From: Patescibacteria group bacterium
GTDB lineage: Bacteria; Patescibacteriota; Minisyncoccia; UBA6257; UBA9933
Length of the DNA: 56,182 nt
Assembly (NCBI GenBank): GCA_038078555.1
Contig: JBBTYQ010000008.1
Coordinates: forward strand, 1-56,182
Direction: 5' to 3'
This document shows, piece after piece, positions 1 to 56,182 of the stretch. Positions within the stretch are counted from its first letter, which is position 1; every line of letters starts with the position of its first letter. The translations under genes were made by a program, and so were the position numbers. Under the pieces are notes generated by a model that was not told where the DNA came from, did not search any database, and saw only the letters and a program-made list of their open reading frames with translations.

Positions 1-59
1 TGAACCGGCGATCTTCTCCGTGACAGGGAGACGTGTTAACCGGGCTACACTACGGGTCC
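1..59 (-). tRNA. tRNA-Asp(GTC), 3' end truncated by window edge
   Basis: Reverse complement GGACCCGTAGTGTAGCCCGGTTAACACGTCTCCCTGTCACGGAGAAGATCGCCGGTTCA; anticodon arm TCTCC-CT GTC AC-GGAGA. Confidence 0.92.
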
Positions 60-89
60 AGCAAAAGATATTATAGATTAACCGCCTGT

Positions 90-1376
90 TTATTTCAACT
101 TTTTAACCAATTCTTTAAATTTTTTGCCTCTATCTTGATAATCCTTGAACATATCAAAACTGGCCGAAGCCGGGGAAAAGATAATATGAATTATAAAGTA
201 TGAATTATGGATTATAGATTTGGCAGCTATATAAGCTTTTTTAACCGCTGTTTCTAAATTATTGACATTCATAATTCTTAATTCCTTATTCCTGCTTCTA
301 AAAATTGTTTTTGCGATTTTTTGCTTATTTTCACCAAAAAGAATCACCAATTTAACATTGGATTTTTTTAAGGCGTTCTTAAGAGGGGAGTAATCCAAAT
401 TTTTATCTTTGCCGCCAGCAATTAAAATTTTCGGCTCGCTAAAAGCTTCTATGGCCGCCACGGCAGTATATGGATTAGTGGAGGCCGAATCGTTATATAA
501 TTTAACATTATTTATTTCCCTGACAAATTCCAATCGATGCTCCAATCCTCGAAAATTTCTAACAACCTTCTTGATAATCTCTTCTTTAATGCCAAGATTC
601 TTGGCAATCATAGTGGCCATGACCGCATTTTTAAAATTATGATGACCGGCCATTTTTAACTCTTTAGGCTTAAATAAATTAAAATTGTCAGTTGAAACTG
701 CTATTTTTTCAGCAAAGCCATGTTCGGCAATCAATTTGGAATATTTATTATCGGAAAAATAAAATATTTTATTGCTAGAATGCTGAAATTCAGAGATTGA
801 AATCTTGGCGTTTAAATACTCCTTAAAATTCTTATGACTGTCTAAATGATCTTCAAAAACATCTAAAACCGCGGCAATGTCAGGAGAATATCTTAAGTCC
901 TGAAGCTGAAAACTGGAAAGTTCTAAAATCACCACAGAATTTTTATTGAGATACGGCAAAATATCAATTGCCGGCTTTCCAATATTACCGGCCAAGTAAA
1001 CATTCTTGCCTGAAGCGCGCAAAATTTTATAAAGCAATGTCGAAGTCGTACCTTTGCCTTTTGTTCCGGTAATGCCGATTATTTTACAGCCGATTTTTCT
1101 GGCTTCTTCAAAAAACAAAGTTGTGGCGCTCTTGAATCTTACGCCTTTTTTAATCGCTTTTTGAATTTCAAGCAAATTATAAGGAACGCCCGGAGAACGA
1201 TATACCTCGTCAAAATCATTAAGGTTTTTCAAATAATTTTTATCGCTCTTTTTATCCAGGACAGAAATAATCGCATTTTTATAACGAACTGATTTTTTTA
1301 AAAATTTGAGAATTGACTTACCCTCTCTGCCAAAACCTAAAACGGCAATTTTTTTATTTAAAATATTCTTAATCAC
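90..1376 (-). CDS. murD: UDP-N-acetylmuramoyl-L-alanine--D-glutamate ligase
   Basis: GFGREG, RSPGVP, ITGTKGKGTT, ELSSFQL, GLEHRLE, NDSASTNP and SPASASFDMF motifs. Confidence 0.96.
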   Translation of the reverse strand: MIKNILNKKIAVLGFGREGKSILKFLKKSVRYKNAIISVLDKKSDKNYLKNLNDFDEVYRSPGVPYNLLEIQKAIKKGVRFKSATTLFFEEARKIGCKIIGITGTKGKGTTSTLLYKILRASGKNVYLAGNIGKPAIDILPYLNKNSVVILELSSFQLQDLRYSPDIAAVLDVFEDHLDSHKNFKEYLNAKISISEFQHSSNKIFYFSDNKYSKLIAEHGFAEKIAVSTDNFNLFKPKELKMAGHHNFKNAVMATMIAKNLGIKEEIIKKVVRNFRGLEHRLEFVREINNVKLYNDSASTNPYTAVAAIEAFSEPKILIAGGKDKNLDYSPLKNALKKSNVKLVILFGENKQKIAKTIFRSRNKELRIMNVNNLETAVKKAYIAAKSIIHNSYFIIHIIFSPASASFDMFKDYQDRGKKFKELVKKLK

Positions 1377-1442
1377 TTGAAAATAAAATACCCCACTATC
1401 TGATAAAAATCAAATAGTGAGGTATTGATTAACTAAAACAAA

Positions 1443-2279
1443 CTAAACTGCGGTTATCAAAAAAGCGGCGCTTCGGTATCTTTTTTCTTTATTATCATCG
1501 TGTCTATAGCACCAATATTTGCCGCCCTTTTCGCTACAGCAAGTACACTCCGAAGAAAGTTCAAGATTTTGATACCCGCTTACTCGCAAAATACGCTCAA
1601 TCAGAAAATCAAGATAAAAATTAGTTTCATTCCTGTGTCTGGCTTTATTTCTTACATGACTATAGAAATCTTGAGCAGTTATTTCATTGCCAAGCAAAGT
1701 GACGAGATGCGGAACAATTTTGGAAACAAAATATTTTCTTTCATAAATAAGGCACTGTGGACATATTGAAGGCAAAAATTTAATCAGCGTTTTGTGAGAC
1801 TTGCCACCGGATTTTTCCCATTGCTTAAGGAATTTTTCCAAGATTCCCTGAGTAATCGGTTTCCAGCCGCCATGAAGCAAACCGGAAAGATTTGCTTCTT
1901 CATCTCTAAAGGCAATAGCCGGACATCCCCCTGGAAAAAAAACCGCCGCGCCAGGACCATAATAAATCGCCCCATCGCCAAAAAATTCATTAGTCCTAAG
2001 ATTATTCGGCTTGCTGAAGCAAATCACCTTATCGCTGTGCGTTTCCGCCCTCATTACAATCAGCCTGTTAAAAAGATAAAGCAGGTCAAAACCGGTTAAT
2101 TCTAGAACTTTTTTGGCAAATTCAAAAGATTTTTCCGAAGAATATTCGTGCCAAAAATTTCCAGCGCTTTTGTAAGTCATGCCGCATATTGATTTTTCAG
2201 TAAGTTTAAAAGAAAAAAAATCTTCCTCCGATATGGAACTTTTTCTAATCATATTCCTTCCTCCATATTTGATTTTCAA
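1443..2279 (-). CDS. YfiH/PgeF-family laccase-domain (polyphenol oxidase) protein, divergent
   Basis: His (THSD), GDG, Cys (GGCP) and HGGW pattern, plus PSICPQC, ECTCC and YR motifs; true start may be the ATG near 2252 after GGAGG. Confidence 0.75.
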   Translation of the reverse strand: MKIKYGGRNMIRKSSISEEDFFSFKLTEKSICGMTYKSAGNFWHEYSSEKSFEFAKKVLELTGFDLLYLFNRLIVMRAETHSDKVICFSKPNNLRTNEFFGDGAIYYGPGAAVFFPGGCPAIAFRDEEANLSGLLHGGWKPITQGILEKFLKQWEKSGGKSHKTLIKFLPSICPQCLIYERKYFVSKIVPHLVTLLGNEITAQDFYSHVRNKARHRNETNFYLDFLIERILRVSGYQNLELSSECTCCSEKGGKYWCYRHDDNKEKRYRSAAFLITAV

Positions 2280-2315
2280 GATTTATTTATGCTAATGAAA
2301 AGAATAATACAAATC

Positions 2316-2343
2316 TTGAAAAAATCAATAACTCTGTTATAAT
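2316..2343 (+). promoter_or_regulatory. sigma70 promoter for the tRNA-Met/efp operon
   Basis: TTGAAA-16 nt-TATAAT with extended TGn. Confidence 0.7.
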
Positions 2344-2348
2344 GCTTT

Positions 2349-2407
2349 CGCGGAGTAGCGGAACGGTACCTCGCAGTGTCTGAAAATCAGACTCATAATC
2401 CCCAGAA
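2349..2407 (+). pseudogene. partial duplicate of initiator tRNA 5' part with hairpin insertion
   Basis: 23/25 identity to the first 25 nt of the tRNA at 2447; an 18-nt insert replaces GGGGG; then identical CTCATAATCCCCAGAA; no T-arm. Confidence 0.8.
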
Positions 2408-2446
2408 TCGTTCTACCTCGCTGAAATTCTCTTGATGGGGCATTTC

Positions 2447-2520
2447 AGCGGAGTAGAGGAACGGTACCTCGGGGGGCTCATAATCCCCAGAAGCCGGTTC
2501 AATTCCGGCCTCCGCAACCA
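2447..2520 (+). tRNA. initiator tRNA-fMet(CAT)
   Basis: Full cloverleaf, A1:A72 mismatch, G-rich anticodon stem, encoded CCA. Confidence 0.92.
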
Positions 2521-2598
2521 TTTTGACGCGCTTTTCGCTTCGCTCAAAAATTACTCAAAAAACCGCTTGAGCGCGGCGAATAGCGCTGAGCTTAATTT

Positions 2599-2670
2599 GG
2601 CGGCATAGCTCAGTGGCAGAGCAAGCGTTTCATAAGCGCTGGGTCGCAGGTTCGATTCCTGCTGCCGCCA
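2599..2670 (+). tRNA. tRNA with CAT anticodon, most likely elongator tRNA-Met
   Basis: GGCGGCA..TGCCGCCA acceptor, AGCGT-TTCATAA-GCGCT anticodon arm, GGTTCGATTCC T-arm. Confidence 0.88.
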
Positions 2671-2705
2671 CGAATTTTAATCTTAAAACACAAAAAGCGA
2701 ATTGT

Positions 2706-3275
2706 ATGTTTTCCTACAACGAACTAAAACCCGGCAATTATATTATTGTTGACAAAGAGCCTTACGAAGTGCTGGAGTTTGCATTTCTAAGAATGCAGCA
2801 AAGAAAGCCGGTAAGCAAAACCAAGTTAAAAAATTTAATTTCCGGCAAAATTTTAGAGCGCACTTTTCATCAAAGCGATATTATAGAAGAAGCGGAGTTG
2901 GAAAAATCTCCTTCCCGATTTATTTATGAAAGCCGAGGCGATTATTGGTTTGACGAGCCGCGCAATCTCAAAAACCGTTTTTCTTTCAAAAAAGAAGATT
3001 TAGGCGAAATTGCAATTTTTTTAAAACCAAACATTGAAGTAACTGCTTTAAAATTCGGAGAAAAAATTATAAATATCCAGCTTCCGGTTAAAATTGATTA
3101 CAAAATAATCGAAGCGCCTCCGTCAATTAAAGGCGATACTGCCCAAGGCGGCACAAAATTAGCCACCATTGAGGGCGGAGCAAAGATTGCAGTTCCGCTT
3201 TTCATAAATGAAGGGGATATTATTAAGGTAAACACTCTAACGGGTCAGTACGTAGAGCGAGTAGAAAAAGGATAA
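2706..3275 (+). CDS. efp: elongation factor P
   Basis: KGDTAQGGTK, VPLFINEGD, YVER; true start MFSYNEL at 2706 (the ORF-track extension overlaps the tRNA). Confidence 0.95.
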   Translation: MFSYNELKPGNYIIVDKEPYEVLEFAFLRMQQRKPVSKTKLKNLISGKILERTFHQSDIIEEAELEKSPSRFIYESRGDYWFDEPRNLKNRFSFKKEDLGEIAIFLKPNIEVTALKFGEKIINIQLPVKIDYKIIEAPPSIKGDTAQGGTKLATIEGGAKIAVPLFINEGDIIKVNTLTGQYVERVEKG

Positions 3276-3306
3276 AAATTTTAAATAAATATTTTTCGTA
3301 TAATTT

Positions 3307-3330
3307 ATAAAGCCCCTTATGGGGTTTTAT
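3307..3330 (+). terminator. putative terminator hairpin after efp
   Basis: ATAAAGCCCC-TTAT-GGGGTTTTAT. Confidence 0.6.
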
Positions 3331-3412
3331 GATTTGCACTAAAATGAAATAATTTTTCCGTAATGGACAGATTTATTAAAAAATGCTGTAATTAATACTT
3401 CCCGATATTTTT

Positions 3413-4564
3413 ATGACACAAGATAAGAAAAAAAACAAAAAAGTTTTCGTGATGATGTCCGGCGGAGTAGACAGCTCAGTCGCGGCACTATTATTGAAAA
3501 ATCAGGGCTATGATGTAGTCGGCGTTTTTATGCGCTGTTTTAATCTTGACGGCTGCGCCGAGCGCGATGCCGAAGATGCCAGAAGAGTAGCGGAAAAATT
3601 AAAAATCCCTTTTTACTCTTGGGATTTTGAGAAAGAATATAAAAATAAAGTTGTTGAATATATGATTGATGGATATAAAAACGGATTAACGCCGAATCCA
3701 GATATTATGTGTAATAAAGAGATAAAATTTGGCTTATTTTTAGATAAAGCGTTAAAGATGGGAGCGGATTATGTGGCGACTGGGCACTATGTAAAAATTA
3801 AAAAATCAATCCGCCGATTGGCGGACAAAAATCAAAATAATAATTCGGGTTATAAAACTATTTATAAATTACTTCAAGCCAAAGATAAAAATAAAGATCA
3901 AAGCTATTTTCTTTGGACATTAACGCAAAAGCAATTAAAACATTGCTTGTTCCCAATTGGAGATTATCTAAAGCCGGAAGTAAGAGAAATTGCGCGAAAA
4001 GCCGGCTTGCCGACTGCGGAAAAAAAAGATTCTCAAGGAATTTGTTTTTTGGGAAAAATCACGTTAGCTGATTTTTTAGCTGAATATATGCCTCAAAAAA
4101 AGGGTCCGATTTTGCTTGCCCCAAGAAACACTACTGGGAGCATTAAACATGAAAAAATAGGAGAGCACAAAGGAGCTTATTTTTATACCATCGGCCAAAG
4201 GCATTTAAATATCGCAAAAAGAAAAGCGCAAAGCGCAAATAATAAACCCTTATATGTAGCCGAAAAAAACATTAAAACGAATGCTCTTATTGTCACGGAA
4301 GGGAGCGATAACCCCGCGCTTTATAAAAAAGAAATTTGTCTGCAAAATGTAAATTTCATTAACCCGCAACTTATGGTTGACAACTTACGACAAATTTTTG
4401 TTAAGGTAAGATATCGTCAACCGTTAATACCCGCTAATTTTATAATTCATAATTCTAAATTTATAATTCAATTTAACTCGCCGGTTAAATTCGTAGCCCC
4501 TGGCCAATCAGCGGTATTTTACGGCAAAAACGGCGAAATGCTTGGCGGCGGAATTATTGTATAA
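3413..4564 (+). CDS. mnmA: tRNA 2-thiouridylase
   Basis: MSGGVDSS, TPNPDIMCN, ATGHY, KDQSYFL, DSQGICF, PGQSAVFY. Confidence 0.97.
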   Translation: MTQDKKKNKKVFVMMSGGVDSSVAALLLKNQGYDVVGVFMRCFNLDGCAERDAEDARRVAEKLKIPFYSWDFEKEYKNKVVEYMIDGYKNGLTPNPDIMCNKEIKFGLFLDKALKMGADYVATGHYVKIKKSIRRLADKNQNNNSGYKTIYKLLQAKDKNKDQSYFLWTLTQKQLKHCLFPIGDYLKPEVREIARKAGLPTAEKKDSQGICFLGKITLADFLAEYMPQKKGPILLAPRNTTGSIKHEKIGEHKGAYFYTIGQRHLNIAKRKAQSANNKPLYVAEKNIKTNALIVTEGSDNPALYKKEICLQNVNFINPQLMVDNLRQIFVKVRYRQPLIPANFIIHNSKFIIQFNSPVKFVAPGQSAVFYGKNGEMLGGGIIV

Positions 4565-4571
4565 TAAAAAT

Positions 4572-5108
4572 ATGGATGTTTTTTCACACGGACTTTGGAG
4601 CGGAGCAATTTATAAAGCAATTAATAGAAGAGCAAAAAATCCGCTAAATATAAGGCTTTCGGTTTTATTCGGAGTGTTTCCCGACATTTTTTCTTTTATT
4701 CCTTTATTTTCTTGGATGTTTTTGAAATTGATCTTGGGAGAATTTAATTTTTCTGATTTTCCAAAGATAGAAGAGGTGGAGCCTGCTCAGCGTGACACTT
4801 TTTTCATATTTACCTTAACAAATATTCTTTACAGTTTAAGCCACAGTTTGGCAATGTTTCTTATTATTTTTTGCCTGGCTTATTTAATTTTTAAGAGGCC
4901 TATTTGGGAAATGGGGGCTTGGCTTTTCCATATCTTAATTGATATTCCAACTCACACATATCAGTTTTATCCAACGCCTTTTTTATGGCCTTTTTCCGAT
5001 ATTAAATTAAGCGGTTTTTCGTGGGCAACGCCCTGGTTTTTGATTCTTAATTATTCCGCGATTATTTTTATTTATTTTTGTCTTTATTATTTTAAAAATA
5101 AGGAATAA
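4572..5108 (+). CDS. membrane metal-dependent hydrolase-like protein (YdjM-like)
   Basis: SHG, PD, SHSL, HILID and LWPF motifs with transmembrane segments. Confidence 0.65.
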   Translation: MDVFSHGLWSGAIYKAINRRAKNPLNIRLSVLFGVFPDIFSFIPLFSWMFLKLILGEFNFSDFPKIEEVEPAQRDTFFIFTLTNILYSLSHSLAMFLIIFCLAYLIFKRPIWEMGAWLFHILIDIPTHTYQFYPTPFLWPFSDIKLSGFSWATPWFLILNYSAIIFIYFCLYYFKNKE

Positions 5109-5179
5109 AATTTGCAATATAAATATAGTTAATCTATATTTAAAAACAGCAATATTTTAAATAAATAAAAAGGGGGTGC

Positions 5180-5470
5180 TTGATGAAGTATGATAAAGTG
5201 ATAAAAGAGGTAGGCAGAATGATAGAAAATATCTATGATCTTGAAGAAGATTTTATGGAAAATCCCACAAACGAAAGAGCTATGAATTTACTTGCAAAAT
5301 GGGAAAAGCTGATAGAATTTAGGAAACAAAACAATATCGAAGAAGGAATGAACAGAAAAGAACCTCTTAAAAAATTTCTATTAGCAGGCAACCATTTTTT
5401 TAAATCAACGATAGAGAAAAAAAAGAAAGAGGCTTTGGAAGAACTTGATGTATACCGACATGAAGATTAA
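5180..5470 (+). CDS. hypothetical protein
   Basis: 96-aa ORF with GGGGGTG ribosome-binding site. Confidence 0.6.
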   Translation: MMKYDKVIKEVGRMIENIYDLEEDFMENPTNERAMNLLAKWEKLIEFRKQNNIEEGMNRKEPLKKFLLAGNHFFKSTIEKKKKEALEELDVYRHED

Positions 5471-5518
5471 ATTAAGATATTCATAAAGACTTCAATCAAC
5501 ATAAGGAGGTACTGAATT

Positions 5519-5806
5519 ATGAAAATAACGAGGGAAATAACAGCCTTAGAACATTTAAAATCTAAGGGGTACGATGTTTCTTATGTTGATTTTATTGGAG
5601 CAGGACCTTACGAAGAATCTCGGGCAGAATTTTTTAGACAAAGACTTGGAGGTATTATCACAAGACTATCAAGCGTTATGCTGTTACTTTCAGAAACTGG
5701 CAATAAATCTCTTGGCTTTGGTTACTGTATTTCAAAAGCAATACCAGTAACAAAGCTTGTGGCTTGCGGCGATCGTTATGGCTACATTTCCCGGCAAGGC
5801 TTATAA
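5519..5806 (+). CDS. hypothetical protein
   Basis: 95-aa ORF with AAGGAGGT ribosome-binding site, followed by a terminator. Confidence 0.65.
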   Translation: MKITREITALEHLKSKGYDVSYVDFIGAGPYEESRAEFFRQRLGGIITRLSSVMLLLSETGNKSLGFGYCISKAIPVTKLVACGDRYGYISRQGL

Positions 5807-5824
5807 CGCTTGCCGGTTTTTTTT
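5791..5824 (+). terminator. intrinsic terminator
   Basis: CCGGCAAG...CTTGCCGG followed by T8. Confidence 0.75.
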
Positions 5825-5853
5825 ATGTTAAATTTTATGATAAAATTTATTTT

Positions 5854-6414
5854 ATGGCACTCTACACTCGCAAAGGCGACAAAGGCGATACTTCCGCTTT
5901 CGGCTGTTGCGATCGATTTTCAAAAAATTCGCCCTTGGCGGAAGCCCTGGGCAGTCTTGATGAAATAAATTCGCTTCTTGGAATTTGCAAATCAAAATCA
6001 GCAGGCCTTAAGATAGAAATTAGGCAGGAAAATAGGGAGCTGGAAGACATTATCGAAAAAATTCAGGAAGATCTTTTTATTATTCAAGCTCAAATCGCCG
6101 GCTCAGACAAGAAAATTGCTTCGGATAAAATTGGGGATATTGAAAATATAATAGACGAAATCGAAAGCCAGCTGCCAAAAGTAAAATCATTTTTCATCTC
6201 CGGAGGCACGGAACTTTCCGCTTTTTTTGATTATGCTCGCGCTGTTTCAAGGCGGGCTGAAAGGAAAACAATTGCTTTTGCCGAATCAGAAAAAAATGAA
6301 GTTCAGCCGGAAACTCTTGCTTATTTAAACAGACTGTCTTCTTTGCTCTACGCTCTGGCAAGAATTGTCAATGTGAAATTAGAAGTAAGTGAAAAGCCGC
6401 CATCTTACAAATAA
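5854..6414 (+). CDS. PduO-type ATP:cob(I)alamin adenosyltransferase
   Basis: YTRKGDKGDT, GSLDEINS, RAVSRRAER, YLNRLSSLLY; start MALYT. Confidence 0.9.
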   Translation: MALYTRKGDKGDTSAFGCCDRFSKNSPLAEALGSLDEINSLLGICKSKSAGLKIEIRQENRELEDIIEKIQEDLFIIQAQIAGSDKKIASDKIGDIENIIDEIESQLPKVKSFFISGGTELSAFFDYARAVSRRAERKTIAFAESEKNEVQPETLAYLNRLSSLLYALARIVNVKLEVSEKPPSYK

Positions 6415-7850
6415 TGCCGATTCACGACTTTGCTTTTTATTCCATAATTTTCTTTATAATAGGGGTTTTTCTAGCTAGCTTAGAAACAAGCTTTTATTTT
6501 ATCCTTTTTGCCGCTTTTCTAACCGCAGCTTTATTTTTATTTTTTAATTTTTATTTTAACTTTGACAAAAAATTAAAGCTGATATCGCTCCTTTCCTTGA
6601 TAATTATCTTAGGCGCGTTTTACTATAATTTTTACGACGCCTATCAAACAAAAAACATTGCTATAATTTTTAACCAAAAAATAATTTTTAAGGGGACTAT
6701 TGCTGACTATCCCGAACGCGGAAGCCAGCAAAAATTAATTGTTAAACTCCAGAAACCTTTCAATGGAAAAATTTTAGCGCAATTAAAAGCTTATCCCGCA
6801 TATAACTACGGAGACTTAATAGAAATTGAAGGAATAATCAAATTGCCGGAACCGGAAGACTACAAAAATTATCTTAAAAAAGACGGCATTTCCGGCATTA
6901 TCAAATTTCCAAAAATAAATTTGATTTCAGAAAATCACGGATCTTTTGCCAAAAATTATCTTTTTAAATTAAAAGAAGAAGTTGTTTTAAATTTTCAAAA
7001 AACTTTACCGTTGGAAAAAGCAGCTTTTCTTTCTGGTATCACTTTAGGCGAACGAGCGGAATTTTCTCCTGAATTTAAGGAAAATATGGCTAAATCAGGC
7101 ACTACTCATTTGGTTGCGCTTTCCGGCTATAATATTACGATTGTTACTATTGCTATTGGCGCGTTTTTCGGCTATTTCCTAAATAAAAAAATCACATTTT
7201 GGCTGACAATCATCACTATTATCGCTTTTGTAATAATGACTGGCGCCGAGGCTTCGGTTGTCCGAGCCGCAATAATGGGCGCCATAATTTTACTGGCAAA
7301 ACAAATCGGCCGTGTGCATTCCGTGAGAAATGCCATTGCCGTTGCGGCGTTTATAATGATTTTAATCAATCCCAGAGTGCTATCATTTGATTTGGGCTTT
7401 CAGCTCTCTTTTTTGGCTCTAATCGGCATAATTTATTTTTCTCCAATCATCGAAGAATTCTTTAAGCTTAGAGAAGAAAGCGGAATCCTGGGTTGGCGGG
7501 AAAATTTTCTTGCCACAATCTCCGCTCAAGCCATGGCTCTGCCTTTGCTCCTTGTTAATTTCGAAAGTTTTTCTCTGACCTCGGTTTTAGCCAATGTTTT
7601 GATTTTAGGACTGATTCCCATAACAATGTTTTTGGGATTTTTAATGGCTGTTTTTGGATTTTTATCAATTCATCTGGCAACAATAATCGGCTGGATTGCC
7701 AATTTATTCATAAGCTACGAACTGCTGATTATTGATATTTTTTCAAAATTTTCCATCTCTGTTAAATCAATAGGAATTTCCGGCTTAATATTATATTATT
7801 TGATAATATTTGCTTTTATCTTAATCTTTAAATTAAGGACAAAAAAATAA
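6414..7850 (+). CDS. comEC: ComEC/Rec2 competence protein
   Basis: GTTHLVALSGYN, SVVRAAIM, GFQLSF. Confidence 0.92.
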   Translation: MPIHDFAFYSIIFFIIGVFLASLETSFYFILFAAFLTAALFLFFNFYFNFDKKLKLISLLSLIIILGAFYYNFYDAYQTKNIAIIFNQKIIFKGTIADYPERGSQQKLIVKLQKPFNGKILAQLKAYPAYNYGDLIEIEGIIKLPEPEDYKNYLKKDGISGIIKFPKINLISENHGSFAKNYLFKLKEEVVLNFQKTLPLEKAAFLSGITLGERAEFSPEFKENMAKSGTTHLVALSGYNITIVTIAIGAFFGYFLNKKITFWLTIITIIAFVIMTGAEASVVRAAIMGAIILLAKQIGRVHSVRNAIAVAAFIMILINPRVLSFDLGFQLSFLALIGIIYFSPIIEEFFKLREESGILGWRENFLATISAQAMALPLLLVNFESFSLTSVLANVLILGLIPITMFLGFLMAVFGFLSIHLATIIGWIANLFISYELLIIDIFSKFSISVKSIGISGLILYYLIIFAFILIFKLRTKK

Positions 7851-7908
7851 AAAAAGCTTTTGTTGAAATAAATTTGCCTTTTGCCTTAAACTATAATAAA
7901 ATTCTTAA

Positions 7909-9213
7909 ATGTTCTGGAAAATTTTTCGAATTGGAATAATTGAAGTTATTTATTCTAAATTTTCTAAAATCGCAATCTCAATCATTGTATTAGCCGCAAT
8001 TTCCGGCGGAACTTTTTATTACGGATATGAATATGGTTATAAAGCCGGCTCTGAAGGTCCAAAAACAGTTATTGTTCGCGGAGTTGCCGATATAGAAAAA
8101 GGCAAAGAAGAAGCCGTGGACTTTAGCATTTTTTGGGAAGCCTGGAAAGTGATTAAAGATAAATATGTAAAATCAGACGAGCTTAACAATCAGGATTTGG
8201 TTTATGGAGCAATTTCCGGACTTATTGATTCACTTGGTGACCCTAATTCTGTTTTTATGCCGCCCACCGACGCTAAAAAATTCGGCGAAGATATTGCCGG
8301 AGAATTTTCCGGCATTGGCGCGGAAATCGGCATCAAAAACGACCAATTAATTATTATTGCTCCTCTTAAAAATACTCCGGCCGAACGAGCCGGCTTAAGA
8401 GCTGCGGATAAAATTTTAAAAATAGACGATAGCGAATCCAGCGGCTTAAACGTTGACGAAGCGGTTAAAAAAATTCGCGGCAAAAAAGGAACAACCGTGG
8501 TCCTTACTATTTTAAGAAATGATTGGGAAAAACCGCGGGAAATTTCCATTGTTAGAGATATTATCCAGATTCCCACTCTTGATTGGAAAATGATTGATTC
8601 AAGCGGCGCTGAAAATAAAGACGGCAATATCGCTTATTTCCATCTTTATAATTTTTATGAAAACGCGCCTTTCCTTTTTTATCAATCAGCCATAAAAACC
8701 GCTCTTTCTAATCCTAAAGGCATTATTTTGGACCTTAGAAATAATCCGGGCGGCTATTTAGAGGCCTCGGTGAATTTAGCCGGCTGGTTTTTGAGCCCCG
8801 GCCAACCGGTTGTAACCGAAGAATTTCGCTCTGATGAAAATCAAACATTTACAGCCCGAGGCAGCGGATTATTTAAAAATATGCCTATGGTTATTCTGGT
8901 AAACCAAGGCTCTGCTTCTGCTTCGGAAATTTTGGCCGGAGCATTGAAAGATAACCGCGGTATAAAAATTATCGGCAAAAAAAGTTTTGGCAAAGGCACG
9001 GTTCAAGAGCTTCAATCTATGCGGGATAATTCGGTTATGAAAATAACCATTGCCCATTGGCTTACGCCCAAAGGCCAGATTATTGAAAAAAACGGCATTG
9101 CGCCCGATTATGAAGTAGAGCTAACCGACGAAGACATTAAAAATGGAAAAGATCCTCAATTAGAAAAAGCGATAGAAGTATTAAAAGAAGTAATCGCAAA
9201 TAACAAAAATTAA
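7909..9213 (+). CDS. C-terminal processing peptidase (S41, PDZ)
   Basis: GIGAEI, DLRNNPGG, SASASEI, FGKGTVQ. Confidence 0.93.
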   Translation: MFWKIFRIGIIEVIYSKFSKIAISIIVLAAISGGTFYYGYEYGYKAGSEGPKTVIVRGVADIEKGKEEAVDFSIFWEAWKVIKDKYVKSDELNNQDLVYGAISGLIDSLGDPNSVFMPPTDAKKFGEDIAGEFSGIGAEIGIKNDQLIIIAPLKNTPAERAGLRAADKILKIDDSESSGLNVDEAVKKIRGKKGTTVVLTILRNDWEKPREISIVRDIIQIPTLDWKMIDSSGAENKDGNIAYFHLYNFYENAPFLFYQSAIKTALSNPKGIILDLRNNPGGYLEASVNLAGWFLSPGQPVVTEEFRSDENQTFTARGSGLFKNMPMVILVNQGSASASEILAGALKDNRGIKIIGKKSFGKGTVQELQSMRDNSVMKITIAHWLTPKGQIIEKNGIAPDYEVELTDEDIKNGKDPQLEKAIEVLKEVIANNKN

Positions 9214-9281
9214 TTTCAAATAATGCCAATAATTTATTCGCATTATTTGCTTAAGATTCGCATTATTTGCGAACACTATTC

Positions 9282-9764
9282 ATGAAGATAATCCTCCTTC
9301 AAGATATTCCCAAAATCGGCAAAAAAAACGACGTTAAAGAAGTTTCCGAAGGTTATGTCAGAAATTTTTTGATTCCCAAAAGTCTGGCAAAAATCGCTGC
9401 TGAAGAAGATATAAAAAAAATTGAGAAATTAAAGGAAGAAAAATTAAAAGAAGAAAAAACTTTAATAAGCGCCCTGGAAGCAATCGCCAAAAAATACAAC
9501 AATAAAGAGTATCATTTTTATCCGGAAATGGGGGATAGCGGCGAAATTTTTAATCCAATAAACCGAGAGCAGATAAAAAACGCCTTTATCATATCTCTTA
9601 ATTCAACTCCGCAAGAACTTAAAAATTATATTTCAGAAAATCTCCGCGTTGATTTGGCAAAATCGTTAAAAACCCTGGGAGAACATATCATTCCAATAAA
9701 CTTAGGCAGAAATATCAGGTTTAACGCCAAAATAATTTTAAACCGAGATGGAATAAAATCCTGA
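9282..9764 (+). CDS. rplI: 50S ribosomal protein L9
   Basis: MKIILLQDI..G....VSEGYVRNFLIP. Confidence 0.9.
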   Translation: MKIILLQDIPKIGKKNDVKEVSEGYVRNFLIPKSLAKIAAEEDIKKIEKLKEEKLKEEKTLISALEAIAKKYNNKEYHFYPEMGDSGEIFNPINREQIKNAFIISLNSTPQELKNYISENLRVDLAKSLKTLGEHIIPINLGRNIRFNAKIILNRDGIKS

Positions 9765-9775
9765 CTAACGCTAAT

Positions 9776-9810
9776 AAAAAAATCCTCCAACATCGTTGGA
9801 GGATTTTTTT
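9776..9810. terminator. bidirectional terminator between rplI and rpmA
   Basis: A7-TCCTCCAAC-ATC-GTTGGAGGA-T7. Confidence 0.85.
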
Positions 9811-10081
9811 ATTCCACGTTTATAACAGTGGCATAGCGATGATTTCCGTCAAAGCAAGTTTTTTTCTTTGAAGCAAATTTAACTACGCCGTTTTTTCCGG
9901 CATAAAGCGTATCGTCGCCGGCGCGCCTGACATTTTGACCGGGTAAATATTTAGTGCCTCTTTGCCTGATTAAAACCTCGCCGGCATTAACGGCTTCGCC
10001 ATTTTGCCTTTTTATGCCTAATCTTTTTGCTCTGGAGTCTCTACCTAATTTAGTAGAGCCTCCGGATTTAGTATGTGCCAT
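9809..10081 (-). CDS. rpmA: 50S ribosomal protein L27
   Basis: [25 protein letters not shown]. Confidence 0.97.
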
Positions 10082-10328
10082 TTTTCTCTAAAATTTGAAG
10101 CGAGAGTGGACAAATTTTAGATAGAAAAATGAGCACCCCGTTCCAATTTTGTTAAAATTTTTAGAACAAATCTTTTTATTTAAAATAATTATGATTTTCT
10201 CTCGCAATCTGCGAGTGCCGAATAGGCACACCCCGTTATGGGCAAAGCGGATTGCCATGACTTATCCCGCAAAATTGAAGCGGGGTTGCCATTAGTAATT
10301 TATTCCATTTTAATCTATAATTATTTTT

Positions 10329-11042
10329 ATGTCAACCAAAAAACTTGTTTTTGATATTGAAACCGTGGGCGCTGATTTTGATTCTTTAGACAAAACCACG
10401 CAGGAAGTCCTTACTAAATGGATTAAAAAGGAATCATCTGACGAAGAAGATTATAAAGAAGCTTTAAGAGAATTAAAAGAAGGTTTGGGCTTTTCGCCGC
10501 TTACCGGAGAAATCGTAGCCATAGGAGTTTTTGATGTTGAAAAAAATCAAGGCGCGGTTTATTTCCAAGCGCCCGGCGAAAATATAGAAGAATTCACAGA
10601 AAACGGAATTAAATTCAAGCAAATGACCGAGGAAGAAATGCTTAAAAATTTCTGGACTGGCGCATTGCAATACGATGAATTTATAACTTTTAACGGCAGG
10701 GGATTTGACGCGCCGTTTATGATGATAAGATCGGCAGTTCACGGCATCAAGCCGACAAAAAATTTAATGGAAGGCCGATATTTATATCAGCAAAGAGACT
10801 GCAAGCACATAGACCTTCTTGACCAATTGACTTTTTACGGAGCAGTTAGAAGAAAAGGCAACTTGCATTTATGGAGCAAAACTTTTGATATTAAAAGTCC
10901 GAAAGATGAAGGCGTTACCGGCGACGATGTCGGCCGGTTGTTTAAAGAAAAGAAATTTTTGGAGATTGCCAAGTATAATGTCGGCGATTTGCGCGCCACC
11001 AAAGAACTTTATGAAAGATGGAATAAATTTATTAATTTATAA
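10329..11042 (+). CDS. PolB-related 3'-5' exonuclease (RNase H-like)
   Basis: FDIET, TFNGRGFD, HIDL, YNVGD exonuclease motifs. Confidence 0.85.
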   Translation: MSTKKLVFDIETVGADFDSLDKTTQEVLTKWIKKESSDEEDYKEALRELKEGLGFSPLTGEIVAIGVFDVEKNQGAVYFQAPGENIEEFTENGIKFKQMTEEEMLKNFWTGALQYDEFITFNGRGFDAPFMMIRSAVHGIKPTKNLMEGRYLYQQRDCKHIDLLDQLTFYGAVRRKGNLHLWSKTFDIKSPKDEGVTGDDVGRLFKEKKFLEIAKYNVGDLRATKELYERWNKFINL

Positions 11043-11219
11043 ATGTTTAAAGAAAAATTTTTTCAATTTAAAGAATGGTTAAAAGAAAACGAAAAAAATA
11101 TCATGTTTGTTATATTGTTGCTTTTAATCGCTTTTCTAAGCTTCGGCTTGGGTTATTTGGCTAATCAAGAATTCAATCGCGCTCCTATTATTATTGAAAA
11201 ATGTCTTACTGTTGAATGA
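11043..11219 (+). CDS. small membrane protein (58 aa, absent from the ORF track)
   Basis: MFKEKFFQFKEWLKENEKNIMFVILLLLIAFLSFGLGYLANQEFNRAPIIIEKCLTVE; abuts the upstream stop; one transmembrane helix. Confidence 0.75.
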   Translation: MFKEKFFQFKEWLKENEKNIMFVILLLLIAFLSFGLGYLANQEFNRAPIIIEKCLTVE

Positions 11220-11229
11220 AATTATTTAT

Positions 11230-11257
11230 TTGACAAAAATGTTCTTTTTGCTAACAT
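11230..11257 (+). promoter_or_regulatory. sigma70 promoter
   Basis: TTGACA-16 nt-TAACAT with TGn. Confidence 0.6.
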
Positions 11258-11306
11258 AAAATAAGAAAATTTTTACAGCTAATTACAACTAAAAAGGAGG
11301 AGTGTT

Positions 11307-11588
11307 ATGAAAGACTGGTGTGAGAACGAAATAATAGAAATAGTTACAGAACAAATACAAAGCTTATTAAGAGAAAAACAACTTAACGCGCCTTTAGCGC
11401 CCCTTCCAAAGTTCAGCATCATCACTACGTATTGCGGCGAGAATGGCGCTGATCTCAAAAAAACGTGTGAAATAAAAATCACGTTTTATGCTAAAGACGG
11501 TTTGCCGATAGAGCTTATCGGCACAGGGGAAACGCCATATGATGCCTACGACGATCTGACGACGCACCCGAGTAATCTTCTTTCCTAA
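11307..11588 (+). CDS. hypothetical protein
   Basis: AAGGAGGAG ribosome-binding site, own promoter and terminator. Confidence 0.65.
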   Translation: MKDWCENEIIEIVTEQIQSLLREKQLNAPLAPLPKFSIITTYCGENGADLKKTCEIKITFYAKDGLPIELIGTGETPYDAYDDLTTHPSNLLS

Positions 11589-11606
11589 CCGCTTACCCTC
11601 CACTTC

Positions 11607-11634
11607 AAGCCCGCAAAAAATCGCGGGCTTTTTT
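11607..11634 (+). terminator. intrinsic terminator
   Basis: AAGCCCGC..GCGGGCTT followed by a T-run. Confidence 0.75.
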
Positions 11635-11659
11635 ATTTAAAATAAGCCTCATTTGTAAA

Positions 11660-11688
11660 TTGACAAATTAAGAAAAGTATGCTATGAT
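11660..11688 (+). promoter_or_regulatory. sigma70 promoter
   Basis: TTGACA-17 nt-TATGAT with TGn. Confidence 0.7.
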
Positions 11689-11729
11689 TGATTCAGTTTG
11701 AATTTAAAACTTAAAATTCAGAAAGGAGA

Positions 11730-12155
11730 GTGATGACAATGACGCATGAATTGACAGCCGCATTTGGAATAATTGAGGGGATGCCCAATTGCGAAAAATT
11801 AATTCTTTTAGTCCAAGATAAAAACAAACCAGAACCAAGAAGGTGGAAATTGCCGGGCGGAAAAAATAAAGAAAACGAATATCCAGAATTAACCGTTGTC
11901 CGGGAAATAAACGAAGAGATTGGAATTACCGTCCACCAGCCGCTTGATACTAACGTGATTTTCAAAAAACACGTCGAAGATAGCCACGTTTTTATTGTCT
12001 ATCGCGTCAAATATTACGATGGTGAAATAATGGCTGGAACAGAGATAGAACAAGTAGCTTTCTTTGAGCCCTGGCATATCAAACAATTAATACTTGCTGA
12101 TGAAATCCTGCCGCGCCATGCAATGGCGCTAACGCGATATCTGAAAATCATTTAA
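11730..12155 (+). CDS. NUDIX hydrolase
   Basis: WKLPGGK..ENE.PE.TVVREINEEIG Nudix box. Confidence 0.9.
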   Translation: MMTMTHELTAAFGIIEGMPNCEKLILLVQDKNKPEPRRWKLPGGKNKENEYPELTVVREINEEIGITVHQPLDTNVIFKKHVEDSHVFIVYRVKYYDGEIMAGTEIEQVAFFEPWHIKQLILADEILPRHAMALTRYLKII

Positions 12156-12183
12156 AAAACACTATCATAAGGAGGATATATTT

Positions 12184-12462
12184 ATGCTTAAAAGATTGCT
12201 TCAACGACTTGCTTATTCTATTATCCAAAAAACTAACGACCCCGATCGGCCCCAAGTCATTTTTACTCACACCGCCTGCGGTTCACAAAGCGTTGTTCCA
12301 CTTGTAAGATATTTTTCTTCATGGAAACAACCCGCATTCGAATGCTTAAAATGCGATAAGATCATAACCGAGAATGTCTCTGCCGCATTAATATTCCGGC
12401 AAGAGCGTCCTCAAGAACGGTCTGATGGTTTAATAACAGCCTACGAAATACATTTAGTCTAA
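12184..12462 (+). CDS. hypothetical protein, possible Zn-ribbon
   Basis: AAGGAGG ribosome-binding site; HxxC...CxxC. Confidence 0.6.
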   Translation: MLKRLLQRLAYSIIQKTNDPDRPQVIFTHTACGSQSVVPLVRYFSSWKQPAFECLKCDKIITENVSAALIFRQERPQERSDGLITAYEIHLV

Positions 12463-12479
12463 ATGATCGAAAAAAACTG

Positions 12480-12512
12480 CCCCATAGTAAAATTTTTACT
12501 ATGGGGCTTTTT
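12480..12512. terminator. terminator hairpin between convergent genes
   Basis: GCCCCATAGTAAAA-T-TTTTACTATGGGGC followed by a T-run. Confidence 0.75.
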
Positions 12513-12515
12513 AAT

Positions 12516-13289
12516 TTAAAAATATCCCACCTGTTTCAACCAATACTCATTTTCCCATTCCCATAATTTCTTGGCGCCTAAAAAAGCCTTAAAGTCTTCC
12601 TGCCAATAGGGGAATTCTTGAAGTTCGATTTCGCCTAAAAGTTCTGACCACTCATGCTGGCCCTCTTCGCACATTGGCATTGCAATTTTTCCGTTTCTAA
12701 ATGGCCGAATTTTATCACGGCCGCCTTTGCTTCGAAAAATCGCGCGACATTTCTTGCATTTTTTTATCTGGTCAATTCTTAAGATCCATCTGGTTTGCAA
12801 ATTAGGAAATTGCCTGTCTACAGCCGCCATATAGGCCGAAGTTTGAAGATTATAATCCCGATAAATTGCTTGTGATGTTTTAATATCCAAAACCCCGAAT
12901 TTTCCGTCAATTAAAGCCAAAGCATCCAAAGTGCCGGCATAGCGCTCGTCCATATTAACAATTTGCTTTTCCACCCACTCTGCATCAACCTGAATATTTT
13001 TTTCTTCTATAAATTTCATAAATGCGTCTATTGACGGCTTAATAGATAAGTCAATAACAGGGGACTCGCCAATTAAAATTTTTTCCACTGTTTCATGGAT
13101 TAAAGTGCCCTCTGAGGCTGAATTTTTTTTGATAGACTCTCCCTCTTCAAAATTGTTAAGTTCAGCGTAAAATTTATAAAGCGCCGGTTTTGCTTTGATT
13201 TCCACGATTTTTGTCACTCTCGGATACCAAATGCCGTCAATCTCATAACCGGCCATTCCTTTGAAATGTTTAATATCTACGTAATACAT
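12516..13289 (-). CDS. PD-(D/E)XK nuclease (Cas4/phage exonuclease-like)
   Basis: YPRVTKI, GTLIHE, YAGTLD, DIKTS and LQTSAY motifs. Confidence 0.8.
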   Translation of the reverse strand: MYYVDIKHFKGMAGYEIDGIWYPRVTKIVEIKAKPALYKFYAELNNFEEGESIKKNSASEGTLIHETVEKILIGESPVIDLSIKPSIDAFMKFIEEKNIQVDAEWVEKQIVNMDERYAGTLDALALIDGKFGVLDIKTSQAIYRDYNLQTSAYMAAVDRQFPNLQTRWILRIDQIKKCKKCRAIFRSKGGRDKIRPFRNGKIAMPMCEEGQHEWSELLGEIELQEFPYWQEDFKAFLGAKKLWEWENEYWLKQVGYF

Positions 13290-13293
13290 CGGT

Positions 13294-14685
13294 TTATTTT
13301 ATCAGCGAATCAGTTAATTTGTAAATATCGCCCGCGCCCATCATCACGACAATATAATCTGAATGTTTTGAGTCGGTTTTAATTATCTCCTTCAGCTTCG
13401 TTAATAAATTTTTAGAATCAGCCAAATGAACGACATTTTTTAATCTGTGGCTTTGTTTTTTCAGTCTATTTTTAATAGTTTCGGCTAATTTTTCAGAATT
13501 AACATTTTGCGATAATTCTTCCCGGCCCTTAACTTTATAAACATCCAAAAGCACCAGGACATTTGCCTCATTAAAAGCCCCTATGAAGTCATTAAATAAT
13601 GCTTCCAGCCTTTTTACTTGATGGGGCTGAAAAACGCATATAACGGCCGATTTTGGCCATTTTTGGGCTATTCCAGCAAGAGTTGCCCTGATTTCCGTAG
13701 GGTGATGAGCATAATCGTCGTAAACAGGAATTTTGAAGTCTGAATTACGAATATTACCTCGATATTCCATTCTGCGCCAGGCGCCGTTATATTTGCTTAA
13801 AGAATCGAAAATACTTTTATCGGCTACATTCAAAGTCTTAGCCATCGTATAAGCCGCCAAAGCATTGGAAATATTATGCTCTCCAGGAACTTTTAATGAT
13901 TTTCTGATTTTACTGACAGCTGATTTTGAACTGCCTTCTTTAACGCCATACCAAAATAATTTAATATTTTTATTTTTTGCGATTTTTTGTATTTTATTTT
14001 TTAAACTGAATAAATTTTTATCGTCTTTATTTAAAACTAAAATTCCTTCCGGCCTCACATTATTTATAAATTCAACAAAAGATTTTTTAACATTTGATAA
14101 ATTTTTATAAAAATCTAAATGTTCGCGGTCAATGTTGGTAATAATTGCGGCAAAGGGGGAGTAGTGCAAAAAAGACGCGTTATATTCATCCGCTTCCGCG
14201 ATTAAATAACCGCTTTTGCCTTTCCTGAAATTAGAGTCCTTAAATTCTCTTAATTTTGTCCCGACAATAACAGCTGGGTCAAAACCGGCTTCTATAAAAA
14301 TCAATGACAGCATCGAGGTTGTTGTGCTTTTACCGTGCGCGCCGGAAACAGCAATCGCCTTATGTTTTTTTATTAATTCTCCTAGCTCCTGACAATAAAG
14401 TTTTACAGGAATATTTAATTGCTTTGCTTTTATAATTTCCGGATTGTCTTTTGTGATTGCGGCGCTCGAAATAACCAACCTCAAGGAATCATCTATATTT
14501 GAAGCTTTGTGTCCGATAAATATTTTTGCGCCTTCTTTTTTCAATTGTTTTGTAATTTCTGAAAAATTTGCATCTGAACCGCTTACTTTATATCCTTCAG
14601 ACAAAAAATAGCGCGCTAAAGCGCTTACGCCAATTCCGCCAATACCGATAAAATGAATTCTTTTTAGAGGGGATAGTGATTTCAT
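13294..14685 (-). CDS. murC: UDP-N-acetylmuramate--L-alanine ligase
   Basis: GIGGIGVS, GAHGKSTT, EADE, DDYAHHPTEI, MGAGDI. Confidence 0.96.
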   Translation of the reverse strand: MKSLSPLKRIHFIGIGGIGVSALARYFLSEGYKVSGSDANFSEITKQLKKEGAKIFIGHKASNIDDSLRLVISSAAITKDNPEIIKAKQLNIPVKLYCQELGELIKKHKAIAVSGAHGKSTTTSMLSLIFIEAGFDPAVIVGTKLREFKDSNFRKGKSGYLIAEADEYNASFLHYSPFAAIITNIDREHLDFYKNLSNVKKSFVEFINNVRPEGILVLNKDDKNLFSLKNKIQKIAKNKNIKLFWYGVKEGSSKSAVSKIRKSLKVPGEHNISNALAAYTMAKTLNVADKSIFDSLSKYNGAWRRMEYRGNIRNSDFKIPVYDDYAHHPTEIRATLAGIAQKWPKSAVICVFQPHQVKRLEALFNDFIGAFNEANVLVLLDVYKVKGREELSQNVNSEKLAETIKNRLKKQSHRLKNVVHLADSKNLLTKLKEIIKTDSKHSDYIVVMMGAGDIYKLTDSLIK

Positions 14686-14758
14686 ACTTTCATGTTTGCT
14701 TGGTTTAATAAATTATCGCTGTCGCAAAATGATGGTTTTGCGTCATTACTTAATATAG

Positions 14759-14941
14759 TTATTGCAAATAGTCTAAAATCAACCTAATAAAACCTATTAA
14801 AAATTGCAAAGCCGCGTTAAATACCATAACTAAAAGATCAAACAGCAAAAAAATAAAACCTTCTAATAAATTGGAAAGCTTATCAGTTAATAAAGCTATT
14901 AAATTAATTAATTCCTTAAATTGCGCTGTAATTTGTTCCAT
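14759..14941 (-). CDS. small membrane hypothetical protein
   Basis: 60-aa hydrophobic ORF co-oriented between gltX and murC. Confidence 0.55.
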   Translation of the reverse strand: MEQITAQFKELINLIALLTDKLSNLLEGFIFLLFDLLVMVFNAALQFLIGFIRLILDYLQ

Positions 14942-14961
14942 ATATTTTTAAGCAGATATTT

Positions 14962-16446
14962 TTAAGAAAGATTTTTAATGGCTCTATCTATGCGCTTTAA
15001 AGTTTCTTCCTTGCCTATGGCTTCCATAATTTCAAACGGCGGCGGAGAAAATTGCTTTCCCGACACGCCCACGCGCAGCGGCCAAAATAATTCTCCTTTG
15101 CCTACTGCTTCAGCCAAAAACATGAGCGCGGCCTCAAGATTTTCTCTATTAAAATCAATTTCCGGTATTTTTTCCAATTCAATCATCACAAGCCGCAAAT
15201 TATCAGTCACCGCTGAAGGCGTCATATCTTTCCAAATTAAAAGCTTCGGCTCATAATCAGACAGCTCAAAAAAGAAATCCGCTCCTTCTTTAAAATCAGT
15301 TAATTTTTTCATCCTTTCTTTTTCTATGGCAACTGCCTTAATTAAAAGTTTTTTATTTTTATGCCATTCGTCCGGAATAAAATTTTCAAGCTCTTTAACT
15401 AAATCAACCGCTTCCATGCCTCTAATATAAGACGCATTTAACCAATCAAGCTTTTCAATATTAAAAACCGCGCCGGCTTTTTGAACTCTTTTAATTTCAA
15501 ATTCTTGTAATAATTCCTCTAAGCTTAAAATTTCTTTCTCATCCTTGGGATGCCAGCCCAATAAAGCTATAAAATTTACCATCGTTTGAGATAAATAACC
15601 CTTACAACGATAATCATTTAAAGAGGTGTCTAAATAACGTTTCGACAACTTTGACCGGTCTGGCGCCAAAATCAAAGGCAAATGAGCGTATTTGATTTCT
15701 TCAAAACCTAATGCTTGGCCGATAAGAATTTGCTTCGGCGTATTGGATAAATGGTCCTCGCCTCTTATTACATGCGTAATTTTCATCTCATAATCATCAA
15801 CTGCTCCGGCAAAATTAAAAAGCGGCGATTTTATATTTTTAGCAATAATAATATCTCCGATAAGACCAGCGTCGAATTTTATTTTTCCACGGATTAAATC
15901 ATGGACTTCTATTTCATGTTCCAAAATCTTAAAACGAATCACCGCGTTTTTACCTTCATTCAAACGTTTTTCTATTTCATCTTTGCTTAAATTTCGGCAC
16001 CGGCCGCCGTACTTAGGCGCCAGACCTTGGCTCATCATCGCCTGGCGATCGCCTTCTAATTCTTCTTTCGTACAAAAACAATAATAAGCTTTATTTTCGT
16101 CAAGTAATTTTTTTAGATAAGTTTCATAAATATCCAGCCGTTCTGACTGGCGATAAGGCCCGAATTCACCGCCCTTATCCGGTCCCTCGTCAAAATCAAA
16201 ATTTAACCATTTCAAGCCCTCTATTATATCGCGTTCGTACTCTGGTTTTGAACGCTCAATATCAGTATCTTCTATCCGCAAAATAAATTTACCATTATGT
16301 TGTCTGGCAAAAAGCCAATTGAAAAGCGCGGTTCTGGCGCCGCCCAAATGCATTGGACCGGTTGGACTAGGCGCAAAACGCGTACGCACCGGCTTATTAT
16401 GAGCTTGCTGAACTGTTTTTTTGTGGCTTTCAATCATAAAATCCAA
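14962..16446 (-). CDS. gltX: glutamate--tRNA ligase
   Basis: RFAPSPTG.HLGG, RIEDTD, IRGEDH, KLSKR. Confidence 0.97.
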   Translation of the reverse strand: MDFMIESHKKTVQQAHNKPVRTRFAPSPTGPMHLGGARTALFNWLFARQHNGKFILRIEDTDIERSKPEYERDIIEGLKWLNFDFDEGPDKGGEFGPYRQSERLDIYETYLKKLLDENKAYYCFCTKEELEGDRQAMMSQGLAPKYGGRCRNLSKDEIEKRLNEGKNAVIRFKILEHEIEVHDLIRGKIKFDAGLIGDIIIAKNIKSPLFNFAGAVDDYEMKITHVIRGEDHLSNTPKQILIGQALGFEEIKYAHLPLILAPDRSKLSKRYLDTSLNDYRCKGYLSQTMVNFIALLGWHPKDEKEILSLEELLQEFEIKRVQKAGAVFNIEKLDWLNASYIRGMEAVDLVKELENFIPDEWHKNKKLLIKAVAIEKERMKKLTDFKEGADFFFELSDYEPKLLIWKDMTPSAVTDNLRLVMIELEKIPEIDFNRENLEAALMFLAEAVGKGELFWPLRVGVSGKQFSPPPFEIMEAIGKEETLKRIDRAIKNLS

Positions 16447-16539
16447 TTTATTATACTAAAAATAAAGCCTTTTGAAAAGGTCAAATTTGTCGCAAAATAT
16501 CAATCACTAATCGCTATTCACTAATCCCTCGTCATTTTC

Positions 16540-17691
16540 TTATCCCTTGCTTCCAAGTCTTATTATTTCCTCGCTGATAATTTTAGCTGCATCCGGTTTA
16601 AAAAATTTCTTAGCCGATTCAGACATTGATTTAAAAAGTAATTGATCGTTAAAAATTTTATTAAGCTGATTAATAAAAATACCGGCTTTTAAATTGCTTT
16701 CTTCAATAATAGTGGCTGCTCCGGTTTTGGCATATTCATAGGCATTTAAAATTTGATGCGGTCCGACTATTTCTTCCGGCAAAGGAATTAAAATTGCCGG
16801 CTTGCCGAAAGCCGAAATTTCAAAAATTGCGCCAGAACTGGCCCGAGAAATAACCAAATCAGCGGCGCAATAAGCGTCTTTCAAATCTTTATCAAAATAA
16901 GGCGCAATTTTATAAGCTGATTTTTCTTCTTCTGAATAATTTTTCAATAAAAGATTCAGCTCTTTTTTCATTTCTTCAAAATTACCGACGCCAACCTGGT
17001 GTAAAATTTGATAATCTTTCATTAATTCCAAAGCAATACTGAAAAAAAATTCATTTAATTTAGCAGAGCCCTGAGAGCCGCCTAAGATCATTACTAATTT
17101 TTTAGTCTGATCAAAACCAAAAACCCTCTTAGCTGTCCCCTGTTCCAATATACTTCCCAATAAAAGCGAACGCCTGACCGGATTGCCTACTAGCGCAACT
17201 TTTTTGAGCAACTTGGGCTTTTGACCAAAAATACCGGCAGCCGACTCAAATGAAATCCCGATTCTTGAAGCATAACGAGCCGCAATTTTATTAGCCAAAC
17301 CAATTACCGCATCGGAATCGTGAATCATCACCGGTATCCGATAAAATCTCGAAGCCATCACCACCGGCAAACTGCCGGGTCCGCCTTTAGAAAATAAAAC
17401 ATCCGGCATAAACCAAAAAATTTTCCACATTGCCTGAATGAAGCTTAAAAAAAACTTGGGAATATCTAAAAAATTTTTTAAATCAAAATATCTCCGCCAT
17501 TTTGCCGATATTATCTTTGAAACTAAAATGCCGTTTGACGCAAGCAAATATTGATAAGAGCCGTATGCGCCGAAATATCTTAAATCTAAATTAATATTTT
17601 TTTGAGAAGCCAAAATTTGCAGTTCTTCAGCAACCGCTAAAATAGGATAAATATGTCCGCCTGTTCCTCCGCCGGTGAATAAAATTCTCAA
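16540..17691 (-). CDS. murG: undecaprenyl-PP-MurNAc-pentapeptide GlcNAc transferase
   Basis: GGGTGGH, GNPVR, GGSQG, HQ..NA. Confidence 0.95.
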   Translation of the reverse strand: MRILFTGGGTGGHIYPILAVAEELQILASQKNINLDLRYFGAYGSYQYLLASNGILVSKIISAKWRRYFDLKNFLDIPKFFLSFIQAMWKIFWFMPDVLFSKGGPGSLPVVMASRFYRIPVMIHDSDAVIGLANKIAARYASRIGISFESAAGIFGQKPKLLKKVALVGNPVRRSLLLGSILEQGTAKRVFGFDQTKKLVMILGGSQGSAKLNEFFFSIALELMKDYQILHQVGVGNFEEMKKELNLLLKNYSEEEKSAYKIAPYFDKDLKDAYCAADLVISRASSGAIFEISAFGKPAILIPLPEEIVGPHQILNAYEYAKTGAATIIEESNLKAGIFINQLNKIFNDQLLFKSMSESAKKFFKPDAAKIISEEIIRLGSKG

Positions 17692-17768
17692 TAAATTAAG
17701 TATCAGGTGTTAGATATTAGGCGTTAGGTGATTTATCTAAAACCTAAAAATCAAAACCTAAAAACTAT

Positions 17769-18884
17769 TTAAGTATACTTTGAAATATTAGCAATAATTC
17801 CAGTCATCGTCAAAAAAGCCGCAAGCGATGTTCCGCCAAAACTTATAAACGGCAGCGGAATTCCGGTTAAAGGCAATAATCCGGAATTCGAAGCCATATG
17901 AACAAACGCCTGAATTGCGATGATTGAAATAAATCCGATCACGGTAAATTTCGCAAACTGATCGCGTGATTTTTTTGCAATATAAAAACCTCTTATTATA
18001 AGTACTAGAAAAACAGAAATAAGAGTGGAAACTCCGACAAAACCAAACTCATTGGCAATTACCGAAAAAATCGAATCGCCTATCGACTCAGGCAGATATT
18101 TATTTTTAATAGTTGATTTTCCAAAACCAACGCCGAACAATCCTCCGGAACCAATCGCCATCTTAGATTGATTTAACTGATAACCGATTGTTTCTAAATT
18201 GCTCTCATTATTAAAATAAGCCTTGATTCTGTTATAACGGTAACCGCTTGATACGATAACCAAAGATATTGCAACAATTCCGATAAGCGCAATGCCTAAA
18301 ATGTGATGCAACTTTGCGCCGCTTATAAAATAAACCGTCATAGCTGAAAACATGATTATAACAAAAGTCGTAGTAGCCGGCTGGCTTAAAATCAAAAACG
18401 CTACTAATCCGGAAATTGCCAAAAGCGGCAAAAACCCCTTATAAAAACTCGCCTGCCTATTCGCCCTTAAGTTGCTTAGCCAAGCGGCCAAATAAAGAAT
18501 AAAAGAAATCTTAAGCAACTCTGCCGGTTGAATTGATATCGGTCCCAAAGTAAGCCAGCGGCTCGCGCCCTTGCTGTAAGATATGCCCAAAGGGCTGAAG
18601 ACTAAGATTAAAGCAATGATGCTTACAAGTAAAAGAAAAGGTGCAAATTTTTCCAGATTTTTATAATAAAATTTAATGGTTATAAAAAGACCTACGATGC
18701 CTAAACTAAATCCGTAAAGTATTTGATGCTTAAGATAATAATATGTGTCATTAAATTTTTCTTTGCCTAAATCAGAAGAAGCGCTGGACAACATCAATAA
18801 TCCGAAAACAGATAAAATTATCACGCAACATATAAAAACGTAATCCGGCCGGTGCTTTGTTTTTGGCTTGCTAAATTTAAACAT
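17769..18884 (-). CDS. ftsW: SEDS peptidoglycan polymerase FtsW
   Basis: GASRW, IQPAE, YLPE..GD, TGIPLPFISFGG; adjacent to murG. Confidence 0.88.
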   Translation of the reverse strand: MFKFSKPKTKHRPDYVFICCVIILSVFGLLMLSSASSDLGKEKFNDTYYYLKHQILYGFSLGIVGLFITIKFYYKNLEKFAPFLLLVSIIALILVFSPLGISYSKGASRWLTLGPISIQPAELLKISFILYLAAWLSNLRANRQASFYKGFLPLLAISGLVAFLILSQPATTTFVIIMFSAMTVYFISGAKLHHILGIALIGIVAISLVIVSSGYRYNRIKAYFNNESNLETIGYQLNQSKMAIGSGGLFGVGFGKSTIKNKYLPESIGDSIFSVIANEFGFVGVSTLISVFLVLIIRGFYIAKKSRDQFAKFTVIGFISIIAIQAFVHMASNSGLLPLTGIPLPFISFGGTSLAAFLTMTGIIANISKYT

Positions 18885-18913
18885 ATTTTCAAAAATTATC
18901 CGCGCAAATATTA

Positions 18914-20407
18914 TTACCGACCGCTTTTAAGCGCCCTTCCGTTCATAATTCCGGTAGCTTTTCCTTCTTTTATTGCTCGCTGTCCGCCCACTATCACCTC
19001 GGAAATTTCGCCGTTCTTAAACATCGTTAAATCTGCGAAATAACCGGGCTTTATCATTCCCCTGCCTGGAATATTGAGTTTTAGAGCCGGCAAAAAGCTT
19101 ATCTTTTTTATTGCAAGCTCAATCGGCATTAAATTATCAACTTCCGCTGATTCTAAAAATTTTTTAAAAGGTTGATATTTTTCCGTTAATCCGTTTGAAG
19201 AAATTAAAGACTCTTCTCTTTTAATGGTTTTTAAAGAAGTGGCGAGATTTATATTTTTATACAAAACCTCGGCTCGAAATTCAGTAAGTTCCATCAAAGC
19301 AAGTATTCCTTCTCGGCTGCTCAAATTTCTGTTTTGAGAAAATTCTTTGAGCGTTTTGCCTTCTAAATATTCTCTAGTCGGAGCGCTGATAATTATCACG
19401 TCCTCACCCTTGAAAAGCGGCAACTCTTTTAATATTTTTTTTCGATTTTCCGGATTCTTTATGGTTTCAGCCATTGATTTTCGGCTGGCAGATTTTGCCC
19501 AATCCGGCAAAAACGATCTTAAAGGCATTGTCTGCTTTTCATAAGGATAAAGATTAAAATTTATTCCGGCACTGGAATAATTCTGCTCAATTAACTTAAT
19601 ACAAAGGTCAAATTCTTTTCTAAGTCCGACTAGCGGAAAAAAATCATTGATTAAAATTTTTGCGCCGGTTTCTTTGGCAAGATAAATCAATCTTTTTACC
19701 GACTCAATCAGCTCTTCTCTTTGAGATTTTAACGGCTTAATTAATTTATTTTTAATATTAATCGCCAAAACACCTTTTAATTTTGCAACGCTTTGGGCGA
19801 TTTTTTTTATTTCAAAATAAGAAGCTTCTCCGACTATCGGATGATCAAGGTCAATCGAAACGCCGAATGCCCCTTCTTTCAAGCTTTTTTCAACAATTGA
19901 ATTTAAAACCCTAAGTTCATTATCGGTAAGATTTCTAAAAACCGACTCATTGATTATTTCACGGCGCAAAGTTGTATAACCCGCAAAAGATCCGAAATTA
20001 ACCCCTATCGGCTTTGCGGATAGTATTTTAATAAATTCGGAAAAATTATGCCAATCAACATTGATTTTATTTAAATTCGCTCTGGAAGAAATCGATTGAA
20101 GCGAACCGTATATAATCGGCGCAAGCGAAAATCCATTTTGACCCCCGATAATAGTAGTAATCCCCTGGCTCAAATAATTTTCAAGCTTGGGTTTTGTAAA
20201 AATTTCCAAACGCTGATCCGCATGATTGTTAATGTCAATAAAGCCCGGTGCCAGATAATATCCCAAGCCGTTTATGGTCTCATCAGCCTGATAATCAATA
20301 GCCGGTTCAATCGCGGAAATTTTTCCGTTTTTTATTAAAACGTCCGACCTGAAAGCCGGCTTGCCCGTGCCGTCAGCGATTGAAGCGTTTTTAATTAAAA
20401 TAGTCAT
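18914..20407 (-). CDS. N-acyl-D-amino-acid deacylase-like amidohydrolase, probably degenerate
   Basis: IADGTG, APGFID, QGITT, RGMIKPGYFADL; several metal ligands altered. Confidence 0.8.
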   Translation of the reverse strand: MTILIKNASIADGTGKPAFRSDVLIKNGKISAIEPAIDYQADETINGLGYYLAPGFIDINNHADQRLEIFTKPKLENYLSQGITTIIGGQNGFSLAPIIYGSLQSISSRANLNKINVDWHNFSEFIKILSAKPIGVNFGSFAGYTTLRREIINESVFRNLTDNELRVLNSIVEKSLKEGAFGVSIDLDHPIVGEASYFEIKKIAQSVAKLKGVLAINIKNKLIKPLKSQREELIESVKRLIYLAKETGAKILINDFFPLVGLRKEFDLCIKLIEQNYSSAGINFNLYPYEKQTMPLRSFLPDWAKSASRKSMAETIKNPENRKKILKELPLFKGEDVIIISAPTREYLEGKTLKEFSQNRNLSSREGILALMELTEFRAEVLYKNINLATSLKTIKREESLISSNGLTEKYQPFKKFLESAEVDNLMPIELAIKKISFLPALKLNIPGRGMIKPGYFADLTMFKNGEISEVIVGGQRAIKEGKATGIMNGRALKSGR

Positions 20408-20479
20408 TACTTTTTATTATAACAAATTTTAAGATTATATTTAATAAAATTAAAATTCTGTTCAGCTGGGATAAAAACA

Positions 20480-20580
20480 AAAACGGCTCAATTACCCAAT
20501 TTATAGATGAGCCGTTTTCTAGCTAACGTTAATGCAGGTTTTTAAAGTATCGCCTGCCTGCCGGCAGGCAGGGCTCACGC
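20480..20580 (-). repeat. dispersed structured element copy 1, containing a 20-bp palindrome insertion (20553-20572)
   Basis: Aligns end to end with 50972-51052; hairpin AAAACGGCTCA..TGAGCCGTTTT. Confidence 0.85.
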
Positions 20581-20608
20581 ATATTTTACGATTAATCAGT
20601 CTTCAGCC

Positions 20609-21652
20609 TTAAAGCGTTTGGCTCAAGACAAATAGTACCAGTCCTAAACCGCTCATAACCGCGGAAATAATCCAAAATCTCATCGTTACTCTTGTCTCCG
20701 GCCAGCCCAAAGCCTCAAAATGATGATGGATCGGCGTACTTAAAAATATTTTCTTTTTAAAAATCTTCTTACTGGTCAATTGAGCGATAACCGAAGTTGA
20801 TTCTATGGCTAAAATCACCGCAAAAAACGGCAAAAATAAAACAGTATTGGTAAGCATGGTAATAGTGCCCAGCGTTATGCCTAAAGCCATAGAACCGGTA
20901 TCACCCATAAAAAATCTGGCTGGATAAATATTGTGCCACAAAAAAGCCAGAAGCGCGCCGATTACTACAGAAGAAAAAGCCGCTAAATCATACCGGCCTA
21001 AAATAAAAGCTACGGCAGTCAAAGCTCCGAAAGCAAAAAGCGAAACTCCGCCCAGCAGTCCGTCCAATCCATCGGTCTCATTAGCGGAAAAAGCCGTGGC
21101 AATAATCACAAACATGAACATAGGAAAATACCACCAGCCAATCTCCACATTGCCGTAAAAAGGAACGTAAAGCGCTGTCCAATCAAGTTTAAAATAAAAC
21201 CACCAAGCGCCCAAAGCGGCGAGCACGGCGAAAATAATAAGTTTATGCCGTATTTGCAATCCGCCGCCATTAGGTCCGATTTTTAAAACTCCGAATAAAT
21301 CGTCAACTAAGCCTAAAATTGCGGCAATAAGCATCGCGGCAATCGGCAAATATGTCTGCCCTCGGTCAATAAAATCAAAATAACTCCAAAAACCGTCAAA
21401 CAAAAAATTTAAAATAAAAAATAATAAAGCCAACCCAAGCGTTGTCAGCCAGATAATTATGCCGCCCATGGTCAAAGTACCGGCTTTTTTGCTGTGCAAG
21501 CTTGAATAAATCGGAGAATTATCGCTGGTTCTAATCTGCTTGCCAAGCTGATACTTTTCCAAAAGCCTTACTATGATCGGGGTTAGAATCAAAGCCGCAA
21601 TAAAAGCCACGCCCACGAGCATCAAAATTCTGATTATTTGAAAAGTGATCAT
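20609..21652 (-). CDS. mraY: phospho-N-acetylmuramoyl-pentapeptide transferase
   Basis: K.GT.TMGG, GLVDD, NETDGLDGL, FMGDTGS, PIHHHFE. Confidence 0.96.
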   Translation of the reverse strand: MITFQIIRILMLVGVAFIAALILTPIIVRLLEKYQLGKQIRTSDNSPIYSSLHSKKAGTLTMGGIIIWLTTLGLALLFFILNFLFDGFWSYFDFIDRGQTYLPIAAMLIAAILGLVDDLFGVLKIGPNGGGLQIRHKLIIFAVLAALGAWWFYFKLDWTALYVPFYGNVEIGWWYFPMFMFVIIATAFSANETDGLDGLLGGVSLFAFGALTAVAFILGRYDLAAFSSVVIGALLAFLWHNIYPARFFMGDTGSMALGITLGTITMLTNTVLFLPFFAVILAIESTSVIAQLTSKKIFKKKIFLSTPIHHHFEALGWPETRVTMRFWIISAVMSGLGLVLFVLSQTL

Positions 21653-21679
21653 AAAAAAAATATGATTTAAATTTAATAT

Positions 21680-22696
21680 TTAATATACGCAATTAATTAA
21701 TTTTTCCGTTTCTTTAAACGCATCTTCTGCGCCTAAAATAATTGCCAATAACATCTGATTATTTCTATTAAATAAAGAAATTAAATTTCTGCCGGCTTCA
21801 TCAGTATGGCCGGTTTTTCCTCCAAGAAAATTATTCTGCCCGCTAAATTGATTGATATTGGCCAGTTTTCTGGATTTATTACTTATTAATTCTGTAATTT
21901 TAATCTCTTTTTGCCGGCTGATTTCAAAAATTTCAGGGCTTTGCGCGTTAATATAATGAACCAGTTTCACTAAATCTTCGGTAGTCGATTGATTTAAAAA
22001 AGAAAGTCCGGTGGAATCAAAAAAATGCGTATCAGTCATTTTTAATTCATCGGCTTTTTTATTCATTAAAAAAATAAAATCTTGTTCATTTGGATTTTCC
22101 GCCAAAGCAACTCCCGCATCGTTTGATGAAACAACAAGCATGGCCTTAATTAAATCAATTGCTTTAAATACTTCTCCAGTTTTTATGCCACCCGCTTCGC
22201 CGAAAGCTGATTCCGCTTTTTCGCTTATTGCTATTTCTTTTTCTTTTCCTAAATTTTCAATAGCCACCACCGCAGTCATAAGCTTCGTAATTGAAGCTAA
22301 AGGCCAGCGCTTTTTGCCGTCTAATTCAATCAAATCGGCATTTTGGCTCACATTTCTTAAAATTGCCCCCTTGGCGCTGATGGTATCAGCGCAATTTTCA
22401 AACGATATTTGATTTTCTCCAATTTCTTCCAATAAAATATCCGTCTCGTTATTTAAAGACGAATTTTGAGGCTCATTAATTACAGCGGGATTTGATTGTA
22501 CTAATAATTCTGACCGATTGTTTTGATTAATAAAATAATCTCCAAAGGTTTGCGCGGAAGCTTCACTTTCCACTAAACTGTCTTCAGCTTCAATATTTGC
22601 AATACTAATCGCTTTTTGAGAATTATTCCCATCAACTTTAATTACTAAAAGCGCAAAAGAAATTACAATCATTAATAATAAGGCTTGAAATCTCAT
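21680..22696 (-). CDS. D-Ala-D-Ala carboxypeptidase (peptidase S11)
   Basis: SxxK (SITK), SxN (SSND), KTG. Confidence 0.9.
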   Translation of the reverse strand: MRFQALLLMIVISFALLVIKVDGNNSQKAISIANIEAEDSLVESEASAQTFGDYFINQNNRSELLVQSNPAVINEPQNSSLNNETDILLEEIGENQISFENCADTISAKGAILRNVSQNADLIELDGKKRWPLASITKLMTAVVAIENLGKEKEIAISEKAESAFGEAGGIKTGEVFKAIDLIKAMLVVSSNDAGVALAENPNEQDFIFLMNKKADELKMTDTHFFDSTGLSFLNQSTTEDLVKLVHYINAQSPEIFEISRQKEIKITELISNKSRKLANINQFSGQNNFLGGKTGHTDEAGRNLISLFNRNNQMLLAIILGAEDAFKETEKLINCVY

Positions 22697-22749
22697 AAAA
22701 AAATAATAATTAATACTTAACCACTAACCACTAGCCCTGTTAGCCATAA

Positions 22750-23373
22750 TCATTGATTACTCAAAATACCGCTCTCTATACCGCTCTCTGTAGTTTTTAA
22801 ATCTTGGCTTGTTGAATCTTGACCCGTTTGTACAGATTCAAAATCTAAAGAAAATTTTTTGAATTTTTCGTATTCAGGCAATTCTTCAATTTTGGACACG
22901 CCTAGATATTTTAACAAATCAAAAGTCGGTTGGTAAAGATAGCCGCCGCGTTCTTTGGCTTCAGTAGCGCGCTCAACAAGTCCGCGCATCATTAAATTTC
23001 TCAAAATAAAACTGGAATTCACGCCCCGAAAATAATCGATTTTCGCGCGCGATATCGGACCGAAATACATAATTAAAGAAAGTGTTTCTAAAGACGCCGG
23101 CGTCAAATTTTCTGAAAATTCTTCCTTGATAAAATCTTCTAAAAATCTTGAAAATTCCGGTTTAGTGGCCAATTGAACGCGATTCTCATTAAATATCAGT
23201 TTTAATCCCCTTCTGTCATCGCTTAATTCTTTTTCAAATTCTCCCAGCGCTGTCTTTATTGCTTCCTCGCTAATCCCTAAAATTTTGCCGATTTTTTTTA
23301 TTTCCATCGGCTCGCCATAGGCAAATAACAAAGCCTCAATCGAGGACGTTAAATTTTTATTTTCATTTTCCAT
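22750..23373 (-). CDS. scpB: segregation and condensation protein B
   Basis: IEALLFA, LETLSLI.Y.GPISR..I..FRGVNS. Confidence 0.93.
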   Translation of the reverse strand: MENENKNLTSSIEALLFAYGEPMEIKKIGKILGISEEAIKTALGEFEKELSDDRRGLKLIFNENRVQLATKPEFSRFLEDFIKEEFSENLTPASLETLSLIMYFGPISRAKIDYFRGVNSSFILRNLMMRGLVERATEAKERGGYLYQPTFDLLKYLGVSKIEELPEYEKFKKFSLDFESVQTGQDSTSQDLKTTESGIESGILSNQ

Positions 23374-23385
23374 ATTTACATTATT

Positions 23386-24105
23386 TTAATCCTGAGCCGC
23401 GCCGAAGGGTTCGCGATTTCTCGTTATCATTATATCAGAAAATTTTTCCCCTTGCTCCACTTTTATTATCTGGTCTCTTAATAAATGAAGCAAAGCCAGA
23501 AACAAAACAATAATTTCTGTTTTAGATTTTTCTTTTGACAATTCTCCGAAACTTTTTATTCCGGATTCCATTTTTTTTACAATTTCTTCAATTTTTTCCT
23601 CAAGTCTTACTAAGACGATTTCAATAGTTTCCGAATCTAATTTCAAATCATTAAAAGATTCAAATATCGTCGCAATCGAGGAGTTAAGCGAATTAATGCT
23701 TATATTTTCTGACGGATAAAAAACCGGAGTTTTATTGGCAAAAAGCGAGCGGGAAACCGAAAAATTTTTCCTTTCATAAAATTTTTTAAATAATGCAATC
23801 GCCTCCTTAAATTCTTTATATTTTTCTAATCTTATTTTGAGGTCTGAAATATCCTGCTCCTCCTCCGAGCTAAGCTCAAGCGACGGCAAAAGTTCTTTTG
23901 ACTTTATTAAAAGCAAATGAGCCGCAATAACCACAAAATCAGAAACTAATCTCGGCTCAATAACTTCCAATTTTCTGACATAATCCAAAAAACTGGCTGT
24001 TACTTCAGCCAAGCTCAAATCTGTTATCGCCATTTTTTTCCCTTCAATTAATTCTAATAATTTATCAATCGGCCCGGAAAATTGTTGTGATTGAATTTGA
24101 TACAT
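23386..24105 (-). CDS. scpA: segregation and condensation protein A
   Basis: FSGPIDKLL.LI, LLLIKS..LLP, FLALLHL, QGE.FSDI. Confidence 0.92.
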   Translation of the reverse strand: MYQIQSQQFSGPIDKLLELIEGKKMAITDLSLAEVTASFLDYVRKLEVIEPRLVSDFVVIAAHLLLIKSKELLPSLELSSEEEQDISDLKIRLEKYKEFKEAIALFKKFYERKNFSVSRSLFANKTPVFYPSENISINSLNSSIATIFESFNDLKLDSETIEIVLVRLEEKIEEIVKKMESGIKSFGELSKEKSKTEIIVLFLALLHLLRDQIIKVEQGEKFSDIMITRNREPFGAAQD

Positions 24106-24109
24106 ATTT

Positions 24110-25408
24110 TTATTTCAATTTTAACGCTTCTTGCGTATAAACATTTGACGGATTCCAAAGCATAAAACCATCGATTAATTCCGGAGTGCTACTAGCCGCA
24201 TCATAAACAGCTTGAATCTCTTTTTTTACCATTTGCGCATTATAATCCGCTCCTAAATCAAAATCCTGAAGCCAGGGGCGTAATCTAGAATTTGGAATTT
24301 TGAATTTGGAATCTAGAATTTCGGTTGTTGTAGAATTCGTTGTTAGTTGTAGGTTATAGATTGTCAGTTTTTTTAGCGCGCCATCCATGGAATATTTTAT
24401 TATTTCATACGGATAATTGGCCGGATTTTTATAGCCCAAAAATCCTTTGGCATAATGCGACGGATAAACCATCGGGCTAATATAATCAAAATAACTGTAA
24501 GCGTCTTCAATCACCTGCCCTATTCCCAAATCAGTGCTTTCCACGGTTGCCAAACCAAAAAGATCGGCAGAAATTTTTACTCCTTCAAGCTCGCTCCGAA
24601 GATAACCAAAAAAACTTTTTATAATATTTCTTTTTAGCGTTTTCTCGTCATAAAAAGGAAAACTCATGTCATTGAGATTACCGTCCGAAGCAAAACGGAT
24701 ATAGTCAAAATTTATTTCATCAAAACCGCGGCTGACCGCGTCTTTGGCAATGGCAATGTTATAATCCCAAGATTCCTTGGCGGCCGGATCAATCCAAGCA
24801 AGTTTCTTATTATCGAGCCAAAGAGTTGATGACGACGCATGACATTTAATACCTGACGCATCTGACGATTGGCACTTAGTTCTTGAATGAATCGCCAAAT
24901 CGGGCCGGGCTTTTGCCAAGATCGGGTCTTGAAAAATCGTAATCCTTGCAATCACATAAATTCCCTCCTCGTGCAATTTTTTTATTAAAGAATTGATTTT
25001 TGAAATTCTGATTTCTTTTGCCTTATATTTTTCCACTTCGTCAAGTTTTATATCATAAGCAACAATTCCGGAAAAATCTTTGATATCAATTACCACCGCG
25101 TTAATTTCCGTTTCTTTGGCCAATTTAATCAGATAATCAATTCTTTTTTGAGAGCTGGCCGACCAGCTGGTAAAATAAATCGCCTTAATTTTTTCTGGCG
25201 GATTTTCTAAAGGCTTTTGCGGCTCAATATCGCTGTTTGGATTAAAAACCGCTAAAGCGCTTGAGGAACTATTTTCGCCATTTAGCACGGCTCCATTAAC
25301 ATCGTTTGCTAAATCATTGCCGAATTTTAGAGTCTTTTCTCTGGATAAAATAAAAAAAGAGCCAAGGGCCGCTGAAATTATCATTAAAAAAACAATAAAA
25401 CGCTTCAT
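24110..25408 (-). CDS. putative glycoside hydrolase (DUF4015-like)
   Basis: INAVVIDIKD, GFDEINFDYIRF, SPMVYPSH, RPWLQDF, N-terminal transmembrane helix. Confidence 0.82.
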   Translation of the reverse strand: MKRFIVFLMIISAALGSFFILSREKTLKFGNDLANDVNGAVLNGENSSSSALAVFNPNSDIEPQKPLENPPEKIKAIYFTSWSASSQKRIDYLIKLAKETEINAVVIDIKDFSGIVAYDIKLDEVEKYKAKEIRISKINSLIKKLHEEGIYVIARITIFQDPILAKARPDLAIHSRTKCQSSDASGIKCHASSSTLWLDNKKLAWIDPAAKESWDYNIAIAKDAVSRGFDEINFDYIRFASDGNLNDMSFPFYDEKTLKRNIIKSFFGYLRSELEGVKISADLFGLATVESTDLGIGQVIEDAYSYFDYISPMVYPSHYAKGFLGYKNPANYPYEIIKYSMDGALKKLTIYNLQLTTNSTTTEILDSKFKIPNSRLRPWLQDFDLGADYNAQMVKKEIQAVYDAASSTPELIDGFMLWNPSNVYTQEALKLK

Positions 25409-25471
25409 TTATATGGCTCAATATAACTTATTTTTCTTGAAATTAAAAGGCTTTCGTGCGATAATCCCAAA

Positions 25472-26578
25472 ATGGCTCTGGCACTTTATCGCAAATATCG
25501 CCCCAAAACTCTTTCTGATCTTTTGGGTCAGGAAATTATTGTGGAAGTTATAAGAAACGCGGCCAAAAACGACAAACTAGCCCACGCTTATTTGTTTTAC
25601 GGTCAGCGCGGCTCCGGCAAAACAACCACCGCAAGGCTGATTGCCAAAATCGCCAATTGCGAAACCCGCCAAAAAAATGAAAAATTCAAGAATACCGGCG
25701 AGCCTTGCAATAATTGCCAGAAATGCAAAGAAATTGATGAGGGAAAATCATTGGATGTTATTGAAATCGACGCCGCTTCCAACCGAGGCATTGATGAAAT
25801 CAGAAATTTAAAAGAAGGCATTAAATTCTCCCCTACTTCTTCGGCTTATAAAGTTTATATTATTGACGAAGCTCACCAATTAACCAAAGACGCTTTTAAC
25901 GCCCTCTTGAAAACCTTAGAAGAACCGCCGGCTCACGCGCTTTTTATTTTAGCCACCACTGAATACGAAAAAATGCCGGCTACTATTGTTTCGCGCACTC
26001 AACGATTTCATTTTAAGCGCCTGCCTATGATAAAAATCGTTGAAAAATTAAAGTCAATAATAAAAGCAGAAAATATCAAAGCTGATGACGCGGTATTGGA
26101 GCTTATCGCCTCCTCAAGTGAAGGAAGCGTAAGAGACGCGGAATCGCTCCTGGACCAAATTACGTCTTTAGAAAAAGAAATATCTCTGGAAGAGGTGGAA
26201 AAAATTCTTGGCCGGGCCGGATTTTCCAAAACTTCACAATTAGCCGAAGCTTTAATAAAAAACAATGCCGAAGAAGCGCTTGGTATCTTGGCAAAAGTAA
26301 ACGAAGGCGGCTATAACTTAACCCAATTTAACAAAGACTTAATCGCTTATTTTCGCCGAGTATTGGCTTTAAAATTTTCTCCAGCCCTTGAAGAAGAATT
26401 TAAAAAAGAGCTGCCGGAATCAGATTTAAATCTGATTAAAAAACATTCAAAAATAATTAACGAACAAAAAACAATAGAGCTCATCAAATCGCTTATCCGC
26501 GCTTACGGCGAAATGAAATACTCTCCTTTCCCGATTGTGCCTTTGGAAGTGGCGATTGTTGAAAATTTAAAAAGTTAA
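25472..26578 (+). CDS. dnaX: DNA polymerase III subunit gamma/tau
   Basis: LYRKYRP, GQRGSGKTT, EIDAASNRG, LLKTLEEPP. Confidence 0.96.
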   Translation: MALALYRKYRPKTLSDLLGQEIIVEVIRNAAKNDKLAHAYLFYGQRGSGKTTTARLIAKIANCETRQKNEKFKNTGEPCNNCQKCKEIDEGKSLDVIEIDAASNRGIDEIRNLKEGIKFSPTSSAYKVYIIDEAHQLTKDAFNALLKTLEEPPAHALFILATTEYEKMPATIVSRTQRFHFKRLPMIKIVEKLKSIIKAENIKADDAVLELIASSSEGSVRDAESLLDQITSLEKEISLEEVEKILGRAGFSKTSQLAEALIKNNAEEALGILAKVNEGGYNLTQFNKDLIAYFRRVLALKFSPALEEEFKKELPESDLNLIKKHSKIINEQKTIELIKSLIRAYGEMKYSPFPIVPLEVAIVENLKS

Positions 26579-26626
26579 TTTTCGAACAACGCTATAATAT
26601 AATTATTAATTATAAGCATTGTTCGT

Positions 26627-27325
26627 ATGAATTATAAATCATTAAAAGAAAAATCAATAAATTTAAGAAAATCTGGTTTTTCCTATTCTGAAATCTTAAA
26701 GCAAATTCCAGTCGCTAAATCAACCTTGTCTTTATGGCTAAAATCGGTTAATTTATCAAAGAAACAAAAGCAAAGATTAACCGAAAAGAAATTGGCTAGT
26801 ATGCAGCGTGGAGCAATTGCAAAGAGAAATCAAAGAATCGAAACAATCCAGCTCATTAAAAACAAGGCTATTTCAGAAATAAGAAATATTTCAGACAGAG
26901 AATTGTGGTTAATAGGTATTTCTTTGTATTGGGCCGAGGGCGCAAAACAGAAAGAACACAATGTATCTCAAAAAGTCGCTTTCAGCAGCGGAGATCCATT
27001 GATGGTTAAATTATTTTTAAAATGGCTGAAAAAAATAGTAAAAATTTCCGATTCAGATATATTTTTTGAAATATATACTCATAAAAATTCAAAAAATAAA
27101 CTCAGTCAAATAACTAAATATTGGTCGAAAATCATAAATGTTCCAGAATATAAATTTGATCGTATTTATTATAAAACTAATAAAATTAAAACGAAAAGAA
27201 AAAATACGGGAATAAATTATTATGGATTATTAAGAGTATGCGTAAAAAAAAGTACAAATTTAAACAGAAAAATCAGTGGATGGATTGATGGAATAGTACA
27301 AAATTGCGGGGTAGTGCAATGGTAA
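26627..27325 (+). CDS. HTH plus LAGLIDADG-like domain protein overlapping tRNA-Gln
   Basis: N-terminal HTH (LRKSGFSYSEI..VAKSTLSLWL); LYWAEG..K, FSSGDP..VKLFLKWL, YG...V. Confidence 0.65.
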   Translation: MNYKSLKEKSINLRKSGFSYSEILKQIPVAKSTLSLWLKSVNLSKKQKQRLTEKKLASMQRGAIAKRNQRIETIQLIKNKAISEIRNISDRELWLIGISLYWAEGAKQKEHNVSQKVAFSSGDPLMVKLFLKWLKKIVKISDSDIFFEIYTHKNSKNKLSQITKYWSKIINVPEYKFDRIYYKTNKIKTKRKNTGINYYGLLRVCVKKSTNLNRKISGWIDGIVQNCGVVQW

Positions 27326-27378
27326 CACGCCTGCCTTTGAAGCAGGAATTCTAGGTTCGATCCCTAGCCCCGCAGCCA
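27305..27378 (+). tRNA. tRNA-Gln(TTG)
   Basis: TGCGGGG..CCCCGCA acceptor, CCTGC-CT TTG AA-GCAGG anticodon arm, encoded CCA. Confidence 0.93.
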
Positions 27379-27424
27379 ACTCGTGATAGGTTATCGCGCA
27401 CGAGGAACGTCAAACTGCAATTTT

Positions 27425-27943
27425 ATGAAAATATTTATCACAGGAATAGCTGGAACCGGCAAAACAACCGTTCTGGCAGAATTACAGAAACGTGGGTATG
27501 TTGTCATTGATATAGACGCCACGGGAATGTGTAAGTGGAAGAATATAACTACAGGTGAAATTACTGAATACGGACCCAGCGGAAGAGATGAGAAATGGCT
27601 CAATGAACATGGATGGTATTGCGACATAGATACTTTGAAAAAATTACTTTCTTGTATACGAGAAGATAAAAATGTCTTTGTCGCGGGCTTTATTGATAAC
27701 ATAGAAGATGTCGTTCGAGAATTTCACAAAGTGTTTTTATTTGTTGCCTCTGACGATGTGATTAAAGAACGACTTTCTAAACGTACGAATAGTCATTTTG
27801 GTAAAAAAGAAGACGAACAGGAGGCCATACTAAGTTGGAAACCAGAGTTGATTAAGAAGGTAAAGAATTCTACCGAAGTTGATGCAAGTAAAACCCCCGA
27901 TGAAGTTGCAGAGTTTATTCTAAGTAAATTAGCAAATAAGTAG
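27425..27943 (+). CDS. P-loop nucleotide/shikimate kinase-like protein
   Basis: ITGIAGTGKTT, ERL..R. Confidence 0.8.
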   Translation: MKIFITGIAGTGKTTVLAELQKRGYVVIDIDATGMCKWKNITTGEITEYGPSGRDEKWLNEHGWYCDIDTLKKLLSCIREDKNVFVAGFIDNIEDVVREFHKVFLFVASDDVIKERLSKRTNSHFGKKEDEQEAILSWKPELIKKVKNSTEVDASKTPDEVAEFILSKLANK

Positions 27944-28114
27944 AGCTCAAGACCCGTCGTCCAGCTTACCAAAAACATAAACTAATTTCCGCTCGAAGTA
28001 ATTCAATAATCTTTAATAATAATCCACAAAATTAAAACTTCGTAATAAAATAAAAACATAAATTTCTCGAGTTAAATCTAGACTAGTTATAGTAATGCTC
28101 AACAACATAATTTT

Positions 28115-28441
28115 ATGGAAAACATTTCATCCGAAACAACATGCTCGTCATGCAACGCACCCATATCCCCAACCGAAAACTTTTGTCCGCAGTGCGGAAC
28201 GAAACTCAAGGAACCGCCGCTTTCAATCTCCGTGAGAAAACAGGCGTTTATTTATCTTATAAGTTTTTTTCTTGCTCCGTTTGGTCTTGGCTACGCATTT
28301 AAATATCTCAAGCAATCTGACCCTAAAGCGCGAAAGGTGGGTATTATTGTCGTCATACTGACAATCCTCGCAATAGCGCTTATGATTTGGGTTACGAAAA
28401 TATTTACGAGCTGGGAGTATCAATTGATTGACACGCTCTGA
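28115..28441 (+). CDS. zinc-ribbon membrane protein
   Basis: CSSC..FCPQCG plus two transmembrane helices. Confidence 0.75.
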   Translation: MENISSETTCSSCNAPISPTENFCPQCGTKLKEPPLSISVRKQAFIYLISFFLAPFGLGYAFKYLKQSDPKARKVGIIVVILTILAIALMIWVTKIFTSWEYQLIDTL

Positions 28442-28465
28442 TGCTAACCTGTTAAATTACAAAAA

Positions 28466-28966
28466 ATGAAACAAAGTTTGCGTCGTAATACTAAAATCTA
28501 CGATGATTCGCCTGTTCCCCTTACTCCAGAAGGGCTCAAACGCTTAGAACGCCGCCTTTTGCGATTAAAACAAGCGCTTCCAAATTTAATAAGCGAGACA
28601 GCGCGGACAGCCGCCTATGGCGACCGTTCGGATAATGCGGAATACAAAGATGCAAAATCTACGCTTCGGCGCACGCACCGGCAAATTTGGAGTATTGAAC
28701 AGCAGTTGAGAAAAGTACAAATAATTAATTCCGATAAAAATAATTTCTCCACAGTGCAACTGGGCTCAACCGTAGTACTTGAATCTCAAAAAGGCATTAA
28801 GAAAACATTTCAAATTGTCGGTTCTTATGAAACTAATCCCGGCAGAGGACGCATCTCCCATCTTTCGCCTCTCGGCGCCGCGCTTATGAATCACGCGAAA
28901 GGAAATGTGATAACTTTTAAAACCGCGCAAGGCCATCAGGAATACCGTATTCTCGAGATTCGATGA
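28466..28966 (+). CDS. GreA/GreB family transcription elongation factor
   Basis: LTPEG, GDRSDNAEY, ISHLSPLG.AL. Confidence 0.9.
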   Translation: MKQSLRRNTKIYDDSPVPLTPEGLKRLERRLLRLKQALPNLISETARTAAYGDRSDNAEYKDAKSTLRRTHRQIWSIEQQLRKVQIINSDKNNFSTVQLGSTVVLESQKGIKKTFQIVGSYETNPGRGRISHLSPLGAALMNHAKGNVITFKTAQGHQEYRILEIR

Positions 28967-29036
28967 TTCAAAGATTCAGACTAATTCAACAAAATCGCTT
29001 GTATCTAAGCGATTTTAAAGCTACAATACGCTACTT

Positions 29037-30497
29037 ATGCCTCCACAAGAAGGAGACGTGATTCTCCGTTTTAATAATGTTTCGTTTAGTTTTGGCAATA
29101 ATAAACCCATTTTGAATGAGGCAACATTTTCCGTGCGCCGTGGGTCAAAAATTACACTTATGGGCCAGAATGGCGCCGGCAAAAGTACTATTTTTCAACT
29201 CATCACAAAATCTTTAGAGCCGGAAGCGGGTACGGTCATAATTAGCAATGGACTTACTATTGCAACGGCGCGGCAGGTTATTGCGCGCGACGAGATGGAT
29301 TTAACGGTTCGAGAATTTTTTGAGAAATTGTTTCCTAAAAAAATATATGATATCGAGCCTCGTATCGAAAATATTTTAAAAGTCGTTCATTTGCATGCGC
29401 CTTTAGATAAAGCGCTTCGGACATTTTCCGGCGGACAGCAAGCGCGTTTGCTCCTTGCGCAAGCGCTAATTCAAAATCCGGATATTCTTCTTCTTGATGA
29501 GCCGACTAATAACCTTGATAAGCAAGGCATCGCGCACCTTACAAATTTCTTGATTGATTATAAAAAAACCTGCATTGTTATTTCTCATGATGCTGATTTT
29601 TTGAATTCTTTTACCCACGGCGTTTTATACCTTGATGTGTTTACTAAAAAAATCGAGCAGTACGCCGGAGACTATTTTGATGTTGTTAAAGAAATCAGCG
29701 CGCGGCTTGAACGCGAGCGCATGAAAAACGTTCGTCTTGAAAAAGATATTCAACACCGCAAAGAGCAGGCGAATTTTTTTGCTCAAAAAGGCGGCCATAT
29801 GCGCGATGTCGCGCGGAAAATGAACGAAAAAATCCAAGAACTTGAAAGCGATATCGTGGAAACACGCCAAGAAGACAAAACCATCAGAAGCTTTATTATC
29901 CCCTGTCAGCCGGATATTAGCGGCCGCATTTTGGAACTCAATTCCGTCTCAATTATGAAAAACCAAAAAACAATTACAAAAAAAGTGCAGATTACCCTCA
30001 AGAAAAAAGAGCGGCTTCTTCTCGCGGGTCCGAATGGCATCGGCAAAACCACGCTTCTCGAAAAATTCGCAACCGGACACGCAAAAGGCGAATATGTAAC
30101 GCCGGGAATCCATATCAGCTACTACCGCCAGGATTTTTCAACACTCGATTTTGAACGTACGGTATATGAAACACTCGCAAAAGCCATGAAAAACGGCACA
30201 GAACAAAATCTCCGTTCAACTGCGGCCGGCTTTTTGCTTAATGCGGAAATCTTAAAAACAAAAGTCGGCTCGCTTTCCGAAGGGCAAAAAGGACTCGTTG
30301 CTTTTGCAAAAATTTCTCTGGAAATGCCCGGGCTTCTTATTTTGGATGAACCAACAAACCACATCAACTTCCGACACATTCCTGTGATTGCCAAAGCGCT
30401 AGACTCTTATGAAGGCGCAATGGTCCTCGTGAGCCACGTTCCGGATTTTGTAAAAAAAATCCGCATCGACTACACGCTTGATCTTGAAACGCTTTAA
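29037..30497 (+). CDS. ABC-F family ATPase
   Basis: Two ABC domains (GQNGAGKS, GPNGIGKT, LDEPTN twice), no transmembrane segments. Confidence 0.9.
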   Translation: MPPQEGDVILRFNNVSFSFGNNKPILNEATFSVRRGSKITLMGQNGAGKSTIFQLITKSLEPEAGTVIISNGLTIATARQVIARDEMDLTVREFFEKLFPKKIYDIEPRIENILKVVHLHAPLDKALRTFSGGQQARLLLAQALIQNPDILLLDEPTNNLDKQGIAHLTNFLIDYKKTCIVISHDADFLNSFTHGVLYLDVFTKKIEQYAGDYFDVVKEISARLERERMKNVRLEKDIQHRKEQANFFAQKGGHMRDVARKMNEKIQELESDIVETRQEDKTIRSFIIPCQPDISGRILELNSVSIMKNQKTITKKVQITLKKKERLLLAGPNGIGKTTLLEKFATGHAKGEYVTPGIHISYYRQDFSTLDFERTVYETLAKAMKNGTEQNLRSTAAGFLLNAEILKTKVGSLSEGQKGLVAFAKISLEMPGLLILDEPTNHINFRHIPVIAKALDSYEGAMVLVSHVPDFVKKIRIDYTLDLETL

Positions 30498-30576
30498 TAA
30501 AATACTTGATTCAAAAATACAACTTTAAAAAAGCCGCTTCTTTTTAGAAGAGAAAGCTAGCCAATTAAATGCTCTA

Positions 30577-31827
30577 TCAGCGGCGAAAACGATTTCTCCC
30601 TTGAGACCCTTGGGATCCTCGAGATCTCTGGGGTCTTTGAGCATAAGAAGAGCGCTGTCGCGTATATGGAGCGCTAAATCTATCATCAGGCCGATGTTCT
30701 ATTACTCGATGAGGAGGAAGCTCGGGAAGTTTGCGCAAAGGCAAAGCAGCGCGCATAAGGCGTTCAATATTTTTCACGTCTCCGCGCTGATCCGGAGTTG
30801 CAAAAGAAATCGCGTTACCGGCAGCTCCAGCGCGAGCGGTTCGGCCAATGCGATGGATATAATCTTCCGCATTATCCGGAAGGTCATAATTAAGCACCAG
30901 CTCTATACCTTTTACGTCTATGCCTCGGCTGGCGATATCAGTCGCAACTAATACGCGGTATCTTCCGTTTTTAAATCCGTCAAGCGCCATTCTGCGCTGG
31001 CTTAATGATTTGTTAGAATGAAGCTCGGTCACCATATGCCCAAGCGCTCGGATGCCTGTAGCAATTTTCTTTGCGCCGAATCTTGTCCTTGAAAACACCA
31101 GCACCGAACCTTTATATTCCGAAAGAAGTTTTTCTAAAAGCCGGGGTTTGTCCGAGCGTGATATGAAAAAAAGTTCCTGCCTTACTTTTTCGCTTGCTGT
31201 TCCGGAAGGCGCAATTTCAATGCGCAGCGGCATCTTCATATACGATTGTGCCATATGAACGATTGTATTTGGCATTGTTGCGGAAAAAAGCATTGTTTGG
31301 CGCTCTTTCGGAACTGTTGATAAAATTTGATTTAGTTGAGGGGCAAATCCCATATCAAGCATTCGGTCGGCCTCATCAAGCACAAGAATACTTATGTCTT
31401 TAAGTGAAAGGGTTTTTTGCCGAAGATGGTCTATCATTCTTCCTGGGGTGCCGATAATAATTGTTGGGTTTTTTCGCAAAGCCTGCAGTTGCCGATACAT
31501 TGGTTCTCCGCCAACAAGAAGAGCGGTCCGCACTCCAAGAGAAGCGCCGATTTTATTAAATGTTTGTTCAACTTGAAGCGCGAGTTCGCGCGTAGGAAGA
31601 ATGACCAGCCCGCGTTTTCCTTGAAGCGTCGCCTGAATCACGGGAATTCCAAATGCGAGTGTTTTTCCCGTGCCGGTTTGAGCAAGCCCGATTAAATCTT
31701 TTCCCTCTATTGCGGGAGGAATTGATTTTTCTTGAATAGGCGTAGGAATTTTAAAATTATGCCTGTCTAAAATAGCGAGAACATTCGGCGCGATGCCGAG
31801 TCCGTAAAAACTGGAAGAGTGAACCAT
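30577..31827 (-). CDS. DEAD-box RNA helicase (RhlE-like)
   Basis: AQTGTGKT, PTRELA, DEAD, SAT, HRIGRTAR, RS/RG-rich tail. Confidence 0.95.
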   Translation of the reverse strand: MVHSSSFYGLGIAPNVLAILDRHNFKIPTPIQEKSIPPAIEGKDLIGLAQTGTGKTLAFGIPVIQATLQGKRGLVILPTRELALQVEQTFNKIGASLGVRTALLVGGEPMYRQLQALRKNPTIIIGTPGRMIDHLRQKTLSLKDISILVLDEADRMLDMGFAPQLNQILSTVPKERQTMLFSATMPNTIVHMAQSYMKMPLRIEIAPSGTASEKVRQELFFISRSDKPRLLEKLLSEYKGSVLVFSRTRFGAKKIATGIRALGHMVTELHSNKSLSQRRMALDGFKNGRYRVLVATDIASRGIDVKGIELVLNYDLPDNAEDYIHRIGRTARAGAAGNAISFATPDQRGDVKNIERLMRAALPLRKLPELPPHRVIEHRPDDRFSAPYTRQRSSYAQRPQRSRGSQGSQGRNRFRR

Positions 31828-31860
31828 TTGTAATAAATTAGTTTTATTCTATTCTTTTAA

Positions 31861-32262
31861 TTAAGAAAGATAAGTGTTTAACCTTTTATAAATTTCGTTA
31901 GTTGATTTTCTGAATAATTCTCTCTTTTTCCAAAAAGAATTACTGTCTGAAACGTCTTTATTCTGAATTTTGCTCAAATCCTTGATTGTCATATATCTCA
32001 CGTGTCCCAAATCGGCATCAGATCCGATATTAATATCTTCTAATCCTTGATAGATTTGCTTTAATAAAGCATATTTACTGGGAATATTCAGTTCTCGGTT
32101 AACTTTTATGCGCTGTGAAAGACCATCCAAGAGAGATGGGTTTAATTCTATATATTTAATAAAATCGTGAATTGCCACAAAAAAATCAAAACTAGGCGGT
32201 GTTTCCATGATTTTCTGAAATTTCTTATCCAAATCAAGCTTTGTCTTCTCTAATATCTTCAT
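31861..32262 (-). CDS. hypothetical protein
   Basis: ORF; likely start MKILEK. Confidence 0.6.
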   Translation of the reverse strand: MKILEKTKLDLDKKFQKIMETPPSFDFFVAIHDFIKYIELNPSLLDGLSQRIKVNRELNIPSKYALLKQIYQGLEDINIGSDADLGHVRYMTIKDLSKIQNKDVSDSNSFWKKRELFRKSTNEIYKRLNTYLS

Positions 32263-32386
32263 ATCTATAAGCTTACCAGAAACGTGCCTAAATAGCAATT
32301 TTTTAAAACTATAATTAAAATAATATAAAAAAGCCTTCAATCCGTCAGTTGACGAATCGAAGGCTCAAACTTGACTCTAACGAGTC

Positions 32387-32929
32387 TTACTCTATTTTTT
32401 TGCGCTTCTTTGCTTTCTTTAACTTTAAAATACGAGAAATCTGAATACTGGTTTTTTTAGGCTTTACAAAAAACTCTTCCTTTTGGACAATCTTGATGCC
32501 CTCAACAGCTTCGGCTTCTATCCGTCTCTCAAGTATTGCCTTTTTATTGATTGATTCTTTAATCCGAATGAAATCCGTAAAACCCAACTCTTTGAGACGC
32601 TTTAGCACTTTCTGATTGCTGCGAATATCTACTGATGGCGGATTCAAGTGCCAACCCATCTTTCCGTTGAATAACTTTATTGTCTTGCATTTCTCGTCTG
32701 CGATTATTTCTCGCCGATATTTTTCAGCGTAAATCATAAGACCGGTTAAAATATCGTTTATGGCCTTTTTGTATCGAGAAATCGCCGGAGCCGCTTCATC
32801 CATCGCCTTCTTTATTTTTTTATTCAACTCCACCTCTTCATGCGCCAGTTCCAACTGATATGATCCCATCTGGCCAATGAGATTATTAACTACTCCCAAA
32901 GAAGATGGTACGAAAATTTTTGACCTCAT
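32387..32929 (-). CDS. Mu Gam-like host-nuclease inhibitor
   Basis: Coiled N-terminus, KTIKLFNGKMGW..NPPSV, FIRIKESINKKA, EGIKIVQKEEFFVKP. Confidence 0.85.
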   Translation of the reverse strand: MRSKIFVPSSLGVVNNLIGQMGSYQLELAHEEVELNKKIKKAMDEAAPAISRYKKAINDILTGLMIYAEKYRREIIADEKCKTIKLFNGKMGWHLNPPSVDIRSNQKVLKRLKELGFTDFIRIKESINKKAILERRIEAEAVEGIKIVQKEEFFVKPKKTSIQISRILKLKKAKKRKKIE

Positions 32930-33300
32930 CAGCATACCTCCTTTTTTTCTTCTACAAAACGCTCGATTACGGACATGACACTTGGCACCATGCCCTGCTT
33001 TTTAAGAAGGAAACTGTCAGCCCCAGCCGCCAAAGCGACGCCTTTTAATTCAATGTCACTGGTTAAAAAAATCACTTTCAAGCCTGGATGATTCAATTTT
33101 GCATATCTTGTAACTTCCTCGCCTCTTTTTTTGGGCATCTGGCCGTCAGTAATAACCACATCTATTCCGATCTTTTCGCCTATCATCTTTATTCCCTCTT
33201 CACCGTTATTTGCGGTCAAAACCTCATGACCTTCTATCTCAAGTAACATCTTAAATATGTCTCTTATGCTCTCCGAATCGTCAATAACGATTATCCTCAT
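32929..33300 (-). CDS. stand-alone response regulator receiver (CheY-like)
   Basis: VIDD, ITDGQMP, FLTS, K. Confidence 0.88.
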   Translation of the reverse strand: MRIIVIDDSESIRDIFKMLLEIEGHEVLTANNGEEGIKMIGEKIGIDVVITDGQMPKKRGEEVTRYAKLNHPGLKVIFLTSDIELKGVALAAGADSFLLKKQGMVPSVMSVIERFVEEKKEVC

Positions 33301-33467
33301 ACTCCCTCCTTCCTTTTGTTTTGTTATTTTGGAAAATTGCTATCTATATTTATAAACAAAAATAATACATTTGTCAAATAACAAAATATTTTACTTTTAA
33401 CTGTCAAATCCTATTTTTAAAAAATAAAAATCTGGAAAAGATTAATTTAATATGATAAAATAAAAAA

Positions 33468-35147
33468 ATGACAACCGGAATTTTTGAACTTGCGATAATC
33501 ACTTTAATTGCTACAGGGTTGGGCATTGCGGCAAAATTATTTAAACAGCCGATTATTTTAGCTTATTTAATTGCCGGAATCGCAATCGGCTATTTTGGTT
33601 TTTTCCATATCGGCGACAAAGAAGTTTTTGAAATATTTTCAGATCTGGGAATAATGTTCTTACTTTTTCTGGTGGGCTTGGAAATTAATTATGCTTCTTT
33701 AAGATTAGTGGGCAAAACTTCCATTTTAATCGGGCTTGGCCAGGTTCTTTTCACTTTTATCGCCGGATTTATAATCGCCACTCTTTTTAATTTCAGCTAT
33801 CTTCATGCCGGCTATATCGCCATTGCTCTGACTTTCTCAAGCACCGTTATTGTTGTAAAACTTCTTTCAGAGAAAAAAGATTTAAACAGCTTATATGGAA
33901 AAATAAGCATCGGTTTGCTCTTGGTCCAGGATTTTGTGGCTATCATGCTTTTAATATTTCTGGCGGGCATTGAAGCAAACAGCAATTTTTCTTTTTTAAG
34001 CATATTTCTAACAATACTAAAAGGCGTGGCTTTATTTGCTTTAATGATTTATCTGGGCAGAAAAATTATGCCTAAAATTTTTGATAAAATCGCCCATTCC
34101 CAGGAACTTTTATTTTTAACGAGTCTTGCTTGGGTATTTTTAATTTCCACATTAGTGAGCAAAACCGGATTTTCCATAGAAATCGGCGGATTTTTAGCGG
34201 GCTTAGCTCTGGCCAATTCCTCGGAAAGTTTCCAAATAGCCAGCCGCATTAAATCTCTGCGTGATTTCTTTATCCTTATATTTTTTGTAATACTGGGCTC
34301 TTCTCTAATATTTTCCGATTTTTCCGGAATTATAATCCCCATAATCGCATTTTCGCTTTTTGTGCTTATCGGCAACCCTTTGATTATTTTGATAATAATG
34401 GGTCTTATGGGCTATAAAAAACGGACTAGTTTTTTAACAGGCATCACCATCGCCCAGATTTCCGAATTCAGTTTGATTTTAGCGGGCTTAGGATTTAAAT
34501 TAAATCATCTTGATGCAAAAGTCGTGTCTTTAATAACAACTGTCGGCATTATCACTATTATTTCTTCCACTTATTTTATAGTTTACGCTGACAAAATTTT
34601 TAAACTGTTGAATCGCTTCCTTTCAATATTTGAACGTCAAAAATCAAAAGAAAACGGGTTTTATAAAAAAGAATCTGCCAAACCGGTAATTTTAATAGGT
34701 TGCCATCGAACCGGCCAAAGTATCGCTTCAGCCATTCCAAAAGAAAATTTGCTTGTAATAGATTTTGACCCTGACGTGATAAACAGCCTTAAAAAACACG
34801 GTTATGATTATATTTTCGGCGATATATCAGATCCGGAAATTTTTGAACGCTCTAACATTGAAAACAGCCGCTTCGTAATTTCCACCAGTCCGGACATTGA
34901 AGATAATCTGACGATTTTATCTTTAATTAGAAAATTACCCAATAAACCAAAAATAATACTGCGAGCCAGAACTGAAAAAGAAGCTCGCGCGCTTTACGCC
35001 TCAGGCGCTGATTATGTTTTACTGCCTCATTTTACCGCCGGTCAATACTTGGGAAAAACTTTTGCCATTGACCCGGAAATGAAAATCTTGGAACAGCTTA
35101 AAAACAAAGACTTGGAACTTATGGAGAAGATTAATCACCAAGTCTAG
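33468..35147 (+). CDS. CPA2 cation:proton antiporter with TrkA-N domain (KefB/KefC-like)
   Basis: FLLFLVGLE, LSSTV-like, LLVQD, QISEFS, C-terminal GCHRTG. Confidence 0.9.
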   Translation: MTTGIFELAIITLIATGLGIAAKLFKQPIILAYLIAGIAIGYFGFFHIGDKEVFEIFSDLGIMFLLFLVGLEINYASLRLVGKTSILIGLGQVLFTFIAGFIIATLFNFSYLHAGYIAIALTFSSTVIVVKLLSEKKDLNSLYGKISIGLLLVQDFVAIMLLIFLAGIEANSNFSFLSIFLTILKGVALFALMIYLGRKIMPKIFDKIAHSQELLFLTSLAWVFLISTLVSKTGFSIEIGGFLAGLALANSSESFQIASRIKSLRDFFILIFFVILGSSLIFSDFSGIIIPIIAFSLFVLIGNPLIILIIMGLMGYKKRTSFLTGITIAQISEFSLILAGLGFKLNHLDAKVVSLITTVGIITIISSTYFIVYADKIFKLLNRFLSIFERQKSKENGFYKKESAKPVILIGCHRTGQSIASAIPKENLLVIDFDPDVINSLKKHGYDYIFGDISDPEIFERSNIENSRFVISTSPDIEDNLTILSLIRKLPNKPKIILRARTEKEARALYASGADYVLLPHFTAGQYLGKTFAIDPEMKILEQLKNKDLELMEKINHQV

Positions 35148-35209
35148 TTATCAAGCTAATAAGCAAAAAAGCCAATAAGCTAATCAGCTAAAAAACTAAC
35201 AAGCTTATA

Positions 35210-36130
35210 TTAGATCTTAAGATATTTTCTTACCGCGATATATGAAGAAATAATTCCCAAACCAATTCCAAGCATTAGCTGTCTGCCGATTAAACTAAAA
35301 GTATTGGTTGTGAAATAATTCCATAAATTCATTTCCGGAATAAAAATTTTAAGATAAGGGGAAATAAAATAAACTATCGGCATCACCAATAAAAAGCTTA
35401 AAACTCCGGCGATCAAACCGTAAATTAATCCTTCAATAACATAAGGGCCTCGAATAAAAACATTGGAACCGCCCACCAGCCTCATGATGCCGATTTCCTC
35501 GCGGTTGGAGTAAATTGCCAGCCGGATAGTATTAAAAGTTATCAAAATTGAAACTACGGAAAAAATAACTGTTAAGAATAAACCTGATTGCCTGATAGTA
35601 TTGATAATTTTATTTAAACGGTTAATTACCACTTCGTTTTGAGCGTAAGAAATTTTTTCAATAAAATCTTTGGAAGCCTCATTTTTAAGCTTGCTGTCGA
35701 TAACCACATAATCTTCCGGATTATAAGCTTTGATATTTAAAGAGGCGGCTAATGGATTTTCGCCTAATTCTTCAAGAGCCTTAGAAATAGTTTCAGAAAT
35801 TTTCGGGTCATCCGCGTGCTGGCTCTTAAAAATTTCCAAAGCTCTGTCTCGGGAAATATAATCCACTTTTTTTACTTCAGCCAAGCTCTCCAATGATTTT
35901 CTTAAGCTTAAAATTTCGTCTTCAGGCGCGTCTTCTTTAAAATAAACACTGATATCAATTTTATCTTTTAAAGCGCTTAGGGCAGTATCAGTCAAAACAT
36001 TAAAAATAACTAATCCTTCAAAAACCATTAAAGCCAAAACTATAATGGAAATTGTTGCCGTAGAAAGCCAGCCGTTTCTCCAAAAACCCAATAATCCGTA
36101 TTTTATTATTCTAAATAGTGCAGTAAGCAT
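35210..36130 (-). CDS. ftsX: cell division permease FtsX
   Basis: ENPL.AS, NTIRLAIYS.REEI.IMRLVG. Confidence 0.92.
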   Translation of the reverse strand: MLTALFRIIKYGLLGFWRNGWLSTATISIIVLALMVFEGLVIFNVLTDTALSALKDKIDISVYFKEDAPEDEILSLRKSLESLAEVKKVDYISRDRALEIFKSQHADDPKISETISKALEELGENPLAASLNIKAYNPEDYVVIDSKLKNEASKDFIEKISYAQNEVVINRLNKIINTIRQSGLFLTVIFSVVSILITFNTIRLAIYSNREEIGIMRLVGGSNVFIRGPYVIEGLIYGLIAGVLSFLLVMPIVYFISPYLKIFIPEMNLWNYFTTNTFSLIGRQLMLGIGLGIISSYIAVRKYLKI

Positions 36131-36207
36131 AATTTTAAATTATATAATGCAAATCGCTAAAAGATAAATAATAACTCTTTATACTTTTTATATTTGACGC
36201 TCTGCGA

Positions 36208-36900
36208 TTAAACTACGCCGTATTTTCCCTTTTCTTCATCCTTAACAATTTTGCCGTCTTCTAAACTTATTACTCTTTTATTCAAATTATCCACTATTTC
36301 TTTGTTGTGAGTGGCTAAAATAATAATTGTTCCAAGCTCGTTTATTTTCAAAAGCAACTTGATAATTTCCGCTGAATTCATCGGGTCTAAATTTCCCGTC
36401 GGCTCATCGGCAATAATTACATCAGGGTGATTTATCATGGCCCGGGCAATCGCCACTCTTTGCTTTTGTCCGCCGGAAAGCTCTTTGGGAAAATTAAACA
36501 TTTTATCCTCAAGCCCCACCATTTTAAGCGCCTGCGGCACAAATTCCTTTATTTCATTCTGAGGTCGACCGGCCACCTCTAGTGCAAAAGCCACGTTCTC
36601 ATATGCGTTTTTATTGGCCAACAGCCGAAAATCCTGAAAAATAACGCCAATATGACGCCTTAATTGAGGCAGTTTTCTGGCTTTTAATTTATTTACTTCA
36701 TGGGGTCCAAAAATCACCCTGCCCTTAGTAGGTTTTTCTTCGCCGATCAACAATTTAATAATGGTTGATTTGCCGACTCCTGACTTGCCCACCACCGAAA
36801 CAAACTCACTTGGATTGATTGTAAAATTAATATCCTCCAAAGCCGTCGTGGAACGGCCGTTATTTTTATAAATTTTAGAAACGCCTTGAAAATTTATCAT
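36208..36900 (-). CDS. ftsE: cell division ATP-binding protein FtsE
   Basis: GKSGVGKST, IFQDFRLL, LSGGQKQRV, ADEPTGNLD; upstream of ftsX. Confidence 0.93.
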   Translation of the reverse strand: MINFQGVSKIYKNNGRSTTALEDINFTINPSEFVSVVGKSGVGKSTIIKLLIGEEKPTKGRVIFGPHEVNKLKARKLPQLRRHIGVIFQDFRLLANKNAYENVAFALEVAGRPQNEIKEFVPQALKMVGLEDKMFNFPKELSGGQKQRVAIARAMINHPDVIIADEPTGNLDPMNSAEIIKLLLKINELGTIIILATHNKEIVDNLNKRVISLEDGKIVKDEEKGKYGVV

Positions 36901-36946
36901 ATATTTAATTAACACTAATCACTAATTACTCAATCACTAACTTTTA

Positions 36947-38048
36947 TTATACCTCACTTTCCACAAATATCTCAATATTGCCGTCTAAAACATCTTCAAT
37001 TTTGGAAGTTTCTACATTTGTTCTATGGTCTTTGACTAATTGATAGGGATTTAAAACATACGAACGGATTTGACTGCCCCATTCCGGTTTAACTTTTGTT
37101 CTTAATTGCGATATTTCCTGAATCTTTGCTTCTTCCATTGATTTTATAAGTTTTGCTTTAAGCAATGCCATCGCTTTTTCCCGATTTTGCGCTTGCGAAC
37201 GTTCAGCGCGCGAACCGGCTGAAATTCCCGTGGGCAAATGGACTATTCTTACGGCAGTTTCCACTTTATTGACATTTTGTCCGCCAGGACCGCCGGCTCT
37301 GGCAAATTCAAGCTTTAAATCATCAGCCGGAATTTCAAATTTTTTATCCTCAATCTCAATAAGCTCAGGCAAAACTTCCACTAACGCGAAAGAAGTATGT
37401 CTTTTTTTTTCCGAAGAAAAAGGAGATATTCTTACCAAGCGGTGAACTCCGACTTCTTTTTTTAAAAATCCATAAACGTATTTGCCTTTTACCTCAATTG
37501 TTACGTTTTTTAGCGGATGACGGCCGGTTTTTGACTGATATTCTCCCCGGCTTTCGTCAATTACTTTAGTTTTCCAGCCTCGCCGCTCGCAAAACTTTCG
37601 ATACATTTCATAAAGCATAGACACCCAATCTTCGGCATCTTGGCCTCCAGCGCCGGCATATATTGAAATAACCGCCGATTGTTCATCATATTTTCCGGAA
37701 AATAATTGCTCAATTTCAATGTTTCTTAATTTTCGCTTAATATCGAAAATTGTTTTTCCGCCCTCTTCCACTAAATCTTTATTACTTGCATCCAATTGCG
37801 TAAAATTCATTTCCGCGCTTATTAAATCCTTTTCAACTTCATCAAAACGATAAAGAAAATCCCGCAGCTTGCCTGCTTCTTTATTTTTTTCTTCAGCCAA
37901 TTTCCTGTTTTTCCACAAATCAGGATCGGTTATTTCCATCTCCAATTCTCTAAGATGAATTCTTTTGGCCTCTATGTCAAAGCCGCCCGCCTAACCGGCG
38001 GGCTTGCTCTCTTAAATCATTAATTTGCTGCACTAATTCGTACATCAT
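36947..38048 (-). CDS. prfB: peptide chain release factor 2 with programmed +1 frameshift
   Basis: SPF and GGQ motifs; 23-codon first frame from ATG 38048 ending CTT TGA C at 37982-37976, continuing in the +1 frame. Confidence 0.95.
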
Positions 38049-38049
38049 G

Positions 38050-38122
38050 AGCCACCTCCGAGATTCGAACTCGGGACCTCTGCTTTACGAAAGCATTGCT
38101 CTGCCAGCTGAGCTAAGGTGGC
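38050..38122 (-). tRNA. tRNA-Thr(CGT)
   Basis: GCCACCTTAGCTCAGCTGGCAGAGCAATGCTTTCGTAAAGCAGAGGTCCCGAGTTCGAATCTCGGAGGTGGCT. Confidence 0.92.
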
Positions 38123-38226
38123 GCGGTAAATAATAAAAATTACCGCTTTATGTGGTAATTTATAAGATTTTACCACGCCTAAATCATTATCGCAATAAGA
38201 AAAAATTAATATAAATAAAATTTACT

Positions 38227-40593
38227 TTATGTTCTTAATTTTTCCAAAATATCTTTTTCCACTTCTTGGCGGTCGCGTCCGTATTTCAAGCGCGAAAGTT
38301 CTTTTATTTTTTCTGCCAACTGGCCGACGCCTGATTCAGGCGGCATAGTTTTAATATTAAATGGCCTGGAAGTTTGTCCATTAATTAATATTTTAGCATA
38401 AGCGTTAAAGTTATCTATATTTAATAAATCGTTTTGGCTAAAAACCGGTTCAAATTGTTTTACTAAAAATTCTGCGTCTTGAACTCCGACTCTGAAGCAA
38501 ATTATGCTTCCAATATTGCCAAATACAGAATCACGTATTTTTTCCGTCAACTGAGCGATAAACTGATGCGCAATCGTCAAATTAAGACGATATTTTCGCG
38601 CCTCTGACAAAATCGTGGCAATTGAATCAGTGGTAAAATTATGGAATTCATCAATATACAGATTAAAATCGCGCCGCTTATTTTCCGCTAAATCAACGCG
38701 CGACAAAGCCGCCATAAGAATTTTTCCGACAATTATCATGCCAAGCAAATTAGCATTAATATCCCCTATCCTGCCTTTTGATAAATTTACAATAAAAATT
38801 TTTCCTTCGTCCATAATTTTTCTGAAATTAAACGAAGAATTAGGCTGGCCGATTATCGGACGGATATAATCATTGGCAATAAAATTATTAAATTTGGAAG
38901 TAATATAAGGCGTCATATTGGCAAGCGATGCGTCTCCGCCGGCTTTAATGGCTTCTTTTTGCCAGAAATCAACGACTATCGGATTTTTAATGCGCTCCAA
39001 TTTCTTCATACGATATTCCGCATCAGTAAAAACCCGCGGCACCTCGATTAAAGTCGCCGGTTCGTTTACCGCATCTTCCATTAAAAGCAGTAAAGCGTTT
39101 CTCATGTATTGTTCAAACATTGGGCCCATTGTTTCCGCTAAAAATAATCTATTAAAAATGCTCTGCATTTCATTGACAATAAAAGTTTTTTCTTCCGGTC
39201 TGGAAAAATCATACTCCAGCATATTCAAGCCTGCAGGATGCATAATATCAGCTGGGTCAAAAACAATAACATCTTCAGCGCGTCTCGCGGGAATGCGGTT
39301 CAAAATTTTTTCCGCCAATTCTCCGTGCGGGTCAATAACAGAAACTCCCTTGCCTTGATTTATATCTTCTATAATCATGTTGGTCATTAAATTCGACTTA
39401 CCGGTGCCGGTTTGCCCGATAACATAAACGTGCCTGCGCCTGTCATCTTCGGTGATATAAACCGATTTTTGCTCGCTCCGAAAAGCGCTTTTGCCTATTA
39501 AAGTCCCTGATTTTGGCAAATCAGCGGGCGAAACCGCTTCTTTTGATTTAAGCCATTTTATTTTCGGCACTTCAGTGGTATAGGTCGGCAAATGAAATAA
39601 ACTTGCCAATTCTTCTGTGTTAAAAATCATCGTTTGAGAATCATCAAATTCTCTGAAAGAAAAATCATACGCAATTTTTTTCAAATTGCGGGATTTATTA
39701 ATTTTAAGTTCCTGGCGCCTCGGAGCGCTGAATTGCTGATAAGCGCCGATAATACTTTCCAAAATTATATCTGACTGATACTGGCTTGGCGCGGAAGCTA
39801 TTATTCTTAAATTGACGGAAAGCAAAGGTTTGGTTATTTTTGATTCCAAAATTTTTATCGCTTCTTCATCGATAATCTTTTTTTCTTCATCTTTTTCTTT
39901 TTTTGGATTTAACGCATTTCCAAAATCTTTTAAGCTTATTTTCAAACTTCCCAAAACATCATCAAGCCTCTGGCCGCGTTTTAAACTATCAATCATCTTC
40001 AAAATTGATTTTTTCAAAGACGCTGGCGCAGGCTTAACCAAAACTTGAATAGCAGCGCCCTCGCCTATTTCATTAATTTTAGAAAGCCCGCTTAAAATAG
40101 GCGCAAAAGTGTCAATATTAGCTTCAGCATAAGTTCTAATCGGCAAAGCATAAGAGAATTTCTGGCTTATATAAGCCCCGATTGAAGCTCCGGCTGGATT
40201 AAAAATATTATAATCGTCTATCAGCTCAACTGAAGCGTCCTTCCAAAAACCTTCAATCTGCCGGCTGACAAATTCCGTTGATTCTTTCGGCACGGCCAAA
40301 TAAAAATGAATTTCCTCGCCAATGTGATGCACTGCCGCTTCCAGACCAAAAGGCTGTTTTAAGCCGGCTAAAATGCCAAAAAGCTGAGCTGACGAATTAA
40401 TCTCATCTTTCCAAGCCAAAGCCGCTCCGCCTTCAATGGAAATATCCTTTTGCTGTTTCTGAGACAAACGAACCAAAAGCACTTTTAAATCAAGAGATTT
40501 GGCTAATTTTTTGCGTTTTAAATTTTTATAAACAAAAAATAAGACTGCACCAAATGCCAAAAAAATTATTGCGATTGAAAGATAAAGAGCCAT
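38227..40593 (-). CDS. VirD4/TraD/HerA-like membrane-anchored ATPase
   Basis: DRRRHVYVIGQTGTGKS, IDPHG, YIDEF, SEARKY. Confidence 0.85.
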   Translation of the reverse strand: MALYLSIAIIFLAFGAVLFFVYKNLKRKKLAKSLDLKVLLVRLSQKQQKDISIEGGAALAWKDEINSSAQLFGILAGLKQPFGLEAAVHHIGEEIHFYLAVPKESTEFVSRQIEGFWKDASVELIDDYNIFNPAGASIGAYISQKFSYALPIRTYAEANIDTFAPILSGLSKINEIGEGAAIQVLVKPAPASLKKSILKMIDSLKRGQRLDDVLGSLKISLKDFGNALNPKKEKDEEKKIIDEEAIKILESKITKPLLSVNLRIIASAPSQYQSDIILESIIGAYQQFSAPRRQELKINKSRNLKKIAYDFSFREFDDSQTMIFNTEELASLFHLPTYTTEVPKIKWLKSKEAVSPADLPKSGTLIGKSAFRSEQKSVYITEDDRRRHVYVIGQTGTGKSNLMTNMIIEDINQGKGVSVIDPHGELAEKILNRIPARRAEDVIVFDPADIMHPAGLNMLEYDFSRPEEKTFIVNEMQSIFNRLFLAETMGPMFEQYMRNALLLLMEDAVNEPATLIEVPRVFTDAEYRMKKLERIKNPIVVDFWQKEAIKAGGDASLANMTPYITSKFNNFIANDYIRPIIGQPNSSFNFRKIMDEGKIFIVNLSKGRIGDINANLLGMIIVGKILMAALSRVDLAENKRRDFNLYIDEFHNFTTDSIATILSEARKYRLNLTIAHQFIAQLTEKIRDSVFGNIGSIICFRVGVQDAEFLVKQFEPVFSQNDLLNIDNFNAYAKILINGQTSRPFNIKTMPPESGVGQLAEKIKELSRLKYGRDRQEVEKDILEKLRT

Positions 40594-40613
40594 CTATAAT
40601 GAATTTCTATAAT

Positions 40614-41054
40614 TTACAACAAATTTCTTTTCTTTAATTCGTCATATAATTTATCCACCAAAGCGTCATGAAAAGCATCGAGAATCGCCGGATTGGAATT
40701 CTTTGCCTCATTAACCGCCTTAGCAAGGCCCTGATGGAAAACTGAATCGATTAACTTTTCCACTTCTAACTTTGTTTCTGAGGATGAATTCTTTAAATAA
40801 TCCGGCAAAAAAGATTTTTCCGCTGAATCGGATTTGTCGATTTCGTCAATTAAATTTTTATTATCGCCGTCTGATTTAGTTATCGGCTTAATAACATTAT
40901 CCAGCAGTTCTTTATCGGAAAAATCTCGGTATTCCGGCGCGCTGCGCTTTTCCAAAATTTCCCGGCTTAATCTTTCAATGTCCGCTTCTAAAATACTGTG
41001 TTTGCCCTGAGTAGATTCAAAAGGTTCGAAATTTTGAGAATTTATGTCAGCCAT
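40614..41054 (-). CDS. conserved hypothetical protein
   Basis: 146-aa ORF, LDAFHDAL motif, co-oriented with the ATPase. Confidence 0.7.
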   Translation of the reverse strand: MADINSQNFEPFESTQGKHSILEADIERLSREILEKRSAPEYRDFSDKELLDNVIKPITKSDGDNKNLIDEIDKSDSAEKSFLPDYLKNSSSETKLEVEKLIDSVFHQGLAKAVNEAKNSNPAILDAFHDALVDKLYDELKKRNLL

Positions 41055-41069
41055 GTTAAAATAAATATT

Positions 41070-42650
41070 ATGAATAAATTAAAATCAATAATCGCTAATC
41101 GTTGGTTATTAATAATTGTTATCCTAATTATAGCTTCTTTTTTTCGGCTATACAATATAACTGAACTTCCGCCCGGACTTTATCCCGACGAAGCGATGAA
41201 CGGAAATAATGCCTTGGAAGCTATTTCAACCGGAAATTTCAAAATATTTTATCCGGAAAATAACGGCCGCGAAGGACTATTTATAAATATGCAGGCCTTG
41301 TCGATTTTCATTTTTGGCAATGAGCCTTGGGCTTTACGCGGAGTTAGCGCTATATTCGGAATTTTAACGGTTTTAGGCGTTTATTTATTGACAAAAGAAT
41401 TATTTCCCCAAAATCGCAAAATCGCGCTTTTAGCGGCTTTTTTGATAGCCACATCTTTTTGGCATATTCTTTTTTCCCGAATCGGTTTTAGAGCGATTAC
41501 CGCGCCTTTTTATCTAACTTGGGCCTGTTATTTTTTACTTTTGTCTGTCAGACTGCTAAAAGAAAATTATTCTTATATAAATTTTAATGAAGCTGCCATA
41601 AAAAATAGCGGTAAAATTTATATTTTTGCCGTTTTAGCGGGATTATTTTACGGCTTAGGATTCCACTCGTATATCGCTTACCGCGCAACTCCGCTTTTGA
41701 TACTTATGGGCTTTGCTTACCGGCTTTTTTATATCAAAGAATTAAGGGGGCAGATTATTAAAATTCTTATCGTTTTTAGCGCATTTTCAATACTGGCTTT
41801 TTTGCCGCTGGGAATGTATTTTTTAAATAATCCGGCAGATTTTTTTGGACGAACAACTCAAGTTTCTGTTTTTAATTCAGCCAATCCAATTAGTAATCTG
41901 GGTGTCAATATCATTAAAACTGCCGCAATGTTTAATTTTTCCGGTGACTGGAATTGGCGTCATAATTACGCCGGCCGACCGGAATTATTCTGGCCAATCG
42001 GAATTTTATTTATAATCAGCATTATTTTGGGAATCTCTGTCTTATTAAGAAAGAAAAGTTACCAAACTGACGAGCAAAATCCCGGTCAATTTAAAAAATT
42101 TTCTTTTTTTATGCTTTTTTCTTGGATTATAATCGCTTCTTTGCCGATAGTAATTTCTAACGAAGGCTTACCTCATGCTCTGCGGGCAATTTTGATGATT
42201 CCTCCGATTTTTATTTTGTCTGCGGTCGGCGGAATTTGGCTCTATAAATTTATTTATGAAAAAATTAGGGAATATGCGCAAAACTATGAAAAAGCGCAAA
42301 GTTATTTTCTTCCCGCCCTATCTTTTATATTTTTCCTTTTCTTAATTTTTGAAGCTTACAACACTTATTTTAATTTGTGGGGTAAAAATCCCAATGTTCA
42401 GGGAGCCTTTGCGGCTGACTATGTTGAAATAGGAAGGAAATTGAACAGCTTGCCCAAAGAATTGCCCAAATATGTGGTCGTTGAAGCCGGCGGAACCAAT
42501 GTGAGAGGAATCCCAATGCCAACTCAAACTACGATGTTTATTACCGATACATTTACTCCCGAAAAACAAAGAGAAAAGAATATCTATTACTTACTGCCTG
42601 AACAAAAAGACAAAATTCTCGAGAATAGCTATGTTTTAACTATAAAGTAA
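41070..42650 (+). CDS. GT-C (ArnT/PMT-like) glycosyltransferase
   Basis: FRLY...PPGLYPDEA, multiple transmembrane helices. Confidence 0.82.
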   Translation: MNKLKSIIANRWLLIIVILIIASFFRLYNITELPPGLYPDEAMNGNNALEAISTGNFKIFYPENNGREGLFINMQALSIFIFGNEPWALRGVSAIFGILTVLGVYLLTKELFPQNRKIALLAAFLIATSFWHILFSRIGFRAITAPFYLTWACYFLLLSVRLLKENYSYINFNEAAIKNSGKIYIFAVLAGLFYGLGFHSYIAYRATPLLILMGFAYRLFYIKELRGQIIKILIVFSAFSILAFLPLGMYFLNNPADFFGRTTQVSVFNSANPISNLGVNIIKTAAMFNFSGDWNWRHNYAGRPELFWPIGILFIISIILGISVLLRKKSYQTDEQNPGQFKKFSFFMLFSWIIIASLPIVISNEGLPHALRAILMIPPIFILSAVGGIWLYKFIYEKIREYAQNYEKAQSYFLPALSFIFFLFLIFEAYNTYFNLWGKNPNVQGAFAADYVEIGRKLNSLPKELPKYVVVEAGGTNVRGIPMPTQTTMFITDTFTPEKQREKNIYYLLPEQKDKILENSYVLTIK

Positions 42651-43217
42651 TTATTTATCTTTTTTGGCTATCAATATAAAATAAGGCGTAAAATTTCTCG
42701 GCTCAAAACGCCAAGTAATGTTTTTTCTAAAAAACTTATTCAGCTCCAAAAACACAATCGGGATGCTCTGATAAATTAAAAATATTCCGGATTTAACCAA
42801 AGAGTTATAAGTATTTTTTACCAATTCCTCTCTTTCTTTTGACGTCAAAATAGAACACGGAATGCCGGAAATAACCGCATCTATTTGCGGCAAATTAAGT
42901 TTTTTCAATTTTTTTGAAACTTCCACGACATTGCCGTAAATAATAATAAGCCGGTCATCTTTTATTTTTTTTAACTGTCCTACAAAAGACTCGTTCAATT
43001 CAATTGCAATCAATCGTCCATCAGACGGCAAAATATTTAAAATCGCTTTTGTAACAACGCCGTCGCCCGGTCCGTATTCCACGATATATTTATAATCCGG
43101 CTTTATTTCCTTAATGATTTTTTTAACTACATACCTTGAACTGGGAGTTAATGCCCCGACTTTAAAATCTCGAAGCGCTGTTTTTAAAAAATTAAAATTA
43201 TTTTTTATTTTATTCAT
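42651..43217 (-). CDS. SAM-dependent phospholipid N-methyltransferase-like protein
   Basis: VGALTPSS, VEYGPGDG, ISGIP. Confidence 0.8.
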   Translation of the reverse strand: MNKIKNNFNFLKTALRDFKVGALTPSSRYVVKKIIKEIKPDYKYIVEYGPGDGVVTKAILNILPSDGRLIAIELNESFVGQLKKIKDDRLIIIYGNVVEVSKKLKKLNLPQIDAVISGIPCSILTSKEREELVKNTYNSLVKSGIFLIYQSIPIVFLELNKFFRKNITWRFEPRNFTPYFILIAKKDK

Positions 43218-43225
43218 AATTGATT

Positions 43226-44638
43226 TTAAATAGTCTGCACTATTAAAAGATTTGTAGTACCGGCTTTGCCGAAAGGAATACCCGCGCCAATAACGATTTT
43301 ATCCCCTTTTTTTGCTACATTATTTTTTACTGCTAATTCTTTTGCCACATCAATAACTTCGGAAACATCCTTAAAAGGCTTTATCATTCTTCCATAACAG
43401 CCAAAGCTTAATGCCAGTCGATTGTAAGTATATTTATTGGGAGTTAAAGCTAAAATCGGCTGTTTAGGCTTATAGCGGGAAATCATCCGGGCGGTTTTGC
43501 CGTATTCCGTCAAAGCTACGATCGCTTTAGCGTTAATATTATGAGCTGTGGTAACGATAGCATAACTTATGGAATCATTTACTGTTTTTGGCAATAAATG
43601 TTTGTGCTTTAAAATTTCCTCGTGCTTAAAATTTTCTTCGGTGTGGCGGCTGATTCTATCCATCACTTCCACCGCTTTAAGCGGATAACTTCCCAAAGTC
43701 GTTTCTTCGGAAAGCATCACTGCGTCAGTGCCGTCCAAAATCGCGTTAGCCACATCGTTAACTTCCGCTCTTGTCGGAACCGGATTTCTTACCATAGAAT
43801 CAAGCATTTGCGTGGCGGTAATTACCGGCTTGCCCAAATCATTGCACCTGCCGATTATTATTTTCTGTAAAATCGGCACGTGTTCTGCCGGTACTTCCAC
43901 CGCCAAATCGCCCCGCGCCACCATTATAGCGTCTGAAGCTTCTATAATCTTATCAAGATTTTCTATGGCTTCTTGAGTTTCAATTTTAGCAATAACTTTA
44001 ATATCAGCCTTTGCCTTGCTTAAAATTTTCTTAAGTTCTAAAACGTCAGCCGGCTTTCTCACAAAAGAAATTGCCATAAAATCAACCTTATTTTTAATGG
44101 CAAATTTAATATCTTCCTTATCTTTTTTAGTAAGTGAAGATATCTTCAAATAAGCGCCGGGTAAATTCATGCCTCGCCTGCCTTTTATCTCTCCGCCGAC
44201 AATAACGCGGGCAAAGATTTCACTGCCGGAAATTTTTTCCACCTTAAATTCATTTTTTCCGTCATTAAGCAAAATCTTGCTGCCTTTTTTTATTTCTTTG
44301 GGTAGATTTTTATAATTGACAGACACTCGCCTTTCGTCCCCAACGCATTTTTGAGTGGTAAAAATAAAACTTTGGCCATTTTTTAAAATAATGCTTTCGT
44401 GATAAAAATCGCCGATTCTTATTTTCGGACCGCAAAGGTCAGCTAAAACCGCTATTGGTTCCCCAATTTTTTTAGAAATATAGTGAGCTAAATTTATTCT
44501 GTTTTTATGCTCTTCGTGAGTGCCGTGCGAAAAATTTAATCTCACCACATTCATTCCCGCCAAAGCCATCTCAAGCATCATTTTTTTACTCTCCGTTGCC
44601 GGTCCGATAGTGGCAACAATTTTAGTTTTCTTCGTCAT
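43226..44638 (-). CDS. pyk: pyruvate kinase
   Basis: KTKIVATIGP, RLNFSHG, MVARGDL, TRAEV.DVANA. Confidence 0.97.
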   Translation of the reverse strand: MTKKTKIVATIGPATESKKMMLEMALAGMNVVRLNFSHGTHEEHKNRINLAHYISKKIGEPIAVLADLCGPKIRIGDFYHESIILKNGQSFIFTTQKCVGDERRVSVNYKNLPKEIKKGSKILLNDGKNEFKVEKISGSEIFARVIVGGEIKGRRGMNLPGAYLKISSLTKKDKEDIKFAIKNKVDFMAISFVRKPADVLELKKILSKAKADIKVIAKIETQEAIENLDKIIEASDAIMVARGDLAVEVPAEHVPILQKIIIGRCNDLGKPVITATQMLDSMVRNPVPTRAEVNDVANAILDGTDAVMLSEETTLGSYPLKAVEVMDRISRHTEENFKHEEILKHKHLLPKTVNDSISYAIVTTAHNINAKAIVALTEYGKTARMISRYKPKQPILALTPNKYTYNRLALSFGCYGRMIKPFKDVSEVIDVAKELAVKNNVAKKGDKIVIGAGIPFGKAGTTNLLIVQTI

Positions 44639-44658
44639 GATTATGATAAAATAAGTGT

Positions 44659-45174
44659 TTATTTTATCATGAATCTATACGGCTTGCGAGCCCATGCGCC
44701 TGCATATTCCACTCCTACTCTCTTAAGATTTGCGATTTTCGATTTACTAATTTTTATTCCCCTGTCCTCAATCCAAAGCCCGCATTTTCTATCGGCTTTT
44801 AGTCCGTTAAATTTTTTATTTATTTTTAAATGTTTCGTAAGCTTTGCCGGACCATTAATGTCGCCTGCTCCTCTTATTAAAATCGCCGCCGGATAATCTT
44901 TTGGCCCGACTACAATATTCAACATCCAATGCATGCCATAAGTAAAATAAACATACCACTTGCCTCCCTTTTCAAACATTATTTTATTTCTTTCAGTTTT
45001 TCCATGCGCCGCGTGCGAAGCTCTATCTTCAAAACCGTCATAAGCTTCCACTTCAGTAATCATCAGTGTAATTTCCTTTCCCTTATATTTTCGCACTAAA
45101 AATTTTCCCAAAAGAAACTCGGCGATTTTTAAAGCCGGCTGATTAAAAAATTTTTGAGGTAAAATCCTCCGCAT
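44659..45174 (-). CDS. 3-methyladenine DNA glycosylase (MPG family)
   Basis: ITEVEAY, YVYFTYGMH, GPAKL, RVG. Confidence 0.92.
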   Translation of the reverse strand: MRRILPQKFFNQPALKIAEFLLGKFLVRKYKGKEITLMITEVEAYDGFEDRASHAAHGKTERNKIMFEKGGKWYVYFTYGMHWMLNIVVGPKDYPAAILIRGAGDINGPAKLTKHLKINKKFNGLKADRKCGLWIEDRGIKISKSKIANLKRVGVEYAGAWARKPYRFMIK

Positions 45175-45246
45175 AAATCGCTAACTCAATAATTTACTGT
45201 TTTTATTCTCTAATTTAAGTAAAATTATTTTAAAGAACATCCCGCA

Positions 45247-45349
45247 GTCCCGACGGGCTTGGTCTGAGCAAAGCGAAGCCGTCGGGACGAGGGAGAAGAA
45301 AATTTTGCCGTCCCGACGTAAAGTCGGGATTCCGACCAAAGCGTCGGAA
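45247..45349. repeat. cluster of CCGAC..GTCGG palindromic elements
   Basis: GTCCCGACGG..CCGTCGGGAC and TCCCGAC-GTAAA-GTCGGGA / TTCCGAC-CAAAGC-GTCGGAA; related element in valS. Confidence 0.75.
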
Positions 45350-45430
45350 CTGGAGCAAAATTATTCTGATTCTGAAAAATGATTTTGCTTAAATCACTAA
45401 TCACTAATCCCTATCCAATATTCACTAATT

Positions 45431-46438
45431 TTATCCATGCCTTATCACCATCACATCGCCGTCTTGAGCAATATAATCCTTGCCCTCAATTTTTAGCCAG
45501 CCTTTTTGTTTGGCGCTGTTCCAAGAACCGGCTTCCAATAATTTCTGCCAATTTATCACTTCAGCGCGGATAAATTTTTTTTCAAAATCAGAATGAATCG
45601 CGCCCGCCGCCTCCGGAGCTTTTGAACCGTTTTTTATTGTCCAAGCCCGGGTTTCATCTTCGCCAGTAGTAAAAAAACTGATAAGTCCTAAAATTTCATA
45701 AGCTTTTTTAATTAATCCGCTTACGTCTTGAGATAATGACAAATCCATTATCAAATAATCAGCATTAAGCGATTTGATTTTGTTTTTTAATTCGCCACTC
45801 ACATCAGATTCTTTGCCATTTAAAAGATATATTTGACGCTTGGCGGTAAGCAAGGCTAATTCTTTAACAATCGGAGAATTTAAAATTTCCTCTTCCGAAT
45901 TAACTGCTAAAATGCCTTTTTCTAAATTTTCCTTGATTTTTTTCAAAATTTCCAAATCCTTGCTTTTTTGCTTATCACCGCTGCGGGCTTCAGCCTCCAA
46001 TTTCCCGAATCTTTTTTCCGTAATATCTAAATCTTTTAAAATTAATTCAGTGTTAATAATTTCCAAATCCCTTATTGGATCAACTTTTTGCTCAACATGA
46101 ATTATTTCTCCGCTTTCAAAAACCCTAATTACTTCCACTATTGAATCAACTTCGCGAATGTGGCTCAAAAATTGATTACCCAATCCCTCGCCTTTATTAG
46201 CTCCTTTAACCAATCCGGCAATATCGTAAAATTCCACAACCGCGGGAATGGTTTTTTTAGAATTGCTCAAATGCGTCAATTTATCCAAACGTTCATCAGG
46301 CACTATAACAACGCCGACATTAGGGTCGATTGTGGCAAATGGATAATTGGCGATATTTATTTCCTGATTGGTCAGCGCTTTAAATAAGGTTGATTTTCCG
46401 ACATTAGGCAACCCCACTATCCCGATAGAAAGTTTCAT
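45431..46438 (-). CDS. ychF: redox-regulated ATPase YchF
   Basis: GIVGLPNVGKST, NYPFATIDPN, GEGLGNQFL, YIAQDGD; true start MKLSIG. Confidence 0.95.
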   Translation of the reverse strand: MKLSIGIVGLPNVGKSTLFKALTNQEINIANYPFATIDPNVGVVIVPDERLDKLTHLSNSKKTIPAVVEFYDIAGLVKGANKGEGLGNQFLSHIREVDSIVEVIRVFESGEIIHVEQKVDPIRDLEIINTELILKDLDITEKRFGKLEAEARSGDKQKSKDLEILKKIKENLEKGILAVNSEEEILNSPIVKELALLTAKRQIYLLNGKESDVSGELKNKIKSLNADYLIMDLSLSQDVSGLIKKAYEILGLISFFTTGEDETRAWTIKNGSKAPEAAGAIHSDFEKKFIRAEVINWQKLLEAGSWNSAKQKGWLKIEGKDYIAQDGDVMVIRHG

Positions 46439-46467
46439 GGTTGATAATTTAGCATTATTTAATAAAT

Positions 46468-46496
46468 AAAAAAAGGGGCTGAATAAATCCAGCCCC
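46468..46496 (-). terminator. intrinsic terminator closing the Tas-like locus
   Basis: GGGGCTGGA-TTTA-TTCAGCCCC followed by T7. Confidence 0.85.
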
Positions 46497-46549
46497 GAGG
46501 GAACATCTACGCAATAGGTTTTTAAAACCATCGGACTTGTAGTTCCCTC
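46497..46549 (-). ncRNA. stem-loop dual-spacer guide unit 4 (TIGR-like)
   Basis: GAGGGAA-CTA-CAAGTCCGA-TG-GTTTTAAAAAC-CTA-TTGCGTAGA-TG-TTCCCTC. Confidence 0.85.
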
Positions 46550-46552
46550 AAA

Positions 46553-47512
46553 CTAAAATTTCCGCCACTTTCTAAAAATGTACTCCAAAAACTTTTGCCC
46601 CAAATACCGGCAAGCCTTGGCGTGAATATGCCCTTTAGAAATGTCAGGAAATTTCTGTCTCTCATATTCCTTTCTTTCTATCAGCATTTTGTTCCACGGC
46701 AGACAGTTTGACCGGCGATTAACCTGATCAGTAAAAAGAAAAATTCCTTGCTTCAAAAAATTATTCCAAGAAGCAACTTCGCCTTTCCTTCTTTTCTGAA
46801 TCTGGTTATTGCCGCTAAAACCGTAGCCCGCATAGTTCTTCAAATGAGCCTCGTTCGGGAATCGCCTGATATCCTGAATGCCGTAAATAATTCTTCCGGC
46901 AATCACAGCGCCCACACCCTTAATCGGCTTAAAAAGCGACTGATAAATCGGCAAATCTTTTACCGCTTTATCTATTGCTCTATAAAGGCGTTTCTCTTCT
47001 TTTAAAGCGGGCGCAAACATCGGGTGCTCGGCAATTTCCCGGCGCAATTCTTTTTCCAGTTCTGCCACCGGCTCGCCTCTCACTAAAAAATCGTCCTCAA
47101 GAGCTGCGAAAAGGCGCTGTTGAGCTTTCATTCTGATTTCCTTCTGCACAATATAATACTGCTGAAGCAACATTCCAACTTCCAAAATTTTGATATCTTT
47201 CCCCTGAATTGAATAAAAGAATTCCGGAGAATTTTGTGCTGTCTCTAAAAGAAGCTGGGCGTATTCGCCGCTCTTTCCTTTGCGAAGCTCCGCGAGTTTA
47301 GCAGTCGGAATCCGAAAAATCTTTGCGCCTTTTTTTGCGCAAGCTAAAGCAAATTTATCTGCTCCTGAACCGAATGGCAGATAAAATTCGTCTTTTTCGG
47401 ATATTTTTGAAACAAAGTCCAGTTTTTTTTCAGAACTATCTAATAATATTTCTTGACCTTCCTCTAATGCAACAACCGCTTTCTTTAATCCATACTCAAC
47501 GCCGTGTCTCAT
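46553..47512 (-). CDS. IS110-related Nop-domain RNA-binding protein (Tas-like) with degenerate RuvC-like N-terminus
   Basis: IKGVGAVIAGRII, DIRRFP, YAGY, KRRKGE.ASWN..LK, KGHIHAKACRY..KFL..IFRKW; AAGGAGG ribosome-binding site; flanked by dual-spacer units. Confidence 0.82.
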   Translation of the reverse strand: MRHGVEYGLKKAVVALEEGQEILLDSSEKKLDFVSKISEKDEFYLPFGSGADKFALACAKKGAKIFRIPTAKLAELRKGKSGEYAQLLLETAQNSPEFFYSIQGKDIKILEVGMLLQQYYIVQKEIRMKAQQRLFAALEDDFLVRGEPVAELEKELRREIAEHPMFAPALKEEKRLYRAIDKAVKDLPIYQSLFKPIKGVGAVIAGRIIYGIQDIRRFPNEAHLKNYAGYGFSGNNQIQKRRKGEVASWNNFLKQGIFLFTDQVNRRSNCLPWNKMLIERKEYERQKFPDISKGHIHAKACRYLGQKFLEYIFRKWRKF

Positions 47513-47565
47513 CTGAAGCCTCCTTTTTGAGAGTTAGTCCGCAAAATGCGACAAAATTCATAAAA

Positions 47566-47629
47566 GCTTGGAAAAAAACATTGTAATGTCAGTTCGTCTG
47601 AACACAACAAGGATAGTTTTTCTCCAAGC
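47566..47629 (-). ncRNA. stem-loop dual-spacer guide unit 3 (TIGR-like)
   Basis: GCTTGGAGAAAAA-CTA-TCCTTGTTG-TG-TTCAGACGAA-CTG-ACATTACAA-TG-TTTTTTTCCAAGC. Confidence 0.85.
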
Positions 47630-47642
47630 AATTTAGCGGAAA

Positions 47643-47707
47643 AAAGCGCTTAGAACACTGTAGTTCTAGGATTTCAAATCCACCAGCAAAGTAGTTCCAA
47701 GCGCTTT
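47643..47707 (-). ncRNA. stem-loop dual-spacer guide unit 2 (TIGR-like)
   Basis: AAAGCGCTTGGAA-CTA-CTTTGCTGG-TG-GATTTGAAATC-CTA-GAACTACAG-TG-TTCTAAGCGCTTT. Confidence 0.87.
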
Positions 47708-47716
47708 AAATTTTGA

Positions 47717-47773
47717 GGCGCGCAACATTTCTATGAAAGTTGAAAAACAACATATTCAATGTAGTCGCGCGCC
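47717..47773 (-). ncRNA. stem-loop dual-spacer guide unit 1 (TIGR-like)
   Basis: GGCGCGCGA-CTA-CATTGAATA-TG-TTGTTTTTCAA-CTT-TCATAGAAA-TG-TTGCGCGCC. Confidence 0.85.
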
Positions 47774-47782
47774 ATACTCTAT

Positions 47783-47795
47783 ATTTCAAAGAACA
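47783..47795 (-). promoter_or_regulatory. boxA-like antitermination site in the array leader
   Basis: TGTTCTTTGAAAT, about 10 nt before unit 1. Confidence 0.55.
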
Positions 47796-47879
47796 CATCA
47801 GCAAATAATAACGACATTTTAATAATAGTCTTTAATTAAAAAAAACAAATTTTATATAGTCATTACTATTTATTACTCA

Positions 47880-47908
47880 ATAATAGCATTAATTTTATAG
47901 ATTGTCAA
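47880..47908 (-). promoter_or_regulatory. sigma70 promoter driving the array and Tas-like gene
   Basis: TTGACA-17 nt-TATTAT with extended TGn. Confidence 0.8.
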
Positions 47909-48006
47909 GTTTATGTAATTTAACGGATTTTAAAAAAATAAAAGCCCAAAAGCTAATGTGCTTTCAGGCTCTGTGTCTTGTGTCTTGGCGTTTATTTTTC
48001 TAAGAA

Positions 48007-48552
48007 TCAAATTTCAATTTCACGATTGCTCTTTATTGTAAAATAAATCTCCTCTAGTCCATACTTTATCTCAACTGCATATTCATACTTTTCTTTCAAA
48101 TCATCATAAAAATTTTTAGAAAGGTCTTCTTTTCTAAACTCGGGCGATGCTATTTCTTCCATTTTAGTTAATATTAAAATCTTGTCTTTTTCAATAAGTT
48201 CCTTAAGTTCGCCGAATGAACTTTTCAGCTCACGAAATTCACTGGCGCGCGGAGTCTTTTCAATTTCGTTTTCGATAATTTCTATGCTTTTTATTATGTT
48301 CTCATAACGGTCAGCTACGGCCTGGCAAGCATACTGAAAAAGCGCGATTTTAATTTCGTATTCCTCGCTAATTATCTTATTTTCTATCGCATCTTCTATT
48401 GCGCTAAGTTTTTTTCCACTTTTGCTGATCTGCTCATCAATCACTGTAATTTTGGTTGTAATTTCTTCGAGCTCAAAGAATGTATAGCTGAAAAGTACCG
48501 TTAAAAGCACTGTCAAAAAAAGAACTTTTCTTATTGTTACCGCGCTTTCCAT
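48007..48552 (-). CDS. membrane-anchored coiled-coil hypothetical protein
   Basis: N-terminal transmembrane helix, AAAGGAGG ribosome-binding site. Confidence 0.65.
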   Translation of the reverse strand: MESAVTIRKVLFLTVLLTVLFSYTFFELEEITTKITVIDEQISKSGKKLSAIEDAIENKIISEEYEIKIALFQYACQAVADRYENIIKSIEIIENEIEKTPRASEFRELKSSFGELKELIEKDKILILTKMEEIASPEFRKEDLSKNFYDDLKEKYEYAVEIKYGLEEIYFTIKSNREIEI

Positions 48553-48628
48553 AGACGCCTCCTTTATAAAACACCTTATTTAATTGATAATGAACAGCTC
48601 CTTTTAAAATTAAGCAATAAATAGAGAA

Positions 48629-48946
48629 TTAAAGCAATGCTTTTGATTCTTTAAGTATTTCTTCCGGTAACGGATCGCCCGGCTTTGTTTTTCCCGGATA
48701 CCGCCAAGCGGAAATAACTTTTCGCTTAGTTTTTGTCTCTTGGATCATCGTCCAAATTTCATAAGGCCTTTTTAAACTGCCCGCGCTTTGCATCAGAGCA
48801 ATAGTATTTGGAGCAACGCCTTCTTCAATGCGCGCCGGCGCATGAAGCACTCGGCGCACTCTTTGTTCTGATAAATGATAGAAATTCATTTTCTGGAGCG
48901 CATGCTTTGTCCAAAATAAAACCTTTAACTTTTTCCCCAGTGTCAT
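48629..48946 (-). CDS. conserved hypothetical protein (DUF4258/BrnT-like fold possible)
   Basis: WTKHA..KM, EIW.M, VISAWRYPG. Confidence 0.65.
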   Translation of the reverse strand: MTLGKKLKVLFWTKHALQKMNFYHLSEQRVRRVLHAPARIEEGVAPNTIALMQSAGSLKRPYEIWTMIQETKTKRKVISAWRYPGKTKPGDPLPEEILKESKALL

Positions 48947-49012
48947 TTCACTATTTTATGATATAATTTGAATAATAAAAATGGTCAAAAATAAAAAATT
49001 ATTGTTTTATAT

Positions 49013-50968
49013 ATGGTTAATATAAAAAGATTTGCTCTTAATTTTTCGCCTGTTCTCCAATGGTCGCTTGTTTTATTCATGGTCTTTATTTCGTTTATTA
49101 TGATGCTCAACAGCTCGCTTCAGGAGTCAGCCACTATGGATGAATTAGCCCATATTCCTTCAGGCTACGGATATGTAAAATATCTAGATTATCGGCTTAA
49201 TCCCGAACACCCTCCCTTGGTGAAAGCATTAGCCGCTTTTCCCTTATTATTTCAAGACCTTAACTTTCCTACTGACAGATCGCCCTGGCAATCGGAAATT
49301 AACGGCCAATGGGCGGCTGGCGCGCAATTTTTATACGAATCAGGCAACGACGCTGATACAATTGTCCAATGGTCGCGAATCGGCCCGATGATTCTTACTT
49401 TAATTTTGATTATTTTTATTTATATCTGGTCAAAGGAATTAATTGGCCGCTGGTGGGCATTGTTGCCTGTTTTTCTTTTCTCTCTTTCTCCGACGGTTTT
49501 GGCTCACGGCCATTATGTAACAACTGATCTTGGCGCGGCTTTTGGCATATTTATCGCCACTTATTATTTTGTAAAATTCCTATTTGAACAATCTCGCAAA
49601 AATTTGATTTTTGCCGGTTTAGCTTTTGGTTTGGCTCAATTGTTGAAATTTTCCGCGGTTCTGCTTATCCCATTTTTTATATTTCTAATTGCCGCTTTTT
49701 ACGTTTGGAAAACTAAAAGCGAATGGCATCAAACTGCGCCACTCGCAAAACTAAAAAGATTTTCCGCCAGATTTTTAAGATATCTAAAATCGCTTATTCT
49801 TGTTTTTATCATCGGCTACGGTTTGGTTTACGCAGTTTATTTTGTTTTTACCATCAACTATCCGATTGAAAAACAAGCATCTGATACCGAATTTATTTTA
49901 TCTTCATTTGCCGGCAATCCGGACTCTTCTTTAGAAACATGCAAATTAAACTCTAAAATTGCGCCAGCCAGAAGAATAAGATGCCTCGCCGAAGTCAATA
50001 TTTTAATGAGCCAAAATAAAATTCTAAGACCGATGGCTGAATATATGCTCGGCGTTTTAATGGTCATGCAGCGTTCTAGCGGAGGAAATACCGGCTATTT
50101 TATGGGCGAAGTTTCAGCCAGCGGCTGGTGGTATTATTTCCCGGTTATTTTCGCCTTAAAAGAACCCATTCCTTCGCTGGCTTTAATGTCTCTTGCGTTT
50201 ATTATAGCGTTTTTGAATATTGTAAAAAATTTTAGATTTCCAACCTCGATAGTTAAGAAATTCTTTGACTATCTCGGCACTAATTTTGCCGAATTTTCCA
50301 TGATTTCTTTTGTTATATTTTATTGGGCTTATAGCATCAAAAGTCCGTTAAATATCGGAATTCGCCATATTCTGCCTACTTTGCCGTTTATCTATATTTT
50401 AACCGCCGGAGTAATGAAAAAATGGATAAGTTCCGGATCGAATGTAATCAAAAGAGAATTATGGGGAAAGCTAACAAGCTTGACTTCTGCTTTGATAAAA
50501 ATTTCGCTAAAATCTGCCGTAATAATTATTTTGATAATTTGGTATCTTGGAGAAACATTGATTAATTCGCCGTATTTTCTTTCTTACTTCAATCAATTCG
50601 GCGGAGGCACCAATAACGGATATCAATATGCAGTGGACTCCAATTACGACTGGGGCCAAGACTTAAAACGCTTAAAAAAATTCACGGATGAAAATAATGT
50701 CTCTAAAATCGCTATTGATTATTTTGGCGGCGGCAATCCCCAATATTATTTAGGGAATAAAGCCGAAGGCTGGTGGTCATCGAGAGGCAATCCAAAATAC
50801 GAATCAATCAAATGGATCGCTGTATCAATAAATTCCATCCAAGGGGCTATGGGTAATTTACATCCCGGCCATATCCGCAAACCCGAAGATGAATATAAAT
50901 GGATCAAAAATCCTTATCAGCCTTACGCCAAAGCCGGCACTTCAATATTTATTTATAAATTGGAGTAA
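49013..50968 (+). CDS. GT-C (family 39-like) glycosyltransferase
   Basis: TMDE..HI, NPEHPPL.K, DSNYDWGQDL, many transmembrane helices. Confidence 0.85.
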   Translation: MVNIKRFALNFSPVLQWSLVLFMVFISFIMMLNSSLQESATMDELAHIPSGYGYVKYLDYRLNPEHPPLVKALAAFPLLFQDLNFPTDRSPWQSEINGQWAAGAQFLYESGNDADTIVQWSRIGPMILTLILIIFIYIWSKELIGRWWALLPVFLFSLSPTVLAHGHYVTTDLGAAFGIFIATYYFVKFLFEQSRKNLIFAGLAFGLAQLLKFSAVLLIPFFIFLIAAFYVWKTKSEWHQTAPLAKLKRFSARFLRYLKSLILVFIIGYGLVYAVYFVFTINYPIEKQASDTEFILSSFAGNPDSSLETCKLNSKIAPARRIRCLAEVNILMSQNKILRPMAEYMLGVLMVMQRSSGGNTGYFMGEVSASGWWYYFPVIFALKEPIPSLALMSLAFIIAFLNIVKNFRFPTSIVKKFFDYLGTNFAEFSMISFVIFYWAYSIKSPLNIGIRHILPTLPFIYILTAGVMKKWISSGSNVIKRELWGKLTSLTSALIKISLKSAVIIILIIWYLGETLINSPYFLSYFNQFGGGTNNGYQYAVDSNYDWGQDLKRLKKFTDENNVSKIAIDYFGGGNPQYYLGNKAEGWWSSRGNPKYESIKWIAVSINSIQGAMGNLHPGHIRKPEDEYKWIKNPYQPYAKAGTSIFIYKLE

Positions 50969-50971
50969 AGC

Positions 50972-51052
50972 GACGTGAGCCGATTCTCTAAAAACTGGCA
51001 TTAATACTGACTAAAAAACGGCTCATCTCTAAAAATAAGGTGAGCCGTTTTT
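50972..51052 (+). repeat. dispersed structured element copy 2 with terminal terminator-like hairpin
   Basis: GTGAGCCG..CGGCTCA..TGAGCCGTTTTT; homologous to 20480-20580. Confidence 0.85.
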
Positions 51053-51079
51053 ATTCCGCCAAAATATCGTTATTGAAAT

Positions 51080-51610
51080 CTAATCAAACTTTACTTTCAG
51101 CTTTTTTGTTTTAGAGCGATTTACTTTCGGTAAAACAATTTTCAAAATACCGCTTTTAAAAGATGCATGCGCTTTATCCGGGTCAATTTCTTGAGATAAA
51201 ATGATTGAGCGCGAAAACATGCCCCAAAAAAGTTCCTGATAAAGGTATTCCTCTCGTTCTACTTTTTCCTGTTTTTTTCGAATACCTTTAATTGTTACCG
51301 ATTCCGGAGTGATGGAAATATCAAGATCATCGGCTTTAACGCCGGCAATATGCGATTCAATGATAATGCTTATCGGCGTCTGATAAACATCAACCACCAA
51401 CTGTCCTTCCGGACCTTCAAAAATATCCATCTCTTTATCTTCTTTTTTTTCCGATAAATCGATTTCTTTGCCCTTGTTTTTGGATTTAATTCCTTTTTTT
51501 GCCGGCTTAGCGTCGATTTCTATCGCTAAATGCGTTTTTTTTGGCTCAGCCTCTTCTTCGCCAATTGCATCAGTGCCGGCCAATTTTGCAAAAAATTCTT
51601 TGTCGTCCAT
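51080..51610 (-). CDS. Hsp20/alpha-crystallin small heat shock protein
   Basis: VDVYQT, IAGV, E..WG.FSRSI.L, GILKI.LPK. Confidence 0.9.
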   Translation of the reverse strand: MDDKEFFAKLAGTDAIGEEEAEPKKTHLAIEIDAKPAKKGIKSKNKGKEIDLSEKKEDKEMDIFEGPEGQLVVDVYQTPISIIIESHIAGVKADDLDISITPESVTIKGIRKKQEKVEREEYLYQELFWGMFSRSIILSQEIDPDKAHASFKSGILKIVLPKVNRSKTKKLKVKFD

Positions 51611-51618
51611 AATATTTT

Positions 51619-52314
51619 TTATCTTGGTTTTTTAACAAAACTCTTAATTTTTTCAAAATCCCGAAAAAGAAATAAAGCTATGATTACTATAAATAATATG
51701 GGAATTATTAATATCCCGCTATATGATAGTATAAGATAATTGAAAATAGCGTGCAACACGGAAGCCAGAATAAGGCCTTTCAAAACGCTAACCTTGATAT
51801 TTACTGATATATTCTTAAATCCTTTTGCCCAATAATAACCGACTATACCGGAGGCTAATGCATGAAGCAGGGTTGCGCCCACAAAGCGCAAAGTAAGTAT
51901 CCCCAATACGCCGTTAAGCCCTCCATCGGAAAAATAAATATTGTTAAAAGCAATAAAAATATTTTCCATTGCGGCAAATCCAAGTGCGGCTGAAATCATA
52001 TAAATCATCGCGTCAATCGGCTCGTCAAAAAATCGGCTCTTTCTTATGACAAGATATGCGGCCAAAAATTTAAAAACTTCCTCAATTGTCGCAGCAGCTA
52101 AAAATGAATAAAAATTATATTCGCTAAAACCGATCAGCCTGAAAAATTTCAAAGAGTAAAACTGAAAAAATATGGCAAGGAAAGTGATTGCCGCGCCTGC
52201 AATAAAAGTGCGGGCGATAATTTTTTTTGGCTCAGGATGGACATCTTCTCTGGAGAAAAAAATCAACCAGGCAAAAGAAGGAACAAGTCCTAAAAGTATA
52301 GCTAGTATAAACAT
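51619..52314 (-). CDS. PrsW family intramembrane protease
   Basis: EEVFK, FDEPID, GFAAMEN, HAL, HAIFN. Confidence 0.9.
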   Translation of the reverse strand: MFILAILLGLVPSFAWLIFFSREDVHPEPKKIIARTFIAGAAITFLAIFFQFYSLKFFRLIGFSEYNFYSFLAAATIEEVFKFLAAYLVIRKSRFFDEPIDAMIYMISAALGFAAMENIFIAFNNIYFSDGGLNGVLGILTLRFVGATLLHALASGIVGYYWAKGFKNISVNIKVSVLKGLILASVLHAIFNYLILSYSGILIIPILFIVIIALFLFRDFEKIKSFVKKPR

Positions 52315-52324
52315 GCATTATAAT

Positions 52325-54544
52325 TTACCATTTTTCTATAATTAATAATTTCTCCGACGCTTCGGTCGGAGCCCCAACTCCGCGACGTCGGGGTTTATCT
52401 TTAATGGACAAGTGTCCGTAAATTTCCTCGGTTATAAACGGCATAAAAGGGTGAAGCATTTTAATTAAATCATTAAAAATTGTTACAAGAAGAGCTTGAG
52501 CCGCCGCTCGATCATTCTTATTTTCGCCATTAAGACGCGATTTATTTTCTTCAATTATTTTATCGGCAAAAGTATGCCAAAAATAATGGTAAAGTTTTTC
52601 CGCTGCCGTATAAAATTTATAAGACTCCATAAGCTTTGTTATTTCTTTTTTTAAATCAGCTAATTCTTTAAACCTTTTTTTATCTAAAGCACTAAATTTA
52701 GGTTTTATGTTTTCGTTAAAATCTTCGCTATTGATCAAAATAAACCTTGTTGCCTGCCATATTTTATTGGCAAAATTACGATAGCCGCGAACTTTATCTT
52801 CTGAAAATACAGGGTCATTTCCCGGCGTATTGCCGATAATCAAAGCCATTCTTAAGGCATCGGCTCCGTATTCATTAACAATGCCTAAGGGATCAATGAC
52901 GTTTCCTTTAGACTTTGACATTTTTTTCTTATCTTGATCGCGCACTAAGCCATGCAGATAAACATATTGAAATGGCGCTTTTTTCGTTTTATACAATCCC
53001 AGCATAATCATTCTCGCCACCCAAAAAAATAAAATATCCCAACCAGTTTCCATCACACTGGTCGGATAAAAATTCTTATAATTTTTTGCATCTGGATACC
53101 CTAAAACAAAAAACGGCCACTGCCCCGAAGAAAACCATGTATCAAAAACATCTGGATCCTGGTAAAAATCTTTGTGTCTGCATTTTTTGCACTCCAACGG
53201 TTTTTTTTTAGAAACAACGGCTTCGTTGCAATTTTCGCAAAACCAAGCGGGAATTTGAATACCCCAGACAATTTGGCGAGAAATGTTCCAATCACGGATA
53301 TTTTTGAGCCAATGAAAATAAATCTTTTTAAACCGCTCTGGAATAAATTTTATTTCATTTTTTTTAACTGCGTTAACGGCTTCTTTTGCCAATGGTTCCA
53401 TTTTTACGAACCACTGGGGCATCAAACGCGGTTCAAGAATATTGGAACATTTATAACACAAGCCGACATTATGCTTATACTCATTATCAACTTTAAACAA
53501 AAGGCCTCTTTTTTCCATTTCTTCGGCAATGATTTTTCTTGCTTCCAAAATTTTCAAACCATGATATTTCTTAACTTCTTCATTATTAGGAAAATGTTCT
53601 ATTAAATTCATTTTACCGAATTGATCAATAACTTCTATCGGCGCAGAAATTTCGTCCTTATGTCTTTGCCATATTTCAAAATCAGTCGGGTCATGAGCTG
53701 GAGTCACTTTTACGGCGCCTGTTCCAAAGTCAGGATCAACAGCGTTATCGGCAATAACCTTGATTTTTGTTTTTCCTATCAATGTTTCTATTTCAATTTC
53801 TTTGCCGACAAATTTTTTATATCTTTCATCTTTTGGATGAACAGCTATTGCGGTATCTCCAAATTTTGTTTCAAGCCTCACTGTTGCAAGTGTTATCGGC
53901 CCATATTTTATATAATAAAGCGGGTCTTTTCTTTCTTCATGTTTAACTTCTAAATCGGAAAGTCCTGTCTGATGTTTTATGCACCAATTAACCAATCGCT
54001 TTCCGCGATACACAAGACCCTCGTCATACATCTGAATAAAAGTGTCTTGAGTTTTTGAAATGATGTCATTATCAAGAGTAAATTTCTCTCGTGACCAATC
54101 ACAGGAAGCTCCTAATCGCCGAATTTGATTTTCCATTGTCGCTTTATTAGCTTGAGTAAAATCCCAAATTTCCTGCCATAATTGTTCGCGAGAAATTTGA
54201 AAACGGCTTCTCCCCTCTTTTTCTAATTTTTTCTCGTAAACTACTTGAGTTTCAAAACCCGCATGGTCTGCGCCAGGCAACCAAAGCGTCTTAAATCCGC
54301 TCATTCTTTTATATCTAATCATTATATCTTCGAGAGCTAACATTAGAGCATGCCCTAAATGTAGAGAGCCATTGGCATTAGGCGGCGGCATTATTATGCA
54401 AAAGTTTTTTATTTTTTTTGTCTTTGAATTTTTGGGTTTTGCCACTGGCAAATTATCCGGATTAAAATAGCCGGATTTTTCCCAAATCTTGTAAATTTTT
54501 TCTTCTGTTTCTTTTGGGTCGTAGGGTTTATTAAATTTATCCAT
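52325..54544 (-). CDS. valS: valine--tRNA ligase (lacks the C-terminal coiled coil)
   Basis: PPPNANGSLHLGH, GTGAVKVTPAHD, WNISRQ, KMSKS. Confidence 0.96.
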   Translation of the reverse strand: MDKFNKPYDPKETEEKIYKIWEKSGYFNPDNLPVAKPKNSKTKKIKNFCIIMPPPNANGSLHLGHALMLALEDIMIRYKRMSGFKTLWLPGADHAGFETQVVYEKKLEKEGRSRFQISREQLWQEIWDFTQANKATMENQIRRLGASCDWSREKFTLDNDIISKTQDTFIQMYDEGLVYRGKRLVNWCIKHQTGLSDLEVKHEERKDPLYYIKYGPITLATVRLETKFGDTAIAVHPKDERYKKFVGKEIEIETLIGKTKIKVIADNAVDPDFGTGAVKVTPAHDPTDFEIWQRHKDEISAPIEVIDQFGKMNLIEHFPNNEEVKKYHGLKILEARKIIAEEMEKRGLLFKVDNEYKHNVGLCYKCSNILEPRLMPQWFVKMEPLAKEAVNAVKKNEIKFIPERFKKIYFHWLKNIRDWNISRQIVWGIQIPAWFCENCNEAVVSKKKPLECKKCRHKDFYQDPDVFDTWFSSGQWPFFVLGYPDAKNYKNFYPTSVMETGWDILFFWVARMIMLGLYKTKKAPFQYVYLHGLVRDQDKKKMSKSKGNVIDPLGIVNEYGADALRMALIIGNTPGNDPVFSEDKVRGYRNFANKIWQATRFILINSEDFNENIKPKFSALDKKRFKELADLKKEITKLMESYKFYTAAEKLYHYFWHTFADKIIEENKSRLNGENKNDRAAAQALLVTIFNDLIKMLHPFMPFITEEIYGHLSIKDKPRRRGVGAPTEASEKLLIIEKW

Positions 54545-54585
54545 AATACTTAATTGCCCAATTACTCAATTGCTTAATTACTTAA

Positions 54586-55623
54586 TCACCGAATTGCCTC
54601 AACATAAACTTCTGTTTTATTCGGGTCGGCCGCATTGAAATTAAGTTGACCGTTTGAAAAATCTTGCGTCAAAGAATTTATATAATTTCTTGTTTTAGTC
54701 CCAAAATAACCGGCTGCTGGAGAAATGCCAACGCTTTTTTGATAATTCATAAGCGATTGCTTGGTTATTGCGCCAAAAAATCCGGTAATTTCTCCGATAA
54801 AAAATTTATTTTCTTTTAAAAATTGCTGAAGCTGACTGACATCTTCTCCTTTTGAGCCTAACTTTAAATCACGGCTGAATTTATAACTGGGAGTCCCTTG
54901 GCTTACTGCCAAAAATGTTTCTTTAGGAAAAATAATCTTGAAAAATCTTTCTTCATATGCCATTAAATTATTCAGTTCAGTTTTAGAAGCGCTTAGCTTG
55001 ATATTATCTGAATTTACTAAAAATGCCGCTATTTCGGCTTTTGAAAATGGGTAAGGATTATTATTTATAATTAAACCGCTTACTTCAACGCCCAGTCCGT
55101 CTTCATTTGCTTTAGTAAAAATATCCCTCTTTTGTATTTTCGGCTGGGAAAAATCCGCTTCAGATTTCCAATCAACATCAAAAAAAGAAATCCTTATTTC
55201 GGAAATATCAGCATAATTAACATCAACTAAATCAAAAACGTATTTAATCTGCGAAGGATAAATAAATGATTTTATTTTTTGAGTTTTTATTACTTCCCCA
55301 TTATTAGTGTAAATATCAAACCCATAAGAAAAAATCGCGCCATAATTGCTATTAGAGTTTTTTATTTCTGCTGATAAGGCAGATTGCTTATCAACTGAAA
55401 ATTTTTTTACCCAGTTTCCTTCAATATCAGCCAAAGTTTTTATTGCGCAAGCCGGACACGACCCTCCGCAATCAATCCCCGTCTCGCTTTGATTTTTTTT
55501 GCCGTCAAAACAAGACGGCGCTGATTTAAACCAAATGCTATAAGCGCCAAAAATAATCAAAAAAAACAAAGCCAAATAACCGGCGCCATAAAGTAATTGC
55601 TTCACGAGTTTTACGGTTATCAT
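54586..55623 (-). CDS. membrane-anchored peptidoglycan-binding domain protein
   Basis: Transmembrane helix, CFDG..NQ.E.GIDCGG.C motif, LKLGSKGEDV..LQ.FL and G.FG..T peptidoglycan-binding signature. Confidence 0.8.
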   Translation of the reverse strand: MITVKLVKQLLYGAGYLALFFLIIFGAYSIWFKSAPSCFDGKKNQSETGIDCGGSCPACAIKTLADIEGNWVKKFSVDKQSALSAEIKNSNSNYGAIFSYGFDIYTNNGEVIKTQKIKSFIYPSQIKYVFDLVDVNYADISEIRISFFDVDWKSEADFSQPKIQKRDIFTKANEDGLGVEVSGLIINNNPYPFSKAEIAAFLVNSDNIKLSASKTELNNLMAYEERFFKIIFPKETFLAVSQGTPSYKFSRDLKLGSKGEDVSQLQQFLKENKFFIGEITGFFGAITKQSLMNYQKSVGISPAAGYFGTKTRNYINSLTQDFSNGQLNFNAADPNKTEVYVEAIR

Positions 55624-55657
55624 TTATTTAATAATATCCAAAAAAAGCTAAATTTGC

Positions 55658-55689
55658 AAAAAATAGAACCCCGCACTGCGGGGTTCTAT
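55658..55689 (-). terminator. rRNA operon terminator
   Basis: ATAGAACCCCGC-AGT-GCGGGGTTCTAT followed by a T-run. Confidence 0.85.
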
Positions 55690-55706
55690 AAATTATTGGC
55701 AATAAA

Positions 55707-55825
55707 TTCCTGGCAAAGCTTACTTTCCCCTTCGGCGAACCAAAAAGTATCATCAGCGTTTAATGCTTTTACTTCCGAGTTCGGGATGGGATCGGGTAGT
55801 TCACATTAAACTTAATCACCAGGAA
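55707..55825 (-). rRNA. rrf: 5S rRNA
   Basis: CCTGGTG..ACCCGATCCCATCCCGAACTCGGAAGTAAA..GCTGATGATACT..AGTAAGCTTTGCCAGG. Confidence 0.93.
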
Positions 55826-55889
55826 ATTATTGGCAACAATTAAAAATAATAAATTAAAATTATCCAGCTCATCGAATCCTGAAACTTTT

Positions 55890-56182
55890 TCGAGAAAATA
55901 CTGACTTATTAGTACTTCTTGGCTAAATCCGTTACCGGACTTACACCTAAAGCCTATTCTCGCTCGAATTTCGCTTGCGCAAAATTTTTGCGAGCGCCTT
56001 GCGGCGACGTGGTAGTCTACCACGAGTCTTGATATCTAATCTTGGGAGGGGCTTCGTGCTTAGATGCTTTCAGCGCTTATCCCTTCCGAACATAGCTACC
56101 CGGCGCTTCAGCTGGTGCCAAAGCCGGTAGACCAGAGGTTCGTTCAACCCGGTCCTCTCGTACTAGGGTCAACTTCCCTCAA
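55890..56182 (-). rRNA. rrl: 23S rRNA 3' end (partial)
   Basis: Sarcin-ricin loop AGTACGAGAGGACC; GGATAAGCGCTGAAAGCATCTAAGCA; 3' boundary approximate. Confidence 0.95.

Follow-up and report, generated by a model that had tools for sequence, protein, structure and literature searches.

TIGR-Tas systems, their stem-loop arrays and the subsets with a "predicted catalytically inactive RuvC" have been defined by Faure et al. (Science 2025, PMC12045711). TaTasR (9MTY), as described, carries four conserved acidic residues and cuts both DNA strands; it is guided by 36-nt tigRNAs of the dual-repeat type, which have CCA/UG boxes and are matured with the aid of Tas. Structures of PateTasR (329 aa) and CsTasR have been solved by Xu et al. 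(bioRxiv 10.64898/2026.09.09.750476), who report that the RuvC is inactive in both and that neither cleaves DNA. Guide-dependent repression of a reporter is reported in the same work for CsTasR and MbTasA, and cysG was repressed when a tigRNA was redirected to the chromosomal cysG gene. The authors conclude that the RuvC scaffold is kept in stem-loop TasRs for DNA binding, and they describe the Y/H processing loop of dual-repeat Tas proteins as absent in all stem-loop clades. Non-cutting RNA-guided binding is therefore not new as an idea, since it has already been demonstrated for relatives of the protein described here.

The locus under study lies in a 56,182-nt stretch of DNA (the window) from a small groundwater bacterium, a member of the Patescibacteria, whose genome of 558,453 bp is 87% complete. 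Judged from its sequence and from the predicted structure of its product, it is a well-formed TIGR-TasR cassette of the stem-loop class whose RuvC site has been dismantled, and the product is most likely an RNA-guided DNA binder. A probability of roughly 0.7 is given to the reading, drawn from sequence, models and analogy, that the cassette is self-contained and that its dead-RuvC TasR would bind guide-matched DNA without cutting it. Loss of cleavage, RNA loading, DNA binding and any repression by this TasR are what we infer by analogy with the relatives. As the idea of a natural "dCas9-like" Tas was published in September 2026, the locus is mainly another example, and it may already be among the 20,096 tas loci of the two Zhang-lab papers. 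Its novelty is small and consists in the position of the TasR inside a rare tetrad-keeping clade and in the absence of a self-target from its own 87%-complete genome. Most TIGR loci are on short metagenomic contigs, and the locus gains in value by belonging to a genome that is nearly complete.

The window TasR resembles PateTasR and CsTasR in the order of RuvC fold, coiled coil and Nop-like C-terminal domain, in a short C-terminal tail that lacks a Y/H loop, in the substituted catalytic positions and in coming from a CPR host. It is also close to PateTasR in size (319 aa vs 329 aa), and the symmetric CUU/UG boxes reported for PateTasR match the CU[A/U/G] and UG boxes of the window. The substitutions themselves differ. 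In CsTasR the first two positions are reported to be R8 and V126 and the RuvC domain to contain an insertion of 80 residues, and the site of PateTasR is reported to be blocked by R91, whereas the window TasR has E6, P46, K80 and Y84. It belongs, moreover, to another lineage than these two proteins, one in which the nearest relatives still have the full tetrad. TaTasR is the best structural match (Z 22.4), its C-terminal half is homologous and it is likewise part of a dimeric tandem-spacer system, but the acidic residues described for TaTasR are lost in the window TasR, and the guides of the window are stem-loop units of 57-71 nt instead of dual-repeat tigRNAs. Stem-loop guides and a non-cutting mode of DNA binding, which for the window TasR would follow from the relatives, are shared with the TasA proteins as described (PlTasA, MbTasA, BlTasA). 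These have no RuvC domain, whereas the window TasR has a well-folded RuvC scaffold that touches the partner coiled coil in the predicted dimer.

The tas gene lies at 46553..47512 (−) and encodes a 319-aa TasR of the stem-loop class, as seen from sequence searches and the predicted structure. It is present in one copy in the genome. A Shine-Dalgarno sequence, AGGAGG, is read at 47519..47524 (−), 6 nt 5′ of the ATG. The range 47180-47512 considered in the earlier note corresponds to residues 1-111 of the 319-codon ORF 46553-47512 (−), the translation of which contains MRHGVEYGLKK..., YLPFGSGADKF..., ...EFYLPFGSGADKF... and ...RKGKSGEYAQLLLE.... A RuvC-fold domain (residues 1-102; 47207..47512 (−)) was delimited by alignment, model and structure comparison. 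It is followed by coiled-coil helices (residues 104-185; 46958..47203 (−)), which were taken from the secondary structure of the model and form the predicted dimer interface, the interface residues coming from the dimer prediction. The Nop-like RNA-binding C-terminal domain (residues 186-319; 46556..46957 (−)) was assigned from family and PDB sequence matches and from the model. Residues 114-317 match the NCBIfam family TIGR_Tas_endo (NF052498) with 112.4 bits against a cutoff of 100, and a phmmer search against the PDB returned TaTasR (9mty_A) as the sole match, with an E value of 4.9e-20, over the C-terminal half. These matches bear out the claim of the earlier note that the RNA-binding C-terminus is retained. 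The ORF product is a TIGR-associated TasR with a RuvC fold, a coiled coil and a Nop-like RNA-binding domain.

The AlphaFold model of the TasR, built on 72 relatives, has a pLDDT of 95.7 and a pTM of 0.92. Its RuvC domain runs in the order beta1-3, alpha1, beta4, alpha2, beta5, alpha3, alpha4. When the model was used in a Foldseek search, 9MTY ranked first (E 2.5e-14) and the IS621 recombinase next. With VIA-align, residues 1-319 of the model were aligned to residues 6-296 of 9mty_B (Z 22.4, rmsd 4.2, 278 aligned), and IS621 was matched with a Z of 17.5. The structural alignment to TasR and IS110 that had been proposed earlier as a check thus gives a full-length match to TaTasR, and the fold is kept. 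Residues 1-102 alone matched RuvC resolvases with a Z of about 9, the T. thermophilus RuvC 6s16_A reaching 9.5 (rmsd 3.0, 102 aligned); together with the confidence of the model, this agrees with the RuvC-like layout that had been noticed by eye in the N-terminal ~100 aa. PF01548 (DEDD_Tnp_IS110) matched 10 of the 72 aligned relatives but not the window TasR. Archaeal Nop5/Nop56 matched residues 103-319 with Z values of 7-8, and TasH structures matched residues 105-319 with Z values of 17-19. The last helix of the model comprises residues 293-318 of 319. Because it ends at residue 318, the Y/H processing loop is absent from this TasR.

A homodimer was predicted with an ipSAE of 0.70, as against 0.00 for the best control, with a run-to-run contact agreement of at least 93% and a partner pLDDT of 85. 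In calibration, 20 of 30 solved homodimers and 1 of 23 monomers attained this ipSAE mark. The predicted interface is made by the coiled coil (residues 114-172) together with RuvC helices 27-35 and 53-61, which lie against the tip of the partner's coiled coil. Since the prediction may perhaps have passed through memory of 9MTY, the score is to be read as likeness to 9MTY and not as proof of binding.

The former catalytic positions were read from the codons as E6 (47495-47497), P46 (47375-47377) and K80, S81, G82, E83 and Y84 (47261-47275), all on the (−) strand. In an alignment of eight proteins, the motifs of the window TasR are GVEYG, YLPFG and K-S-G-E-Y-A, where P0002-P0007 have GVDYG, YLEFG and D(E)-K-x-x-D-A. 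The tetrad columns 6/46/80/84 accordingly read E, P, K and Y in the window TasR and D, E, D (E in P0004) and D in these six closest homologs (51-62% identity). P0008 is likewise substituted, with T at 6, P at 46, N at 81 and R at 84. The tetrad sites had been reported before as GVEYG, YLPFG and KSGEYA, and both the codons and the homolog alignment confirm this. All four canonical acidic positions are changed, and three of them are now non-acidic (P46, K80, Y84). There are 99 columns invariant in P0002-P0007, and the window TasR departs from them at 12. The N-domain accounts for six of these, four within the catalytic motifs (D6E, E46P, K81S and D84Y) and two conservative ones outside them (L37I and V65I). 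As L37I and V65I are the only remaining departures, every non-conservative loss in the N-domain falls in a catalytic motif.

In the model, E6 ends beta1, P46 ends beta4 and K80-Y84 lead into helix 84-94. The ends of beta1 and beta4 and the start of this helix are the usual sites of the RuvC carboxylates. In the profile alignment to PDB sequences, the Y84 column falls on the last D of TaTasR NDEND and of IS621 KTDTVD. Residue 1 of the model pairs with residue 6 of 9MTY, which would place E6 at or next to D11 on the assumption that beta1 is ungapped; the residue-level placement of E6 and P46 derives from the homolog alignment, from where the two residues stand in the secondary structure and from where the aligned ranges begin, and not from coordinates. 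D11 is the residue mutated in dTasR, and D11A is reported to inactivate TaTasR (Faure et al., Science 2025, PMC12045711). With a carboxylate still present at E6 and with E83 adjoining Y84, a non-canonical metal site using E6/E83 is formally conceivable.

Guide units were searched with a scanner that required a fixed succession of elements. An outer stem (at least 6 bp, with C as its last base) had to be followed by U, N, 9 nt of spacer, U and G; next came an inner hairpin bounded by G and C, a second block of U, N, 9 nt of spacer, U and G, and the strand that closes the outer stem. On both strands of the whole 558,453-bp genome it found five units, all of them beside tas and on the tas strand, while five shuffled genomes gave 0, 0, 0, 1 and 1 matches; the scanner was designed after three units had already been seen, so this specificity is partly post hoc. 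The units are 57-71 nt long, four of them upstream of tas and one right after its stop codon. The guide units look intact, as the earlier note had said, but its count of four was one short. Within each unit a hairpin separates two blocks, both made of box C (CUN), a 9-nt spacer and box D (UG) in this order. The boxes on both sides of the inner hairpin are CU[A/U/G] and UG, and the outer stems of 10-14 bp differ in sequence and are always paired.

A repeat scan showed three hairpins upstream of tas, U1-U3, with z-scores of -4.3 to -5.2 against shuffles. U1 (47717..47773 (−)) has an outer stem of 10 bp, the spacers CATTGAATA and TCATAGAAA and an inner hairpin of 13 nt, and folds at -24.5 kcal/mol (z-score -4.34). 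The outer stem is 14 bp in both U2 (47643..47707 (−); spacers CTTTGCTGG and GAACTACAG; fold z-score -4.99) and U3 (47566..47629 (−); spacers TCCTTGTTG and ACATTACAA; fold z-score -5.22). U4 (46494..46552 (−)) carries the spacers CAAGTCCGA and TTGCGTAGA; its fold z-score is -2.63, and 2 of 200 shuffles fold equally well or better. The first unit, U0 (47802..47872 (−)), has an outer stem of 14 bp including G-U, the spacers TATAAAATT (A) and TTATTAAAA (B) and an inner hairpin of 19 nt. The stretch of 53 nt that separates U3 from the start codon has a fold no more stable than that of its shuffles (z-score 0.15) and is therefore not regarded as a unit.

A sigma-70-like promoter sequence is found at 47880..47908 (−), 8 nt upstream of U0, with TTGACA, a 17-nt spacer, TATTAT and a TG before the second hexamer (11/12 hexamer matches); five promoter-like sites are present in the region, for which shuffles predict 4.9, and the sequence thus agrees with the consensus but does not prove a start site. 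The cassette is closed by an intrinsic-terminator-like hairpin at 46475..46496 (−), which has 6 G-C pairs among its 9 and leads into TTTTTTTATT. Upstream of the promoter, at 47941-47972 (−), the preceding gene has a terminator-like hairpin of its own. The order on the minus strand is hence the terminator-like hairpin of the preceding gene, promoter, U0-U3, tas, U4 and terminator, and from the sequence the cassette looks like one transcription unit of about 1.4 kb. A further point of value is this very compact, apparently single-promoter organisation, with a guide unit between the stop codon and the terminator.

U0 stands directly 3′ of the promoter; both of its spacers consist of A and T only, and its inner hairpin is the longest among the units. 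The 18-bp site predicted for it looks like generic AT-rich intergenic DNA. With a relaxed scanner an extra match was obtained at 48470-48526 (−), inside the ORF 48007-48552, with a 5-bp outer stem, a 3-bp inner stem and spacers of 10 and 9 nt. It was rejected as a sixth unit, being a minimum-threshold match inside an ORF and probably due to chance. Rfam gave nothing relevant in 44500-49200, and no tRNA was found in 44000-49500.

The following mechanism is proposed. The cassette is arranged as putative promoter, four tigRNA units, tas, fifth tigRNA unit and putative terminator. By analogy with the characterised relatives, a Tas dimer would hold one processed unit, and the two 9-nt spacers would pair with opposite strands of an 18-bp site consisting of spacer A and then the reverse complement of spacer B. 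The active site has been dismantled by D to E at 6, E to P at 46, D to K at 80 and D to Y at 84, with the fold, the predicted dimer interface and the RNA-binding half kept. Such a complex would stay bound to the uncut site and could block transcription or another DNA transaction. The form of the site is our own derivation: 8-nt 3′ overhangs are reported for TasR cleavage (Faure et al., PMC12045711), from which each DNA strand would pair via its 3′ half, giving spacer A plus the reverse complement of spacer B.

As the locus lies in a nearly complete genome, a direct negative self-target test was possible. The genome and viral contigs were searched with the 18-mers A+rc(B), and rc(A)+B served as the control geometry. 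No guide had a match at up to 1 mismatch in either geometry in the host's own genome (558,453 bp, 87% complete), and U1-U4 had none there at up to 2 mismatches. At 3 mismatches U1-U4 gave 3, 0, 1 and 0 self-matches in the expected geometry and 0, 0, 1 and 1 in the control. The all-AT U0 gave 2 self-matches at 2 mismatches, against 4 in the control. Self-match counts at 2-4 mismatches were no higher than with the control geometry.

In viral contigs, exact 18-mers of U1-U4 were present in 4, 1, 15 and 0 contigs in the expected geometry and in 1, 1, 2 and 0 in the control. The 15 contigs with U3 matches (L010-L024) represent four flank families, and the retrieved viral loci contained no second guide's site at up to 2 mismatches. 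The viral contigs were rejected as guide targets, the matches being judged chance or compositional. In three of the flank families the U3 site is directly upstream of an opposite-strand start codon, over an AAGGA Shine-Dalgarno-like stretch. This placement is probably compositional; the site holds a TTGTTGTTG run. That natural targets are not nameable is reported as the general situation (Xu et al., bioRxiv 10.64898/2026.09.09.750476).

The cassette is flanked on one side by genes for a methylpurine glycosylase and a YchF GTPase, and on the other by two small ORFs and a PMT-type glycosyltransferase gene. The gap of ~250 bp between the glycosylase and YchF genes (45181-45430), in which no tRNA or Rfam match was found, contains a 7-nt tandem repeat of 5.4 copies at 45392-45429. 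Four groundwater runs, which belong to two studies, gave contigs that do not differ from the window over the stretch they cover, so there are no variants to count at the tas locus. The nearest homolog available as DNA is that of a metagenomic locus, L002; the NG86 comparison with it gave a pS of 0.86, which is saturated and yields no dN/dS. The ratio of N-domain to C-domain divergence is 1.37 for the window TasR and 1.22-1.54 for the other seven proteins of the alignment. Of the N-domain columns invariant in the intact relatives, 77% are kept by the window TasR and 81-96% by these relatives themselves in a leave-one-out comparison, and this deficit is accounted for by the changes in the catalytic motifs.

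The earlier note had proposed that catalysis is lost and guide-directed binding kept. This stands as the best reading of the sequence and the structure prediction, because the four positions are substituted and the C-terminal half, the coiled coil, the predicted dimer and the guide units look intact; we infer both parts of it. An alternative that we regard as improbable is that the protein is still a nuclease, in which a non-canonical acidic set of E6, E83 and perhaps D41 or D52 binds metal and cuts. E6 is a conservative replacement of D, E83 stands beside Y84, and D41 is nearly invariant across the 72 aligned relatives. However, P46 takes the place of the beta4 glutamate, and K80 and Y84 that of both helix aspartates. 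D41 is also kept in relatives with R at the first catalytic position, the state of the non-cleaving CsTasR, and is therefore more likely to be structural. PateTasR and CsTasR, too, are substituted at canonical positions and are reported not to cleave. Still far less probable is that the protein is an RNA-guided recombinase or transposase of the IS110 type. It has the RuvC and Tnp/Nop-like architecture of IS110/IS621, with IS621 as a structural neighbour (Z 17.5); the sole Pfam match is to Transposase_20 (24.8 bits), and its relative P0003 is named "MAG: transposase". Yet the match to NCBIfam transpos_IS110 (NF033542) is far below the cutoff (31.7 bits vs 140). The DEDD tetrad is absent, there is no bridge RNA, the gene is single-copy and its flanks are tigRNA-type units and housekeeping genes.

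Decay of the locus was also weighed: catalysis would have been lost first, the rest of the gene would now be drifting and the locus would have no current function. We consider this unlikely, if slightly less so than a surviving nuclease. The searches of the genome and the viral contigs gave no target, no estimate of selection could be obtained from identical contigs and a saturated pS, and the share of invariant N-domain columns kept is below the range of the intact relatives. With the window query, tas was not found in any of the 36 same-family genomes searched (36/36), and distant matches (29-31% identity) were seen in 2 of 24 same-order genomes, a patchy distribution. Against drift, however, the frame is open and gives a very confident model, the non-conservative losses in the N-domain are confined to the catalytic motifs, and the N/C divergence ratio is within the range of the other seven proteins. 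The five units have perfect box and stem geometry, the promoter, Shine-Dalgarno sequence and terminator are intact, and no difference in the locus is seen among the contigs of four runs from two studies. A non-cutting, guide-directed binder thus remains the preferred reading.

A search of a 5.8-billion-cluster protein set gave eight proteins including the window TasR (P0001). In a maximum-likelihood tree of the 19 closest proteins these eight form a clade (support 100/99), in which the window TasR groups with the intact P0003 (92/84) and P0002 (92/95); a clade of the window TasR and the dead P0008 was not rejected in the AU test (p 0.385). The complete D-E-D/E-D tetrad is kept in six of the eight and lost in two, through either one loss or two. 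An all-against-all HMMER search gave 893 representatives at E up to 0.001, and the tetrad was surveyed in 156 aligned proteins, namely the 8 closest and 148 more from the best 150 of the 893. Three catalytic columns could be aligned across these 156. Only 9 proteins read D, E, D there; in 32 the first two columns are D and E, in 43 the first column is R, and 13 carry a gap in one of the three. CsTasR, too, is reported to have R in the first catalytic column (Xu et al., bioRxiv 10.64898/2026.09.09.750476). Since only 9/156 read D, E, D, substituted tetrads are the rule in the family and the intact clade around the window TasR is unusual.

In P0009-P0019 (35-44% identity), D and E are kept at the first two positions in 9 of 11 proteins and the helix-aspartate sites are variable (E-x-H, T-A or V-A, for instance). 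This pattern is intermediate between the intact clade and the large R-first group. One of these proteins, P0013, is 36% identical to the window TasR and agrees with PateTasR, under the same numbering, in 13 of the 18 residues quoted for the latter, which suggests a link between P0013 and PateTasR.

In the main text of Xu et al. no description of tetrad-intact stem-loop TasRs was found. Because the closest relatives retain the tetrad, the clade could help to find out if stem-loop TasRs are able to cut and in what way they lose catalysis. It is possible, though we hold the odds to be somewhat short of even, that the intact members cut DNA, in which case stem-loop TIGR systems would not be uniformly nuclease-dead and the clade would capture a switch from nuclease to binder at 51-62% identity. 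If they do cut, they would provide a natural matched pair for the role of a dead TasR in a 0.56-Mb genome without a self-target.

Relatives were also sought in genome contigs, where the scan found none, and in metagenomes, where it found the single locus L002 (contig 1-2235) encoding the tetrad-intact P0003 (ORF 365-1411). With a slightly relaxed scanner, L002 shows units at 82-136, 218-280 and 296-353 upstream of the gene and at 1414-1463 just after the stop codon. This layout is an independent replicate of the guide architecture of the window. L002 also carries an ORF of 129 aa at 1629-2018, after the downstream unit.
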